A stretch of 64,000 bases of DNA from Octopus vulgaris (lineage: Eukaryota), in contig OX597840.1 in NCBI GenBank assembly GCA_951406725.2, positions 38,130,001 to 38,194,000 of the forward strand, read 5' to 3'. How positions within the stretch are numbered: position 1 is the stretch's first letter; each line of letters opens with the position of its first letter. A model generated the notes under the pieces. It worked only from the letters and a program-made list of their open reading frames with translations. It searched no databases and was not told the origin of the DNA. The translations under genes and the position numbers were made by a program. This document shows, piece after piece, positions 1-64,000 of this stretch.

Positions 1-598
1 CCGAACACCTTTAGACGTGTTAAATATGATTTTAAATCAAATACTTTATTCTAGCTCGAAGACGTTGTTCGTACACCATCTATTATTCTGTGCGCTCGTT
101 GATAAAACTGATTTTGCTCTTAGTGGGTTGTGAGAGAAAAGCTTGGTTTTCGTAGCCGCTCAAGAAAAATAAATTCGACAAAAATGTGTTCTGGATGAAA
201 TGACATCATCCAGAAATCAAAACAATGCGTTCCAACAAAGACAAATGTGCTTTAAAAACGTGACAGGAATAAATACTTAAAAGGTGCCTCGAAATCGGGC
301 ATCGAGAGTTTCGTGCGTTGGCAATGATCGAACAGTTCAGGTTTGCATGAAAAGAATACTACATCCAGGTTTGTACGCCCCCAACGGAGCCCGTCTCCTT
401 CAGGCTCTGGAATGGGGTTCCAGCGCAATTCCAATGTAATATGATATAATGTACATAAGCAAACTATTTATCTTCAGAAATTATATACAGTAATATATAT
501 ATGTGCGTGTATGCGTGTATGTGTGTGTGTGTGTGTGTGTTATAATTTAGAAGAAACAGTAAGTTGTCATTATAGTGCTCGGATTTCATATATATATG

Positions 599-631
<33 letters not shown>

Positions 632-664
632 GTACATAGATGCAAATACGTGTACATAATACGA

Positions 665-698
<34 letters not shown>

Positions 699-1125
699 TA
701 TGTATATATATATATGTATAAATATATATATATATATATATATATAATTATGTATATATACACATATACAAACAAGTACATACACAGAATTGAACCCACC
801 CACACACAGATTAAATTTACATCATACATATTTATGATAGCTATACCATAAATGTAAGACAAGATTCTATGAATTAGAAACCAATGCTTTCCATAACAGA
901 TTTCCTGAATTCTCTCTCTAAAAATAACATAATCAAATAAATTTCTGTATAAAATTTCCAACTTCAGCGGATATTCAAATAGCACGTTCCGAAATCAGAT
1001 TCTTCAAATTTGGTTTTCTAAGATTTCTATTTTGCATTTTGTTTTACCCCTGTACTTTCGTTATTCTATGAATTTTCAGGCGTTAGCAGGGAATCGTCGA
1101 TGAATAAATCTATACCTATATATCA

Positions 1126-1196
<71 letters not shown>

Positions 1197-1276
1197 CCAT
1201 CGCTATATCTCTCTCTCAATTTCTGTCTGTCTATCTATCTATCTATCTATCTACCTACCTACCTACCTACCTATCA

Positions 1277-1322
<46 letters not shown>

Positions 1323-1956
1323 ATTATATATTCATACACACATATACCTCCTTATGTAAATGTATATGTATGTATTTATATATGTATATCTGTATATTTA
1401 TACGTACCCGTGCTTACACTTGCACTCGTGTTGTGTATATGTATGTGTTTTCCGTATATTTGGCCATATATTTATTCCAAGAAAATCAAGTTGGGAATCA
1501 CTGTAAGAGTGGGCCATTCTTCACTCTACGATTCTTGTAATCGATTCTTTTTGGAAGATACGTCGTATTCATCTCTCTGTATCTGAACATATGTCATATG
1601 GCCGTCTATCTCTGTATCGGTTTTATACGCGCATGTGTATACTCCTCTGTGATAATTTGAAGATATCTGCATGATTCAAAGTCTTCAATGACAAAGTGCG
1701 GTAAAGGTTAGAACAGATTTGCAGCCCCATTGTTTGACTACCACTAGCAAGAGGAGGACTTGATAAATGTTAAACTACGAAATCGGGTGATACTGCAAAC
1801 TGCATTTAAAGTATGGCCTCCAGTTACCTTTATTACTTCTACAGATCTGCTGGATCTAAGTGTTTGCCTAGATATCTTCTGCAATATATAGTCACAACAA
1901 ATACCTAGGTACATACATATATTTGCTATCTGCGGTCGGCTTCCTATATTTCGCCA

Positions 1957-2138
1957 CAAGGCCCGCAGTTCCGTGCCAGTTGGTAGTCGATTACATCGAT
2001 TCCAGTATTAAAATGGTATTTATTTTATTAACTCCGAAAAGATAAAAGGCAAAATCGACCTTCCAAATATTTGATCGTAGAATGTAGAGTGAGAGAAAAT
2101 GCCGCTCAGCGTTTTGTCGGTTTTACTAACCATTCTGT
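1957..2138 (-). mobile_element. Degenerate tRNA-derived SINE, family A
   Basis: Diverged reverse copy (tagtcgattacatcgattccagta...ctccgaaaagataaaaggcaaaatcgacc) of the family seen intact at 12087-12314. Confidence 0.6.
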
Positions 2139-2874
2139 TGACTCAATAATACATTATACAAACTAAAATAGCGATGCAAAAATTTTATTCCGCAGAAACG
2201 ATGCGGATTTTGCAGTTTGAAGCTACCATTTACTCTGCCGTTAATCTCTACCGAAGTGATAATAGCACCGAAAATGATCGCATTGATGTTTTTGTCAGGC
2301 AACTCAGGAAAAATGTATTTGGACAAGAATTTCTATGGTTTTAATTGAGCGCAAGCTTTGTTATATTTCGGAATGGTCATTTTGCAAATTTAGCCAATAA
2401 AAACACACGCACTGTATATTTGGTGTTATTTTGCTTCAGTGTTATTTATTTTTTACTCTTAATCTTACTTCGGCCAGAGTTCTTTCGTCACACTCCTTTG
2501 TGTTTAATAAGAATAGAAGTTTATATGAAATATCTCATCCACATTGTCAAAATGTGCATCGTTATGTCAATTTAGTTATTATCGAAATTTCTTACATATA
2601 TATTGTATTATTAATTCATTTTTCTCAGAAAAATCAGCATATGACATTGGACGAAACTTTGTGTATTGATCTCTTTCAAATGCTGCAGAGAAATTATCGT
2701 ATAAGTAATTTTTTGCTCTTCATTGGAAGAATAAAAAGTGCTTAGTAAATGTCTTCTAATACAAGCACAAGTCCATTCGTCGACAACAAATGCATAAAAA
2801 ATTATTGATTTTGTGAATTTTTCAAAAAAGTCCGTCTTCTCTACCCCACCCTGTATTCATAGCTAGGTAGGTAG

Positions 2875-2881
2875 CTAGATG

Positions 2882-2964
<83 letters not shown>

Positions 2965-2973
2965 GGATAGATG

Positions 2974-3032
<59 letters not shown>

Positions 3033-3087
3033 TGATTGATTGATAGATAGATAGATATATAGATAGATAGACAGATACATACATACC

Positions 3088-3125
<38 letters not shown>
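2875..3125. repeat. (GATA)n then (TA)n microsatellite
   Basis: Direct inspection; source of the spurious LSIY ORFs. Confidence 0.97.
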
Positions 3126-3128
<3 letters not shown>

Positions 3129-3504
3129 TCACATACATATATGCATACACAGAAGCACACAAACACATTTACACATATAATCTCAATACGAAATATATAG
3201 TTTTATGTAATTTTATTGTGCAAATATTATCAGATATAACATTCAATACGTAGTGTAGACTGTAGAGTATTTTTCTCAGAAGATGTCTGATGTGTGTCCT
3301 AGACCTACACGAAATTGATATGAAAGCTTCTGTATTTAAAAAACAACGCACACAAATGCAAACACACACACACTTGCACGCACACAGTCAATCACAACTA
3401 TCACACACACACACACACACACTATCACAAATCAGTTAGTAACCAGGAGACACAAATGTCAAGAAGAAATTGGCAAAACCTGGACTGCTTCAGCAGAAAT
3501 GATT

Positions 3505-4480
3505 TTATGAACTTCTCTTCCACTTCGTTACAATACTTGTGGCAGGCTGTATAATTCTTGACAGAGCTGCATGCAATTGGCCATGTTTAAATAGATCAGT
3601 TGGAGAGGACAGACCTATTTTATTCAATGCCACAAACGGTGATTTATTGACGGTTATTGCAAAAGTCACCCATACTGGTATCTGCAATCGCATAAATCTG
3701 AAATCAACAGAGTGGTGTCACGAGGTCTCTGCATAATTCCTGGCACAATGACATGTTTTCTATACAGCTCACCTCCTGTAACGTTGTGCCCTGTAATCAA
3801 GCGTTCATGTAAATGGCTTATTCGAAATCTTGCTCCATTACGAAATCCGTAAGCCTTATTTAAATTTTGCAGCAGTATGACAGCAGTTGCCATTTTCAAG
3901 TTCAAAATAGCGTGTGCGTAATCCAACAGTTACCTCCGTTTAGTACCCTATTGGATAATCGATCATATCTCCTTCATCGTCGCAGCAATCAATGATTATG
4001 TAAGTGACTATTTCTCCATCAAATATGATGGTAATTTACTGAATAATACAATTTATTCATCCAACGACAGTATTGTTAGAGCCTGGAATTGCTCTGTTAG
4101 TAAATGTTTGCCGAATCAAATGCGCTGTCAGAGACATGATTTATCATTTCCACATTAAGTTGATACTATCCGGAAACAATTCCGAACCTCACTCATACCA
4201 ACAACTTCAGTCGTTTCCTCCTTTCTTTATCTGGAAGCAGAAAATTTGGTCAGTTACGGTACACTCCATTCTGTTATTGTAGCATTCAGTCGTTTCACAT
4301 TCTTCCGAAATGAAGAATGCTTCCTAAATAATATATCGATAGCAGTTTTGCTTGCTTTTCACGTCTAGGAAAGGGTTTGGCAAAAGTTGCTGACACCTTC
4401 GAATTTTTGCAAATGAACACGAAGTGTGTGATCAGGTTCTTTTATTTCAACAAATGAAAACACGGGAATTTAGTGAATAT
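3505..4480 (-). mobile_element. Decayed Helitron Rep/Hel fragment (PIF1-family helicase C-terminal half), frameshifted
   Basis: Minus-strand translations RLQIPVWVTFAITVNKSPFVALNKIGLSSPTDLFKHGQLHAALSR (PIF1 motifs V/VI, cf. RLQFP..LAFAMTINKSQGQTL..VG....VFSHGQLYVALSR) and HAILNLKMATAVILLQNLNKAYGFRNGARF...KHVIVPGI (cf. LKVGAPIMLLRNL...GLCNGTRL...VFIPRI). Further upstream are NRAIPGSNNTVV (cf. RAILAP.N..V) and NFCQTL (cf. GDFRQ.LP). Many stops and frameshifts. Confidence 0.85.
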
Positions 4481-4787
4481 CTGCAGTTAGTTCCACGTAG
4501 GTCAACTTTAACTTTTGTTCGTTCGTAGTCGAAAAAATGACTAACAGTTAGATACTGGGCTCGAACTCATCACTTCACTCGCTCCTCCGAAGCTGCTGTC
4601 CATGAACAAAAATTTGAAACCAATCCTTAAATTAGTAAAAATATGTTCTTCAGACAGAATCTGTATCAACAGAACATAGAAAAGATGGTAGTTGTACAAT
4701 CACTTTTGATTCGACAGAAGTGGCTGCATAACCTGTAGATGCCAAATTAGCGTGTATATGGTCCCAATAATTAACAGCTATTCGTAA

Positions 4788-4920
4788 GGTGGTGAGCTGG
4801 CAGAAACGTTAGCACGCCGGACGAAATGCTTAACGCTATTTCACCTGACGCTACGTTCTGAGTTCAAATGGCTTTGTTGGCAATAAAGAAATAAGAAACG
4901 TTAGCACGCTGCGATGAAAT
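4788..4920 (+). mobile_element. SINE family A, internally deleted
   Basis: Head ggtgagctggcagaaacgttagcacgccgg...gttctgagttcaaat joined to tail ggcaataaagaaata. Confidence 0.8.
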
Positions 4921-5339
4921 TATTTTTGCAAGAATTTGGTTAGTAATTGCTAGTGTTAAATTTTGAACTTTTCTTATTGGTCTACGTTCTGTTTTAACAG
5001 ACGTAGTGGACTGTTGTTCCCCTCCGTATGGAGGGGAAAATAATTTTTGAGATAATTTTTGGAAAAAATATTTTGGAAAATATTTATTTTTGTGAAACAT
5101 TACCCCACCCCACCACTATGTATACATATATATGTGCATGTGTATGTACGCACACATAATACATGCCTCTATTTAGTGAAAGCGAGTGGCTTATCCGTTA
5201 CGAAATTCGGGTCGAGAGTTCGATTCACGGCGCTTTAATAAACAACGATTCGTACACGACGTTGCAATGTTCACTATGTACTACTCCAGCTCACAAAACT
5301 TCAATGTGGTACATACACACACACACACACTCACACATG

Positions 5340-5372
<33 letters not shown>

Positions 5373-5389
5373 AACACACATACACACAA

Positions 5390-5430
<41 letters not shown>

Positions 5431-5477
5431 CATGTATATAAATATGATTTATTTAAAAGCAGCAGAAATATAACAAA

Positions 5478-5519
5478 AGCAGTTACTCAGAGTTTCACGT
5501 TTCAGCTCGTCAGACAGTT
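5478..5519 (-). ncRNA. Minimal type-I hammerhead ribozyme-like motif (inverted partner)
   Basis: Reverse strand AACTGT-CTGACGA-GC TGAAAC GT-GAA-ACTC T GAGT-A-ACTGCT: canonical core intact, stem I 3' strand mutated. Confidence 0.65.
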
Positions 5520-5531
5520 TTATTAAACTAG

Positions 5532-5573
5532 AACTATCCGACGAACGGGAACGCGAAACTCTGAGTAACAGTT
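5532..5573 (+). ncRNA. Minimal type-I hammerhead ribozyme-like motif (slightly decayed)
   Basis: AACTAT-CCGACGA-ACG GGAA CGC-GAA-ACTC T GAGT-A-ACAGTT: stem I, core (U4>C), stem II with GGAA loop, near-palindromic stem III, GUA cleavage triplet. Confidence 0.7.
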
Positions 5574-5673
5574 TTTGTGATATTTCTGCTGCTTTTAAAT
5601 GAAGCATATTACTCTACCTCTGGTATTTGAGTACTCTTTTTTCCACCTTGTTTCACATCTATGTGCTTACTCC

Positions 5674-5719
<46 letters not shown>

Positions 5720-6512
5720 CACATGCAAATACATACATAGGCAGGCTTAACACCCCTCCCTCCATGTCATGCAGAACATTAAAATTTGAAAGAACGTTAG
5801 TGTCGAACACAAGGCAATTAAACATGAAAATGAAAAGCATGTGAACACAATAATATTATTCGCAATGCCTTGAAATGCAGATTTTCTTTTTCTCATAAGC
5901 TATATTAAGTATCATATCTCTATACACATGTGCACAGGTTATTAATGCAGATTATACACTCTTAACAGTGTTGCAGTGTTATTTATTAAATGACTACTCC
6001 GTAGGCCTTCAATTTCCTTTCAAAATAGAAATTCAAAAACAACATACCATTCATAAGTTCATTCCGCAGTACGCGTATTGTTTTCTCAGCGCCGTATACA
6101 ATTATACGTCTCTATTAGATCTGCACAGGTATTTTTTTTAAAGCATTTAACATTTTACCTAATACATGTGCGTAATAATATGTCATTCGGGTAGTATTAT
6201 TGTTGTTGCCGTTCTTCCTTGTTGTTTTCGTTGTTCTTTAAATTTATTTTTATTCTCTGTTTAATAACTCATTTCGCGTTATGTTTGTTTCAACGTTCTT
6301 CATTGAAAGATTTCCATTTGTAAAAACACATAATAGATTTTAAATGGATTTCTACAACAAAAACGAACAAACACACTAACACACATGCACACAACACAGG
6401 CTTCCATACACACACGAGAAACACAAATATATACGTATGCATGTGTGTGTGGGACTTATGATAAGTAATAGGGATCAATAAATCCAGGCAAATATATATA
6501 AAGCACGCCAAA

Positions 6513-6614
<102 letters not shown>

Positions 6615-6739
6615 CATATATATATTAATGCGTACATATGCTCGTTTAAATGTCTAAATATATATATATATACTTACCTATGTATTAGTATGTGTGCTTG
6701 TTCGTGCGTGTGCGTATGTATGTGTATGTGTCTATGCGA

Positions 6740-6893
6740 GTGTGTCTGATAAGATGTTTGCTTGCCGGCCACATGGTTTCGGGTTCAGTCCCACTGTCTG
6801 GCAATTTAGGCAAGTGTCTTCAACTATGGCCTCGCGTGGACCAAAACCTTATATGTACATTTGCTAGACGGAAATCAAAAGAAGCATGTCATA
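6740..6893 (+). mobile_element. SINE family B (CORE-like), 5' part
   Basis: ccacatggtttcgggttcagtcccactg...ggcaagtgtcttc...gacggaaatcaaaagaagc matches 39309-39753. Confidence 0.75.
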
Positions 6894-6899
6894 TATAAC

Positions 6900-6962
<63 letters not shown>

Positions 6963-7050
6963 GTATATGTATACAGGTAGCTATGTTTATGTATATGCAT
7001 GCGTGTGTGTGTGTTTTTATGTCTATATAAATATATACATATATATATGT

Positions 7051-7350
7051 ATATAACTCCTCCGAGGCTACCCAACGGATTTTGATGAAACTTGACACGT
7101 GCCGGGGCAGATGCCCATGCGGTCACTTACGCACTTAGAATTTTAAAAAAAAATAATTCGATTATTTTTAATCAGCATCGTTTTGGCAAACATCAGTAGG
7201 ACATTTCAATGCAAATTCTCGTATGAAAATTATTTTCTGCCATAAGTTTAATGTTTTCAATTAATTTTCTTGAAGTTTTATACACAAATGGAATATGCCC
7301 CAGCAAATGGCGGTGCCCCAGCATAGCCACAGATCGTGAGCTGAAACTAG
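7051..7350 (+). mobile_element. Possible non-autonomous Helitron-like fragment
   Basis: ataactcctcc...acggattttgatgaaacttgacac following (TA)n resembles common Helitron-N interiors; ends unclear. Confidence 0.35.
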
Positions 7351-7829
7351 ATACAATAAATAAATAAAATAAATAAAATGCCCCAAAGATGGGTTGAGAC
7401 TAATAAAGACTAAAAAAGACAATGGTGAAGAGGCACAAGGAAAAATTATAATCATATTCAGGTATAAACCTTTCACGGTGCTGTATAAAACAGGTCCAGA
7501 TATACGCAGCCATTTGCATAGTGTTGTTTTATGTGTATTGTGCCCTCTCAGATTATAATTGCAATACGAATCACCTGAGGAGAAGCAATTTTCACAAAAG
7601 GCAAAGACAGGTGAAGGAACAACAAACTGGTGCATTAATTTAACGCTCTTTAACAGAAAGGATTTGGAGCGAAAAGAAGGGGGAGATAACGAAAAAACAC
7701 ACTGAGATCAATTATGTAGGGGCTAAGAGTTCAGCACGATGAAAAGGATGAGAGAGAGAGGCAGATACTCTGGCAGACAGTCAATCAGAAAGAAAAAAAC
7801 AAGGATAGATAAAAACAGACAGACAGAAA

Positions 7830-8391
<562 letters not shown>

Positions 8392-8960
8392 GCGTACGTT
8401 AAATTTTATGAGAAAAGCTATGCAGGGACAGTAATTCAATTCTTAAAACTGCGCGTCTTACAAATGTCAAACTCACTAATGCACAACAACAGTAGCTTTC
8501 TACTCACTTATTTTCCCCCATAAAACCTGTTTGCTATGAACATTGATATTTACAGCTGATGCTATTGCTCTGATAAAATTTAACAAAACTACATTAACCT
8601 AATTCTGTATGTTGGCAATTTAAAAGACTACGATGTATGTTTTTTTTGAAAAATTGTTCAAGACTATATGAAATGATTTTTATCAACGGGAATTATATTA
8701 TTATGATAACAGTAAAGCTATATACGTATATCGAATATGTAGCTTATTGCTAATGTCGGTTTGTTTATCTCATTTCGAGGATATTTCTTTAATTACATGT
8801 ATTCACACTCACCGTCCTTCTTTCGCCTCCTCTCTCTCTCTCTCTCTCTTTCTCAATTACACACACACACACATAAAGAGAAACTAATCTGCATGTATGT
8901 ATTTTCTTTAGGTATACATGTATATATTTATGCGTGTGCGTACGCTCCTTTGTGTATACA

Positions 8961-9011
<51 letters not shown>

Positions 9012-9041
9012 GTGTGTGTGTGTGTGTGTGTATGGAGTGGG

Positions 9042-9470
9042 GGAAGGCGCATGGATCAGTGGTTAGAGTGTCGAGCTTACGATCGTGAGGTTGTGAGTTC
9101 GATTCACGGACCGAGCTGCGTGCTTTTAAAGCGATGCATAACTTTGCGGAAACCATGGTACGCTTTATTTTCTGACTTTATAATCATCTTATAATCACCT
9201 CGTAATACTGTTAGAGTGTCGAGCTTACGACCGTGAGATTATGAGTTCGATTCCGGGACCACGCTGCATGTTGTGTTCTTGAGCAAAACACTTTATTTTA
9301 CGTTGTTCCAGTTAACTCAGCCGTAGAAATGAGTTGCGACGTCACAGGTGCCAAGCTGTATCGCCCCTTTGCCATTCCTTTGGGTAACATCAATGGTGTA
9401 TAGAGGGGAGGCTGGTATGCTTGGGAGACTATTGGCCTTCCACAAACAACCTTGTCCGGGCTTGTCCCAT
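9042..9470 (+). mobile_element. tRNA-derived CORE-like SINE family D (head fragment 9042-9122 plus longer copy 9210-9470)
   Basis: A-box/B-box-like head (tcagtggttagagtg...gagttcgattc) followed by gttgtgttcttgagcaaaacacttta, resembling the CORE domain. Confidence 0.7.
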
Positions 9471-9684
9471 ATTTAATATTTGGGACAAAATAATAATTAT
9501 TAAAACTTTTGTATGAGATTAATTGGTTCCTAAAAATATGAATAACCTTCGTATTAAGCCCTAATGTGAGAGTCTTTATGAGAATGTTTAATCAACCAGA
9601 AAGGACCATTGTAATGATGGAACAGAACTCAGACACTATAGCTGACTCTGCTCTATGGCAACGAATTATTAGTTGAGGCCAAAT

Positions 9685-9938
9685 CACGGTACATGAAATT
9701 AACGTGAAAGAGGCTGGGCACTCAACAGGCACTTGTACTCATAACATACTTATCAAGGAGATTCAACATGACACAGAGTGTGACGAGGCTTTCCCTTTGT
9801 AATACATATACCACTCATTTTTGCCGTTTGAGTAGACTAAAGAAACTTGAAAGAACAGACGCTACGGACCACTGGGAATCGAACACACAAACATGCGATC
9901 GTAAGACGAATGCCTTCACCACTAAGCTACGTGCCTTC
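9685..9938 (-). mobile_element. Old SINE with family-D head and family-C-type tail
   Basis: Reverse strand head gaaggcacgtagcttagtggtgaaggc...gttcgattcccag; tail gtcacactctgtgtcatgttgaatctcc...cacgttaatttca matches the tail of 44147-44473. Confidence 0.6.
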
Positions 9939-9948
9939 TGACTATATA

Positions 9949-10363
9949 TATTTCTTTACTACCCAGAAGCGGCTAAACACAGAGAGGACAAACAAGGGCA
10001 GACAAACGGATTAAGTCGATTACATCGACCAAAGTGCGTAACTGGTACTTAATTTATCGACCCCGCAAAGATGAAAGCCAAAGTCGACCTCGGTGGAATT
10101 TGAACTCAGAATGTAGCGGCAGGCGAAATATCTATTTCTTTACTACCCATCAGGGGCTAAACACAGAGAGGACAAACAAGGGCAGACAAATGGATTAAGT
10201 CGATTACATCAACCCCAGTGCGTAAATGGTACTTAATTTATCGACCCCGCAAGGATGAAAGCCAAAGTCGACCTGGGCGCAATTTGAACTCAGAACGTAA
10301 CGGCAAACGAAATACCGCTAAGCATTTCGCCCGGCGTGCGAACGTTCCTGCCACCTCGCCGCC
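9949..10363 (-). mobile_element. SINE family A tandem dimer with 15-bp TSD
   Basis: Two head-to-tail copies; flanks ccttctgactatata (9934-9948) and ccttccgactatata (10364-10378). Confidence 0.9.
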
Positions 10364-10397
10364 TCCTTCCGACTATATAATGTATAACTACATTTAG

Positions 10398-10442
<45 letters not shown>

Positions 10443-10450
<8 letters not shown>

Positions 10451-10675
10451 TAGAAGGGCAGGCAACAGGTTGCTTTGCCGCATACCGAAAGAATTTGAAA
10501 TAGCAGTCAGAGACTGTTTATTCTACAAGTGGGGCTCCATATACCCTGTATTGCAGGGTTGTGTCGTATACGGAGCCCCACTTGTAGAAAATGGAAATAT
10601 GCAGTCTCTGACTGCTATTTCTAATTCTTTCAGTATGCGGCAAAGCAACCTGTTGCCTGCCCTTCTACTTATATA
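10443..10675. repeat. Long inverted repeat / fold-back element (~100-bp arms)
   Basis: Arms 10443-10544 and 10566-10675 are reverse complements with about 3 substitutions and one internal loop; abuts (TA)n. Confidence 0.92.
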
Positions 10676-10796
10676 CTATATATATACTGAACTCCACAGA
10701 AGTTCCCACCGCTAAAGGTCATGTTTACGTACCGAAATCTACCGGTAAATAATTGTCGGTTGTCTGAAAAGCCATCGAAAAAAATTATTTACCCTT

Positions 10797-10843
<47 letters not shown>

Positions 10844-11089
10844 GCATACTACATAGAGTACGTAGATATTAAAAAGTATAATTCAAAATAATAAGAGCTA
10901 AATACATCTTAGCCATATGTAACATAAAATAAATATGTTTTAATACGAATATTAAGTTTATTACGTATACTTAAAAATATTTCGAATTTTAGAATTATGA
11001 TTTAATAAAATGCTGTTATGCACTCCGTAAAATGAAATACTTGTAGACAATAGCATTTTCTTCCGCACCAATTTGCAATTTCATGATAT

Positions 11090-11442
<353 letters not shown>

Positions 11443-11689
11443 GCCTGTCCATGAATTACATGAATTTCATTTTTCTTTCCTTTTCTCAAGAAACTGCACT
11501 TTGTTGAAGCGAATGTTATTCAACAGTTTGAAGCTAATGAAATAAAATAGCCGAGAAAGCAATTTTCGTTTTACGTAAGATAGTGAAATTACTTTATTGT
11601 GCCTTATAATAATTATTCATTTGAGTTATGATGTTTCAAATTTTAGGAAAACGTACTTGGAAAGAAATCGATATATAATATGTTAAAGG

Positions 11690-11900
11690 AAAAGCTTTTA
11701 TTTTACCTTTGACGTAAGTGTATTTAAACGAATGGGTTGTGACCATGTTGGGGCATCTTCTTGCTAGGGGGTTTTGTGGAATGAATCGAAGCCTGGGGTT
11801 ATCGCTTAAGTTAGTCTCTTTTTGGCGAAGCACAATGTTACAGAAATACACATAATCCAACACCAGTTGTTAAGCCGTGGTAGGGTCAACGCAAAGAGAA
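11690..11900 (-). mobile_element. SINE family B 3' part, degenerate
   Basis: gaccatgttggggcatc...tctctttttggcgaa...aacaccagttgttaagc is the reverse of the family-B tail. Confidence 0.55.
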
Positions 11901-12086
11901 AAACACGCACAAACATACACAAACACACACACGCACAAACATATACATACACACATTGACACGCACTCTCACACATTTACTTATACACAGACACGCACTC
12001 AAACACACTCACACAGACATGCACACACGCACACTCACACACATGCACACGTACACACACATATATAGGTCGGTGGTATGCCATTG

Positions 12087-12314
12087 GGGGCGAGCTGGCA
12101 GAAACGTTAGCACGCCGGGCGAAATGCTTAGCGGTATTTCGTCTGCGTTACGTTCTGAGTTCAAATTCCGCCGAGGTCAACTTTGCCTTTCATCCTTTCG
12201 GGGTCGATAAATTAAGTACCAGTTACGCACTGGGTCATTGTAATCGACTTAATACCTATGTCTGTCCTTGTTTGTCCCCTCTGTGTTTAGCCCCTTGTGG
12301 GCAATAAAGAAATA
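12087..12314 (+). mobile_element. SINE family A, full length, 12-bp TSD
   Basis: tRNA-like head (gagctggcagaaacgttagc...gagttcaaattcc), central gcctttcatcctttcggggtcgataaattaagtaccag, tail gcaataaagaaata; TSD ggtatgccattg at 12075-12086 and 12315-12326. Confidence 0.93.
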
Positions 12315-12480
12315 GGTATGCCATTGTGTGCATATATATGCACGTATATATTTATCTCTCTTTCTATATATATATACACACCTTTGCGTGACACCTTTGG
12401 CAGGCATCTTCAGCTATAACCGCTTCGCAACCAAAGACTTGTTCAAGGATTTCGAAGACGGAAAGGGAACCACGACCGAA

Positions 12481-12530
<50 letters not shown>

Positions 12531-12849
12531 TTAGAGATAGAACCACTATTAGGCAGATCAAACAGTGAAAAAGATAAACGAAAACATAGAAATAAAATTA
12601 ATTAATATAATAAAATATAAAATTCAAGATTTCAATTATTGAATTTACATTTTATCTCTAATTTAATTTATATTTATACCGTAAACTTAGATTTAGTCCT
12701 AAATCTAATTTTAGCCTGTAAGTTTAGAATAACTCCCTAATATTATTATTATTATAATTTATATATATATATATATATGTATGTACGTATATCTATATAT
12801 ATATATATATATATGTGTGTGTATGGGTGCATGTGTGTGTGTCTTTATC

Positions 12850-13025
12850 TGTCTGCCGTTACGTTCTGGGTTCAAATTCCGCCGAGGTTGACTTTGCCTT
12901 TCATCCTTTCGGGGTCGATAAATTAAGTACCAGTTACGCACTGGGGCCGATGGAATCGACTTAATTGCTTTGTCTGTCCTTGTTTGTCCCCTCTGTGTTT
13001 AGCCACTTGTGGGTAGTAAAGAAAC
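12850..13025 (+). mobile_element. SINE family A, 5'-truncated
   Basis: Matches body and tail of 12087-12314. Confidence 0.88.
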
Positions 13026-13415
13026 ATATCTTTGTGTTCATTCTCCACTACCGCCTGTCATCCGGCGTTGATTGATTACATTCCCGATATTTAGCGACTC
13101 GGCAAAAACAAAAAGGAAAGGTGACTGAATGATTTTAAGAAATATGTAATCGAGTCGAATCCGTCAACTGAAAGTATTTAAGGAGACGCTCCAATATGGC
13201 CGCACTCCAATGACTGAAACAAAAAAAGATAAAAGAGTAAAGACAGAAGGCATGCATACAAACATTCATGTATAATAACATGTATATATATACATATATA
13301 TGTATGTGTATATATATATGTGTGTGTGTGTATATATATGTGTGTGCGTATATATTTGTGTGTATATATATGTATATATGTACATATATATATGTATATA
13401 TGTACATATATATAT

Positions 13416-13452
<37 letters not shown>

Positions 13453-13549
13453 TAAATATATACATGTATATATATGCACACACTTACAGGTGTACATATA
13501 ACTATCTACGTGTGTATATGTGTGCACACACACATGCATATATGTTGTT

Positions 13550-13720
13550 CAAATTTACAGAAAACAAAAGACAGGTGAGGGCATAAAAAGCAGGTGTATC
13601 AGTAAAACGCTGAGGAAGAATGGAAACGTCTCTGACGTTTCCAACCTTCGCTATTCGACAGAAAGAACTGAGGTGGAAAAAATGGATGGAGACCGAAAAC
13701 AGATGGACGAGTAAAAACTT
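13550..13720 (-). mobile_element. Penelope-like pseudo-LTR fragment with decayed hammerhead motif (13628-13666)
   Basis: Reverse strand tcttt-ctgtcgaa-tagc gaag gttg-gaaacgtc-agaga; similar to 43361-43532 and 50800-50966. Confidence 0.55.
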
Positions 13721-14520
13721 TGTAGGGATAAACAGTCCAACATGGTGTAATGAAGATGTAATTAGAAATGTACAATATCCGGCACTCTGGAAGGAACAGA
13801 TTACTCCTTTGCGATCTTTGTTCCACAATTACTTCTAGCAGTTCGTAAATGTAAGATGGTTTCCATAAATGAAGCTTGTACACACAGGTTTTTCTATTTG
13901 TAATCAATGAAAAGTTTTACGTACGTATATCATTCACTTGAAAATGATTGCAATTTCCCCTGGGGTCTCCTCTTGTAACATCGATGAATAGGTGTCAAGG
14001 ACAAAGTTTCAGTCGATGCGAATAGAATACTTTGAGTCCGGAGTCACCAAACAGACCAATATATATTAATATCAGCATCTTGGTCTACCCGCGGGTGAAT
14101 ATTTGACGCTCAAATGGAATTCAAACGATGAATACAGAATATCGTCTGGAAACATTGTTTAAAAAGTAATCTTCTGAGAATGGTAAATGTTTTTGAATAT
14201 ATATATACCGAGATGGCAGAAAATAGAATATATGCTTAAAATAAACTCATTTAACGAAATAATGAACGTTTGTTTATTAAGACCTAATATAACATGAAAT
14301 TTTCTAAAAGAGAAGACGGAGCTGAATTTAATTACATGAGCTTCCATTTCTTTTAAAGTCACTCTGTATTAAAGCTAACTACGTTTAAATTAAAAGAAGA
14401 ATTTTAAATGAACAAATTCAGCTTAATTTTTTTTCCATTTTTATTGCCAGTAAGAGCAAAATACCACTTCTAATGCCATCACCATATACATACACATATA
14501 TATGGGGACACACACACACA

Positions 14521-14561
<41 letters not shown>

Positions 14562-15206
14562 GCACGCACACACGAATGTGTGTATGTACAGGTGTATACT
14601 GGTGTATTCGGAAGTAACGCATTTCGCTGCAAAGATTTGTTGGGTTAAAATGGAATTTAAAGCATGATAATACTTGAATGGTAGGAAACGAGGTCTAGAC
14701 ATATTTTAATCAGTTCTTGTATCCAACAGAGCATCGTTTAAAATGTAGTGTTTTGTTCCGTGTAAGAAGAAAACTTATCAGTGCAATATATTCGTCATTG
14801 CTTACTAAATGCATTCCGATAGAGTACAATAAAAACGCAATAATAGTCACAGGAGGTATATATCATGATGTAGGGCGCTCAAAACCGAACATAGTTATAT
14901 ATATGTTAAGAGTGCAATTATGTCAGTAAAACGAACCATTTTACATAATGTTATTTCGATTTAGACAGAAGAGGTGTCACGGAATGTATCTTGTAATATT
15001 GTCTGTGAATATATGACGGGAATTGAGAAAAAGTCACCAAATGGACGAATTTATTTTCTCACTAGAAAATAAGGGGCCACCAGCATATGAGTGTTTGCGT
15101 TCAAATAGGATCCAACTACTCTTCCAGAGAGAGGGAGGACAGGGAGAGTGACAGAGAGACAGAGACAGAGGCAGAAAAACAGAGTGAAGGAGAGACATAA
15201 ATATAC

Positions 15207-15241
<35 letters not shown>

Positions 15242-16524
15242 AGGACTCAACATCACTCCCTGGTGAGCAATGCATGATGTTTAAATGTTATGGCTGGGAT
15301 ATCTATTTTGGTTCGCTGTGGATGTTTTGTCATTTGTTTATATTACATTTTGGTGTAGAGCTAAATATGAAATCAGATGCGTCAAATTCCGCTATTGGAT
15401 AATGTTAAATCCATAGTTTATGTAACTACTCTACTCTGGTACCAGCACAACTTAATTTCAACAAAATTACGTTTTCCCTCATTTCATGAACTGCACTGTA
15501 CTGATATTATATACATCACAGTCCATCAGACAATATATACATTTATTCTTCACATATATTTTCACATTTTCAAGAATGTGCATCAGTTCTCTCTTTACGA
15601 TTGCAAATAGCCGATGAAGAAACCTTTCACCGAAAGAAACGATGACTTAATTTGATGACGGAATAAAAATGGGAAGCAAATATTTAAAAAGAATTTAAAA
15701 AGCCAATGCGTGAAACTGTGTCGAAGTATAGGAAATAAATTTATTAGTTTCTATCACAGATCCTTTCTCAAATTACCGAAAAGCGAAACAAAGATAGGGA
15801 GAGGAAAATGTCTGTGATAGTTACTCCTGGAAACCATGCATGGAAATCAGACAGTGAAGAGAGCAGTTCCATAATTCAGGTAGTGAATCAAGAATATTTA
15901 ATTAATTAAGTTTACACCTGCAATGATGGTATTTGTCATTAACTTAATGATTTTACTTGCTCGTCACAACGGATAGAATTTTAATTAACTAAAGTTTCTT
16001 GGATAGCAGCGTCAATTATATTAACGAGAATATTATTAGTGAGTCTGCGTTTATAACTACAAGAATTTAGTAATGAATTACAATAACAAAAGAAGATCTC
16101 CACCCGTTGGGAGCTTCAGGATTTAAATTGTAGCATCAGTGCAAAATAGCGAAGCGATTCAAAAAATGCTTTCTATTCATTTTTTGTAGCTTTCACTGGT
16201 GCTGGGGTTTAGCAAATAAGTTAGTTTTTATTTAACAAAGAATGTCTAAATGCCATTCTCCCTGTGAGGATCATGTAGTATTCTTTTTAACCTTTGTATA
16301 TCTTGCAGTAATTGTCCAAGAGATACTTTCGTTTTTCCTTTCCAAGGTGTTGTTTTGAGTGAGATTTCATCAATATTTCTAACATGCTGTTTAATTCCAA
16401 GAAGGATATTTCCTTTGCTTTTACACACAATGTTAAAAGCAATGAAGAGGTACACATAGAATTTCAGAACTTGTAGAGTGTACATTCAGCAATATATTCA
16501 AATAACGTTGAACGTTTTGAAGTA

Positions 16525-16722
16525 TCGGTTTCAAATTTTGGTACAAGTCCAGCAAATTCTAGTGGGGAGGGGTAACTCGATGACATCTATCCCAGTGATG
16601 AAATGGTATATATTTCATCGCCCACAAAGGGTCCACGGTGGAATCTGACCTCAGAACATGAGGAGGGACGAAACGCCGGTAAGTATATGCTCGGCATGCT
16701 ATCAATTCTCTCAGGTCACCGA
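16525..16722 (-). mobile_element. Degenerate SINE family A
   Basis: ggtttcaaattttggtacaag...ggtggaatctgacctcagaac...tcaccg. Confidence 0.55.
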
Positions 16723-16735
16723 CTTAGACGTTTTG

Positions 16736-16767
<32 letters not shown>

Positions 16768-16772
<5 letters not shown>

Positions 16773-17062
16773 CCAGTGGTTAGGGCAGCGGACTCGCGGT
16801 CGTAGGATCGCGGTTTCGATTCCCAGGCCGGGCGTTGTGATTGTTTATTGAGCGAAAACACCTAAAAGCTCCACGAGGCTCCGGCAGGGGGTGGTGATCC
16901 CTGCAGTACCCTTTCACCACTCTTTCTCTCACTCTTGCTTCTGTTGGCCTGCTCGCTTAGCCAGCGGGGTGGCGTCATTCGGAGGCTAAAAGCAATGCGA
17001 ACGCATTGTGACAGCGATGTGTTACAACATCTGATTGTCTGGTCGGTCACGTGATCACGTGA
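16768..17062 (+). mobile_element. SINE family C with tail type 2, inserted in (TA)n
   Basis: Head atggcccagtggttagggcagcggactcgcgg...gtttcgattccc nearly identical to the 57749 copy; different tail ending gtcacgtgatcacgtga; (TA)n on both sides. Confidence 0.88.
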
Positions 17063-17079
17063 TATATATATATATATAA

Positions 17080-17262
17080 TTAAGATTCAGTTAAATTAGG
17101 TACTTCAACTAAAGCATCAGTTGAGTCTGGTATTAAGGTAAATAAAATCAAAATAAGCAAAGGATATCAAGTAGTAATGCAGTACCATCGTTTCAAGCGG
17201 ATCCACTTAATTGAAGAATGCAATCATTACATCAATTTAAATGCAGTGCTATCTTTAGCTTC
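17080..17262 (-). mobile_element. Penelope-like pseudo-LTR fragment with decayed hammerhead (17179-17262)
   Basis: Reverse strand gaag-ctaaaga-tagc...gctt-gaaac gatg gta-ctgc; homologous to 63201-63405 on +. Confidence 0.6.
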
Positions 17263-18419
17263 ACAAAATAGAGAATATTTTAGCAAGTAGGACACATAAA
17301 TATAAGTTTTCTTAAATATTTTAGCAGTGTGAGAAGATGGAAGAAATTCATGTTGTCGCTGTTGTAGCAAAAAATCGCTAAGAATAGAGTACGATTTCTT
17401 AGAATCACCTGGAGCATAATGGGGTCATAGGGCTGCAAGGGTTGTAATTCATTTCAAAATTTAGTTATCTTTTTATCCTCTTTTAAATCTGAGACTGGAA
17501 GTCTGTGTATATGTTGCATAAAGAACAAGAGTGGGTTGACAGCTCATGGCTAGCTAGGGTCATAAATATTTTCATATCCATCCCTTTTCTCCAAGAGAAA
17601 GGAAATAAGACATTAGGAAGAATGAATTTGATAGAAATAACTGTCTATAAAAGGAGGCAGGTTAGGGGTAGACTTTAAATCAAGATGTTGATTGCCAGTT
17701 ACAGGAGCAAGACACTAAGAATCACAAGATGCTAATACATGAAAAACATTATTAAGAGAACCATGGGGGAACATTTATAAACAATATTGTTATGTTGTAT
17801 AACAATAAAATTTAAGAATTCCAAAATGATATCATAACCGAAATAGCCAAAAGGTGTCTATGTATCAATTATAAACATTAAAAAGGAAGATTATGTAGAC
17901 ACAGTTTAATGGCCATTCTTGTGCTTAATTAACTAATTATTTGGTAGTTTCTATAAAGACAGCTCAAGGCACTGACATATAAAGTGTCTGGAAAGATATA
18001 CATACTATCTTTTAATTTTATTAATTTAAGCCGTGAATTAGAAGCGGAATGAGATAATGGTAATACATAGACAAATTTGAAGAAAAATTATAAAATCTAA
18101 AGTAAAAAATACAAATACTCGAAAAATATGTGCTGATATAATTATGTGTAAGGTGTAAAATAATGACTAGAGATACATATAAAAAGAGGGTTTTTAATAC
18201 ATATATATTCATGCACGCTCACACACGCATATATATATATGCGCATGTATGCATATATACATACACACAAATATTTATACGCTTATGTAAATATAGTATA
18301 AGTATGATGCTTAGACCTAAATAATTGAAACATATGAGTTTAAGAACAAGAAATATCACAATTTAAAAGTTAATAAGTACAGATATGAAAATAAGAAAAC
18401 AAAATGACTAGAATTTGTA

Positions 18420-18830
18420 GAATATAATAGAATATCCATTTTCCATCAGAAGTAATGATTTGACGCAAAAATCGTATTTTGCCAGTCGCGAAAGCAATAA
18501 GGAGAACACTTCGAAGCATCTGTATTTTTGAATCTCGTTCATTTGATGAGGAACAAACCTTATCTATTTTCTTGAATCTTCCAATTTTTTACAGGTGTCC
18601 AAAAACAGATGTACGAGATGCTTGGAGTTCTGATGAAAGTTTTCAAACTTTTGTTCTCGGATTTTGTTCAACCAAATCCTTTAATCCATCATGCCGAATA
18701 ACTGATATTGGCCTACACCTTGGTTTAATTTCAAGATTATCATCGCAAGAACGAGAGCTGTAACCCTTCACCACTATTTCCTCTCGATTGTTGTACTCCA
18801 AACTCTCAATGAAGAAAACCTACAGAAAGG
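18420..18830 (-). mobile_element. Decayed mariner transposase fragment
   Basis: Reverse translations DDNLEIKPRCRP..HDGLKDLVEQNPRT, FVPHQMNEIQKYRCFEVFSLLLSR (WVPHEL motif) and LRQIITSDGKWIFYY (TGDEKW motif); frameshifted. Confidence 0.85.
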
Positions 18831-20639
18831 GAATACTATGAATTACATCCAGACGGTAATGAATTAAATCGTTAATGAAATGTATCATATCACAAAACGA
18901 TTGATACGTCGGATTTTAAATCATTCTTATGATGTCTAAGAAAACATGGAATCTGATAGTGCTATCGACTTCATAGCATTATTAAATACCATCGGTTAGA
19001 AATTTTAAGAAATCCATACTAGAAATAAGATTGATATGCAAAGTGTATACAATTTTTCTTTTGAAATTCTTTAAATACCAATTCGAATTTTTAACCCCGC
19101 CAGGTATTATGGAAGTGAATTTTCTTCCTTTTGTTAACTGTAATTGCTAGGGGAAAACGCATGTTTGGCAAAAGATTTTAATTGCTAATTCTTCTGGTGA
19201 AGAAATTGCGCCACCTGGTTTTGTATGTATATAGATATCTCAAACATCACTACAGCACTCGACGGTATAGTTATATAAATACAGATTTGAAAAATGAAAA
19301 AGAAAAAAACAGAAAAAAATGGAACAAATCGTATATTTAGTTATTTTCATATTAACATGCTGACGTAGTAACGCATTCAAATATAAAACAATACAACATA
19401 TATTTAGTACTAATGTGGAATACAATAATTATGGTCTTCGAAATGGCCATCAATGAAACTGGGAGCTCAATTACTGAGCAGAATTTCATTATCATGATCG
19501 AAGCGAAAAAGAAGAAAACCTTCATAAACGGATAAAAATCCCAAATAATGACATGATGGAAACATTGGAATTACTGTCTAGAGAATGGCAAACCTGGAAA
19601 TGTGAAAGGAAATAAACCAATGAATAGCCGGAATGGCAATAGGATCACCAGAATAAATGAAACGGCTTCTATCTACTCTCCGTGTTGTAATTCGAATCTG
19701 CAGATCTAGAAGCCCCTATTAAATATATAATAGCATGAATTTGTGTTATATACTTTAATTGGGGCCTGCGAAAGCCTCTCTCCGGAGATATTAAATCTCG
19801 CATATTATAGTCAGATAGCTATCTAACTGAAAACCGCCATCTCAATGAGGAAGGGACGTATTTAATAATGAATTCCATGATAAGCAAGGATTCCTTAGAG
19901 AAGAAGAGGATGGCCATGGAATGATCGCCTTTCATAGGAATCTGATCAATCAGGCCTGACCGAAGGTTGTATAATGGCACCAACAATATATCCATTTACT
20001 CAGAAGAAAGAGAGTAACAAGTGAAATTGATCTATTGATAAGGCAGAGAAAAATAGGCGCAAATTTATCGGTATATGAAATCATCTTAATATTTCCCTCG
20101 TTGGTTTCCCATAATTTCAAGTGTCGAAATTCCCCGGTATTTCTGTTTGCTTATTCGTCCATTTCTAGTTGCATGTTCATGTCTCAAAGATCTCCTGTGT
20201 TGTCTTCTACAAAACGATGTAACAATACTCAGAATAATCCTTCAAAATACTTAGGCAGAAGCTAAAGGATGGATCAAGCTTTATCATCGCTTTTGGGCTG
20301 CCCACGTATAGATAATGTGGAAACCGGTCTCTGTCTATACGAATTACAAATAAAAATTAATCAAATATTTCATTGATAATTTATTAATTTGTGAGACAAA
20401 AACTGGGATAAACAACAGAAATGTCACGGATAGGAGTGGGCTTTTATTCGGACGCCAAATCTGCTAAACATACCAGTGAAATCTCTTCTAAATCCCTCAT
20501 TACTTTTCCATATGAAAAAAAGCATAATGGAAAGGGCAATTCAAGTCAAACCGCCAAAATAATGGGTGATCTAAACCAAAACGATCTTAATCGTCTTCTT
20601 GTTTGTTGAAATTTGACAAATTTATAAAGGGCCAAAAAC

Positions 20640-21125
20640 GGGTGTGTGGTACGATGTTCGCTTCCCAGCCACATGTTTCCGGTTTCTGTCCCACTGCACG
20701 TCACACTGGCCAAATGCCTTCTACTATAGCCTCGGAGCAAACATTTTGAATAGAAGCCCGTCATGCATGTGTCAGTGTGTGTGTGATTGTGTGTGCCTGT
20801 GTGTATCTATATGTGAGAGTATCTAAGCGTGTGTTTCCACATAATCTCGGCTGTTGGTTTATATAGGACTAGAGAAGAAGCCGGCTCACCCACCCCCTTT
20901 GGTGAACGCCGTCACAAGTAAAAGTACAAGTAAGATTATATATAGATCTTCGTAATTTAGTAAATCTGCTAAAAGACCGACACAATAGAACTATGCTTAA
21001 CAAAAAACAGAAAAGTTAGTTCTGGGGACGATTGTTTCGACCAAAACCCTTCCGGAGGGTGCCCTAACATGGCCGCAGATCAATTTCTGAAAGCAAGAAG
21101 AAAAATACAAAATGAAAAGGTAAAA
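20640..21125 (+). mobile_element. SINE family B, degenerate
   Basis: gtgtgtggtacgatgttcgcttcccagccacatg...cttctactatagcctcgg...(GT)n...ggtgccctaacatggccgcag. Confidence 0.65.
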
Positions 21126-21529
21126 ACACAACATAAGTGAACTGAGACCAAGAGAGTGGTGTTCTGGCCATGAAAACAACGTTGGAAATTTCCCTTTGCC
21201 GTCATTTAATCAGTTACGTGTTCTGTTTGCATTTGTCTTGTTCTGAATTGTAGTTTGTTAGTCCAAGTATAACTAACTGACAAATTTCAAATGAGAACAA
21301 TTATCACATTTCTGTATTCATAGGAGAATTATACAAAGAGAGAAGAAAAGAAAAAAAATTAACATCTTGGATAAAGGACAGCAATTGCAACAAAAAAATA
21401 AATAACGATTCATTAATAAATAAATATATGCATTTCTCATTCTCTCTCTAAATCTCACCCTATTCCTCACTCTCTCACTTTCTCCATCCCTAGTTCATTC
21501 TCTCTCTCTCGATCTTTGTATCTCTCGGT

Positions 21530-21543
21530 CTATCTATCCATCC

Positions 21544-21615
<72 letters not shown>

Positions 21616-21748
21616 GTCTGTCTGTCTATCTATCTGTCTATATATCTACCTAACTATCTGATTATCTGCTGCCTGTCTGTCTGTGAATATTTCTACGTAC
21701 CTATATGTTTATTTATCTATGTATGCGCCTATGTGTCTATATATCTAT

Positions 21749-21803
<55 letters not shown>

Positions 21804-21852
21804 GTCTCTCAAAGTATATGTATGTATATATATATATGTGTATGCATATTTA

Positions 21853-21887
<35 letters not shown>

Positions 21888-22308
21888 GCATATATAATTA
21901 TGTATGTGGGTGTGTAAATATATATATATATATATACATATATAAACCAGCAGGTATATGTATGCGTATATGTGTATATGTGTGTGTGTGCGTTTATGTC
22001 TATATATATATGTATGCACATGAATGCATAAATATATTCACAACAATTATAGAAATAAACAAGTAAACAGTCGACAGATATGAAAGATATGTTCAATAGC
22101 CAATGATTGAGATATGTTAATATCATTCCAGCCATTAGCTTCACTTGAATAAATAATTCTTAATAAACAGACATTGAAATGACTTACAAGAAATACACAA
22201 AGAAAATAAAAACTAAGATAAATGAAAAATAAATGTTCATTTTTATTGCGCATGAAATAATCATAGAGGACTATATTTTAAATACGTACATATATATACG
22301 TACATAAT

Positions 22309-22384
<76 letters not shown>

Positions 22385-22580
22385 TTATATATATATGTAT
22401 ATATATATATATATATATGTATATGTATGTATGTATGTATGTATTTTCCCACACAAATAATGATGGGAAGAACAAGAAAAACAACATAGCTCTAACAATA
22501 ACAAGGTGAAGAAAAAGTGATAATTGCCTAATATATTTATGTATTTATGCATGTATATATGAATATATATACGAATATAT

Positions 22581-22628
<48 letters not shown>

Positions 22629-22743
22629 ACGTATTTACTTAATTCTGTTCATATCCATGCATATGTTTGCTTGCGTATGTGTGTGTGTGCGTATATATAC
22701 ATACAAACATACATACATACACACATATATATATATATACATT

Positions 22744-22812
<69 letters not shown>

Positions 22813-22945
22813 GTAATATATATAGGGTGTGTGTGTCTGTGTGTCTCTGTGTGTGAGTGAGTAGGCATAGGCAGCGATAGAGTGTCCGAAAGAGAAATAT
22901 CCACGATACAAATATATGTATAGGTGTATATATATATATATGTAT

Positions 22946-23002
<57 letters not shown>

Positions 23003-23503
23003 CAGAAATATATTTACTCAGAGACACGTGCACATACCGCCACCTATACACACAGACAAACCATGAGATGCCAGCAGACATATTGACGAACACACCTTAC
23101 TCACACTCACACACACCTCACCCACTCACTCACTCAATCACTCATACTCTCACTCACTCTACCCCCGACACCAATAAGAAGTGGAAGTGGATAGGACAGA
23201 GTGAGAGAGAATTAGTGTGTATAGACTAAAAGACGGAACTTGAACAAAATATCTACAAAAAAAAATGTGAAGGAAAAATATCATGTTGAAAACACTTATA
23301 CAAGTAATTTGTCTAGACATTTTGTGGAAATATTCGCACTCACGGAAGAAACCGTTCAAATATATATATATAGGTTTCGGTAATGTCCAGCCACTGCTAA
23401 TGGGGTCTTTATGATTACATTTTCTTTCATCGATAACGTATAGCCTTGCCAAAACATACAACACGTACAGATTGAGGCAGACGAAGAGAAGCACGCAATC
23501 TTC

Positions 23504-23545
<42 letters not shown>

Positions 23546-23656
23546 TTGTTTGTGTGTGTGTACATGTATGTGTGAGTATGTATATATATATGTATATGTA
23601 TATTTATATATATAAATATATGTATATTTATATTTATATATATAAATGTGTATATA

Positions 23657-23713
<57 letters not shown>

Positions 23714-24061
23714 ATATTTATACATAAAACGTACAAAGACACACACGCACACACTCATACAGACACATACACACACACACACACATACATATATATGTAT
23801 ATATGTAAGTTGTATATATGCTTGTATGTAGGCGTATATGTAAGTATTCATATGTGCATGTATATATAAAAAGATATATATATATGCATATTGGTTTGTG
23901 CGTGTGTAAGTTTGTGTATGTGTGTGCGCGTTGTTTTGTTAGAATGTAACGTGTGCTCTTAAATATTTTAGCCATTGTCAGAGCTGTATAGTTTTTGGAA
24001 GTAAACATTAAATATGTATATACACATATTCTTACTTATACATATACATATATATATGCAT

Positions 24062-24112
<51 letters not shown>

Positions 24113-24140
24113 CGCTTACGCACATATATATATAATATTC

Positions 24141-24175
<35 letters not shown>

Positions 24176-24204
24176 CACACACAGGTAATGATAGATTCTT
24201 ACCA

Positions 24205-24273
<69 letters not shown>

Positions 24274-24286
24274 TTTATGTATATAT

Positions 24287-24319
<33 letters not shown>

Positions 24320-24536
24320 GATTTATGTATATATATATATGTATATATATACATATGTATATATATGTATATATATGTATATATATACATATATTTATAC
24401 ATGCATATATATATATGTATGTATATATTTATATGTATATATATATATATACATATATCTATGTATATATATATTTATACATACACACACATATATATAA
24501 TATCAATCTCTCTCTATCTCTATCTCTATATATATA

Positions 24537-24581
<45 letters not shown>

Positions 24582-25074
24582 ATATATACATACTGATATA
24601 AGAGGCGGCGTGGAGGGCTGTTGTATGTCAACGCATACTTTAAAATTCTCATGTTGAAGCCACATATATATCTACCTATATATTTGTAAAAAAAACAACA
24701 ACAACCACATTCAAACGTGAATACAGACACTAACAAAGAACGAGAGCTGCAACGATACACCTAAAGACATAGTGATGAGTGTCTTGTCTGGTATCTCATT
24801 GTCTCGTTTCTTTTTAGTTGGATTTTATTTGTTGTTATTTATTTTTTTTTTTTGTATTTTTGCTATTTATCAGTAACATAAAGTAGTGTTGACTTGATTT
24901 TAATGTTCGAAATCGGAATAGGTGTAACATAAACAAACGTGGTACGCAAACAGCTATCCATACATCCATGTATGCACTCACACACACACACACGCGCACT
25001 CATATATGATCAGAATAATTATATACATATATATACATACACACACTCACACATATAAATAAATGAATAAATAA

Positions 25075-25107
<33 letters not shown>

Positions 25108-25213
25108 CATATATACATATACATATATATATATATATAGTGATATATATGTATATATATATATGTAAAAATATATTATATACATAAATGCATACATGCA
25201 CACATACACACAC

Positions 25214-25285
<72 letters not shown>

Positions 25286-25334
25286 GTATATACTTTCATA
25301 TACATACATATCCGTATTTATATATACTTCTATG

Positions 25335-25383
<49 letters not shown>

Positions 25384-25606
25384 TTATATAATTTATACAA
25401 ACGTATGTATGTATGTCTGTGTGTATACATACGTATATTAGTACAATGTATACACCATGTGTATACATCTATATATATTTGTGCGTCAGTGTGTGTGTGA
25501 TAATTTGAGAGACATATTCCCAAAATTCATGCGTACATACATGCGTTAATATGTATAAATATATCTCTTTCTATCTCCTTCTCTCTCTCTTTCTCTGTCT
25601 CCTTCG

Positions 25607-25660
<54 letters not shown>

Positions 25661-25690
25661 ATGTGTGTGTGTGTGTTTATATATGTATGT
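21530..25690. repeat. Cluster of (CTAT)n, (TA)n, (CA)n and (TATG)n microsatellites with short unique spacers
   Basis: Direct inspection. Confidence 0.9.
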
Positions 25691-26033
25691 ATATGAACAC
25701 GAAGCCAGGCAAACATCTACACACACAGACACAATATGTATGTTCACGTCTCTGTCAACTCTGCATATGTAAGCATCTATATATTTCTGCAGCCCACATA
25801 AAACTGAATAGCTTAGTGATACATGGACGAATCAATACGCAAACACGTAATCTTGTTGCCTATCTTTCTTGGCATAAAATAAAATGAAATAAAAGAAGAA
25901 TCAAACAATAATGAAAATTTCTTAAAGTATAAAACTACATTCGTATGTAGATGTAACATGTATTAGAACGTCACTAGCTCTGCTTTCTTTATAACTATCA
26001 ATATGGCAGTATATATAACCAAACAATATATTC

Positions 26034-26080
<47 letters not shown>

Positions 26081-26101
26081 TATATATATATATATATATA
26101 T

Positions 26102-26311
26102 AAAGTTAATCCAAACATGAAAATACAATGAGAAAACACAACAACGCGAGGACGTGGAACAAATATAGTATTATTGGACGCTCGGGAAAGAAGGAAAGAA
26201 GGAGGATTTAACGTTTCGAGCGGAGCTCTTCGTCAGAAACATAGGAAAAAGGAAAGATCCAGAGAAGGGAAGACAGAGGGAAAAAATCGCCAACGGTACA
26301 CACGCGGTCAC

Positions 26312-26313
<2 letters not shown>
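26102..26313 (-). mobile_element. Short element between (TA)n tracts carrying a hammerhead motif (Penelope-like pseudo-LTR)
   Basis: Flanked both sides by (TA)n; a partial opposite-strand copy lies at 60014-60081. Confidence 0.7.
26206..26240 (-). ncRNA. Minimal hammerhead ribozyme-like motif
   Basis: Reverse strand GTTT-CTGACGA-A-GAGC TCC GCTC-GAA-ACGT-T-AAAT: intact core, 4-bp stem II, palindromic ACGT stem III, GUU site, 4-bp stem I. Confidence 0.7.
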
Positions 26314-26347
<34 letters not shown>

Positions 26348-27648
26348 ACGTCAGTACGAATTCGGTTAAAATTCTTGTCACTAACAAGTTTTGTCAATGC
26401 TGTGTCAATAACACACGTGCAGAGGTATTGGTTACCTGATGCCATCATTCAGTGGAAATGCTCCTGCTACTCGATTTACGTCAGGAATTCTATAGTTCTC
26501 GTAAGATTCTATAAATAAATGATATATAACGATATTTTCTATTTAAAATCACTACAATTGTTTCGACAGATTTTCCGACACGCGTCGTATGTATATGTAT
26601 AGCAACATACGCAGAAATATCGTTGAAGTGAGCTGAGGTTTTTTTTTTCAAAAAGTAATTGAGGAAATAAAGAGAAGCTGGATGATGTAGTAATTCAAAA
26701 TGGACGGAGAACGATATCGAGAGGCTGCTAGCATTGAGCGTTCTCAGCTACATCTTGCCGTCCATTGTGCCAACATGCGTGTCTGTAGAGCAACTGGAGA
26801 TGTTATTCTGCCAAAATAAATACTATAAATAATTTCAGCCATTAATCCCTATTCTAATGATAAAGCATCAATCTTTATCAATATACTGTTCAAAATATAT
26901 CCAGTTGTTTATTTTCCAATGTCAGTTATTTATGAGATCTTATCCATTTAATTTTTTTTTTTTTGTTTGACAGAGACAAAGTGTTCGGGCAAAATTTGAC
27001 AGTGTACATAAAAGGAAAAGAAAACAAAATATTACATAAATAAAAATATCAACTCTGATATGGTCGGAAGATCATCTATGGAATTACAATCGGGAATTAA
27101 GAGGTCACATACTTAGGCTGGTGATGTCGTAGAGGTTTACCGACAAATATATTTTGCTCTTACTGGAGAGGTGGTAAGAAGCCCCTCCAGTCAGGGTTAG
27201 ACTGCAGTCTCCAGCAGCTTCGTATAATCGACCGAATTGATACTCAGACCCTGTTCAAATCCTTGAACCGGCAATATACCATCCTCACCGGAGACACGCC
27301 TAAAGAACATCACCTTCCAGCTAAACACGGAAAGGAAGACTGATACGCTCATAGGTCTATTATATTATACCTTAGAATAAAGTTTTATTTAGCAACTTAT
27401 GTTCCATTATTTTACAATTCGTTCTTTAAGAATAGGTAGCCAGATTTGCATAAAAGACGCATTGTTGGTAGCTACGTTAACTTACCGTATTCGATGGAAT
27501 ATAAGACTAATTCTTTTTCTAATAAAATGTATCCAATCAAATGATGCCGTGTCCTAGTTATATAGTCAGTCATGCATTATAAGTTTCATGCACATCTAGT
27601 ATACCCAAGCTTACTTTATACCATCAAATGAATTAAGCTGTCGATAAT

Positions 27649-27875
27649 GCGAGCTGGCAGAAACGTTAGCACACCGGGCGAAATGCTTAGCGGTATTGCG
27701 TATGTCGTTGCGTTGTGAGTTCAAATTCCGCCGAGGTCGACTTTGCCTTTCATCCTTTCGGGGTCGATAAATTAAGTACCAGTTACGCACTGGGGTCGAT
27801 GTAATCGACTTAATCCATTTGTCTGTCCTTGTTTGTCCCCTCTATATTTAGCCCCCGTGTGGGCAATAAAGAAAC
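27649..27875 (+). mobile_element. SINE family A, near full length
   Basis: Matches 12087-12314. Confidence 0.92.
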
Positions 27876-28069
27876 ATATATTTTCCTGATACGGTTTCCA
27901 TTTGATGATCTGATCCCTGATATTATATATATCTTAGGATTTACTTTAGACTGGACTTGATAAACACTGGTCGAATTTCAGTTTCGACACTTTCTAATAT
28001 CTGGGATCGATATAATAATTAGCATTATGCTAAAGGCACTAGTCGCTTGAAGCTTTAAAGGAAGTAGGG

Positions 28070-28133
<64 letters not shown>

Positions 28134-28442
28134 TAATAACAATAATAATGATAATAATAATAATAATAATAATAATAGAAATAATAATAATAATAATTTT
28201 CGTGTGTTTGTTTTAGACATTCACTATTACAACTCTAAAAAAACGAAATATATGGCACACTAGACATAACAACAACATGAACTTCCAACCTGTTGTCTCT
28301 TGAGAACTTGTACAAATATTAAGCAAAAGTCAAACATAGAATAATAATAATAATAATAATAATATGTATGATATGAATGATAAGGATTCAGATGTCGTTC
28401 ATGATGATGACGATGAGTTTGAAGATAATAGTGATAATAGTG

Positions 28443-28520
<78 letters not shown>

Positions 28521-28598
28521 TGTATGATATGAATGATAAGGATTCAGATGTCGTTCATGATGATGACGATGAGTTTGAAGATAATAGTGATAATAGTG

Positions 28599-28662
<64 letters not shown>

Positions 28663-28700
28663 TAATAACAATAATAATGATAATAACAACAATGATAATG
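28070..28700. repeat. (AAT)n tracts with a tandemly duplicated ~80-bp unit
   Basis: atgtatgatatgaatgataaggattcagatgtcgttcatgatgatgacgatgagtttgaagataatagtgat at 28363 and 28520. Confidence 0.9.
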
Positions 28701-28705
28701 AAAAC

Positions 28706-29095
28706 AACAAAAGCACTCAGAGACAGCAAACATCCGCCGAGGCAACACCAAGGTGCTCTCAATGCTTAGCCGGAGATGACTTTTAAATTCAGAATATCTG
28801 AAGTGAACTCGATTGCTCACAAATGTCAATGCGGATCTTTACCTTTTGACCAGCAGACACATTTAAAAATTAACCCGACCGCTCTCAAATATTAAGTAAA
28901 AAAAAAAAAACGGTAAATAATCCAGAATCCTTACCCGGTGCCGAATTGATCCTAAAATCTAATTATTGCGTGCCAGTCACGTAGCTAAACATCCCTGAAA
29001 GCTTCATCCGGCGGTTCTTGAGATATCTTGTCAACGGACAAACAAACAAAACATAAGAAACACGACTGAAAACAGTCTTTAGGGAAGGCGGGGGA

Positions 29096-29100
<5 letters not shown>
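28706..29100 (-). mobile_element. Helentron-associated non-autonomous element (HINE/DINE-like)
   Basis: Reverse copy of 36379-36745 (gacaagatatctcaagaaccgc..., gtgttgcctcggcggatg...ctgagtgcttttgtt). Confidence 0.7.
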
Positions 29101-29145
<45 letters not shown>

Positions 29146-29204
29146 TAATGATGATGATAATAATAATAATAATAATGATAATACTAATAATAATAATAAT
29201 AATA

Positions 29205-29287
<83 letters not shown>

Positions 29288-29356
29288 AAGAAGAAGAAGA
29301 AGAAGAAGAAGAAGAAGAAGAAGAAGAAGAAGAAGAAGAGGAGGAAGAAGAAGAAG
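29096..29356. repeat. Compound (AAT)n(GAT)n(AAG)n microsatellite
   Basis: Direct inspection. Confidence 0.97.
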
Positions 29357-29796
29357 ACAATGACAGCAAAAGAAGCAGCAGTTGCAAGTCCAAGGTGAAC
29401 AAAAGCTTTTTTTTTTTTTCATTTCACCCAAGCAATAATCGAAAAACTACATTGAAATGTCACCGAAGGCTCAAAGGTTTCATCTCTAGAAAACATTTGA
29501 GTTTTTAATTTAATTTAATTATTTTTTTTACAGCAGATTATTTTATAAACAACGGCAATCCATTCCTGAACAATTCGCTTTTGCTCAGTTATTTCTAACG
29601 CAATACTACTCTATTGAAAATCGCTACAGCTATCAGATACTTTAAGACGGAAGAAAATGTGTCTTAGCAGCTACTTCTAGCAGGCCAACTCACCACGTGA
29701 AGGTTTCTTTATTAATGACAAATAATCAATAAAGCTGTCCTTCCATAGGCACATACAAATCTGAATGTCCTTTGTTTTAATGGCATTTGCTTAACA

Positions 29797-30443
29797 GGTC
29801 TGCCGCTACGTTCCGAGTTCGAATTCCGCCAAGGTCGACTTTGCCTTTCATACTTTCAAAGTCGATTAAATAATTACCAGTTACGCACTGGAGTCGATAT
29901 AATCGACTTAATCCGTTTGTGTGTCCCCAGAATGTAGCAGCACAAGAAATACCTATTTCTTTACTACCCACAAGGGGCTAAACACGGAGAGAACAAACAA
30001 GGACAGACAAACGGATTAAGTCGATTATATTGACCCAAGCGCGTAACTGGTACTTACTTTATTGACTCCGAAAGGATGAGAGGCAAAGTCGACCTCGGCG
30101 GCATTTGAACTCAGAACGTAATGGCAGACGAAATACCGCTAAGCATTTCACCCGGCGTGCTAACGATTCTGCCAGCTCGCCGCCCGCATTACTGTTTGAT
30201 ATCATAAAACTCCTTAGTGATGGGAAGAGACAGCGAAAGGATGAAAGGGAAAGTCGACCTCGGCGGAATTTGAACTCACAACGTAACGCAGACGAAATAC
30301 CTATTTCTTTACTACCCACAAGGAGAAAGAGACCTAGAGTGAGAGACACCTCGGCGGAAATTGAACTCAGAACGTAACGTTAGACGAAATACCGCCAATA
30401 ATTTCGTCCAGCGTGCTAACGATCCTGTTCACCCACTGCCCGC
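29797..30443 (-). mobile_element. Cluster of SINE family A copies and fragments (first fragment +, remainder -)
   Basis: Four family-A pieces, with duplicated flank tatcataaaactccttagtgatgggaagagacag. Confidence 0.85.
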
Positions 30444-31347
30444 ATTTCTGTGTTCATATCATAAAACTCCTTAGTGATGGGAAGAGACAGAGAGAGAGTG
30501 AGACAGAGAGAGAGAGAGAGAGAGAGGCAAATAGACGGAGATAAAAAGAGAGAGGAAAAGAGACCTAGAGTGAGAGATAGGCAGACCGACAAGAAAAATG
30601 CAATAAAACGAGGCCTGAAGTAATATTAGATGTCAGAAGAGAAGTTCGAGTTTTGGGTAATGGAAAATTTGCTTCTACAGGTTTGTCGAGTTTTACTGAA
30701 ATAATTTCCTACCGATTCTTACCGATTCGAGAATATTTTTTTCTGGTTTGGAATTTGTAAGCTATTCATTAATGCTTTTGTTTAAATGATTACATCAGGG
30801 TTAAATCTTACGTTGATTGAACTGCGTAATGGATTGAGTTTTTGCCACACGTTTAATCGCACTTTATGGACGCTAGCTTGTACAATGCAAATAGTTTATA
30901 GCCAAATACTGTATGTACGCAGAACGAAATGTATACTTCGTCTAATCAATCCTAGTAATGGCGATTTGTTTCCATCTGGGTTTTGAATTATGCATCAGAA
31001 TTTTACTGATTGCTTCTTGCTGTCCTCTTGTTTTTCTTCACCGATGCCATCTTAAGCTGTTCCAGATATAATATTTCATCATCACATCGGCTTCTTACGT
31101 ATTCTGTTTACTGAAAAGTCATTCCAGTTTTGGCATTATAAGCAGCGGATGTGAATTCCAGGTATTGCAATAAAACAGCATTATATCACTCGGCGTATGT
31201 AATTTCCCACACACACAAACACACACACAGACACACAAACACACACACACACACACACACACACATAAATAGATGGATAGATATAGAAGGCGGATAGAGA
31301 TACAGAGGAGGAGAGAGGAAATCAAACGGACAGCTGAATAGGAGACT

Positions 31348-31418
<71 letters not shown>

Positions 31419-31468
31419 TAGATAGATAGATAGATAGGTATATGTATTTACATATATAGGTATATAGG

Positions 31469-31500
<32 letters not shown>

Positions 31501-31638
31501 TATGTATATATATAGATAGATATATAGATAGATATATGTATTTACATATATAGGTATATAGGATATATATATATATATATACATATATATTAATATATAT
31601 ATAGATAGATATATAGATAGATATATGTATTTATATAT

Positions 31639-31730
<92 letters not shown>

Positions 31731-32319
31731 GTTTGTACATGTTTATACATACATATATATGTGTGTGTATGTATATATGTATGCTTAGGTAGATTACCCT
31801 GATGCTATAAAAGGATAGAGAATCGGAGAGGACGGAAAGTGACAGAGGAAGAGAGAGAGATAGGGAGAGAGAGAGTCACGTGATTATCGATTATTTAGAT
31901 GGCAACAGTTTAAATGTGCATCTTCAAAAGTAACACAATTCCGGATAGAAAGCAGACCTTTGATCGAAGACTGTTGATGCCGGTAAAAGACCAAACATTT
32001 AAAGAGGAAAGTAAATCTTTGTATAAGAAAAAAAACAACAACAAAAAACAACACAATATAAATGGAGGCTCTTAAAATATGGATACGTTGAGGCTTAGAG
32101 TGTATAAAGATAAGACAATTAATTAAAACAAGTTATATATATATATGTATATATATATATACATATATATACATTCATATATATGTATGTATGACTGTAT
32201 ACATTATTATATATGTGCGTATACATATATGTATATACTTACATTTACTTATGTACGTATGAAGGTATATATATTTATGAATGCATATATACGTAATATA
32301 TATGTATATATATGTATAG

Positions 32320-33515
<1,196 letters not shown>

Positions 33516-33599
33516 TACACATATATATATGTATATATATATATATATATATGTACGTATGCTTGTGTGTGTCTGTTTGTGTTTACGTATATATGTATT

Positions 33600-33645
<46 letters not shown>

Positions 33646-34237
33646 GGGGAGGGGAAAGAGAGAAATATTGCATTCGTGGTGAGCCGTCTGCTATCTCACT
33701 AGCTCCGTCCACAACACGCTTTTGTGTCTGCGCTGGTTGACTTATCACGTGACTTTGCCTACAGAGCATTCTCGGAATCATTACCCAACCTGACAAAGGC
33801 GATCCGCCATTTTTTCTTTTCAATGTTGGAACGAAACTCGGCTATGCTACAAATTCGAAATGTTTAGTCATCTGTTCGGCAAACATTAAGTCAAGCAAAT
33901 AATTTGTGTCTCTTACGCATATCACTGACAGTTATACCTCAATTTAATGTTGCCAAATTCTTGGAAAACACTAGAAATCATGGGACAAATTCGTGAATTT
34001 TTTAGTGAGGTCCGCTGTCGAAATAAGAATTCAAGAATGATAGATTCTTTGCAGAAGATTTCTGCTGAAAACCTTTGCATTGCATCGTGCATTTACATAT
34101 TTGCTCCCCGGTTTTGGAAAATATAGATAAATACTAGTAACGGAATTTATATCAATTTCCATATATGTATATATATATATGTGTGTGTGCGCATACATGC
34201 ATAATATAAATTATATATATATATATATATGCATATG

Positions 34238-34552
34238 TGGGCTCAGGACGTCCTTAAACGTCTACAACAAAAAATACGAAGCACGAGTACATGGAACATC
34301 AACTTCAAAAGACACAAATGGAAAACAAATCAGACAACATAAAGAACGACTCTTCGGGTTTTCACTGTTTTTCTTCTCCCGTATTTTGAGCATTTAACAA
34401 CAATATACACTTTCGATGAAGCATTTGTTCCCGCAAAGCAAATTAAATAAGATTCGAGATTTTGCGGAGGGTCAAAATTGCTGACAAAACAAGACAGTTA
34501 AAACAAAAAGGAAGCCTAAACAAGGTTGTGTGTATATGTATATGTACTATAT

Positions 34553-34595
<43 letters not shown>

Positions 34596-34965
34596 AAAAG
34601 GGCTTAGGACGTCCTTACATACTGAACTCATTATAGCACAAAAAAGATTTTCGAAGCCATTTCCAATACAAAGAAAATCTCAGAAGTGCTTACTCAAAAT
34701 AACCCACGAAGGTATGGGGGAAAACAAATCAGTGCACAACATAAAGAACGATTCTAGATCAGGTTTTCACATTTTTTTCGTCAGCCCAAAATTCTTAATT
34801 CGGCATTTGGAAAACAACAATACCCTTTTGGCGACTTTTCGACCTCAGAAGATTTGTTCCCGCAAAGCAACAGTTAAATAAATTCGAGATTTTGCGGAGG
34901 GTCAAAATTGCTGACACAAACAGGACAGTTAAAACAATTTTTCAGGAAGCCTAAACAAGGTTGTG
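34238..34965 (+). mobile_element. Two diverged tandem copies of a (TA)n-associated interspersed element
   Basis: Both start gggct(c/t)aggacgtcctta and end gattttgcggagggtcaaaattgctgaca...ggaagcctaaacaaggttgtg; related sequence at 41310-41480. Confidence 0.7.
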
Positions 34966-34969
34966 TATA

Positions 34970-35046
<77 letters not shown>

Positions 35047-35069
35047 ATGTGTGTATGTGTGTGTGTATG

Positions 35070-35111
<42 letters not shown>

Positions 35112-35178
35112 ACAATACCAACTGTTTTTTCTCAAACCTTTTATAATGTGATACAAGTCTTTGGTGTAGCAATTACAC

Positions 35179-35271
35179 GCGGCTGAAGAAGGCTTTTGAT
35201 CTATCTGTTATATCGATTATGCATTGATGTAAGAATAAGTTGTTCTATAAAGCCCGAAACATAAGTACCGC
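35179..35271 (+). ncRNA. Type-I hammerhead ribozyme-like motif with extended stem II
   Basis: GCGG-CTGAAGA-AGGCTTT[~52 nt]AAAGCCC-GAAAC ATAA GTA-CCGC: perfect stem I, intact core, 6-bp stem II, GUA site. Confidence 0.72.
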
Positions 35272-35777
35272 AACATCCTTTGCGTCCTGTTTTTCATTTA
35301 TTTCATTTGATATATATATCCTATTACCTATGCTTACATAGATAAAGTATTCACCCTGAATTTATTATATATATATATATATACACATATCCTCTGATCT
35401 ATTCACTCTTATACCGTTCTCCTAATCTAAATGTTTGCCGTCTTCCCTGAACTATACATCGACCTACCAGCGTATCTATATAATAGCTTCGTCTCAATTT
35501 GTCTCTGTCGCTTCTCGCTTAAGCAGCTCCGTTATTATCACTTTAATCATTAATTTCTTTTCGAATACCACACTTATATACATTTCCCAAATATTTGTTT
35601 AATTCTCTTGCATCGGCTTCGAATAACTTTATGGTCTTCAAATTATAGTCGTTACATAGGAGTATTGTGAATATATTCCATAATTTCTTTATGGTTTCCT
35701 TTAACAGGTAGAGAATGTATATCCGCACATTCATTGCTTCTGAGAATAAACGCGAAATATTGTAAGTCGTCAAGACA

Positions 35778-36215
35778 ACGAGCTTGCAGAATCGTTAGCA
35801 CGCCGGGGAAATTCTTAGTGGCATTTAAAATTTACGTTCTGCGTTCAAATCCCGAAGAGGTCGACTTTACCTTTCATCCTTTTGGGGTCGATAAATTAAG
35901 TAGCAGTCATGCACTGGGGTCGATGTAATCGACTTAATCCCTTTGTATGTCCTTGTTTATCCCCTTTATGTTTAGCCCCTTGTGAGCAATAAAGAAATAA
36001 GAAATAAAACAACGATCTTACAGAATCATTAGCACCCCGGGGAAATTCTTAGTGGCATTGAATACTTACTTTCTGAATTCTAGTCCCGAAGAGGTCGACT
36101 TTCCCTATCGTCTTTTAGGGGTCTATAAAATAAATACTAGTTGAGCATTGAGGTCGATGTAACCGATTTAACCCTCCCTCGAAATTGCTGGCCTTGAGGC
36201 GAAATTTGGCACCAA
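35778..36215 (+). mobile_element. Two tandem SINE family A copies
   Basis: gagcttgcagaatcgttagcacgccgg...ctttcatccttttggggtcgataaattaagta...aataaagaaata, then a second degenerate copy. Confidence 0.85.
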
Positions 36216-36378
36216 TATTATTATATGTTGCAGAACGCACACACATATACATACGCATGCACACACGCAAATCTCACGTGCACATATACATCGATAAATA
36301 TGCAAAAAATACATGTACATATGGCTGTTAATATAAAGAATTTCAATAAAAGCTGGTTGAAGCATTCCTTATAGTGAT

Positions 36379-36745
36379 TTATTACCTCCGCCTCAGCGAA
36401 GGCAGAGGTATTGTTTTGTTTGCTTGTGTGATTGTCAGTGGACAAGACATCTCAAGAACCGCTGAAGGGATTTGGATGAATGGATTTCAGGGATGTCTGG
36501 CCTCGTGGTGGGCCGAACTAATTACATTTTGTTATCTATCCGGTACCGGACAAGGAATCTGGATTATTTGTGGCTTTTGCTTGTATAATTTTTGAGAGAT
36601 TTCGTTTAAATTTTTAATATTCTCGTTTGTGAGAGCAGTCAACTTTATAATAGATATTCTTATGTTAAGAATCATCTCCGGCTAATCATTGAGAGGACGC
36701 TGGTGTTGCCTTGGTGGGGGTAGGAGCTCTCTGAGTGCTCTTGTT
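36379..36745 (+). mobile_element. Helentron-associated non-autonomous element (HINE/DINE-like)
   Basis: 5' ttattacctccgcc...ggcagagg hairpin; 3' gccttggtgggggt...ctctctgagtgctcttgtt; T-rich insertion site. This is the typical HINE terminal architecture. Confidence 0.75.
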
Positions 36746-36759
36746 TATTTTGCTTTTAT

Positions 36760-37395
36760 CTTTGTAGCCCTTACACATAAACCCCCACGGGGTCAGGTTT
36801 GATTTGACATAAATACAATCAAAGGTCAGGTCAGGTCTGATTTGACATAGATATCATCAAAGGTATTCTACGGATTCAAATCTTGAGTTTTGCTGTGGTG
36901 TAAATTTCCAAAGACGATATTATTTAAAAGTTTCTTCGAAAAGGTTGGGTTGATTTGAGGAAGAATCAGCTGCTATTTCCAGTATTGCGTTCCAATGGAG
37001 GGCTTTTTATTTAGTGGCAGTCACTTCAGGAATATATAATGTTGTTGGTATAGTTACTGTGTAACAGGAAACGAGGATTTTACGGTAAGCAAAGCTGCTT
37101 AGTGGGAGCAAACCCATTTCCAAACAAGGATATTCAAAGCGTTTTCATTGCCCTCATAAACCTTTAAAACAATTTAGAGATTACTGGTACTCAAATATTC
37201 CCTAGCCGAGGAATTTTAAGCAGACGTAATATCTAAGGCTCTCCACTCATTGTCCCTATTTGTGGCACTACAGCGTCAAATAAACCATTTCGTTAGTCAT
37301 AAGAATGTAGGATGAGATTTTGAGAGACAGGTGACTGCTATTTCTAGCAGATTGATTGACCACCTAGCATTCTCCTATTCATTGCCTCGTGTTGA
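36760..37395 (-). mobile_element. Two degenerate copies of another interspersed repeat (family E)
   Basis: Shared block ttgag..a...(g/a)ctgctattt(c)(c/t)ag at ~36955, ~37320 and ~53990. Confidence 0.45.
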
Positions 37396-39308
37396 AGCTT
37401 TTATGGAGGACAGCATTTTTTTCTATTGCTTCCCCCATTTGATCCCATCGTTCCTTTCAATGAAATATTAAGGAAAGGGAGTTACATTTCCGTAGCAAGG
37501 ATCACGCTATTCACTAAAAGACTAACGGCCATATCACTTAATTCTATGGAATCTTCCTGTAAACACACAGTCTATTAATTCTAGAGTACCATTGAGGAAC
37601 GGTGAAAGCGATATTTTAAACAAATCTTCGTATCAATTACACAACATTCTAGTTTTCTCTATTCAATATTTCTCTCGTCTTACATTCCATTTATCTTCCC
37701 AGCATTCATTCCGTTCCATTTATGTGTTTCTTTATTCATTTTATATATTTTATATATTTTTCATTCTTTCAATGTTATAATTCCATATTTTCTAAAAATC
37801 ATAATACATGCAATTGTGTAACATTCAGATATTTGTCAGGATTGAGCACAATTTCAGTATATTTTAACAAAATGGACAGTCAATACACATTTTAAAAATA
37901 TTTTCCTTCACTTATTTGCTTTTCGCGTTTTGTTGCAATTTTTGAATAGTGTTCCTGTAAATGTAAGGAAAAATATAAAACAAAAATTAAAATAAATATA
38001 CAATAAAAGATAAAAATCTATAACATGTAATGCTTGCTTAACGTTTTTTCTTTTCTTTTTCCCTTTGGCGTATGAAGGCACATTTATGAAAATTACATTA
38101 GTTGTAGGATTTTTTTTTCTTCTTCGTTTTCTGTGCTTGAATTTCTAATATTCAAAGTATCTTCATTTCCAGCTATTCAATTGTATTTGCTGCTGCTGCT
38201 GTTATTAAATGAGTTCCATTTTTAAGTATAATATTTTATTTTTTGGTCTGAGTGTGTGTGAGAGAGACAGAGGGATGAAAATTTGAATGAGAGACAGAGA
38301 GAAAGAATTTGAATGAGAGAGAGAGAGAATTTGAATGAGAGATATAGAGAGAAAGAGGATGTATGTGTGCAGGTGGGGTGGATGATTCGGGAGGATTAAA
38401 CAGATATGCAACACGGTTTACAAAACAGCATAACTCTTCAGTTAAGTGGCATTGAACATTAAAACACAGTTACATTAGGTGGCAGAAAACTTTTATTATT
38501 TTAAAATAAAAGCAAATAGTGAATTGAATAGAAGAAGAAACAAATACATCAATATAACAAAAAATGACTAAAATATCACGAAATAAACATAAATAAAGGC
38601 AATCGGAGAGCACCAACATTATATTCTCTCCCCCACACCCCAAAAAAATTATCGCAATAATAATAATAATACTACTAATAATAATAATGACTAAGTGAGT
38701 CACGGGGCCATACAATTCGTAATTTTGTTGATTTGTTCGACCCTTGAACATTTCTTTATCAAACCCAGGAAATGATGAAAGACAAAATGGGCGACGACAA
38801 AATTTTTAAATGAAAACGAAACGATACTTAACTACATACGGATAAACATTATACTCTTTACACTTCCCTGGCATTCGCATCACTGATTTCATATCTCAGA
38901 TAGACACGGAGTATCAGATATGAGGGAAGCTGTGTAGTCGTATATATTAACCCTTTGCCTATCCAAAGCGTTTGCCTAAGATTTGCCTAAACGCTCCTGC
39001 TTGTTTATATACTTTTAGCTACCTCTGGTTCCATAGGTTTTGAGTAGCATGAAGCTTTTATCTCTCTCCAGTTATTCAGATGGTAGAAATAAATTGGCAA
39101 CGTGTATGGCGAATGGACGCCATATCAATATGCCCTGTGTATGACATGCGATACACAGGAGGGAAAAGGGTTAACAACAGTGTTCAGGTGGAACTTTATT
39201 TCATCAACTCCTGGCTATATGAAATGGAGACAACGTCGTCCTCCGCAAATGCTAAAATCAGAACGTAAACGAAGAATAGACTTAATTTGTTATTTAAAAA
39301 TAGACATA

Positions 39309-39471
39309 GGCGCAGGAGTGGCTGTGTGGTAAGTAGCTTGCTAACCAGCCACATGGTTCCGGGTTCAGTCCCACTGCGTGGCATCTTGGGCAACTGTCTT
39401 CTACTATAGCCTCGGGCCGACTAATGCCTTGTGAGTGGATTTGGTAGACGGAAACTGAAAGAAGCCTGTCG

Positions 39472-39540
<69 letters not shown>

Positions 39541-39753
39541 GTGTGTGTATGTGTTGGTGTTTTTGTCCCCCTAGCATTACTTGACAACCGATGTTGGTGT
39601 GTTTACGTCACTTAGCGGTTTGGCAAAAGAGATCGATATAATAAGTACTGGCCTTACAAGGAATAAGTCCCGGGGTTGATTTGCTCGACTAAAGGCGGTG
39701 CTCCAGCATGGCCGCAGTCAAATGACTGAAACAAGTAAAAGAGTAAAAGAGTA
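39309..39753 (+). mobile_element. SINE family B (CORE-like) full length with internal (TA)n/(GT)n
   Basis: Head ggcgcaggagtggctgtgtggtaag...gggttcagtccc, CORE-like cttgggcaactgtcttc, tail ggcggtgctccagcatggccgcagtc...(gtaaaaga)n. Confidence 0.9.
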
Positions 39754-41819
39754 TAAGTGGGAAGATTTCAAATAAAAGTTTTTGAACCATGGCCTCAGAT
39801 CAATCCCAGCGCGGGGACACAGGAACAAGGATCTTCTGTTATAGCCCTGAGACTTGTGGCTGGATTTGGTACTAGACGGAAACTGAAAGAAGTCCGTGGT
39901 AATCTTTCCTACAATTAATATTGAGTGAATGTGGCGATATCTAAGGTATGTTTCTTCCCATATTAAACGTATTTTAGTGCTGTTGACACCTCCGGATTGA
40001 ATGGTACTTCCTAAGTGTCGAAACCATAGTGATATCCGTGGTGCAGCTGATGATGGAGGTATATTAGGATGGTGTGGCTGTTTTTGTATGTGCGGAATAG
40101 ATTCATAAGACATCTATTCGATATATAAAATTATAAACGTGTGTCTTTGAGCGTTTGTGTATCTGTATGTTTGTTTGTCATTGTGCGTGTGTGTATCTCT
40201 GTATATGTGTGTTCATGTGAGTTTTTCTCCAGCACTACTTAGCAACTAGCGCTAGTGCGTATACGTCCTCGTATTGTAGGGGTTCGGCAGAAGAGACCGA
40301 AAGAATAAGTACCAGGCTTTAAAACATAAGTTCTGGAGGAGATGCGCTTAACTAAAGAAAACCTTCAAGACGGTGCCCCAACATGACCGCATTCTAAATG
40401 CGTGAAGCAAGTAAATGATATAATATCAAAGATTTAGTGCTGGTTGTCTGTTGTTCTGATAAACAAAGCATGTAAGCAATATCGTTTCTAATGATGTTGT
40501 CGTCCATTTTGTCATGGCAACCTTTAACAAACAACGCTTAAACAATGTAATTTCAGATATCTTTCCTAGAATGGTAGCATATGGTTCGTCAACCATACAT
40601 AAACATTGAAGTGCTTTCTAGATTGCGGCTGTAGTTCCAACCACATTTTAATTGATTCTCTGCTTTCAAAATTTTCAAACATTTTCGAAATTCTTCGAGA
40701 AATAATCTTAGTGAATTTAACCATATACATATCTCATCGCCGGTGTTGAAATACGCTGCAGTGTAAATAATCTACAACCACTACCGAAAAAAAAAAAACC
40801 ATCTATAAAAATCTCCTAACGAACCACTATTCAGAATCTAACAATGAACAATAAAAATATTTAGAATTTGAATATATTTACATACGTAAAACAAGTCGAC
40901 TGAAAAAATATTAAGAAACAAAGACATAAACGATGGAATGAAAACATTTTGAAAAGCTGGAGAATTGTCATCGTCAGCTGTATATCATTAAACAGCATGA
41001 TTTCGACACGTTATAGCACGTAGCTACTTCCTATGGTGACAATAACACCGAAAATAGAATTAAATAGTTTTTTTAAGAACAAATAAGCTTATTTGTAGCA
41101 TGGAATAGTAACAACGAAAGATAGATCGAAAATATTATGATATAAATTGGTAATTGAAATATGAAGATATACATTGAAGATTAGATCTTATATATTAGAC
41201 AAATTATAAATAAAAACAGTTGATGAATAAAAGGGCGAGACACTTACGAAGAAATAGGCAAAAAGTTTCCAAAAGGTGAAGGTTAAATGCTAGGCTATAT
41301 ATGCATACATGGTACAGGAGGTCAGAAGCAATAAACAACATAAATTACGAAACAATAAGCTGAATATACAAACAACGAGAGAAACAAATGGAAAACATTA
41401 CAAGTAACATAAAGAACGACCCTTCATCAGCTGTCCGCTGCCTAACTACTCCTCATTTCGAGTGTTCATATGGAATAAAATTATTCAAAGGTAAACCTGC
41501 TTAAGTCGCTTCTCGGCCTTTCTCATTCTCCTTAAGGAACCCGTAGAATAGTTACTTATAAGTATTCTTTCATAACATTGCATTTTGTCGTTTTACATAG
41601 CTGACCACCTCCACGGAGATATCTAGTTTTTTTGTTTAACGACTCCTGACGTGTGGGCAAACGATATTAACCTAGGTGAGACATAGATATGAGGACACAG
41701 AAGGGGTAAGGATGAATTAACCAGAAATGAAATAAAACAAAAGAGAGATGCCATAATGTGTTGCGGTAGGCAGCAAACTGAACTAAAAATACAGGAGAGG
41801 GGACATTAAGGAACGCAGT

Positions 41820-42052
41820 AAAGAGGAAGAAGAAAAAGAAGAAGAAGAAGAAAAAGAAGAAGAAGAAGAAGAAGAAGAAGAAGAAGAAGGAGAAGAAGAA
41901 GGCGGAGGAGAGGAAAACGACGAAGAAGAAGGAGAGGACGAAGACGAAGACGAAGAAGAAGAAGAAGAAGAAGAAGAAGGAGGAGGAGGAGGAGAAGAAG
42001 AAGAAGAAGAAGAAGAAAAAGAAGAAGAAAAAGAAAAAGAAAAAGAAGAAGA
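41820..42052. repeat. (GAA)n / (GGA)n tract
   Basis: Direct inspection. Confidence 0.95.
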
Positions 42053-42122
42053 ATTCTGCTATAAGACGTGAGTAGAATCGTGGTAAACTAATGACGGTGA
42101 TTTAGAATGATTTCTTTCCTAG

Positions 42123-42150
42123 AATCCGACAGGACAAAAAGGCAAAAATG
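42123..42150 (+). other. Candidate 28-nt micro-exon
   Basis: Branch-like ctaat about 33 nt upstream, tttctttcctAG acceptor, G|GTAAGT donor; all three frames open. Confidence 0.3.
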
Positions 42151-42597
42151 GTAAGTATACAATAGTTATTGGATTGCCAGGTGATTTCCTCTCCTTGGCA
42201 TCTATCGCCGAATACCTGAACAAAAAAAAAAAAAACGCAATAAAATTGTTCATGTTGAGTTGTGAAAGAAGAATAGACTTACAGAAGGAAAGAAAGCATA
42301 GAACATTATTTTTCGTGTTAATTCAAATTGCATTGAAAAGGAATAAAAGGAAAAAACAACAAAAAAAAACAAAAACAGAAATGGCTGTATTTCTTCGACG
42401 CACACCTATATTCATATCGTTACCGTAATATTGCATATTACGAGACAGAATTATGCTAAGTACTGTATTTTCGGTGTTAAGCAATGTCTAGGAGTTTTAT
42501 TACACTATGGATATGTACACAGAACCAAATTTATTCCATGAATGAGAAACCATATAAGACGCGAATAATACAACAAAAACAAACTCTAAATTCATAG

Positions 42598-42686
<89 letters not shown>

Positions 42687-42787
42687 TATATACATATGTA
42701 TATATATATATGCACATAATACATACACACGTACATACTAAGTATGTATATATGTAAGAGAAGATGGATGCAGGTGTCGTGTTATAT

Positions 42788-42845
<58 letters not shown>

Positions 42846-42992
42846 CAAACTATTGAACGTATCACTTGCATTCAATAGAGAGATTCATACCTGAGGCAAC
42901 CACCAAGTGAATATGTAATTTTATAGAAATCAACCCTAGTATAACCTACTCACCCACACACACACACGCACATATACACACACTAACACACA

Positions 42993-43024
<32 letters not shown>

Positions 43025-43090
43025 GCATTTTATTCTATGATGTGAAGATCAACAAAGAAAAGTACGCAATCCGGTGAGAGATAAATATTA

Positions 43091-43308
43091 TTTAATAAGC
43101 ACATTATATGTTTTTTTTATGTGTTACTATTAGTTTTCAGAGTTGAGAGCAAGCCAAACTATTTTTAACCTGTCTGGGTTCCTCGCAGAATAATGAGACA
43201 CGACCCACAGTGTCTGATGATTGTGCTTGTACACCAGATGTATCATAAAGCAACGCTCTCAGTACAGCAAACTAAGAGTAACACTTCAATACATATATCC
43301 TGCTTATT

Positions 43309-43312
<4 letters not shown>
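43091..43312. repeat. Diverged inverted repeat (43091-43150 / 43255-43312) containing a decayed hammerhead (43209-43285, +)
   Basis: AGTGT-CTGATGA-TTGTGCT...AGTACAG-CAAAC TAAGA GTA-ACACT; the left arm is the reverse complement of the 3' half. Confidence 0.65.
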
Positions 43313-43360
<48 letters not shown>

Positions 43361-43361
<1 letters not shown>

Positions 43362-43532
43362 GTAAAGGGAAAGCTTACGAAAATATACATAAGACGAAGG
43401 CAGGTGGTGTACAAACAAACTGATGTATTAGTATACCGCTCAGGAATAGAAAAATGTCTTTTACGTTTCGAAAGGTACACAGAAAAACAAGGAGAGAAAC
43501 AAGGAGAAAATAAATGTGTGTAGTAGCTAACG
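43361..43532 (-). mobile_element. Penelope-like pseudo-LTR fragment lacking the ribozyme core
   Basis: Homologous to 50800-50966; gtcttttacgtttcga joins directly to aaggtacacag. Confidence 0.6.
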
Positions 43533-43949
43533 ATATATATATATATAAAAAGGAAAACAGGAAAACGGTGAAGGAAATGATCTCGTGTCTACCCCTGGGG
43601 AGAAACAAGCACAAACACGGAACATGATTGTAGCAATACTCCACAGCCGTATAGCGAGGGTGAAATGAAGTTTGCAGAGTAAAGAATAGAAAGTGACGCA
43701 GGGAAGGATGAAAGAAAAAGATGTAAAAGTGGTTATATAAAAATAAATGAGAATAGCATCGAAAAGGATAGAAACAAGAGGAGAGAGATCTCCTTCTGAC
43801 AACTGCAGGGACCCTCCGCTGTGTTATGATGAAAATATCGAAGCAGATGTGGGAACAATAAAATGGCGTTCAACGTTTTTCGAAGAGGAGACGATAGCTC
43901 ATATCCTTTTTCTGTTAGAATTATAAAAGTTGATACCGTTATATATGAT

Positions 43950-45200
43950 CAACACTTTGCAAAAGCCCTTTGCATAAGCGGCCCAAGTTACTTGAAGCAC
44001 TGGGATGAGAGCCTTATTCAATGAGTCAGTATTTAGTGTGTGATGATGCGCAGCCATCAACAAACACTCCAATCTCCAAAATCAACATTCGTTAACCACA
44101 GTCACGATAAGTCATGTCTATTCCCTTTCGTCATATCTCTGTGGAACCCAGACCGGGCGTTGTGAGTGTTTATTGTGCGAAAACACCTAAAAGCTCCACG
44201 AGGCTCCGGCAGGGGGTGGTGGCGATCCCTGCTGTACTCTTTCACCACAACTTTCTCTAACTCTTACTTCCTGTTTCTGTTGTACCTGTATTTCAAAGGG
44301 CCGGCCTTGTCACTCTCTGTGTCACGCTGAATATCCCCGAGAACTGCGTTAAGGGTACACGTGTCTGTGGAGTGCTCAGCCACTTACACGTTAATTTCAC
44401 GAGCAGGCTGTTCCGTTGATCGGATCAACCGGAACCCTCGTCGTCGGAACCGACGGAGTGCTTCCATCCATCCAGTGTATGATGATGCACAGCCATCAAC
44501 AAACACTCCAATCTCCAAAATCAACATTCGTTAACCAAAGTCACGATATAAGTCATGTTTATTCCATTTCGTCATATCTCTGTGGAAATGTCCATATAAC
44601 CGAATTACTTGTAGTTTTCGCTTTCTTTCACAAATTATTTTATTTTCGCACACATTCTACACTACAAGTTTGACACCGGTTGACTTGTATTTCTCCTACA
44701 ACTCATTTAAATGGTTCTTCTTTACCGTTTTGCCAACGAGTGGTTTACTGACCTTTGATTTACGCCCATACAGTCAGAAATGTTAATAAGTTCTTCCCGC
44801 CCCAATCTTTCATTTAATATATAATTAACAGATGTATGATTTCGTGTAGCGCACTTGATTCATAATTAGCTTTTTCTCCTTTTCTGTTTCATGCAGATAT
44901 TTCAACTTTGTCTAATTTACCATTCCAGCACAATAACGTTCAATGGGAAACATACATATTTTATTCGCGTATATCAAATTCCTTGAATAAATTTCGAACT
45001 TCAATACAAGATTTAATATTTTAAGTACGTCTTTTGACATTTCCGTCATTTCATCAAGCATAATGCAATCGAATTTCCTCATCATCATTACTATTAGATG
45101 ATAAGGACGTTGTTCCATTACAAATGTTAGATTGAAATGGCGGCTTCTCCTCCCTTTCTCAATGCTTAATCTATCAAAATTTGGTAAAGAAATTTCCATT
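43950..45200 (-). mobile_element. Highly decayed Tc1/mariner-superfamily transposase remnant, interrupted by a SINE
   Basis: Reverse translations DFGDWS..GCASSHT(N)TDSLNKAL (cf. D...WS.LE.KACATSH.N.DSLK.AL) and LTVWA (cf. VMVWA). Confidence 0.45.
44147..44473 (+). mobile_element. SINE family C with tail type 1, 5'-truncated, flanked by a 112-bp direct duplication
   Basis: About 95% identical to 57811-58136; flanks 44035-44146 and 44474-44587. Confidence 0.9.
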
Positions 45201-45528
45201 CCTAAATCTCAGTAACCTATATTCGGAAATTCAACAGGTAAATTAAATTCTTTCACTGAGTCAGTAAGTCATCAACGAAAAATTGGAAATTAACGGAAGG
45301 TGTTTTTCTCCCTAGATTTCTTATTATTAATTAGATATCAGAGCTCTAATAAATAACAAAGGGAAGCTGAGACTCGTCTTGGAAGATACCTATATATAAT
45401 GGCTATAGTTCCTAGTGACAACATTATCAGTAGAAGAAATAGCAAAAATATTAAGAAAAGCGTAGCTCTGAAGAGCTGCTATACGAAGGGCAAGAACAGC
45501 AATAGGAAGCTGCAAAACAAAAACAATA

Positions 45529-45577
<49 letters not shown>

Positions 45578-45592
45578 GCTGCTACTACTACC

Positions 45593-45755
45593 TGTGAAGA
45601 CGCGTGGCTTAGTGGTTAGGGCATTCCGCTCACGATTGTAAGGTTGTGAGTTCGATTCCCGGCGACGCGTTGTGTCCTTGAGCAAGACACTTTATTTCGC
45701 ATTGCTCCACTCCACTCAGCTGGCAAAAATGAGTTGCAGCTGTATTTCAAAGGTA
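45593..45755 (+). mobile_element. SINE family D (CORE-like), 3'-truncated
   Basis: gtgaagacgcgtggcttagtggttaggg...gagttcgattccc...gttgtgtccttgagcaagacacttta. Confidence 0.8.
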
Positions 45756-45899
45756 ATGGTGTCAATAAGACCCAGAAGAGTCAGGTAATGATGAACAGGT
45801 GCTATGGATAGACTATAGCTACGCTCCAGTTTCGGTGATTATGCAAATGCGGAGTCCAATGTAGTTCATGTATATATACATTTTTTTGTTTTGCAATGA

Positions 45900-46086
45900 G
45901 ATAAAAATTCAAGGCTGCGAAAGATTTTAGAACATTTATAAATAGAAGGTCTTACAGCTGTTTCCGTGATATTTTATATATTTCCTCATCGTCTCCGATG
46001 AAGCGATATATAAAAGAACCCGGAAACAGCTGTGGGACCTATTTATAAATGTTTTGAAATCTTTCGCAGCCTTTGATTTTTATATC
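45900..46086. repeat. Inverted repeat (45900-45991 / 45996-46086) with hammerhead-like motifs on both strands
   Basis: + strand GTCT-CCGATGA-agcgatatataaaagaacccg-GAA-ACAGCTGT-G-GGAC; - strand ...CGATGA...GAA-ACAGCTGT-A-AGAC. Confidence 0.8.
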
Positions 46087-46105
46087 ATTCTGATGAAATT
46101 TATAT

Positions 46106-46194
<89 letters not shown>

Positions 46195-46789
46195 CATACA
46201 GGCTTTCAGATTAAGTTTACTACATCATCACAGGGCTTTCATCGGCCCGGGGCTACGCAGAAGACACTTGTACAAGATGACATCGAGTGGAAGCGATCTA
46301 GGAAACTTGTGATTATGAGACAAACTTCTTAATCACATAGCAGCGTCTACGCCTAAATATATGTGTGACTGTGTGTGTTTATATACAGAGAGAGAGAGAG
46401 AGAGAGTCAGGAAATACATTAGACAAATAGAGAGATTGTTATATTGTAACATGCCTAACTAACACTAGATATAGAAATATAATCAAATATCCACACATAC
46501 ACATATGTTTTCTCACATACAGGCAGACTTATGCACACATGCGCCGTGTAGACATATGTGCATAGATATATACATGTGTGTGCATATATGTATGCATGTA
46601 TGTTGACATACGAATATACATACATACAGAGTGAAAGAGACAGAGAGGGAGCGAGAGAGGGAGAAAGAGACAAAGAGAGAGAGAGAGAGATATTAATGGA
46701 ATTTCTGAAATCACTTCAAAGCTTTGTTTAACGCAATAAGTATGGCGTCCGTGCGAAAGGGCGTTTATTGCTTTCAAACTGATTGTGAC

Positions 46790-47560
46790 CACGATAAAGT
46801 TGACATTGATGATGACTCTGCTGATTGCTGTACTGATGGTGATGATGATGGTTGTGGTGATTATAATTATGATGATAACGAGGATGATGTTGATGATGCC
46901 GATGATGAGGATGAGGATGCTGACGGTGATGAAGATGGCGATGATGATGATAATGATGATGATATTGATGGTTGTGGTGATTATAATTATGATGATAACG
47001 ATGATGATGGCGGTTTTGGTGGAAATGATGATGATGATGATGATAATGATGATGATGACGATGATGGTGATGATGATGATGATGGTGGTGGTGGTGATGG
47101 GGATGATGTTGGCGGTGATGAAGATGGAGATGATGATGATGATGACGAGGATGATGATGATGATGATGATGAAAATGATGTGATGATAATTATTATTGAA
47201 ATGGTGATGTTGAGGGTGGTGGTTAAGGTGTGGTAGTGATGGTGGTGATGACGGTGATGCTGGTGGTAGTAGTGGTGGTGGTGGTGATATGAGCAATGAT
47301 GATGATGGTGACGGAGATGATGAGAGGATGATTTTTGAATATAATGGTTATGATGATGATGATGTGGAAGATGATTATGTTTTGTTGGTGATAGTAGGGT
47401 GATAATGGTTATGCTGTCGGTAGATTGGTGGTGGTGGGGCTGATGGAGATAGCAAAGGTGTTGGTATTTGTGCTGAAGATAATGATGATGATGATACAGG
47501 TGATTGTGATGATGATGATGATGATGATGATAGTGGTGGTGGTCGTGGTGGTATTACGTA
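46790..47560. repeat. Degenerate (GAT)/(GGT) trinucleotide tract
   Basis: Direct inspection; internal 35-bp repeat at 46847 and 46967. Confidence 0.9.
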
Positions 47561-47657
47561 ATGCAGGTCATTTTTAATGATATGTATGACAAGGATTCAG
47601 ATGTCGTTCATGACGATGACGATGAGTTTGAAAATAATTGTGATAACGGTGATAATG

Positions 47658-47707
<50 letters not shown>

Positions 47708-47731
47708 GATAATAATAATAATAATAATAAT

Positions 47732-48227
47732 AGTTATCGTATACATTGTTTTGTCTTAGTATAAAAGATGGACTACAGCAAATATTCTGCTCAATACCAC
47801 AGATCTGCTTGTCAGTTTTTTTACCTTAACCAGTTGAGCATGTCCCTTAGTGGCTGACGATATGTGCATCTCTGATCACGAGCAGATGTAGTGGGGGAGC
47901 ATCATAGCCATGAGTTGAGAGGGATTCTTTGGGGTTTGGATAATTCACCTTAGGAAACATGGGTGTTTCGTTCAACATCCTTAAACAACCCTTATTAAGG
48001 GACTTTTTGAGCAGGATAGGTTACTCGACCGGTAGAAAATTCTACCTGGGCCCCACCTGCAAGGTCATGTGCTGTTTATCTTGATATGAGATCACCATGT
48101 CGTGCACATATGGTTGTGATGTATGTGCCTGGTGTACCCTTATCAGACGGGTAGTCATGATGGGTATACTGGGCTTCGTATCTTTTACCGCAGTGCCACT
48201 TTGATGGCATGCGCTGATCTCTCACTC
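47732..48227 (+). mobile_element. ~500-bp insert in an (AAT)n tract; probable 3' end of a microsatellite-targeting non-LTR element
   Basis: GC-richer unique block with (AAT)n on both sides; no ORF homology recognised. Confidence 0.5.
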
Positions 48228-48284
<57 letters not shown>

Positions 48285-49189
48285 TATAGTAATAAAAATA
48301 ATGGCGGTACGTGTATGATGGATGATAATGCTGCTGTGGATTAGACAGATAACGACAATGATGATGATGGTGGCTGTGCTGATGGTGGTTGTGTTGATGG
48401 GGGTTGTTGTGATGGTGGTGGTGGTGGTGGCGCTGATAATGATTGTGTGTTTGATGATGACGGCTGTCATGATGATGGAGATGACAATGAAGAAATGATG
48501 GGCCTAAAGCATGGAATGGTAGAATGTGAAGGGCATTTGAATTGTTGCGAACGTGGAAACGAAGCAGAAACTTTCAGAATGAAGAAAGGTACCACAAAGA
48601 AAAAAAATAGATAAATAAAAACACACAGCAATGAAGAATTTTCTGAAAACCCCCAAAAAAAGAAAGAAAAGGGAAAAAATACATCTCGATCCGGAACTAG
48701 ATTCTAGAAACACTTGTTCGCACAGCGAAGACGTTTTCGAAACATCTCATGACAGAATTAACGATTCCATACAATATGGAATAATGAAAATGGGAAGTTC
48801 TTTGGAATGCTATCATAATGATTCAATATTGTCCATATTCCCTACTTATTTTATCTTCGCCCGAAGCAGCTGTCACTTGCGTGGAATATTGTAGCAGCCA
48901 GGTAGGTTTCGGTGTATATCCCTGCATGTATATGTCTGCGCAATCATACACAGACACATGCATACTCACACATACATACGTTCATAAACACACTGACATA
49001 GATACATGCACACATATGTCCATATACTTACACACAGACATATACATATGTACATATATCTATTGGTCTATACATGAATATACAGGCACACATGTATAAA
49101 GATATTGGATGTACATATGTTTGAATCATGTTTCTGAATATGTGCGTTGTATACACAGACTTGTCAGTCCCTTATACCTCCTCTCATTC

Positions 49190-49252
<63 letters not shown>

Positions 49253-49253
49253 G

Positions 49254-49320
<67 letters not shown>

Positions 49321-49373
49321 AAATATATATATATATATATATATATACATATGTATAAATATATATATATGTG

Positions 49374-49407
<34 letters not shown>

Positions 49408-49551
49408 GATAGATATATAAATATATGTATACATATATATATACATATATATAAACTTATATACACATACATATATATACATATGCATATATACATATTT
49501 AAATATATATATGCATATATAAATAACTATATATAAGTATATATATATATA

Positions 49552-49595
<44 letters not shown>

Positions 49596-49629
49596 CATAT
49601 ATATATATATATGTGTATATATATATATG

Positions 49630-49660
<31 letters not shown>

Positions 49661-49672
49661 ATGTGTGTGTGT

Positions 49673-49709
<37 letters not shown>

Positions 49710-50095
49710 CACTTCTACTTTTATACGAATCTGTGTATGTTCCCTCTTACATACATTCGTTTTTCTGTTTGTGCTCGACTGAAATACCGATATCCGCGCT
49801 AAATAGCTTCCACTTAGTTTAAATCTCGTTAATTCCTGCCATAAACCAGCGTTCACTATACACGTTTAATGGGTTGCGTAAATGACAGCCTCTCTTTACA
49901 AATGCCAGCAACATATCACACTAACGTTCACATAAGATGTACTGCTGGAGCAATTTTATAACATGAATGACACGAATCTAGTGAAATTTCATTCATGGAG
50001 ACCATCTTTTCAGATATATTATTGGGGAATGTAACTATAGGAAAAATAATAAGATGATGATGGTGAGATGGAAGATGATAATGATGGCAAAACGT

Positions 50096-50180
<85 letters not shown>

Positions 50181-50181
50181 A

Positions 50182-50526
50182 GGCGCACGAGTGGCTGTGT
50201 GGTAAAAAAGCTTACTTCCAAAAGACAGGGTTATGGGTTCAGTTCCATTGAGTGGCACCTTGGACAAGTGTCTTCTGTTATAACCTCGGGCTGTGGGTGG
50301 ATTTGTTGGACAGAAACAGAACGAAACCCGACGTGTGCATATATATATGTGTGTATATATACATACATGTGTGTGTATTTATGTGTGCGTGTCTGTGTTG
50401 GTTCCCTCGCCCTCACAACTGATGTTGGTGTACTTACGTCCCAATAATATTGCGGTTCGGCAAAAGGGACTGACAGAATAAGTACTGGGCTTACAAAAAT
50501 AAGTCCTGGGGTCGATTTGTTCGACC
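50182..50526 (+). mobile_element. SINE family B
   Basis: ggcgcacgagtggctgtgtggtaa...ggcaccttggacaagtgtcttc...agaataagtactgggcttacaaa. Confidence 0.85.
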
Positions 50527-50799
50527 ATCAAACAACACCACACCACACCACCATGCCTCACCACACCGCACCATATCGCGCCACCCCGCACACAGAAGCA
50601 TTGGCCACTTACCAGCACATACACCATCACCGCCACACCGACACATGCCCACACGCCCCCGTCAATGTCACCAGCCCCCTTCCACACACACATACACGCT
50701 CTCACATACATACGCCTGCTCACCTTCGTTTTGGGATCACCACTACATTATTATCTCCCCTTCTTCTTAGTGTGACCCTCTGTCTGGGATTCGCCATGA

Positions 50800-50956
50800 T
50801 CGATCGCTAGCTACGAAACCTTTTCCATTTTCTCTCCCTCGTTATTTCTAGTGTGCCTTTCTGCTGAAGAGAGTAGGCTCGAAACGTAAAATACTTTCTC
50901 ACTTCACAAGAATTAAACTAATATATCTGTTTGTTGCTTACACACCCGTCGTCGTC

Positions 50957-50966
<10 letters not shown>
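50800..50966 (+). mobile_element. Penelope-like pseudo-LTR fragment with hammerhead-like motif (50855-50896)
   Basis: ccttt-ctgctgaagagagtaggctc-gaaacgta-aaatac, upstream of (TA)n. Confidence 0.65.
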
Positions 50967-51005
<39 letters not shown>

Positions 51006-51129
51006 GGTTCATGTATGTATACATGTATTTGTCCTTGGGCAACTCTTAGACACGTGAAGACTTGTTACTTTTCGGTTGTAACTTGCGAACTGCTACCTTA
51101 ATAATGTTAATAATACACATGTATGTGAT

Positions 51130-51196
<67 letters not shown>

Positions 51197-52064
51197 GCAC
51201 GTCTAATGCCATCATGTAAATGTGTAAATGTGTCTTTGTAATATACGCTTGCCCCACCGCCATTGCTTTACAACTTTGGTTTGTTAGGTGCCTGTAACTT
51301 AGCGCTTCGACCAAAGAAAAGCGACATACGATGTAAGGGACTTAGGAAATGCATAATGGGGTTGATGTGCTTCTGTAAAACCCCGTAAGGTGTTAACCCG
51401 TCATGGCCGCAGCCCGATCCTTGAAGCAAAGGAAAAATAAGAGATTAGAAAATGTTAGAGTAGTACATCCAAATATACAGGATGTTCACATGTGGAACGC
51501 CGTTTCTGTTAGAAAGCAATTTTCTTGAGAGAAGCAAAATGGCTGACAAAGAGGATGAAGTTGAAGTAGTCCAGTTATCTCCCGTTGCTATGGAAGATTT
51601 CTAAATTAACTCGGTAGATTAACATCTCCTTTCATCCAATTGCCGATGGTTCGATAATAAAATAAACACATCAGCACTTAACCATCCCCCATCAACACTC
51701 CATCACCATTCCACCCACGACCATCCCCACTTACCTACTTATTGCATAATGCTGGCCCCTTATGTCATTGATGATTCGCTAATATTGGCAAATGGCCATC
51801 CGTTCTATTGTGATCAATCAAATCCAAACGGATTTTCGTTCAGATTTGTTAGTAAATCCAATGAAAAAGGTGCCGAAAGCCTTACATCCAATAACTGCAC
51901 TTAGAATTCACAGTGAAATCCTCTCCTCCACTCCCAGCGGCTTTTAAAACCAGATGTTTAACACCACCCCTTTCAGACGGGAAGCAACACAGTCCTCACC
52001 TTTGAACTCACAAGAATCAGTAATGGGAAACTAAGGAGGATGTTAGGATGTACGTGTCGCTTTC

Positions 52065-52072
52065 TATGTATG

Positions 52073-52104
<32 letters not shown>

Positions 52105-52270
52105 TGTATGTATGTATGTATGTGTGTGTGTATGTATGTATGTATGTATGTATGCATGTATGTTTGTATGCATGTATGTTTGTATGTATTTATGTATGTA
52201 TGTATGTATGTATGTATATTTGTATGTATGTATGTATATATGCATTCACGTATGTATGTATGTATGTATG
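52065..52270. repeat. (TATG)n microsatellite
   Basis: Direct inspection. Confidence 0.95.
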
Positions 52271-52689
52271 AATGTATAGATGAATGCATGTGTGGGTTTA
52301 TGTATTGGAATGTATGGATGTGGATATATATATATATATATATAGATAGATAGATACATAGAGACATATGTGTGTGTATATATATATATATATGTATATA
52401 TATGTGTCTGTGTTTGTTAATGTGCATATGTGTGTATATATCTAGTCAAGCATACAAGCATATATGCTATGTATGCGTATGTTATGATTCACGCAAATGC
52501 ATATATTTATATATATGTGTGTGTATGCACAGTTACATGTATATATATACATGCAAGCACACATGCATATGAGCATATATATAGATATATACGTGTTTAT
52601 ATATAAACTTAAGTACATATAAACACACACAAATCCTCGGACATACACTCATCTCCATATACAGCTACACACACATAAGCATACCTAAC

Positions 52690-52722
<33 letters not shown>

Positions 52723-53656
52723 ATATATATACACACACTTACTGAATGTAATTACCGGGGTCCAGCGTATATCGATTATATCCAATCCCGTTTGCCTTTT
52801 AAGTGCAATTTGACAGCTTCTTACGACAGCTTCGCCATTCCCATACGAATTTTCAATTTAGTCACATAGGTTTTAAACGACGCACAGCAAAAATTCAAAA
52901 TAATCTACGCCTATATCTAATATCGGTAATGGCTTAGACCGTTTACAGTTATAAAACTTGCATTTGACGAAAGAGAAAGACAAATTAAAACAAAATGCAT
53001 TGATGAGGAGATAGCTATGAGACTGCCGAAACTAAGATGGCGAAAATTAACAGCGTTTTCGACAGCTATTACACTAATGGCTTCAATGAACTTGCCATCA
53101 AGTTATTACCTATTATGTCCGTACATACAACAACGTCGTGTAGTTTGATGGAGTAATAAGGTAGGTAAAGTTGGAGATTTTGAGAATAAATAAAGATATT
53201 CGTAGCGTTGTTTAGTTTCTTTCCGTTTTCTAAACCTTGGATCAAAATTTATTTCCATTAACATCAATCTGGTGTCTTGAGTTTACATTAAAATATATTT
53301 CAGTCCAAACGTTCGGCAATCACTTTATTTCTCTTCTCTGTTGTTCTCTTTCTTTCCCTAGCTTGCAACTCCCACTGGAAATGTAGTGGTGGTTGTGGTG
53401 GCGGTAGTGGTGATAGTGTTGGGGTATCGATTATACGGCTTTCCTTTTCGTCATGAAATGTTCTGGGGAAGATTTTCGTCACTACGTTTGACTAAAGTCG
53501 ATTTATTTCAGAGAAAACGAGAAAGTGAAAGAGAGTGGAAGAATTAGAAGCAGAAGAAGGAGCAGAATAAAAATAAAAAGGAGGTAGATAGAAAAGATGA
53601 GGAGAGAAAGAACCACCCATGGTACTATACGGGTATTTTATTATAAAAACGCAATA

Positions 53657-53836
53657 AGGCGGCGAGCTGGCAGAAAAGTTAGCACGCCGGGCGAAATGCT
53701 TTGCAGTATTTCATCCTTTCGGGGTCGATAAATTAAGTACCAGTTACGCATTGGGGTTGATATAATCGAATTAATCCGTTTGTCTGTCCTTGTTTGTCCC
53801 CTCTTTGTTTAGTCCCTTGTGGGCAGTAAAGAAATA
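53657..53836 (+). mobile_element. SINE family A, internal deletion, 16-bp TSD
   Basis: TSD tattataaaaacgcaa at 53639-53654 and 53837-53852. Confidence 0.9.
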
Positions 53837-54489
53837 TATTATAAAAACGCAAATTTATGCTCGGTGGGATTTAGAAGCCTCATGGTCAATACCACTCCTC
53901 CTGTGACCATCCCGTCTCTTTCTTCGATGCAAGTAACTCAAAGTCCCATTAACCAGCATGCCCTCTCATAAAACTGTTAGATGCGTGTTGAAAGAGATCG
54001 GACTGCTGTTTCTAGCACTTTGAAAAACTATATATATATTCTCTTGTTTATTATATATTTCTTTACTACCCACAAGGGGCTAAACATAGAGGGGACAAAC
54101 AAGGACAGACAAAGGGATTAAGATTGATTGCCCCCTAAATTGTGTAACTTGCTGTAGAGACATCGATATTCGGGGATTTGCTCAATAGAATCCATCAAAG
54201 AAATGGTTTGCAACGTTTAGCTGTGTCACTTTAGGTACCGAGTTCAAATCCGGCCAGCTTGGTCTTTTCTTTTTCTTTTCTTTTATTATTTTTTTTTGCT
54301 TTGTTTACGGGGTTGTTAAAATTCAATATCTGTCTTTCACTGGGCATGTAAAATGAATTAAAACAGCCACTAGCAAAATAATCGATTTGACATCTATGAT
54401 AGAAATCATTGTTCTCATCAATCACGATCGGAGTCTGTCAAAATATTAAAAAAAAATTAGTGATATGACAAACTAAATAATTAATGCAG

Positions 54490-54945
54490 GTTAAAATTTT
54501 GACACAAAGCCAGCAATTTCGGTTGAGGTGGCGGGGAGTTAGTCGATTACATTAATATTAGTATTCAACTGGTACTTCTTCGGTTATGAAAGGATGAAAA
54601 ACAAAGTCGACCTCTGTGGAGTTTGAATTCAGAATCATAAAGACGAACTATATGCCGTTAAGCATTTTGTCCGGCGTGCAAACAATTACACCAGCTCACC
54701 GCCTTAAACCAATACCTCGTAGTGGTTTTAAATTTTAGTACAAGACCAGAAATTTAAGAGATGGGGCCCATCGATCACATCGACCGAAGTGCTCAGATGG
54801 TATTTATTTTATCGATTTTTATCAATCCAGAAAGGATGGAAGGAGAGGTTGAACTAAGTGGAATTTGAACTTAAAAGGTAAATACGGACGAGATGCCCCT
54901 AACCATTTCGTCCGGTGTGCTAACCTTTCTGCCAGCTCGACCCTT
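54490..54945 (-). mobile_element. Two older tandem SINE family A copies
   Basis: gaaaggatgaaaaacaaagtcgacc...ccagctcaccgcc; second copy gaaaggatggaagg...gccagctcg. Confidence 0.75.
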
Positions 54946-55709
54946 TGGGCAAAATAATGTTAATAACGATCGCATTTATAGATTAAGTGAGTTGGATATC
55001 ATATTCTACGGTATTTGTTTCAATTCCCTATGTCCGGGTTTCGAATTTTAGATCAGGTAATCTTTCATTCTTTCGGCATCAATGAATAAAGCATCAATTT
55101 CAGGTTGATAATCAGACGCATTCTTAAAGTACCTGACAAGCTAAGTTGCGGCTATCGGTCCTAGACGCACGTGTAGTGAGTTCAAACACCTGAAATCACG
55201 ATCATATTTTTGGTGAGGAAATGTCACTATAAGGCAGAGGACCTGAATTTCAAAGTGGATGTCGTGTCAATTGAATCAATATCTCGGTGACAACAAAAAG
55301 CAAAATGAGGGAGTCGCTGTGCACTGAAAAGGGAGAAAAACTATGAAACATCGGATGATTGATTTGAAATCCCAGCTGAACAGAATATGGGCTATTTTGT
55401 TTTTGTTTACATTAGTCTGTGAGAAGTTGGGAGTTGGCAGCAACCGCTACAGGCATACGAACTGACATAGAAACATTCGTTTGTCTTTACGTTCTGATTT
55501 CAAATACTACTGAAGTCAGCTTTGCCTTTAATTGTGTGGCGATCAATAAAGCAAGTACCCCATCAGGCCCGGTGCCTAAAGCAGAAAGAATTCATCAGTA
55601 TGTGATCGATAAACTTATTACTGGAGTTGGGGAGCATCACTCAATACACCTTTATAAACCTGTCTGCTGCTACCTTAGAAATATGGTAATCTTTTGTTAA
55701 ATGAATATT

Positions 55710-56085
55710 GATTTCAAATTTCGGTACAAGGTCATAAATTTCAGCCAAGACAGTAAGTTAATTACGGTAAACCCAGTGCTTAACTGGTACTTTGTTTTAT
55801 CAACCCTGAAAGAGGAGACGAAATGGAAAGCCACCTCGGCGGAGTTTGATTTCACTGTAGACGAAATACCTATTACTTTACTACGCACAAGGGGACAAAC
55901 AAGGACAGACAAATGGATTAAGTCGATTATATCGATCCCAGTGCGTAATTGGTGCTTAATATATCGACCCCGAAAGGATGAAAGGCAAAGTCGACCTCGG
56001 CGGAATTTGAACTCAGACGTAACGGCAGACGAAATACCGGTTAGTATATTGTACGAAGTGCTCACGATCCTGTCAGCTCTTCGTC
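55710..56085 (-). mobile_element. Nested SINE family A copies
   Basis: gaccccgaaaggatgaaaggcaaagtcgacctcggcggaatttgaactcag. Confidence 0.85.
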
Positions 56086-57748
56086 TAACTTTGACAAATG
56101 AATATTATTCATCCTTTGTTGTGTATGGGGGAAATCAGTGAAAAGAAACAAGATATCATCGGGTAAATGGTTACAACCCTTACGTTCTGAGTTCGACTCG
56201 TGCCAGGACAGGTTTTGAATTGGAGTGTGTGTGTTTGTCTGTTAACGCCGCTTGGTAACTGGTGTTGCTTTATTTACGTCCCCATAACTTAGTAGTTTAG
56301 CATAACAGTTCGTTGGAATAAGTACCCTGCTTTTAATATATAAGTATTGAGTGGAATACATTTGCCCGACTCAAACCCTTCGACGGCCGCAGTTCAATGA
56401 CTGACGCAAATAAAAGACGAGCACAAAATATCGATTTCGCTTAGAACACATTAGTTGCCGTAGTTATATAACAAGTAATTACAATTCATGTTTTTTTTGG
56501 TTAAAAATCTTGTCTTTCTTGTTCTGTTTAGACCAAAGACTCATTCGTAGCAGTCACTTCATATTTCATATTTATTTAAAGATTTCTTCGCCATATTTCA
56601 CAACGTTCGTAGAAAAATGACAAAAGCTCATTAATTATAATCGCTATTAAACTTTCTCTGGAAGAATCTCAGAGATTTTATTAATGTACACTATCATGAT
56701 AAATCATCGTTTAGAGAAGTGAAGAATATCCCAGAAAATGCCAACGGAAAATATCTGTCTAATCAATTATGTGTCGTTTACTGTGGTCATTAGTGTCTGA
56801 TTAGTTCAGAAAAGTAATTAGGAGGGGTCAAATCTCGATTATAATTTTCAAATGTTTAAGCCGCTCTTACCATCTGCTTCGTTACATTTCTATCTAACTT
56901 TTACAAATTGAACAGAAACCGTACACATCTCCAATACATTTTCCTGAAGGCGATTTTTACTATTTCCCATCTGTTCACTAATAAATGTCTTTATGATATG
57001 AATATAACTTTTAATCACCTATCTATTAGATATGTTCTTATTTATAAAACGCCTCTCGCCAACATTTTATTAAAGAGTCGCCGAGATATAAGTTTGAAAT
57101 ATAGATCAACGCCAACGTCCAGACTTCAGGTTAGACTTATATTTCCCTGATTTGTGAGACGTATCACGCATTTGCTATTTGCAACTAAACGGCTGACCAC
57201 GCTTTTCTGCATTTCTAAAATAGATTGCCCTCGTGGGCGACATTGTCCTTCCTTTCATATGCATTATCTCGCTTCGTAGGTATGTCTGTTCTCATTGATT
57301 TATAGGTCCAGCGATGGGTGAGTTGACAAATATTACTAGTCACGTATGGGTGTGAAGGTGCGTCGGGTAGCAGTCAGGGTGTTGCACCCGTGATCGTGAT
57401 ATCGTGATTTCGATTCCTGGACCGGTTTGTGGTTTATGCCCTTCATTTCACGCACTTCATTTTATGTTTTCTTGAGATTAATTTGGAATTTGACGCTTAG
57501 CACATCCACAGAGCACCTGTCCAGTTTATGTCAATTTTATGGGATGAGTGATCTAATGTACAGCATAAAATGTTGACCCCTATAAGAGAATCATCTCTAC
57601 GCATCGTACAACATGTTGTGGAACCCTGATCTGTCTTTTGCAACAGGACAGTCCGCAACATTTCACATACAAATATTAAGATCGGATTACTGAATCTCCC
57701 TTTCTTTGTGATACACCTCGCTGTCAAATATATATACTTCCTCCCTCG

Positions 57749-58136
57749 GGAGGCGCAATGGCCCAGTGGTTAGGGCAGCGGACTCGCGGTCATAGGGTCG
57801 TGGTTTCGATTCCCAGACCGGGCGTTGTGAGTGTTTATTGAGCAAAAACACCTAAAAGCTCCACGAGGCTCCGGCAGGGGATGGTGGTGATCCCTGCTGT
57901 ACTCTTTCACCACAACTTTCTCTCACTCTTACTTCCTGTTTCTGCTGTACCTGTATTTCAAAGAGGCGGCCTTGTCAGTCTCTGTGTCACGCTGAATATC
58001 CCCGAGAACTACGTTAAGGGTGCACGTGTCTGTGGAGTGCTCAGCCACTTACATGTTAATTTCACGAGCAGGCTGTTCCGTTGATTCGGATCAAGCGGAA
58101 CCCTCGTCCTCGTAACCGACGGAGTGCTTCCATCCA
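57749..58136 (+). mobile_element. SINE family C with tail type 1, full length, flanked by a ~219-bp direct duplication
   Basis: tRNA-like head ggaggcgcaatggcccagtggttaggg...gtttcgattccc; tail gacggagtgcttccatcca; flanks 57522-57740 and 58137-58358. Confidence 0.92.
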
Positions 58137-58944
58137 CAGGTAATGCCAATTTTATGGTATGAGTGATCTAATGTATAGCATAAACGTTTGACCCCAAAAA
58201 GCAAATCATCTGTACGCCTCGTTTAACAAGATATTGTGGAACCCTGATCTGTCTTTTGCCACAGGACAGTCCACAACATTTCACATAGAAATATTAAGAT
58301 CGGATTACTGAATCACGCCTTCTTTCTGATACACCTCGCTGTCAAATATATATACTTCTTCACTAAATTTGAAATTTTAGTAACCATTAATTCATCTTCA
58401 CTGAAGGGAAGACGGCCAGAAGAAATGCATTTGAGTTCATCGAGTTTGTTAGTTACATCATAGCCATGCATTTGTAGGTTTCTTAACCTGTTCGCACATT
58501 TTGATTAGCAGTTTTAAAGCTGAACTCATATTAAAAGCTGTGTTTCCATATATATGGTTATAGTCGTATAGATAAACTTAAATGCCGAACCGTGTCTACG
58601 ATCACGTTTACATTACACTTGGTTACAAAAGCTACAATCAATTCTCGTAAACACTACCAATGTTTTGCTTGTGAGCCATAATATCGCTTCGATTTAAATG
58701 TAAAATTGCTTCGATTTAAATGTAAAATCTTTGCTTTTAAAATAATAAATTCAGTTTGACATGAAAACGTAGTTCGATAAATGTGTTTACAGTTGTCTCA
58801 ATCAGCAGTTCCGTTCATCTCCGTTTAGAAATTCTTTAAACTACAAAGTCAAAGAGGTAGATTTTATTGGGAATTCGATTTGCTAACATTAATAGCTAAA
58901 CATTCCTCGTTTTATGCTCCAGTGTCTCATAAACGAAGGAAATA

Positions 58945-59246
58945 TACTTGTCTACTCCAGGTACAAGACACGAAATTTTGGAGGAGGGGGCCAGACGATT
59001 AGATTGACCCAAGTACGCAACTGGTAGTTAATTTATCGACCCCAGTGCGTAACTGGTGCTTATTTAATCGACCCCGAAAGGATGAAAGGCAAATTCGACC
59101 TCGGCGGAATTTGAACCTTAATTATTGATCGAATTTCACTGAAGTATAAAGGATCGAATAGCGCCTAATATAAATACACACTCATGTGTGTACCTGTATC
59201 TCTGTCTGAGTATGTATATATATATATGTGTGTGTGTGTGTGTATG

Positions 59247-59307
<61 letters not shown>

Positions 59308-59618
59308 CATCATTAAACAGATATGTATATTTCTTATTTCTTTACTGCCCACAAGGGGCTAAACATAGAGGGGACAGAAGAAATACCTATTTCTTTACTA
59401 CCCACAAGGGGCTAAACACAGAGGGGATGAAGAAGGACAGACAAACGAATTAAGTTGATTATATCGACCCCATTGCGTAACTGGTACTTAATTTATCGAT
59501 CTCGAAAGAATGAAAGGCAAAGTCGACCTCGGCGGAATTTGAACTCAGAACGTAACGGTAGACGAAATACAGCTAAGCATTTCGCCCGGCGTGCTAACGT
59601 TTCTGCAATCTCGCCGCC
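58945..59618 (-). mobile_element. SINE family A copies (58945-59117 and 59332-59618, the latter with a 16-bp TSD)
   Basis: TSD gatatgtatatttctt at 59320-59335 and 59624-59639. Confidence 0.88.
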
Positions 59619-59744
59619 ATTGCGATATGTATATTTCTTCCCGTCACTGTTAATGTTGCCGAGAACAGTTCATAGAGTAGGCACGATATTCCACGAAACT
59701 CTCAGCGTTAGAGTGTCTTATGCAGCATCAAAATTCATATATGT

Positions 59745-59933
59745 ATCGTTTGTCTGGCTATGGTCATGCTGGAGCACCGCCTGACCGGATTCTATTCAAA
59801 TGAATCGATCTTAGTGCATTGTTTTAAAATCTGCTCGATATGCTGTCTGTTTCTTTCGCCGAAGAATATAGACAAACCAACGCAGGCTCTCAAGGGATGA
59901 TGGTAGTGAACAGGGAGGAACACAGGTACAAAG

Positions 59934-59977
<44 letters not shown>

Positions 59978-60076
59978 ACACACACACACACTTATATATA
60001 TGTATATATGTATAATAATACTATATTTCTTCCACATCCTCGCGTTGTGTTTTTTTGTGCTTTCTTGTTTGGATTA

Positions 60077-60135
<59 letters not shown>

Positions 60136-60290
60136 CAGGCTTCATTTAGTTTCCGTCCACCAAATCTACTCACAAGGATTTGGCCGGGTCCGGTTTATAT
60201 TAGAAGATACATGCCTAAGGTACTATTTAGTGGGACTGAACTTAGACTCCTGTCGTTGGGAAGGGGAGTTGTTACCACACAAACACACGG
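59745..60290 (-). mobile_element. SINE family B, degenerate, with an element fragment in its internal microsatellite
   Basis: tggtcatgctggagcaccgcc...gacaggcttc...agtttccgtccaccaaatctactcacaagg...agtgggactgaac. Confidence 0.7.
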
Positions 60291-60454
60291 CAATGTATTC
60301 TATTTACATAGAACTACACTTAATCACAAACAAACCACACAACTTAAGATGCAACTCCCACCACGCGTCACATAAACGTATATACGACTACACTCGTACA
60401 TATAAACACACATGCACACGCAACAGTACATACAGACACACACACTCATACAAA

Positions 60455-60487
<33 letters not shown>

Positions 60488-61248
60488 GTAATCTCCGTTC
60501 GGTATTGCACTGATGTTTCAATAAAAATGGTGATATTGCGATTTGGAATCATTGACTCTGCGAGAGCTGATTATTTTCTGCGACGTGGGAGTGGCTTTAG
60601 AAAGCTAAAAGCGTCGCTAATTAATGCCAAAAATCAATTCCTTATTATCCATTAAATTCCGTTCGTTTAATCTTCATTCTAAAACACCTCTTTACAACCA
60701 ATCATTTCTCGTCCGTCTGTCCATCCTTCTTCATCTATCAAATCTATTATTCTCATACACGTCTCTTAGATTTCTTGCCCGCATTATACGCTTGGCCCTT
60801 CATCTTTCCCGCTTTCATTTATCATTCCTTTACGTTTCCATGCAGCGCAATTCGACTGCTTCTCACAGGAATATTATTAGACAATGGATGTTTTCTTTGG
60901 AAAGGTCTCAGAACACAAATAATAGAAAAATACCTTTGTGAGTTTTAGTCAATCATTCGGAAGAATAAGCGCCATGATAATGCTTTATGATGAACTGCAC
61001 GAGTATATATTTACATATGTATATGTATGTATATTTATATATGTGTATTCATATATAAACATAAACATACACGTATATACATGATGAAATACATTGGTGT
61101 AAATAGATGTAATCATATGAGGTGGTAAGTCTATAATATGCTTCTGTGAGTGTAGGTAGCCATGCATATCTGCGCATATATATGTATATATCCACAAATA
61201 TATACACACATACAGATCAATATATGTACCTATATACACACACACACT

Positions 61249-61296
<48 letters not shown>

Positions 61297-61654
61297 AAGG
61301 GAGAGAGATATGTATATGTATAATTATATATATGTATATATATATAGAGATGAATATATGTTTGTGTGTGTGTGTGTGTGTAACCAGGTTTCTGAAATAA
61401 TGCGACCATATATTTATTATACAGAAGGACAGGTACATAAATACAAGTTAATTTTTCCTGTGACTTCCAGTTTTCCCGCGTTCACCTACACTTACCTATG
61501 CTACCCCCCACGCACACACATGCATATGTGTTCACACACCACATACATTACCATTCATATATATATGCATATGCACACATATAGGGTGCATGCGTATAGT
61601 TAAATAAAAATGGATATATATATATGTATACATATATATATATAAGTGTGAATA

Positions 61655-61696
<42 letters not shown>

Positions 61697-61983
61697 TTTA
61701 TATATACATACATATATAAGAGTATTATTTTTAATTACAAGGAGTTCGTTGGTGAAGCAGAGTATTGCATTCGGTATTCGTCCATCTAAGCGGGATATCA
61801 GATCTCATTATAACAAGGTATGTAATCAAGACTGTTATTGATTAGGAGAGAACAGCTTTGAACCAGCTATAATTTCATACCGCTTCACATATATTTTTCG
61901 AAATTCAATTTCCCTTACCTTACTGGCTATATAATCTATTTCAATACATCGTAAAAGCAAACGAAATTGAAAAAAATTACACG

Positions 61984-62057
<74 letters not shown>

Positions 62058-62468
62058 CATATACACGCACACACATATGTAAATATATATTAATGCACAC
62101 AAATAAGTGATCGTTTAAGACTATATTTATTTCCAAATTTGTGCGTGTATATATAACTATATGTGTATGTATATATATATGTGTGTGTGTATCTCTCTCG
62201 ATATATGTATGTATATATGTATATATGTATAAATATACATATATATATATATATATATATGTTTGCATGTATATAGGTATAAGAATGTATACACATGTGT
62301 GTATGTTTATAAGTATGTATATACCAATATAGATTTCTCTTCACCCATACAGACACACACACACAGGCACGCACACAAACCCACACACACGCCCAAATAT
62401 ATCTGCACTCACGCACACACAATATATACAGTATATTGAATTCATTCGCGCTCTCTCACCTTGTCTCT

Positions 62469-62501
<33 letters not shown>

Positions 62502-62761
62502 TATGTACATATATAAACATACTTGTATTCTTATATACTAATACATATTGTGTGTCTTTATATACAGATACGTATGTGTGTAAATACGCATATATATGTA
62601 TTTATATATGTATATTTATATACATATGTATGTATGTATATACATACATATATTTGTATACATACATATGTATGTATATTAATATATATATATATATATG
62701 CATATATGAATGTATATGTATATATTCACGTATATAGGAATAGTAAACGTATGATTTAATA

Positions 62762-62804
62762 ATGTATAGTGTGAGTTTCCGGTGTGAAACCGCCAACAGT
62801 ACAT
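62762..62804 (-). ncRNA. Decayed minimal hammerhead-like motif
   Basis: ATGTA-CTGTTGG-CGGT TTCAC ACCG-GAAAC TCACA CTA-TACAT: stems I and II perfect, core has two substitutions. Confidence 0.45.
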
Positions 62805-63190
62805 ACAACATTGACCGTTGTTTTTATACAGCAGCACAACGACGTAGATCTTATGTAGATTATGCATTTTATGTTAATGTGGATTTTATGCAAATGTGGA
62901 TTTCATGTATATTCAAATTTTATGTAGATACGAATTATATTGAGGTGCGTATTTTCTGCATAACATATGTTCGTGTTTTGTATTTGTATATTTGTTTTTC
63001 TTAATAATGATCTGATCCTCTAACCAAAAGTGCTTCTCTGAAATTTGACCCCTAAATAGTGAAATATGAATAAATAGATACTTTTATCTAAATGCATATA
63101 TTAGTATACACACCTCGTTACGCTGACATATATTGAGAAGCAAAAACAATTATTAGCATCGGTTTAAATACGGTCGACGTGTGTATCTAT

Positions 63191-63405
63191 AAAATGTAGA
63201 GCAGCCGAAGATTGCTCTACATTTTAAAAGTGATGTAATATTTGCATTGTTCAATTAAATGGAGTCGTATCAAACGATCGTACTGCATTACCTCTGGATA
63301 TCCTTGTTGCTTATTTTAATTGTAATCTCCCCATTTTGAATCATATGAATAATACCGTACTAAATTCTGGTGCCTTTAATTTAAGTACCATATTGAACTG
63401 AATCT
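63191..63405 (+). mobile_element. Penelope-like pseudo-LTR fragment with decayed hammerhead (63201-63286)
   Basis: GCAG-CCGAAGA-...-CAA-ACGATCGT-A-CTGC; homologous to 17080-17262; short inverted remnant aaaatgtagagca/tgctctacatttt. Confidence 0.6.
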
Positions 63406-63465
63406 ATCTATCTATATATAATTTTTTTTTCTTCAGATTATTGTTTCCTTTGATTTTTCTCTAAC

Positions 63466-63467
<2 letters not shown>

Positions 63468-63521
<54 letters not shown>

Positions 63522-63590
63522 GTTCTCTCTCTCTCTTTCTCTCTCTCTCTGTCTCTCTCTCTCTCTCTCCATGTCTCACTGTCTATAACT
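63468..63590. repeat. (CT)n microsatellite
   Basis: Direct inspection. Confidence 0.95.
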
Positions 63591-64000
63591 CTCTTTCTAA
63601 TTCAAATCCATGAGGGTACGACCATGCTGATGCACACACGAATATTTAATTCGATGCTCTCTAAAAGTGGAAACACAAGATGAATTTATATTTGTGTAAA
63701 ATACATAATTCGTCATAGCTGTTGGCGCTGTTGAGTGAATGGTGGCTAAAAGTGACGGAGAACATAAGTCGCGATATTCAGCATCGAATTCCTGTGTTCA
63801 ATTCCGGACGATATTTAATTTCGTAATACTTGTGGGGCCGGTATCAGCAATTACCTTTAATCCTTCTAAAATCGATATATTTATGGTTTATGTTTGTATT
63901 TTTTAAATTATTAGACTGCGACCAGACTTAGGTAACGGTAGACTTCGGCCATGCTAGAGCACCGCCTTAAGTCGAGCATATCGCCTCCAGGATTTATTCT

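What the first reader, a model, noticed from the sequence alone, without database searches (positions are those of the whole stretch)
44035..44587. SINE with a 112-bp target-site duplication inside a fossil transposon
Seen: 44035-44146 and 44474-44587 are direct repeats (5 substitutions and one 2-bp indel by eye) abutting a 5'-truncated SINE exactly at both ends; the tail ends in (TCCA)n. Established: non-LTR TSDs are usually about 7-20 bp, as for family A here (12-16 bp). Because the target appears to be a Tc1/mariner relic, its consensus should contain the segment only once, which gives an internal control.
Basis: partly seen in the sequence, partly recalled or inferred. Interest (0 to 1): 0.72.

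Follow-up and report, generated by a model that had tools for sequence, protein, structure and literature searches.

The report
SINE insertion with 112-base target duplication
A short jumping element sits between two copies of 112 bases that a related species carries only once, likely because the second DNA cut during insertion fell unusually far from the first; such long scars are a rare (about 2%) tail of this element family and a known kind of event.

Summary
44035-44146 and 44474-44587 are direct repeats (5 substitutions, one 2-bp indel) that abut a 5'-truncated SINE exactly. A related species (two studies) has the segment once and no SINE, so the duplication belongs to the insertion. The target is not Tc1/mariner but a decayed non-LTR retrotransposon (R4/Dong-like) on the minus strand. 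Long duplications are not the family rule: of 324 other copies most have 7-17 bp (mode 11-12), 6 have 27-79 bp, none reaches 100. Copies cut at the same 5' point have short ones. A second copy 13 kb away has a ~225-bp duplication, also empty in relatives. The finding shows the family's T|A first-nick signature, so the likely mechanism is normal target-primed reverse transcription finished at a distant second nick, as described for L1 and L2 in cultured cells. I found no report for cephalopod SINEs. The scan noted long target duplications before on other DNA (e.g. e1-10627074), not for this family in my look-ups. Real, cleanly proven, but a new example of a known kind.

The parts
44035..44146 (+). 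left copy of the 112-bp target-site duplication
   Evidence: present once in organism C, aligned without gaps (table 8)
44147..44466 (+). SINE body, 5'-truncated at consensus position 66 (just after the B-box/T-loop-like motif), 98.4% to family consensus
   Evidence: 2738 first-look candidates in the genome
44467..44473 (+). 3' tail, extra TCCA-type units
44474..44587 (+). right copy of the duplication (114 bp, with a 2-bp insertion)
   Evidence: organism C lacks the 2 extra bases (0 gaps against the left copy)
43903..45229 (-). decayed non-LTR retrotransposon (region downstream of the RT domain; R4/Dong-like by motifs) that served as the target; limits are those of the paralogue alignments
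57522..57746 (+). second case: left copy of a ~225-bp duplication
   Evidence: single copy in organisms C and F
57749..58136 (+). second case: near full-length copy of the same SINE (96.4% to consensus) with tail
58137..58364 (+). second case: right copy (228 columns, 87.7%)

Best explanation
The SINE sits between two copies of a 112-base segment that is single in a related species, and the duplication was likely made in the insertion itself by target-primed reverse transcription in which the second-strand nick fell 112 bases downstream of the first instead of the usual 11-12. Shown: exact abutment, single-copy empty site, family-type T|A junction at the 3' side, a 5' end at a point where this family is often cut, and a graded tail of 27-228-bp duplications in the family. 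Inferred: a partner LINE protein nicked the bottom strand at the T|A site and copied the SINE RNA, stopping near the T-loop; the top strand was then opened at a distant, probably host-made or pre-existing nick (or the cDNA end jumped onto the top strand there); the 112 bases between were unwound and filled in on both sides; the two copies then drifted apart neutrally. It has no evident function; it is an insertion scar in dead LINE DNA.
For: Empty site: one contig of organism C in each of two studies runs 43965-44146 then 44608 onward with no SINE (table 8, X10 and X14). Paralogues L033 and L034 align colinearly across the in-silico empty site. First-nick signature: T before the duplication in 165 of 222 short-TSD copies; among the 156 that start with A, T at -1 in 91% and T at -13 in 58% (background 32%); the finding has T|A and T at -13, and of the 8 long cases 5 have T|A and 6 have T at -13. 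17 other copies truncated at positions 64-66 (of 45 loci examined from 54 pattern hits) show this cut point arises in ordinary insertions: 12 have 7-14-bp duplications, 3 lie in microsatellites, 2 have none called, 0 are long. All 6 long cases outside the window are full-length at the 5' end, so long duplications do not need a later break in the element. Age fits: 5 substitutions seen, 3.5 expected from the element's divergence, P(>=5)=0.27. Same outcome known for L1 and ZfL2-2 in cells (PMC5223499, PMC2666801 passages).
Against: Sequence cannot tell a distant nick from a template jump or from repair after insertion. This is the only truncated copy with a long duplication (0 of 45 other truncated copies, 6 of 279 full-length), which leaves room for a later repair event. 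The last bases of the repeat resemble the first 5-6 bases of the full-length SINE, which a plain truncation does not explain. In organism C the 20 bases after the segment are represented by 6, so the empty site is not perfectly colinear at that edge (L034 has no gap there). At the second site the repeats are more diverged than the element predicts (25 seen, 15 expected, P=0.013), though organism C also differs at 34 of 254 bases there. The partner LINE was not identified.
Confidence: 0.8

Rival explanations
1. The SINE first inserted normally (full-length, 11-12-bp duplication). A later double-strand break in its head was repaired by copying about 100 extra bases from the empty allele (aborted synthesis-dependent strand annealing) and end-joining to position 66, giving truncation and long duplication together.
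For: Geometry fits exactly; this is the only truncated copy with a long duplication among 46; microhomology-like match of the repeat end to the SINE start.
Against: Position 64-66 is a preferred end of ordinary insertions (17 cases, against 3 at a control position 114-116), which a random later break would rarely hit; 7 other long duplications flank copies intact at the 5' end.
Confidence: 0.12
2. A tandem duplication arose first in this lineage and the SINE later landed at its junction.
For: The genome is rich in short tandem duplications; the empty site comes from a species about 8-9% diverged, so a duplication after the split is not excluded.
Against: The SINE would need to hit the junction to the base and leave no duplication of its own; the same exact abutment recurs at 7 other copies; repeat divergence matches the element's age.
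Confidence: 0.05
3. Assembly artefact: two haplotypes joined across a heterozygous SINE.
Against: Copies differ by 5 substitutions and an indel. In organism B, about 1% from the window, the flank contig ends at 44080, the last 31-base word unique to the left copy, as expected if both copies exist there (inference from k=31). At the second site a contig of organism D runs from the flank through the left repeat into the SINE head with 3 differences in 876 bases.
Confidence: 0.02

Closest known systems
Long target-site duplications of L1 insertions in cultured cells (Servant et al., PMC5223499; passages read)
   Same: Normal endonuclease site at the 3' junction, duplications over 100 bp, explained by use of a more distal nick; under 10% of events in repair-proficient HeLa cells.
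   Different: Here a germline, inherited SINE insertion in an invertebrate with a non-poly(A) tail; frequency of 100 bp or more is below about 1.1% (0 of 324 unselected copies).
L-TSD class (>20 bp) of LINE inserts in DT40/HeLa (PMC4245944, PMC2666801; passages read)
   Same: A rare long class beside a sharp short mode (ZfL2-2: 1 of 25 with 1228 bp in wild-type cells).
   Different: Engineered LINEs in cell lines, not endogenous SINE copies with an empty orthologue.
R9 of rotifers (title seen in a reference list; 126-bp length recalled) and C. elegans Rte-1 (about 200-bp repeat, recalled; title seen)
   Same: Natural non-LTR insertions with duplications of 100-200 bp.
   Different: R9 is site-specific and makes the long duplication every time; here it is a rare tail of a dispersed family.
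RTE-mobilised SINEs (Nishiyama and Ohshima, PMC6007223; passages and section 15 read)
   Same: Mode of 10-12 bp, A at the first duplicated base with T before it (horse SINE), T excess upstream, short-repeat tail.
   Different: T excess here peaks at -13 to -16, not about -10; no shared 3' end with an RTE LINE was shown; that study searched only 10-49 bp.

Membership tests
Target-site duplication of a non-LTR insertion | direct repeats abut the element at both ends | tested here: met
Target-site duplication of a non-LTR insertion | empty site carries the segment once | tested here: met
   organism C, two studies; paralogues L033, L034
Target-site duplication of a non-LTR insertion | family endonuclease signature at the 3' junction | tested here: met
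   T|A and T at -13
Target-site duplication of a non-LTR insertion | repeat divergence fits element age | tested here: met
   P=0.27 for the finding; P=0.013 (excess) at the second site
tRNA-derived SINE | short, high-copy, dispersed, short-repeat tail, variable duplications | tested here: met
   385-nt consensus; 599, 1312 and 4962 exact matches to three tail patterns
tRNA-derived SINE | tRNA-related head with A and B boxes | tested here: inconclusive
   box-like motifs by eye and recall; ARAGORN found 0 tRNA in the window and Rfam gave no tRNA match on 57700-58200
Tc1/mariner (target) | DDE transposase similarity | tested here: not met
   no transposase Pfam hit in 24 frames of the window or 9 frames of paralogues; relatives carry RT-type sequence instead
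Tc1/mariner (target) | terminal inverted repeats with TA duplication | not tested
   element ends not recoverable
R4/Dong-type RLE LINE (target) | RT domain upstream of the matched region | tested here: met
   window frame matches L245, L248, L250, L251 at E 5e-5 to 5e-4 (tblastn E 3e-6 to 0.02); RVT_1 upstream in L250 (E 0.001) and L245 (E 0.024), both below Pfam's cut-off
R4/Dong-type RLE LINE (target) | C-terminal CCHC knuckle and PD..D..K nuclease motif | tested here: inconclusive
   seen by eye in the relatives' frames (motif identity recalled); zf-RVT E 1.7e-7 in a neighbouring frame of L251; not recovered in the window's own left flank
R4/Dong-type RLE LINE (target) | placement in the R4 clade on an RT tree | not tested
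   no reference sequences on hand; PDB searches gave nothing
RTE-mobilised SINE | duplication mode 10-12 bp, A first, T before | tested here: met
RTE-mobilised SINE | T stretch about 10 bases upstream | tested here: inconclusive
   T excess at -13 to -16, none at -10
RTE-mobilised SINE | 3' end shared with an RTE LINE | tested here: inconclusive
   a scan of the 1.6 Mb of held loci with the last 90 bases listed only short partial matches, not followed up; no genome-wide LINE search was made
R9-type obligate long duplication | all copies carry the long duplication at one target | tested here: not met
   0 of 324 other copies reach 100 bp

The most novel reading that the evidence does not exclude
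The position of the second nick in this germline is set by local chromatin rather than by the LINE protein alone: certain loci favour distant nicks (two cases over 100 bp among 7 copies in 314 kb, none among 324 elsewhere) and long duplications fall into preferred sizes (27-32 and 72-79 bp, the latter near one nucleosomal DNA turn). Thousands of dated SINE copies with empty orthologues would then give a natural map of the unsolved second-strand step. Present support is weak: local excess P about 0.02-0.07, size clustering P 0.08-0.32.
Probability: 0.12. Interest if true: 0.6.

Novelty: new member of a known kind. Interest (0 to 1): 0.3.

Why it matters
The nuclease that cuts the second strand in non-LTR insertion is still not settled (PMC4859970, passage). 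Long duplications are mostly known from cell assays, and two genome surveys I read capped the search at 30 or 49 bp (PMC2912911, PMC6007223), so inherited cases can be missed. This is a proven inherited case with a first frequency estimate for the family (about 2% at 25 bp or more). Scaled to several thousand copies it means on the order of a hundred small segmental duplications from one SINE family; inside an exon or splice site such a scar could duplicate rather than break sequence. At this locus it lies in dead LINE DNA and has no evident effect.

Tried and rejected
Tc1/mariner target: rejected. Long duplication as a family trait: rejected. Link to 5' truncation: not supported (0 of 45 truncated, 6 of 279 full-length). 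5' microhomology as a general cause: not supported; 74 of 99 full-length short-TSD copies have none and the other long cases show none or extra bases. Preferred sizes of long duplications: not significant. Strong secondary structure in the duplicated segment: only weak folds (-12 kcal/mol for 112 nt, no shuffle control). One search used the wrong reading frame and gave nothing. PDB sequence searches gave nothing. My recall of a long duplication in the NF1 series was not borne out: 6-17 bp there. Szak 2002 and the R9 paper were not held. Organism F has no cover over the first site, so it says nothing there. Family A: 0 long repeats in 86 near-full copies, 50 with no duplication called. A last batch of 20 more family copies could not be added to the sample. 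Supplements of the papers were not opened.

Full report
Observation. The two segments 44035-44146 and 44474-44587 align over 114 columns at 93.9%, with five substitutions and two extra bases on the right. The score is 192 against at most 30 in 300 shuffles. A consensus of 385 nt was built from the 29 best genome relatives. The element between the repeats matches positions 66-385 with 5 mismatches in 320 and ends in a short TCCA-type tail; neither junction has spacer bases. The family has thousands of copies (599, 1312 and 4962 exact matches to three tail patterns). The head looks tRNA-derived by eye, but ARAGORN and Rfam did not call it.

Empty site. Two paralogues of the target align straight across a site with one repeat and no SINE (L034 over about 730 bases, L033 over about 790). 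Public runs of related organisms were found. In organism C, from two studies, one contig covers 43965-44146 (15 differences, no gap) and continues at 44608; no SINE lies between (table 8). Six letters stand for the 20 bases 44588-44607, so organism C is 14 bases shorter just behind the segment; L034 has no gap there, which points to a separate deletion in C. In organism B (4 differences in 481) the flank contig stops at 44080, the last 31-base word unique to the left copy, as expected if both copies exist there (inference).

The target. No transposase family was hit in 24 frames of the window or 9 frames of paralogues. The minus-strand frame finds relatives in the genome at E 5e-5 to 5e-4, confirmed by tblastn over 44552-45100. 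Those relatives carry reverse-transcriptase sequence upstream (RVT_1 E 0.001 and 0.024, below cut-off) and, by eye, a CCHC knuckle and a PD..D..K nuclease motif downstream. The target is therefore a decayed non-LTR retrotransposon, R4/Dong-like by recalled motifs; the clade was not tested. Dong-R4 LINEs are reported in octopus (PMC13282606, passages). Tc1/mariner is not supported.

Family survey. I measured 331 copies with an intact 3' end, at least 85% identity and at least 400 bases of flank on each side (up to 2.5 kb searched); copies failing these filters were dropped. Seven lie in the 314 kb around the window; 324 lie elsewhere: 255 from tail-pattern places taken in genome order (mostly contigs 1-4) or lying beside them, 30 from best-hit loci, 38 from truncation-pattern loci, 1 other. 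Of the 324: 240 have 7-17 bp (mode 11-12), 6 have 27, 29, 32, 72, 78 and 79 bp, 30 lie in microsatellites and 48 have none called. Swapped flanks gave 12 false calls in 236, 10 of them 7-8 bp. So 25 bp or more: 6 of 324 (95% interval 0.7-4.0%); 100 bp or more: 0 of 324 (under 1.1%). Duplications longer than the flank would be missed. Long cases: 0 of 45 truncated and 6 of 279 full-length copies. Of 54 pattern hits for a cut at 64-66, 45 were examined; 17 are true truncations and none has a long duplication. A control pattern at 114-116 gave 3 truncations in 26 hits.

Second case. At 57522-57746 / 58137-58364 a near full-length copy has a ~225-bp duplication at 87.7%. Organism C (two studies) and organism F carry the segment once with no SINE; organism D has a contig from the flank into the SINE head. 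The repeats are more diverged than the element predicts (P=0.013), but the segment also differs by 13% from organism C. Finding one such case among the six other local copies has a chance of about 0.02-0.07: a weak hint of a local effect. Another retroposon family shows 130-208-bp flanking repeats at two loci (no empty site checked); family A shows none in 86 copies.

Mechanism. Short-duplication copies begin at T|A (T before the repeat in 165 of 222) with a T excess at -13. The finding has both marks; 5 of the 8 long cases have T|A and 6 have T at -13. The 3' junction is thus an ordinary endonuclease-primed start. The 5' end falls where this family is often cut. The divergence between the repeats fits the element's age (P=0.27). 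The simplest account is target-primed reverse transcription with the second strand opened 112 bases downstream and the gap filled on both sides. The first nick, the distant second nick and the fill-in are inferred; sequence cannot separate a distant nick from a cDNA jump onto the top strand. Repair from the empty allele after insertion is the main rival. Mode 11-12 with A first resembles RTE-driven SINEs (PMC6007223, passages and section 15), but an earlier scan note names a Tx1-tailed SINE in this genome (e1-8672730, untested, family identity unknown), and the partner was not found.

What is known. L1 inserts with duplications over 100 bp make up under 10% of events in HeLa cells and 57-91% in cells lacking nucleotide-excision repair, explained by use of a distal nick (PMC5223499, passages). 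A long class over 20 bp is standard in LINE assays (PMC4245944, PMC2666801, passages). L1 duplications are said to range up to several hundred bases (PMC1291365, passage citing a paper not held). R9 makes an exceptionally long one (title only). Disease insertions in NF1 had 6-17 bp (PMC3219598, passages). Ten full-text searches listed no paper on long duplications at cephalopod SINEs; passages of PMC13282606 and PMC4758252 showed none. Most subscription papers are outside the library. Scan look-ups showed long duplications in other genomes but none for this family.

Verdict. A real and well-proven long target-site duplication at an inherited SINE insertion, in a fossil LINE rather than a DNA transposon. 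It is the far end of a roughly 2% tail in this family and a new example of a known kind. Interest 0.3; the bolder reading, that chromatin sets the second nick, has a probability of about 0.12.

Noticed in passing
window 57522-58364: Second copy of the same SINE with a ~225-bp duplication; single-copy empty site in organisms C and F; its target is itself an older dispersed repeat (86 first-look candidates). A short inverted match to the SINE start lies at the 5' junction.
   Followed up: yes
SINE consensus positions 64-66 (loci L177-L213): Preferred 5' truncation point right after the T-loop adenine equivalent: 17 truncated copies among 45 loci examined versus 3 among 26 at one control position (binomial P=0.004 on 16 vs 3). 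Could be a reverse-transcriptase stop at a modified base (inference).
   Followed up: partly
L105:5489-6302 and L109:5558-6543: A different retroposon family with an (ATG)n-type tail also has long flanking repeats (188-208 bp at 87%; about 130 bp at 96%, the latter enclosing a second, Helitron-like piece by eye). No empty site checked.
   Followed up: partly
L214: One head plus a second body starting at position 65, enclosed by a single 79-bp duplication.
   Followed up: partly
L167: 78-bp duplication whose far end lies 5 bases before the head of an older related SINE in the same orientation; homology may have guided the 5' join.
   Followed up: no
window 32320-32568 / 33138-33381: 249-bp direct repeats (97.6%) separated by 570 bp of pure (AT)n/(AC)n microsatellite.
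   Followed up: no
window 9944-10314, 28340-28676, 34320-34965, 35775-36154: Several short tandem or near-tandem duplications (184 bp inside a family A SINE; 156 bp in a low-complexity frame; others at 77-82%).
   Followed up: no
window 16768-16945: Element with the same head and first 194 bases as this SINE but another 3' part, sitting in an (AT)n tract.
   Followed up: no
window 44140-44146: The end of the duplicated segment resembles the first 5-6 bases of the full-length SINE although those bases are missing from this copy; chance or a trace of annealing.
   Followed up: partly
whole genome G000: 2.8 Gb with about 30 large contigs and this repeat make-up fit an octopus (inference from recall; no call names the organism).
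   Followed up: no
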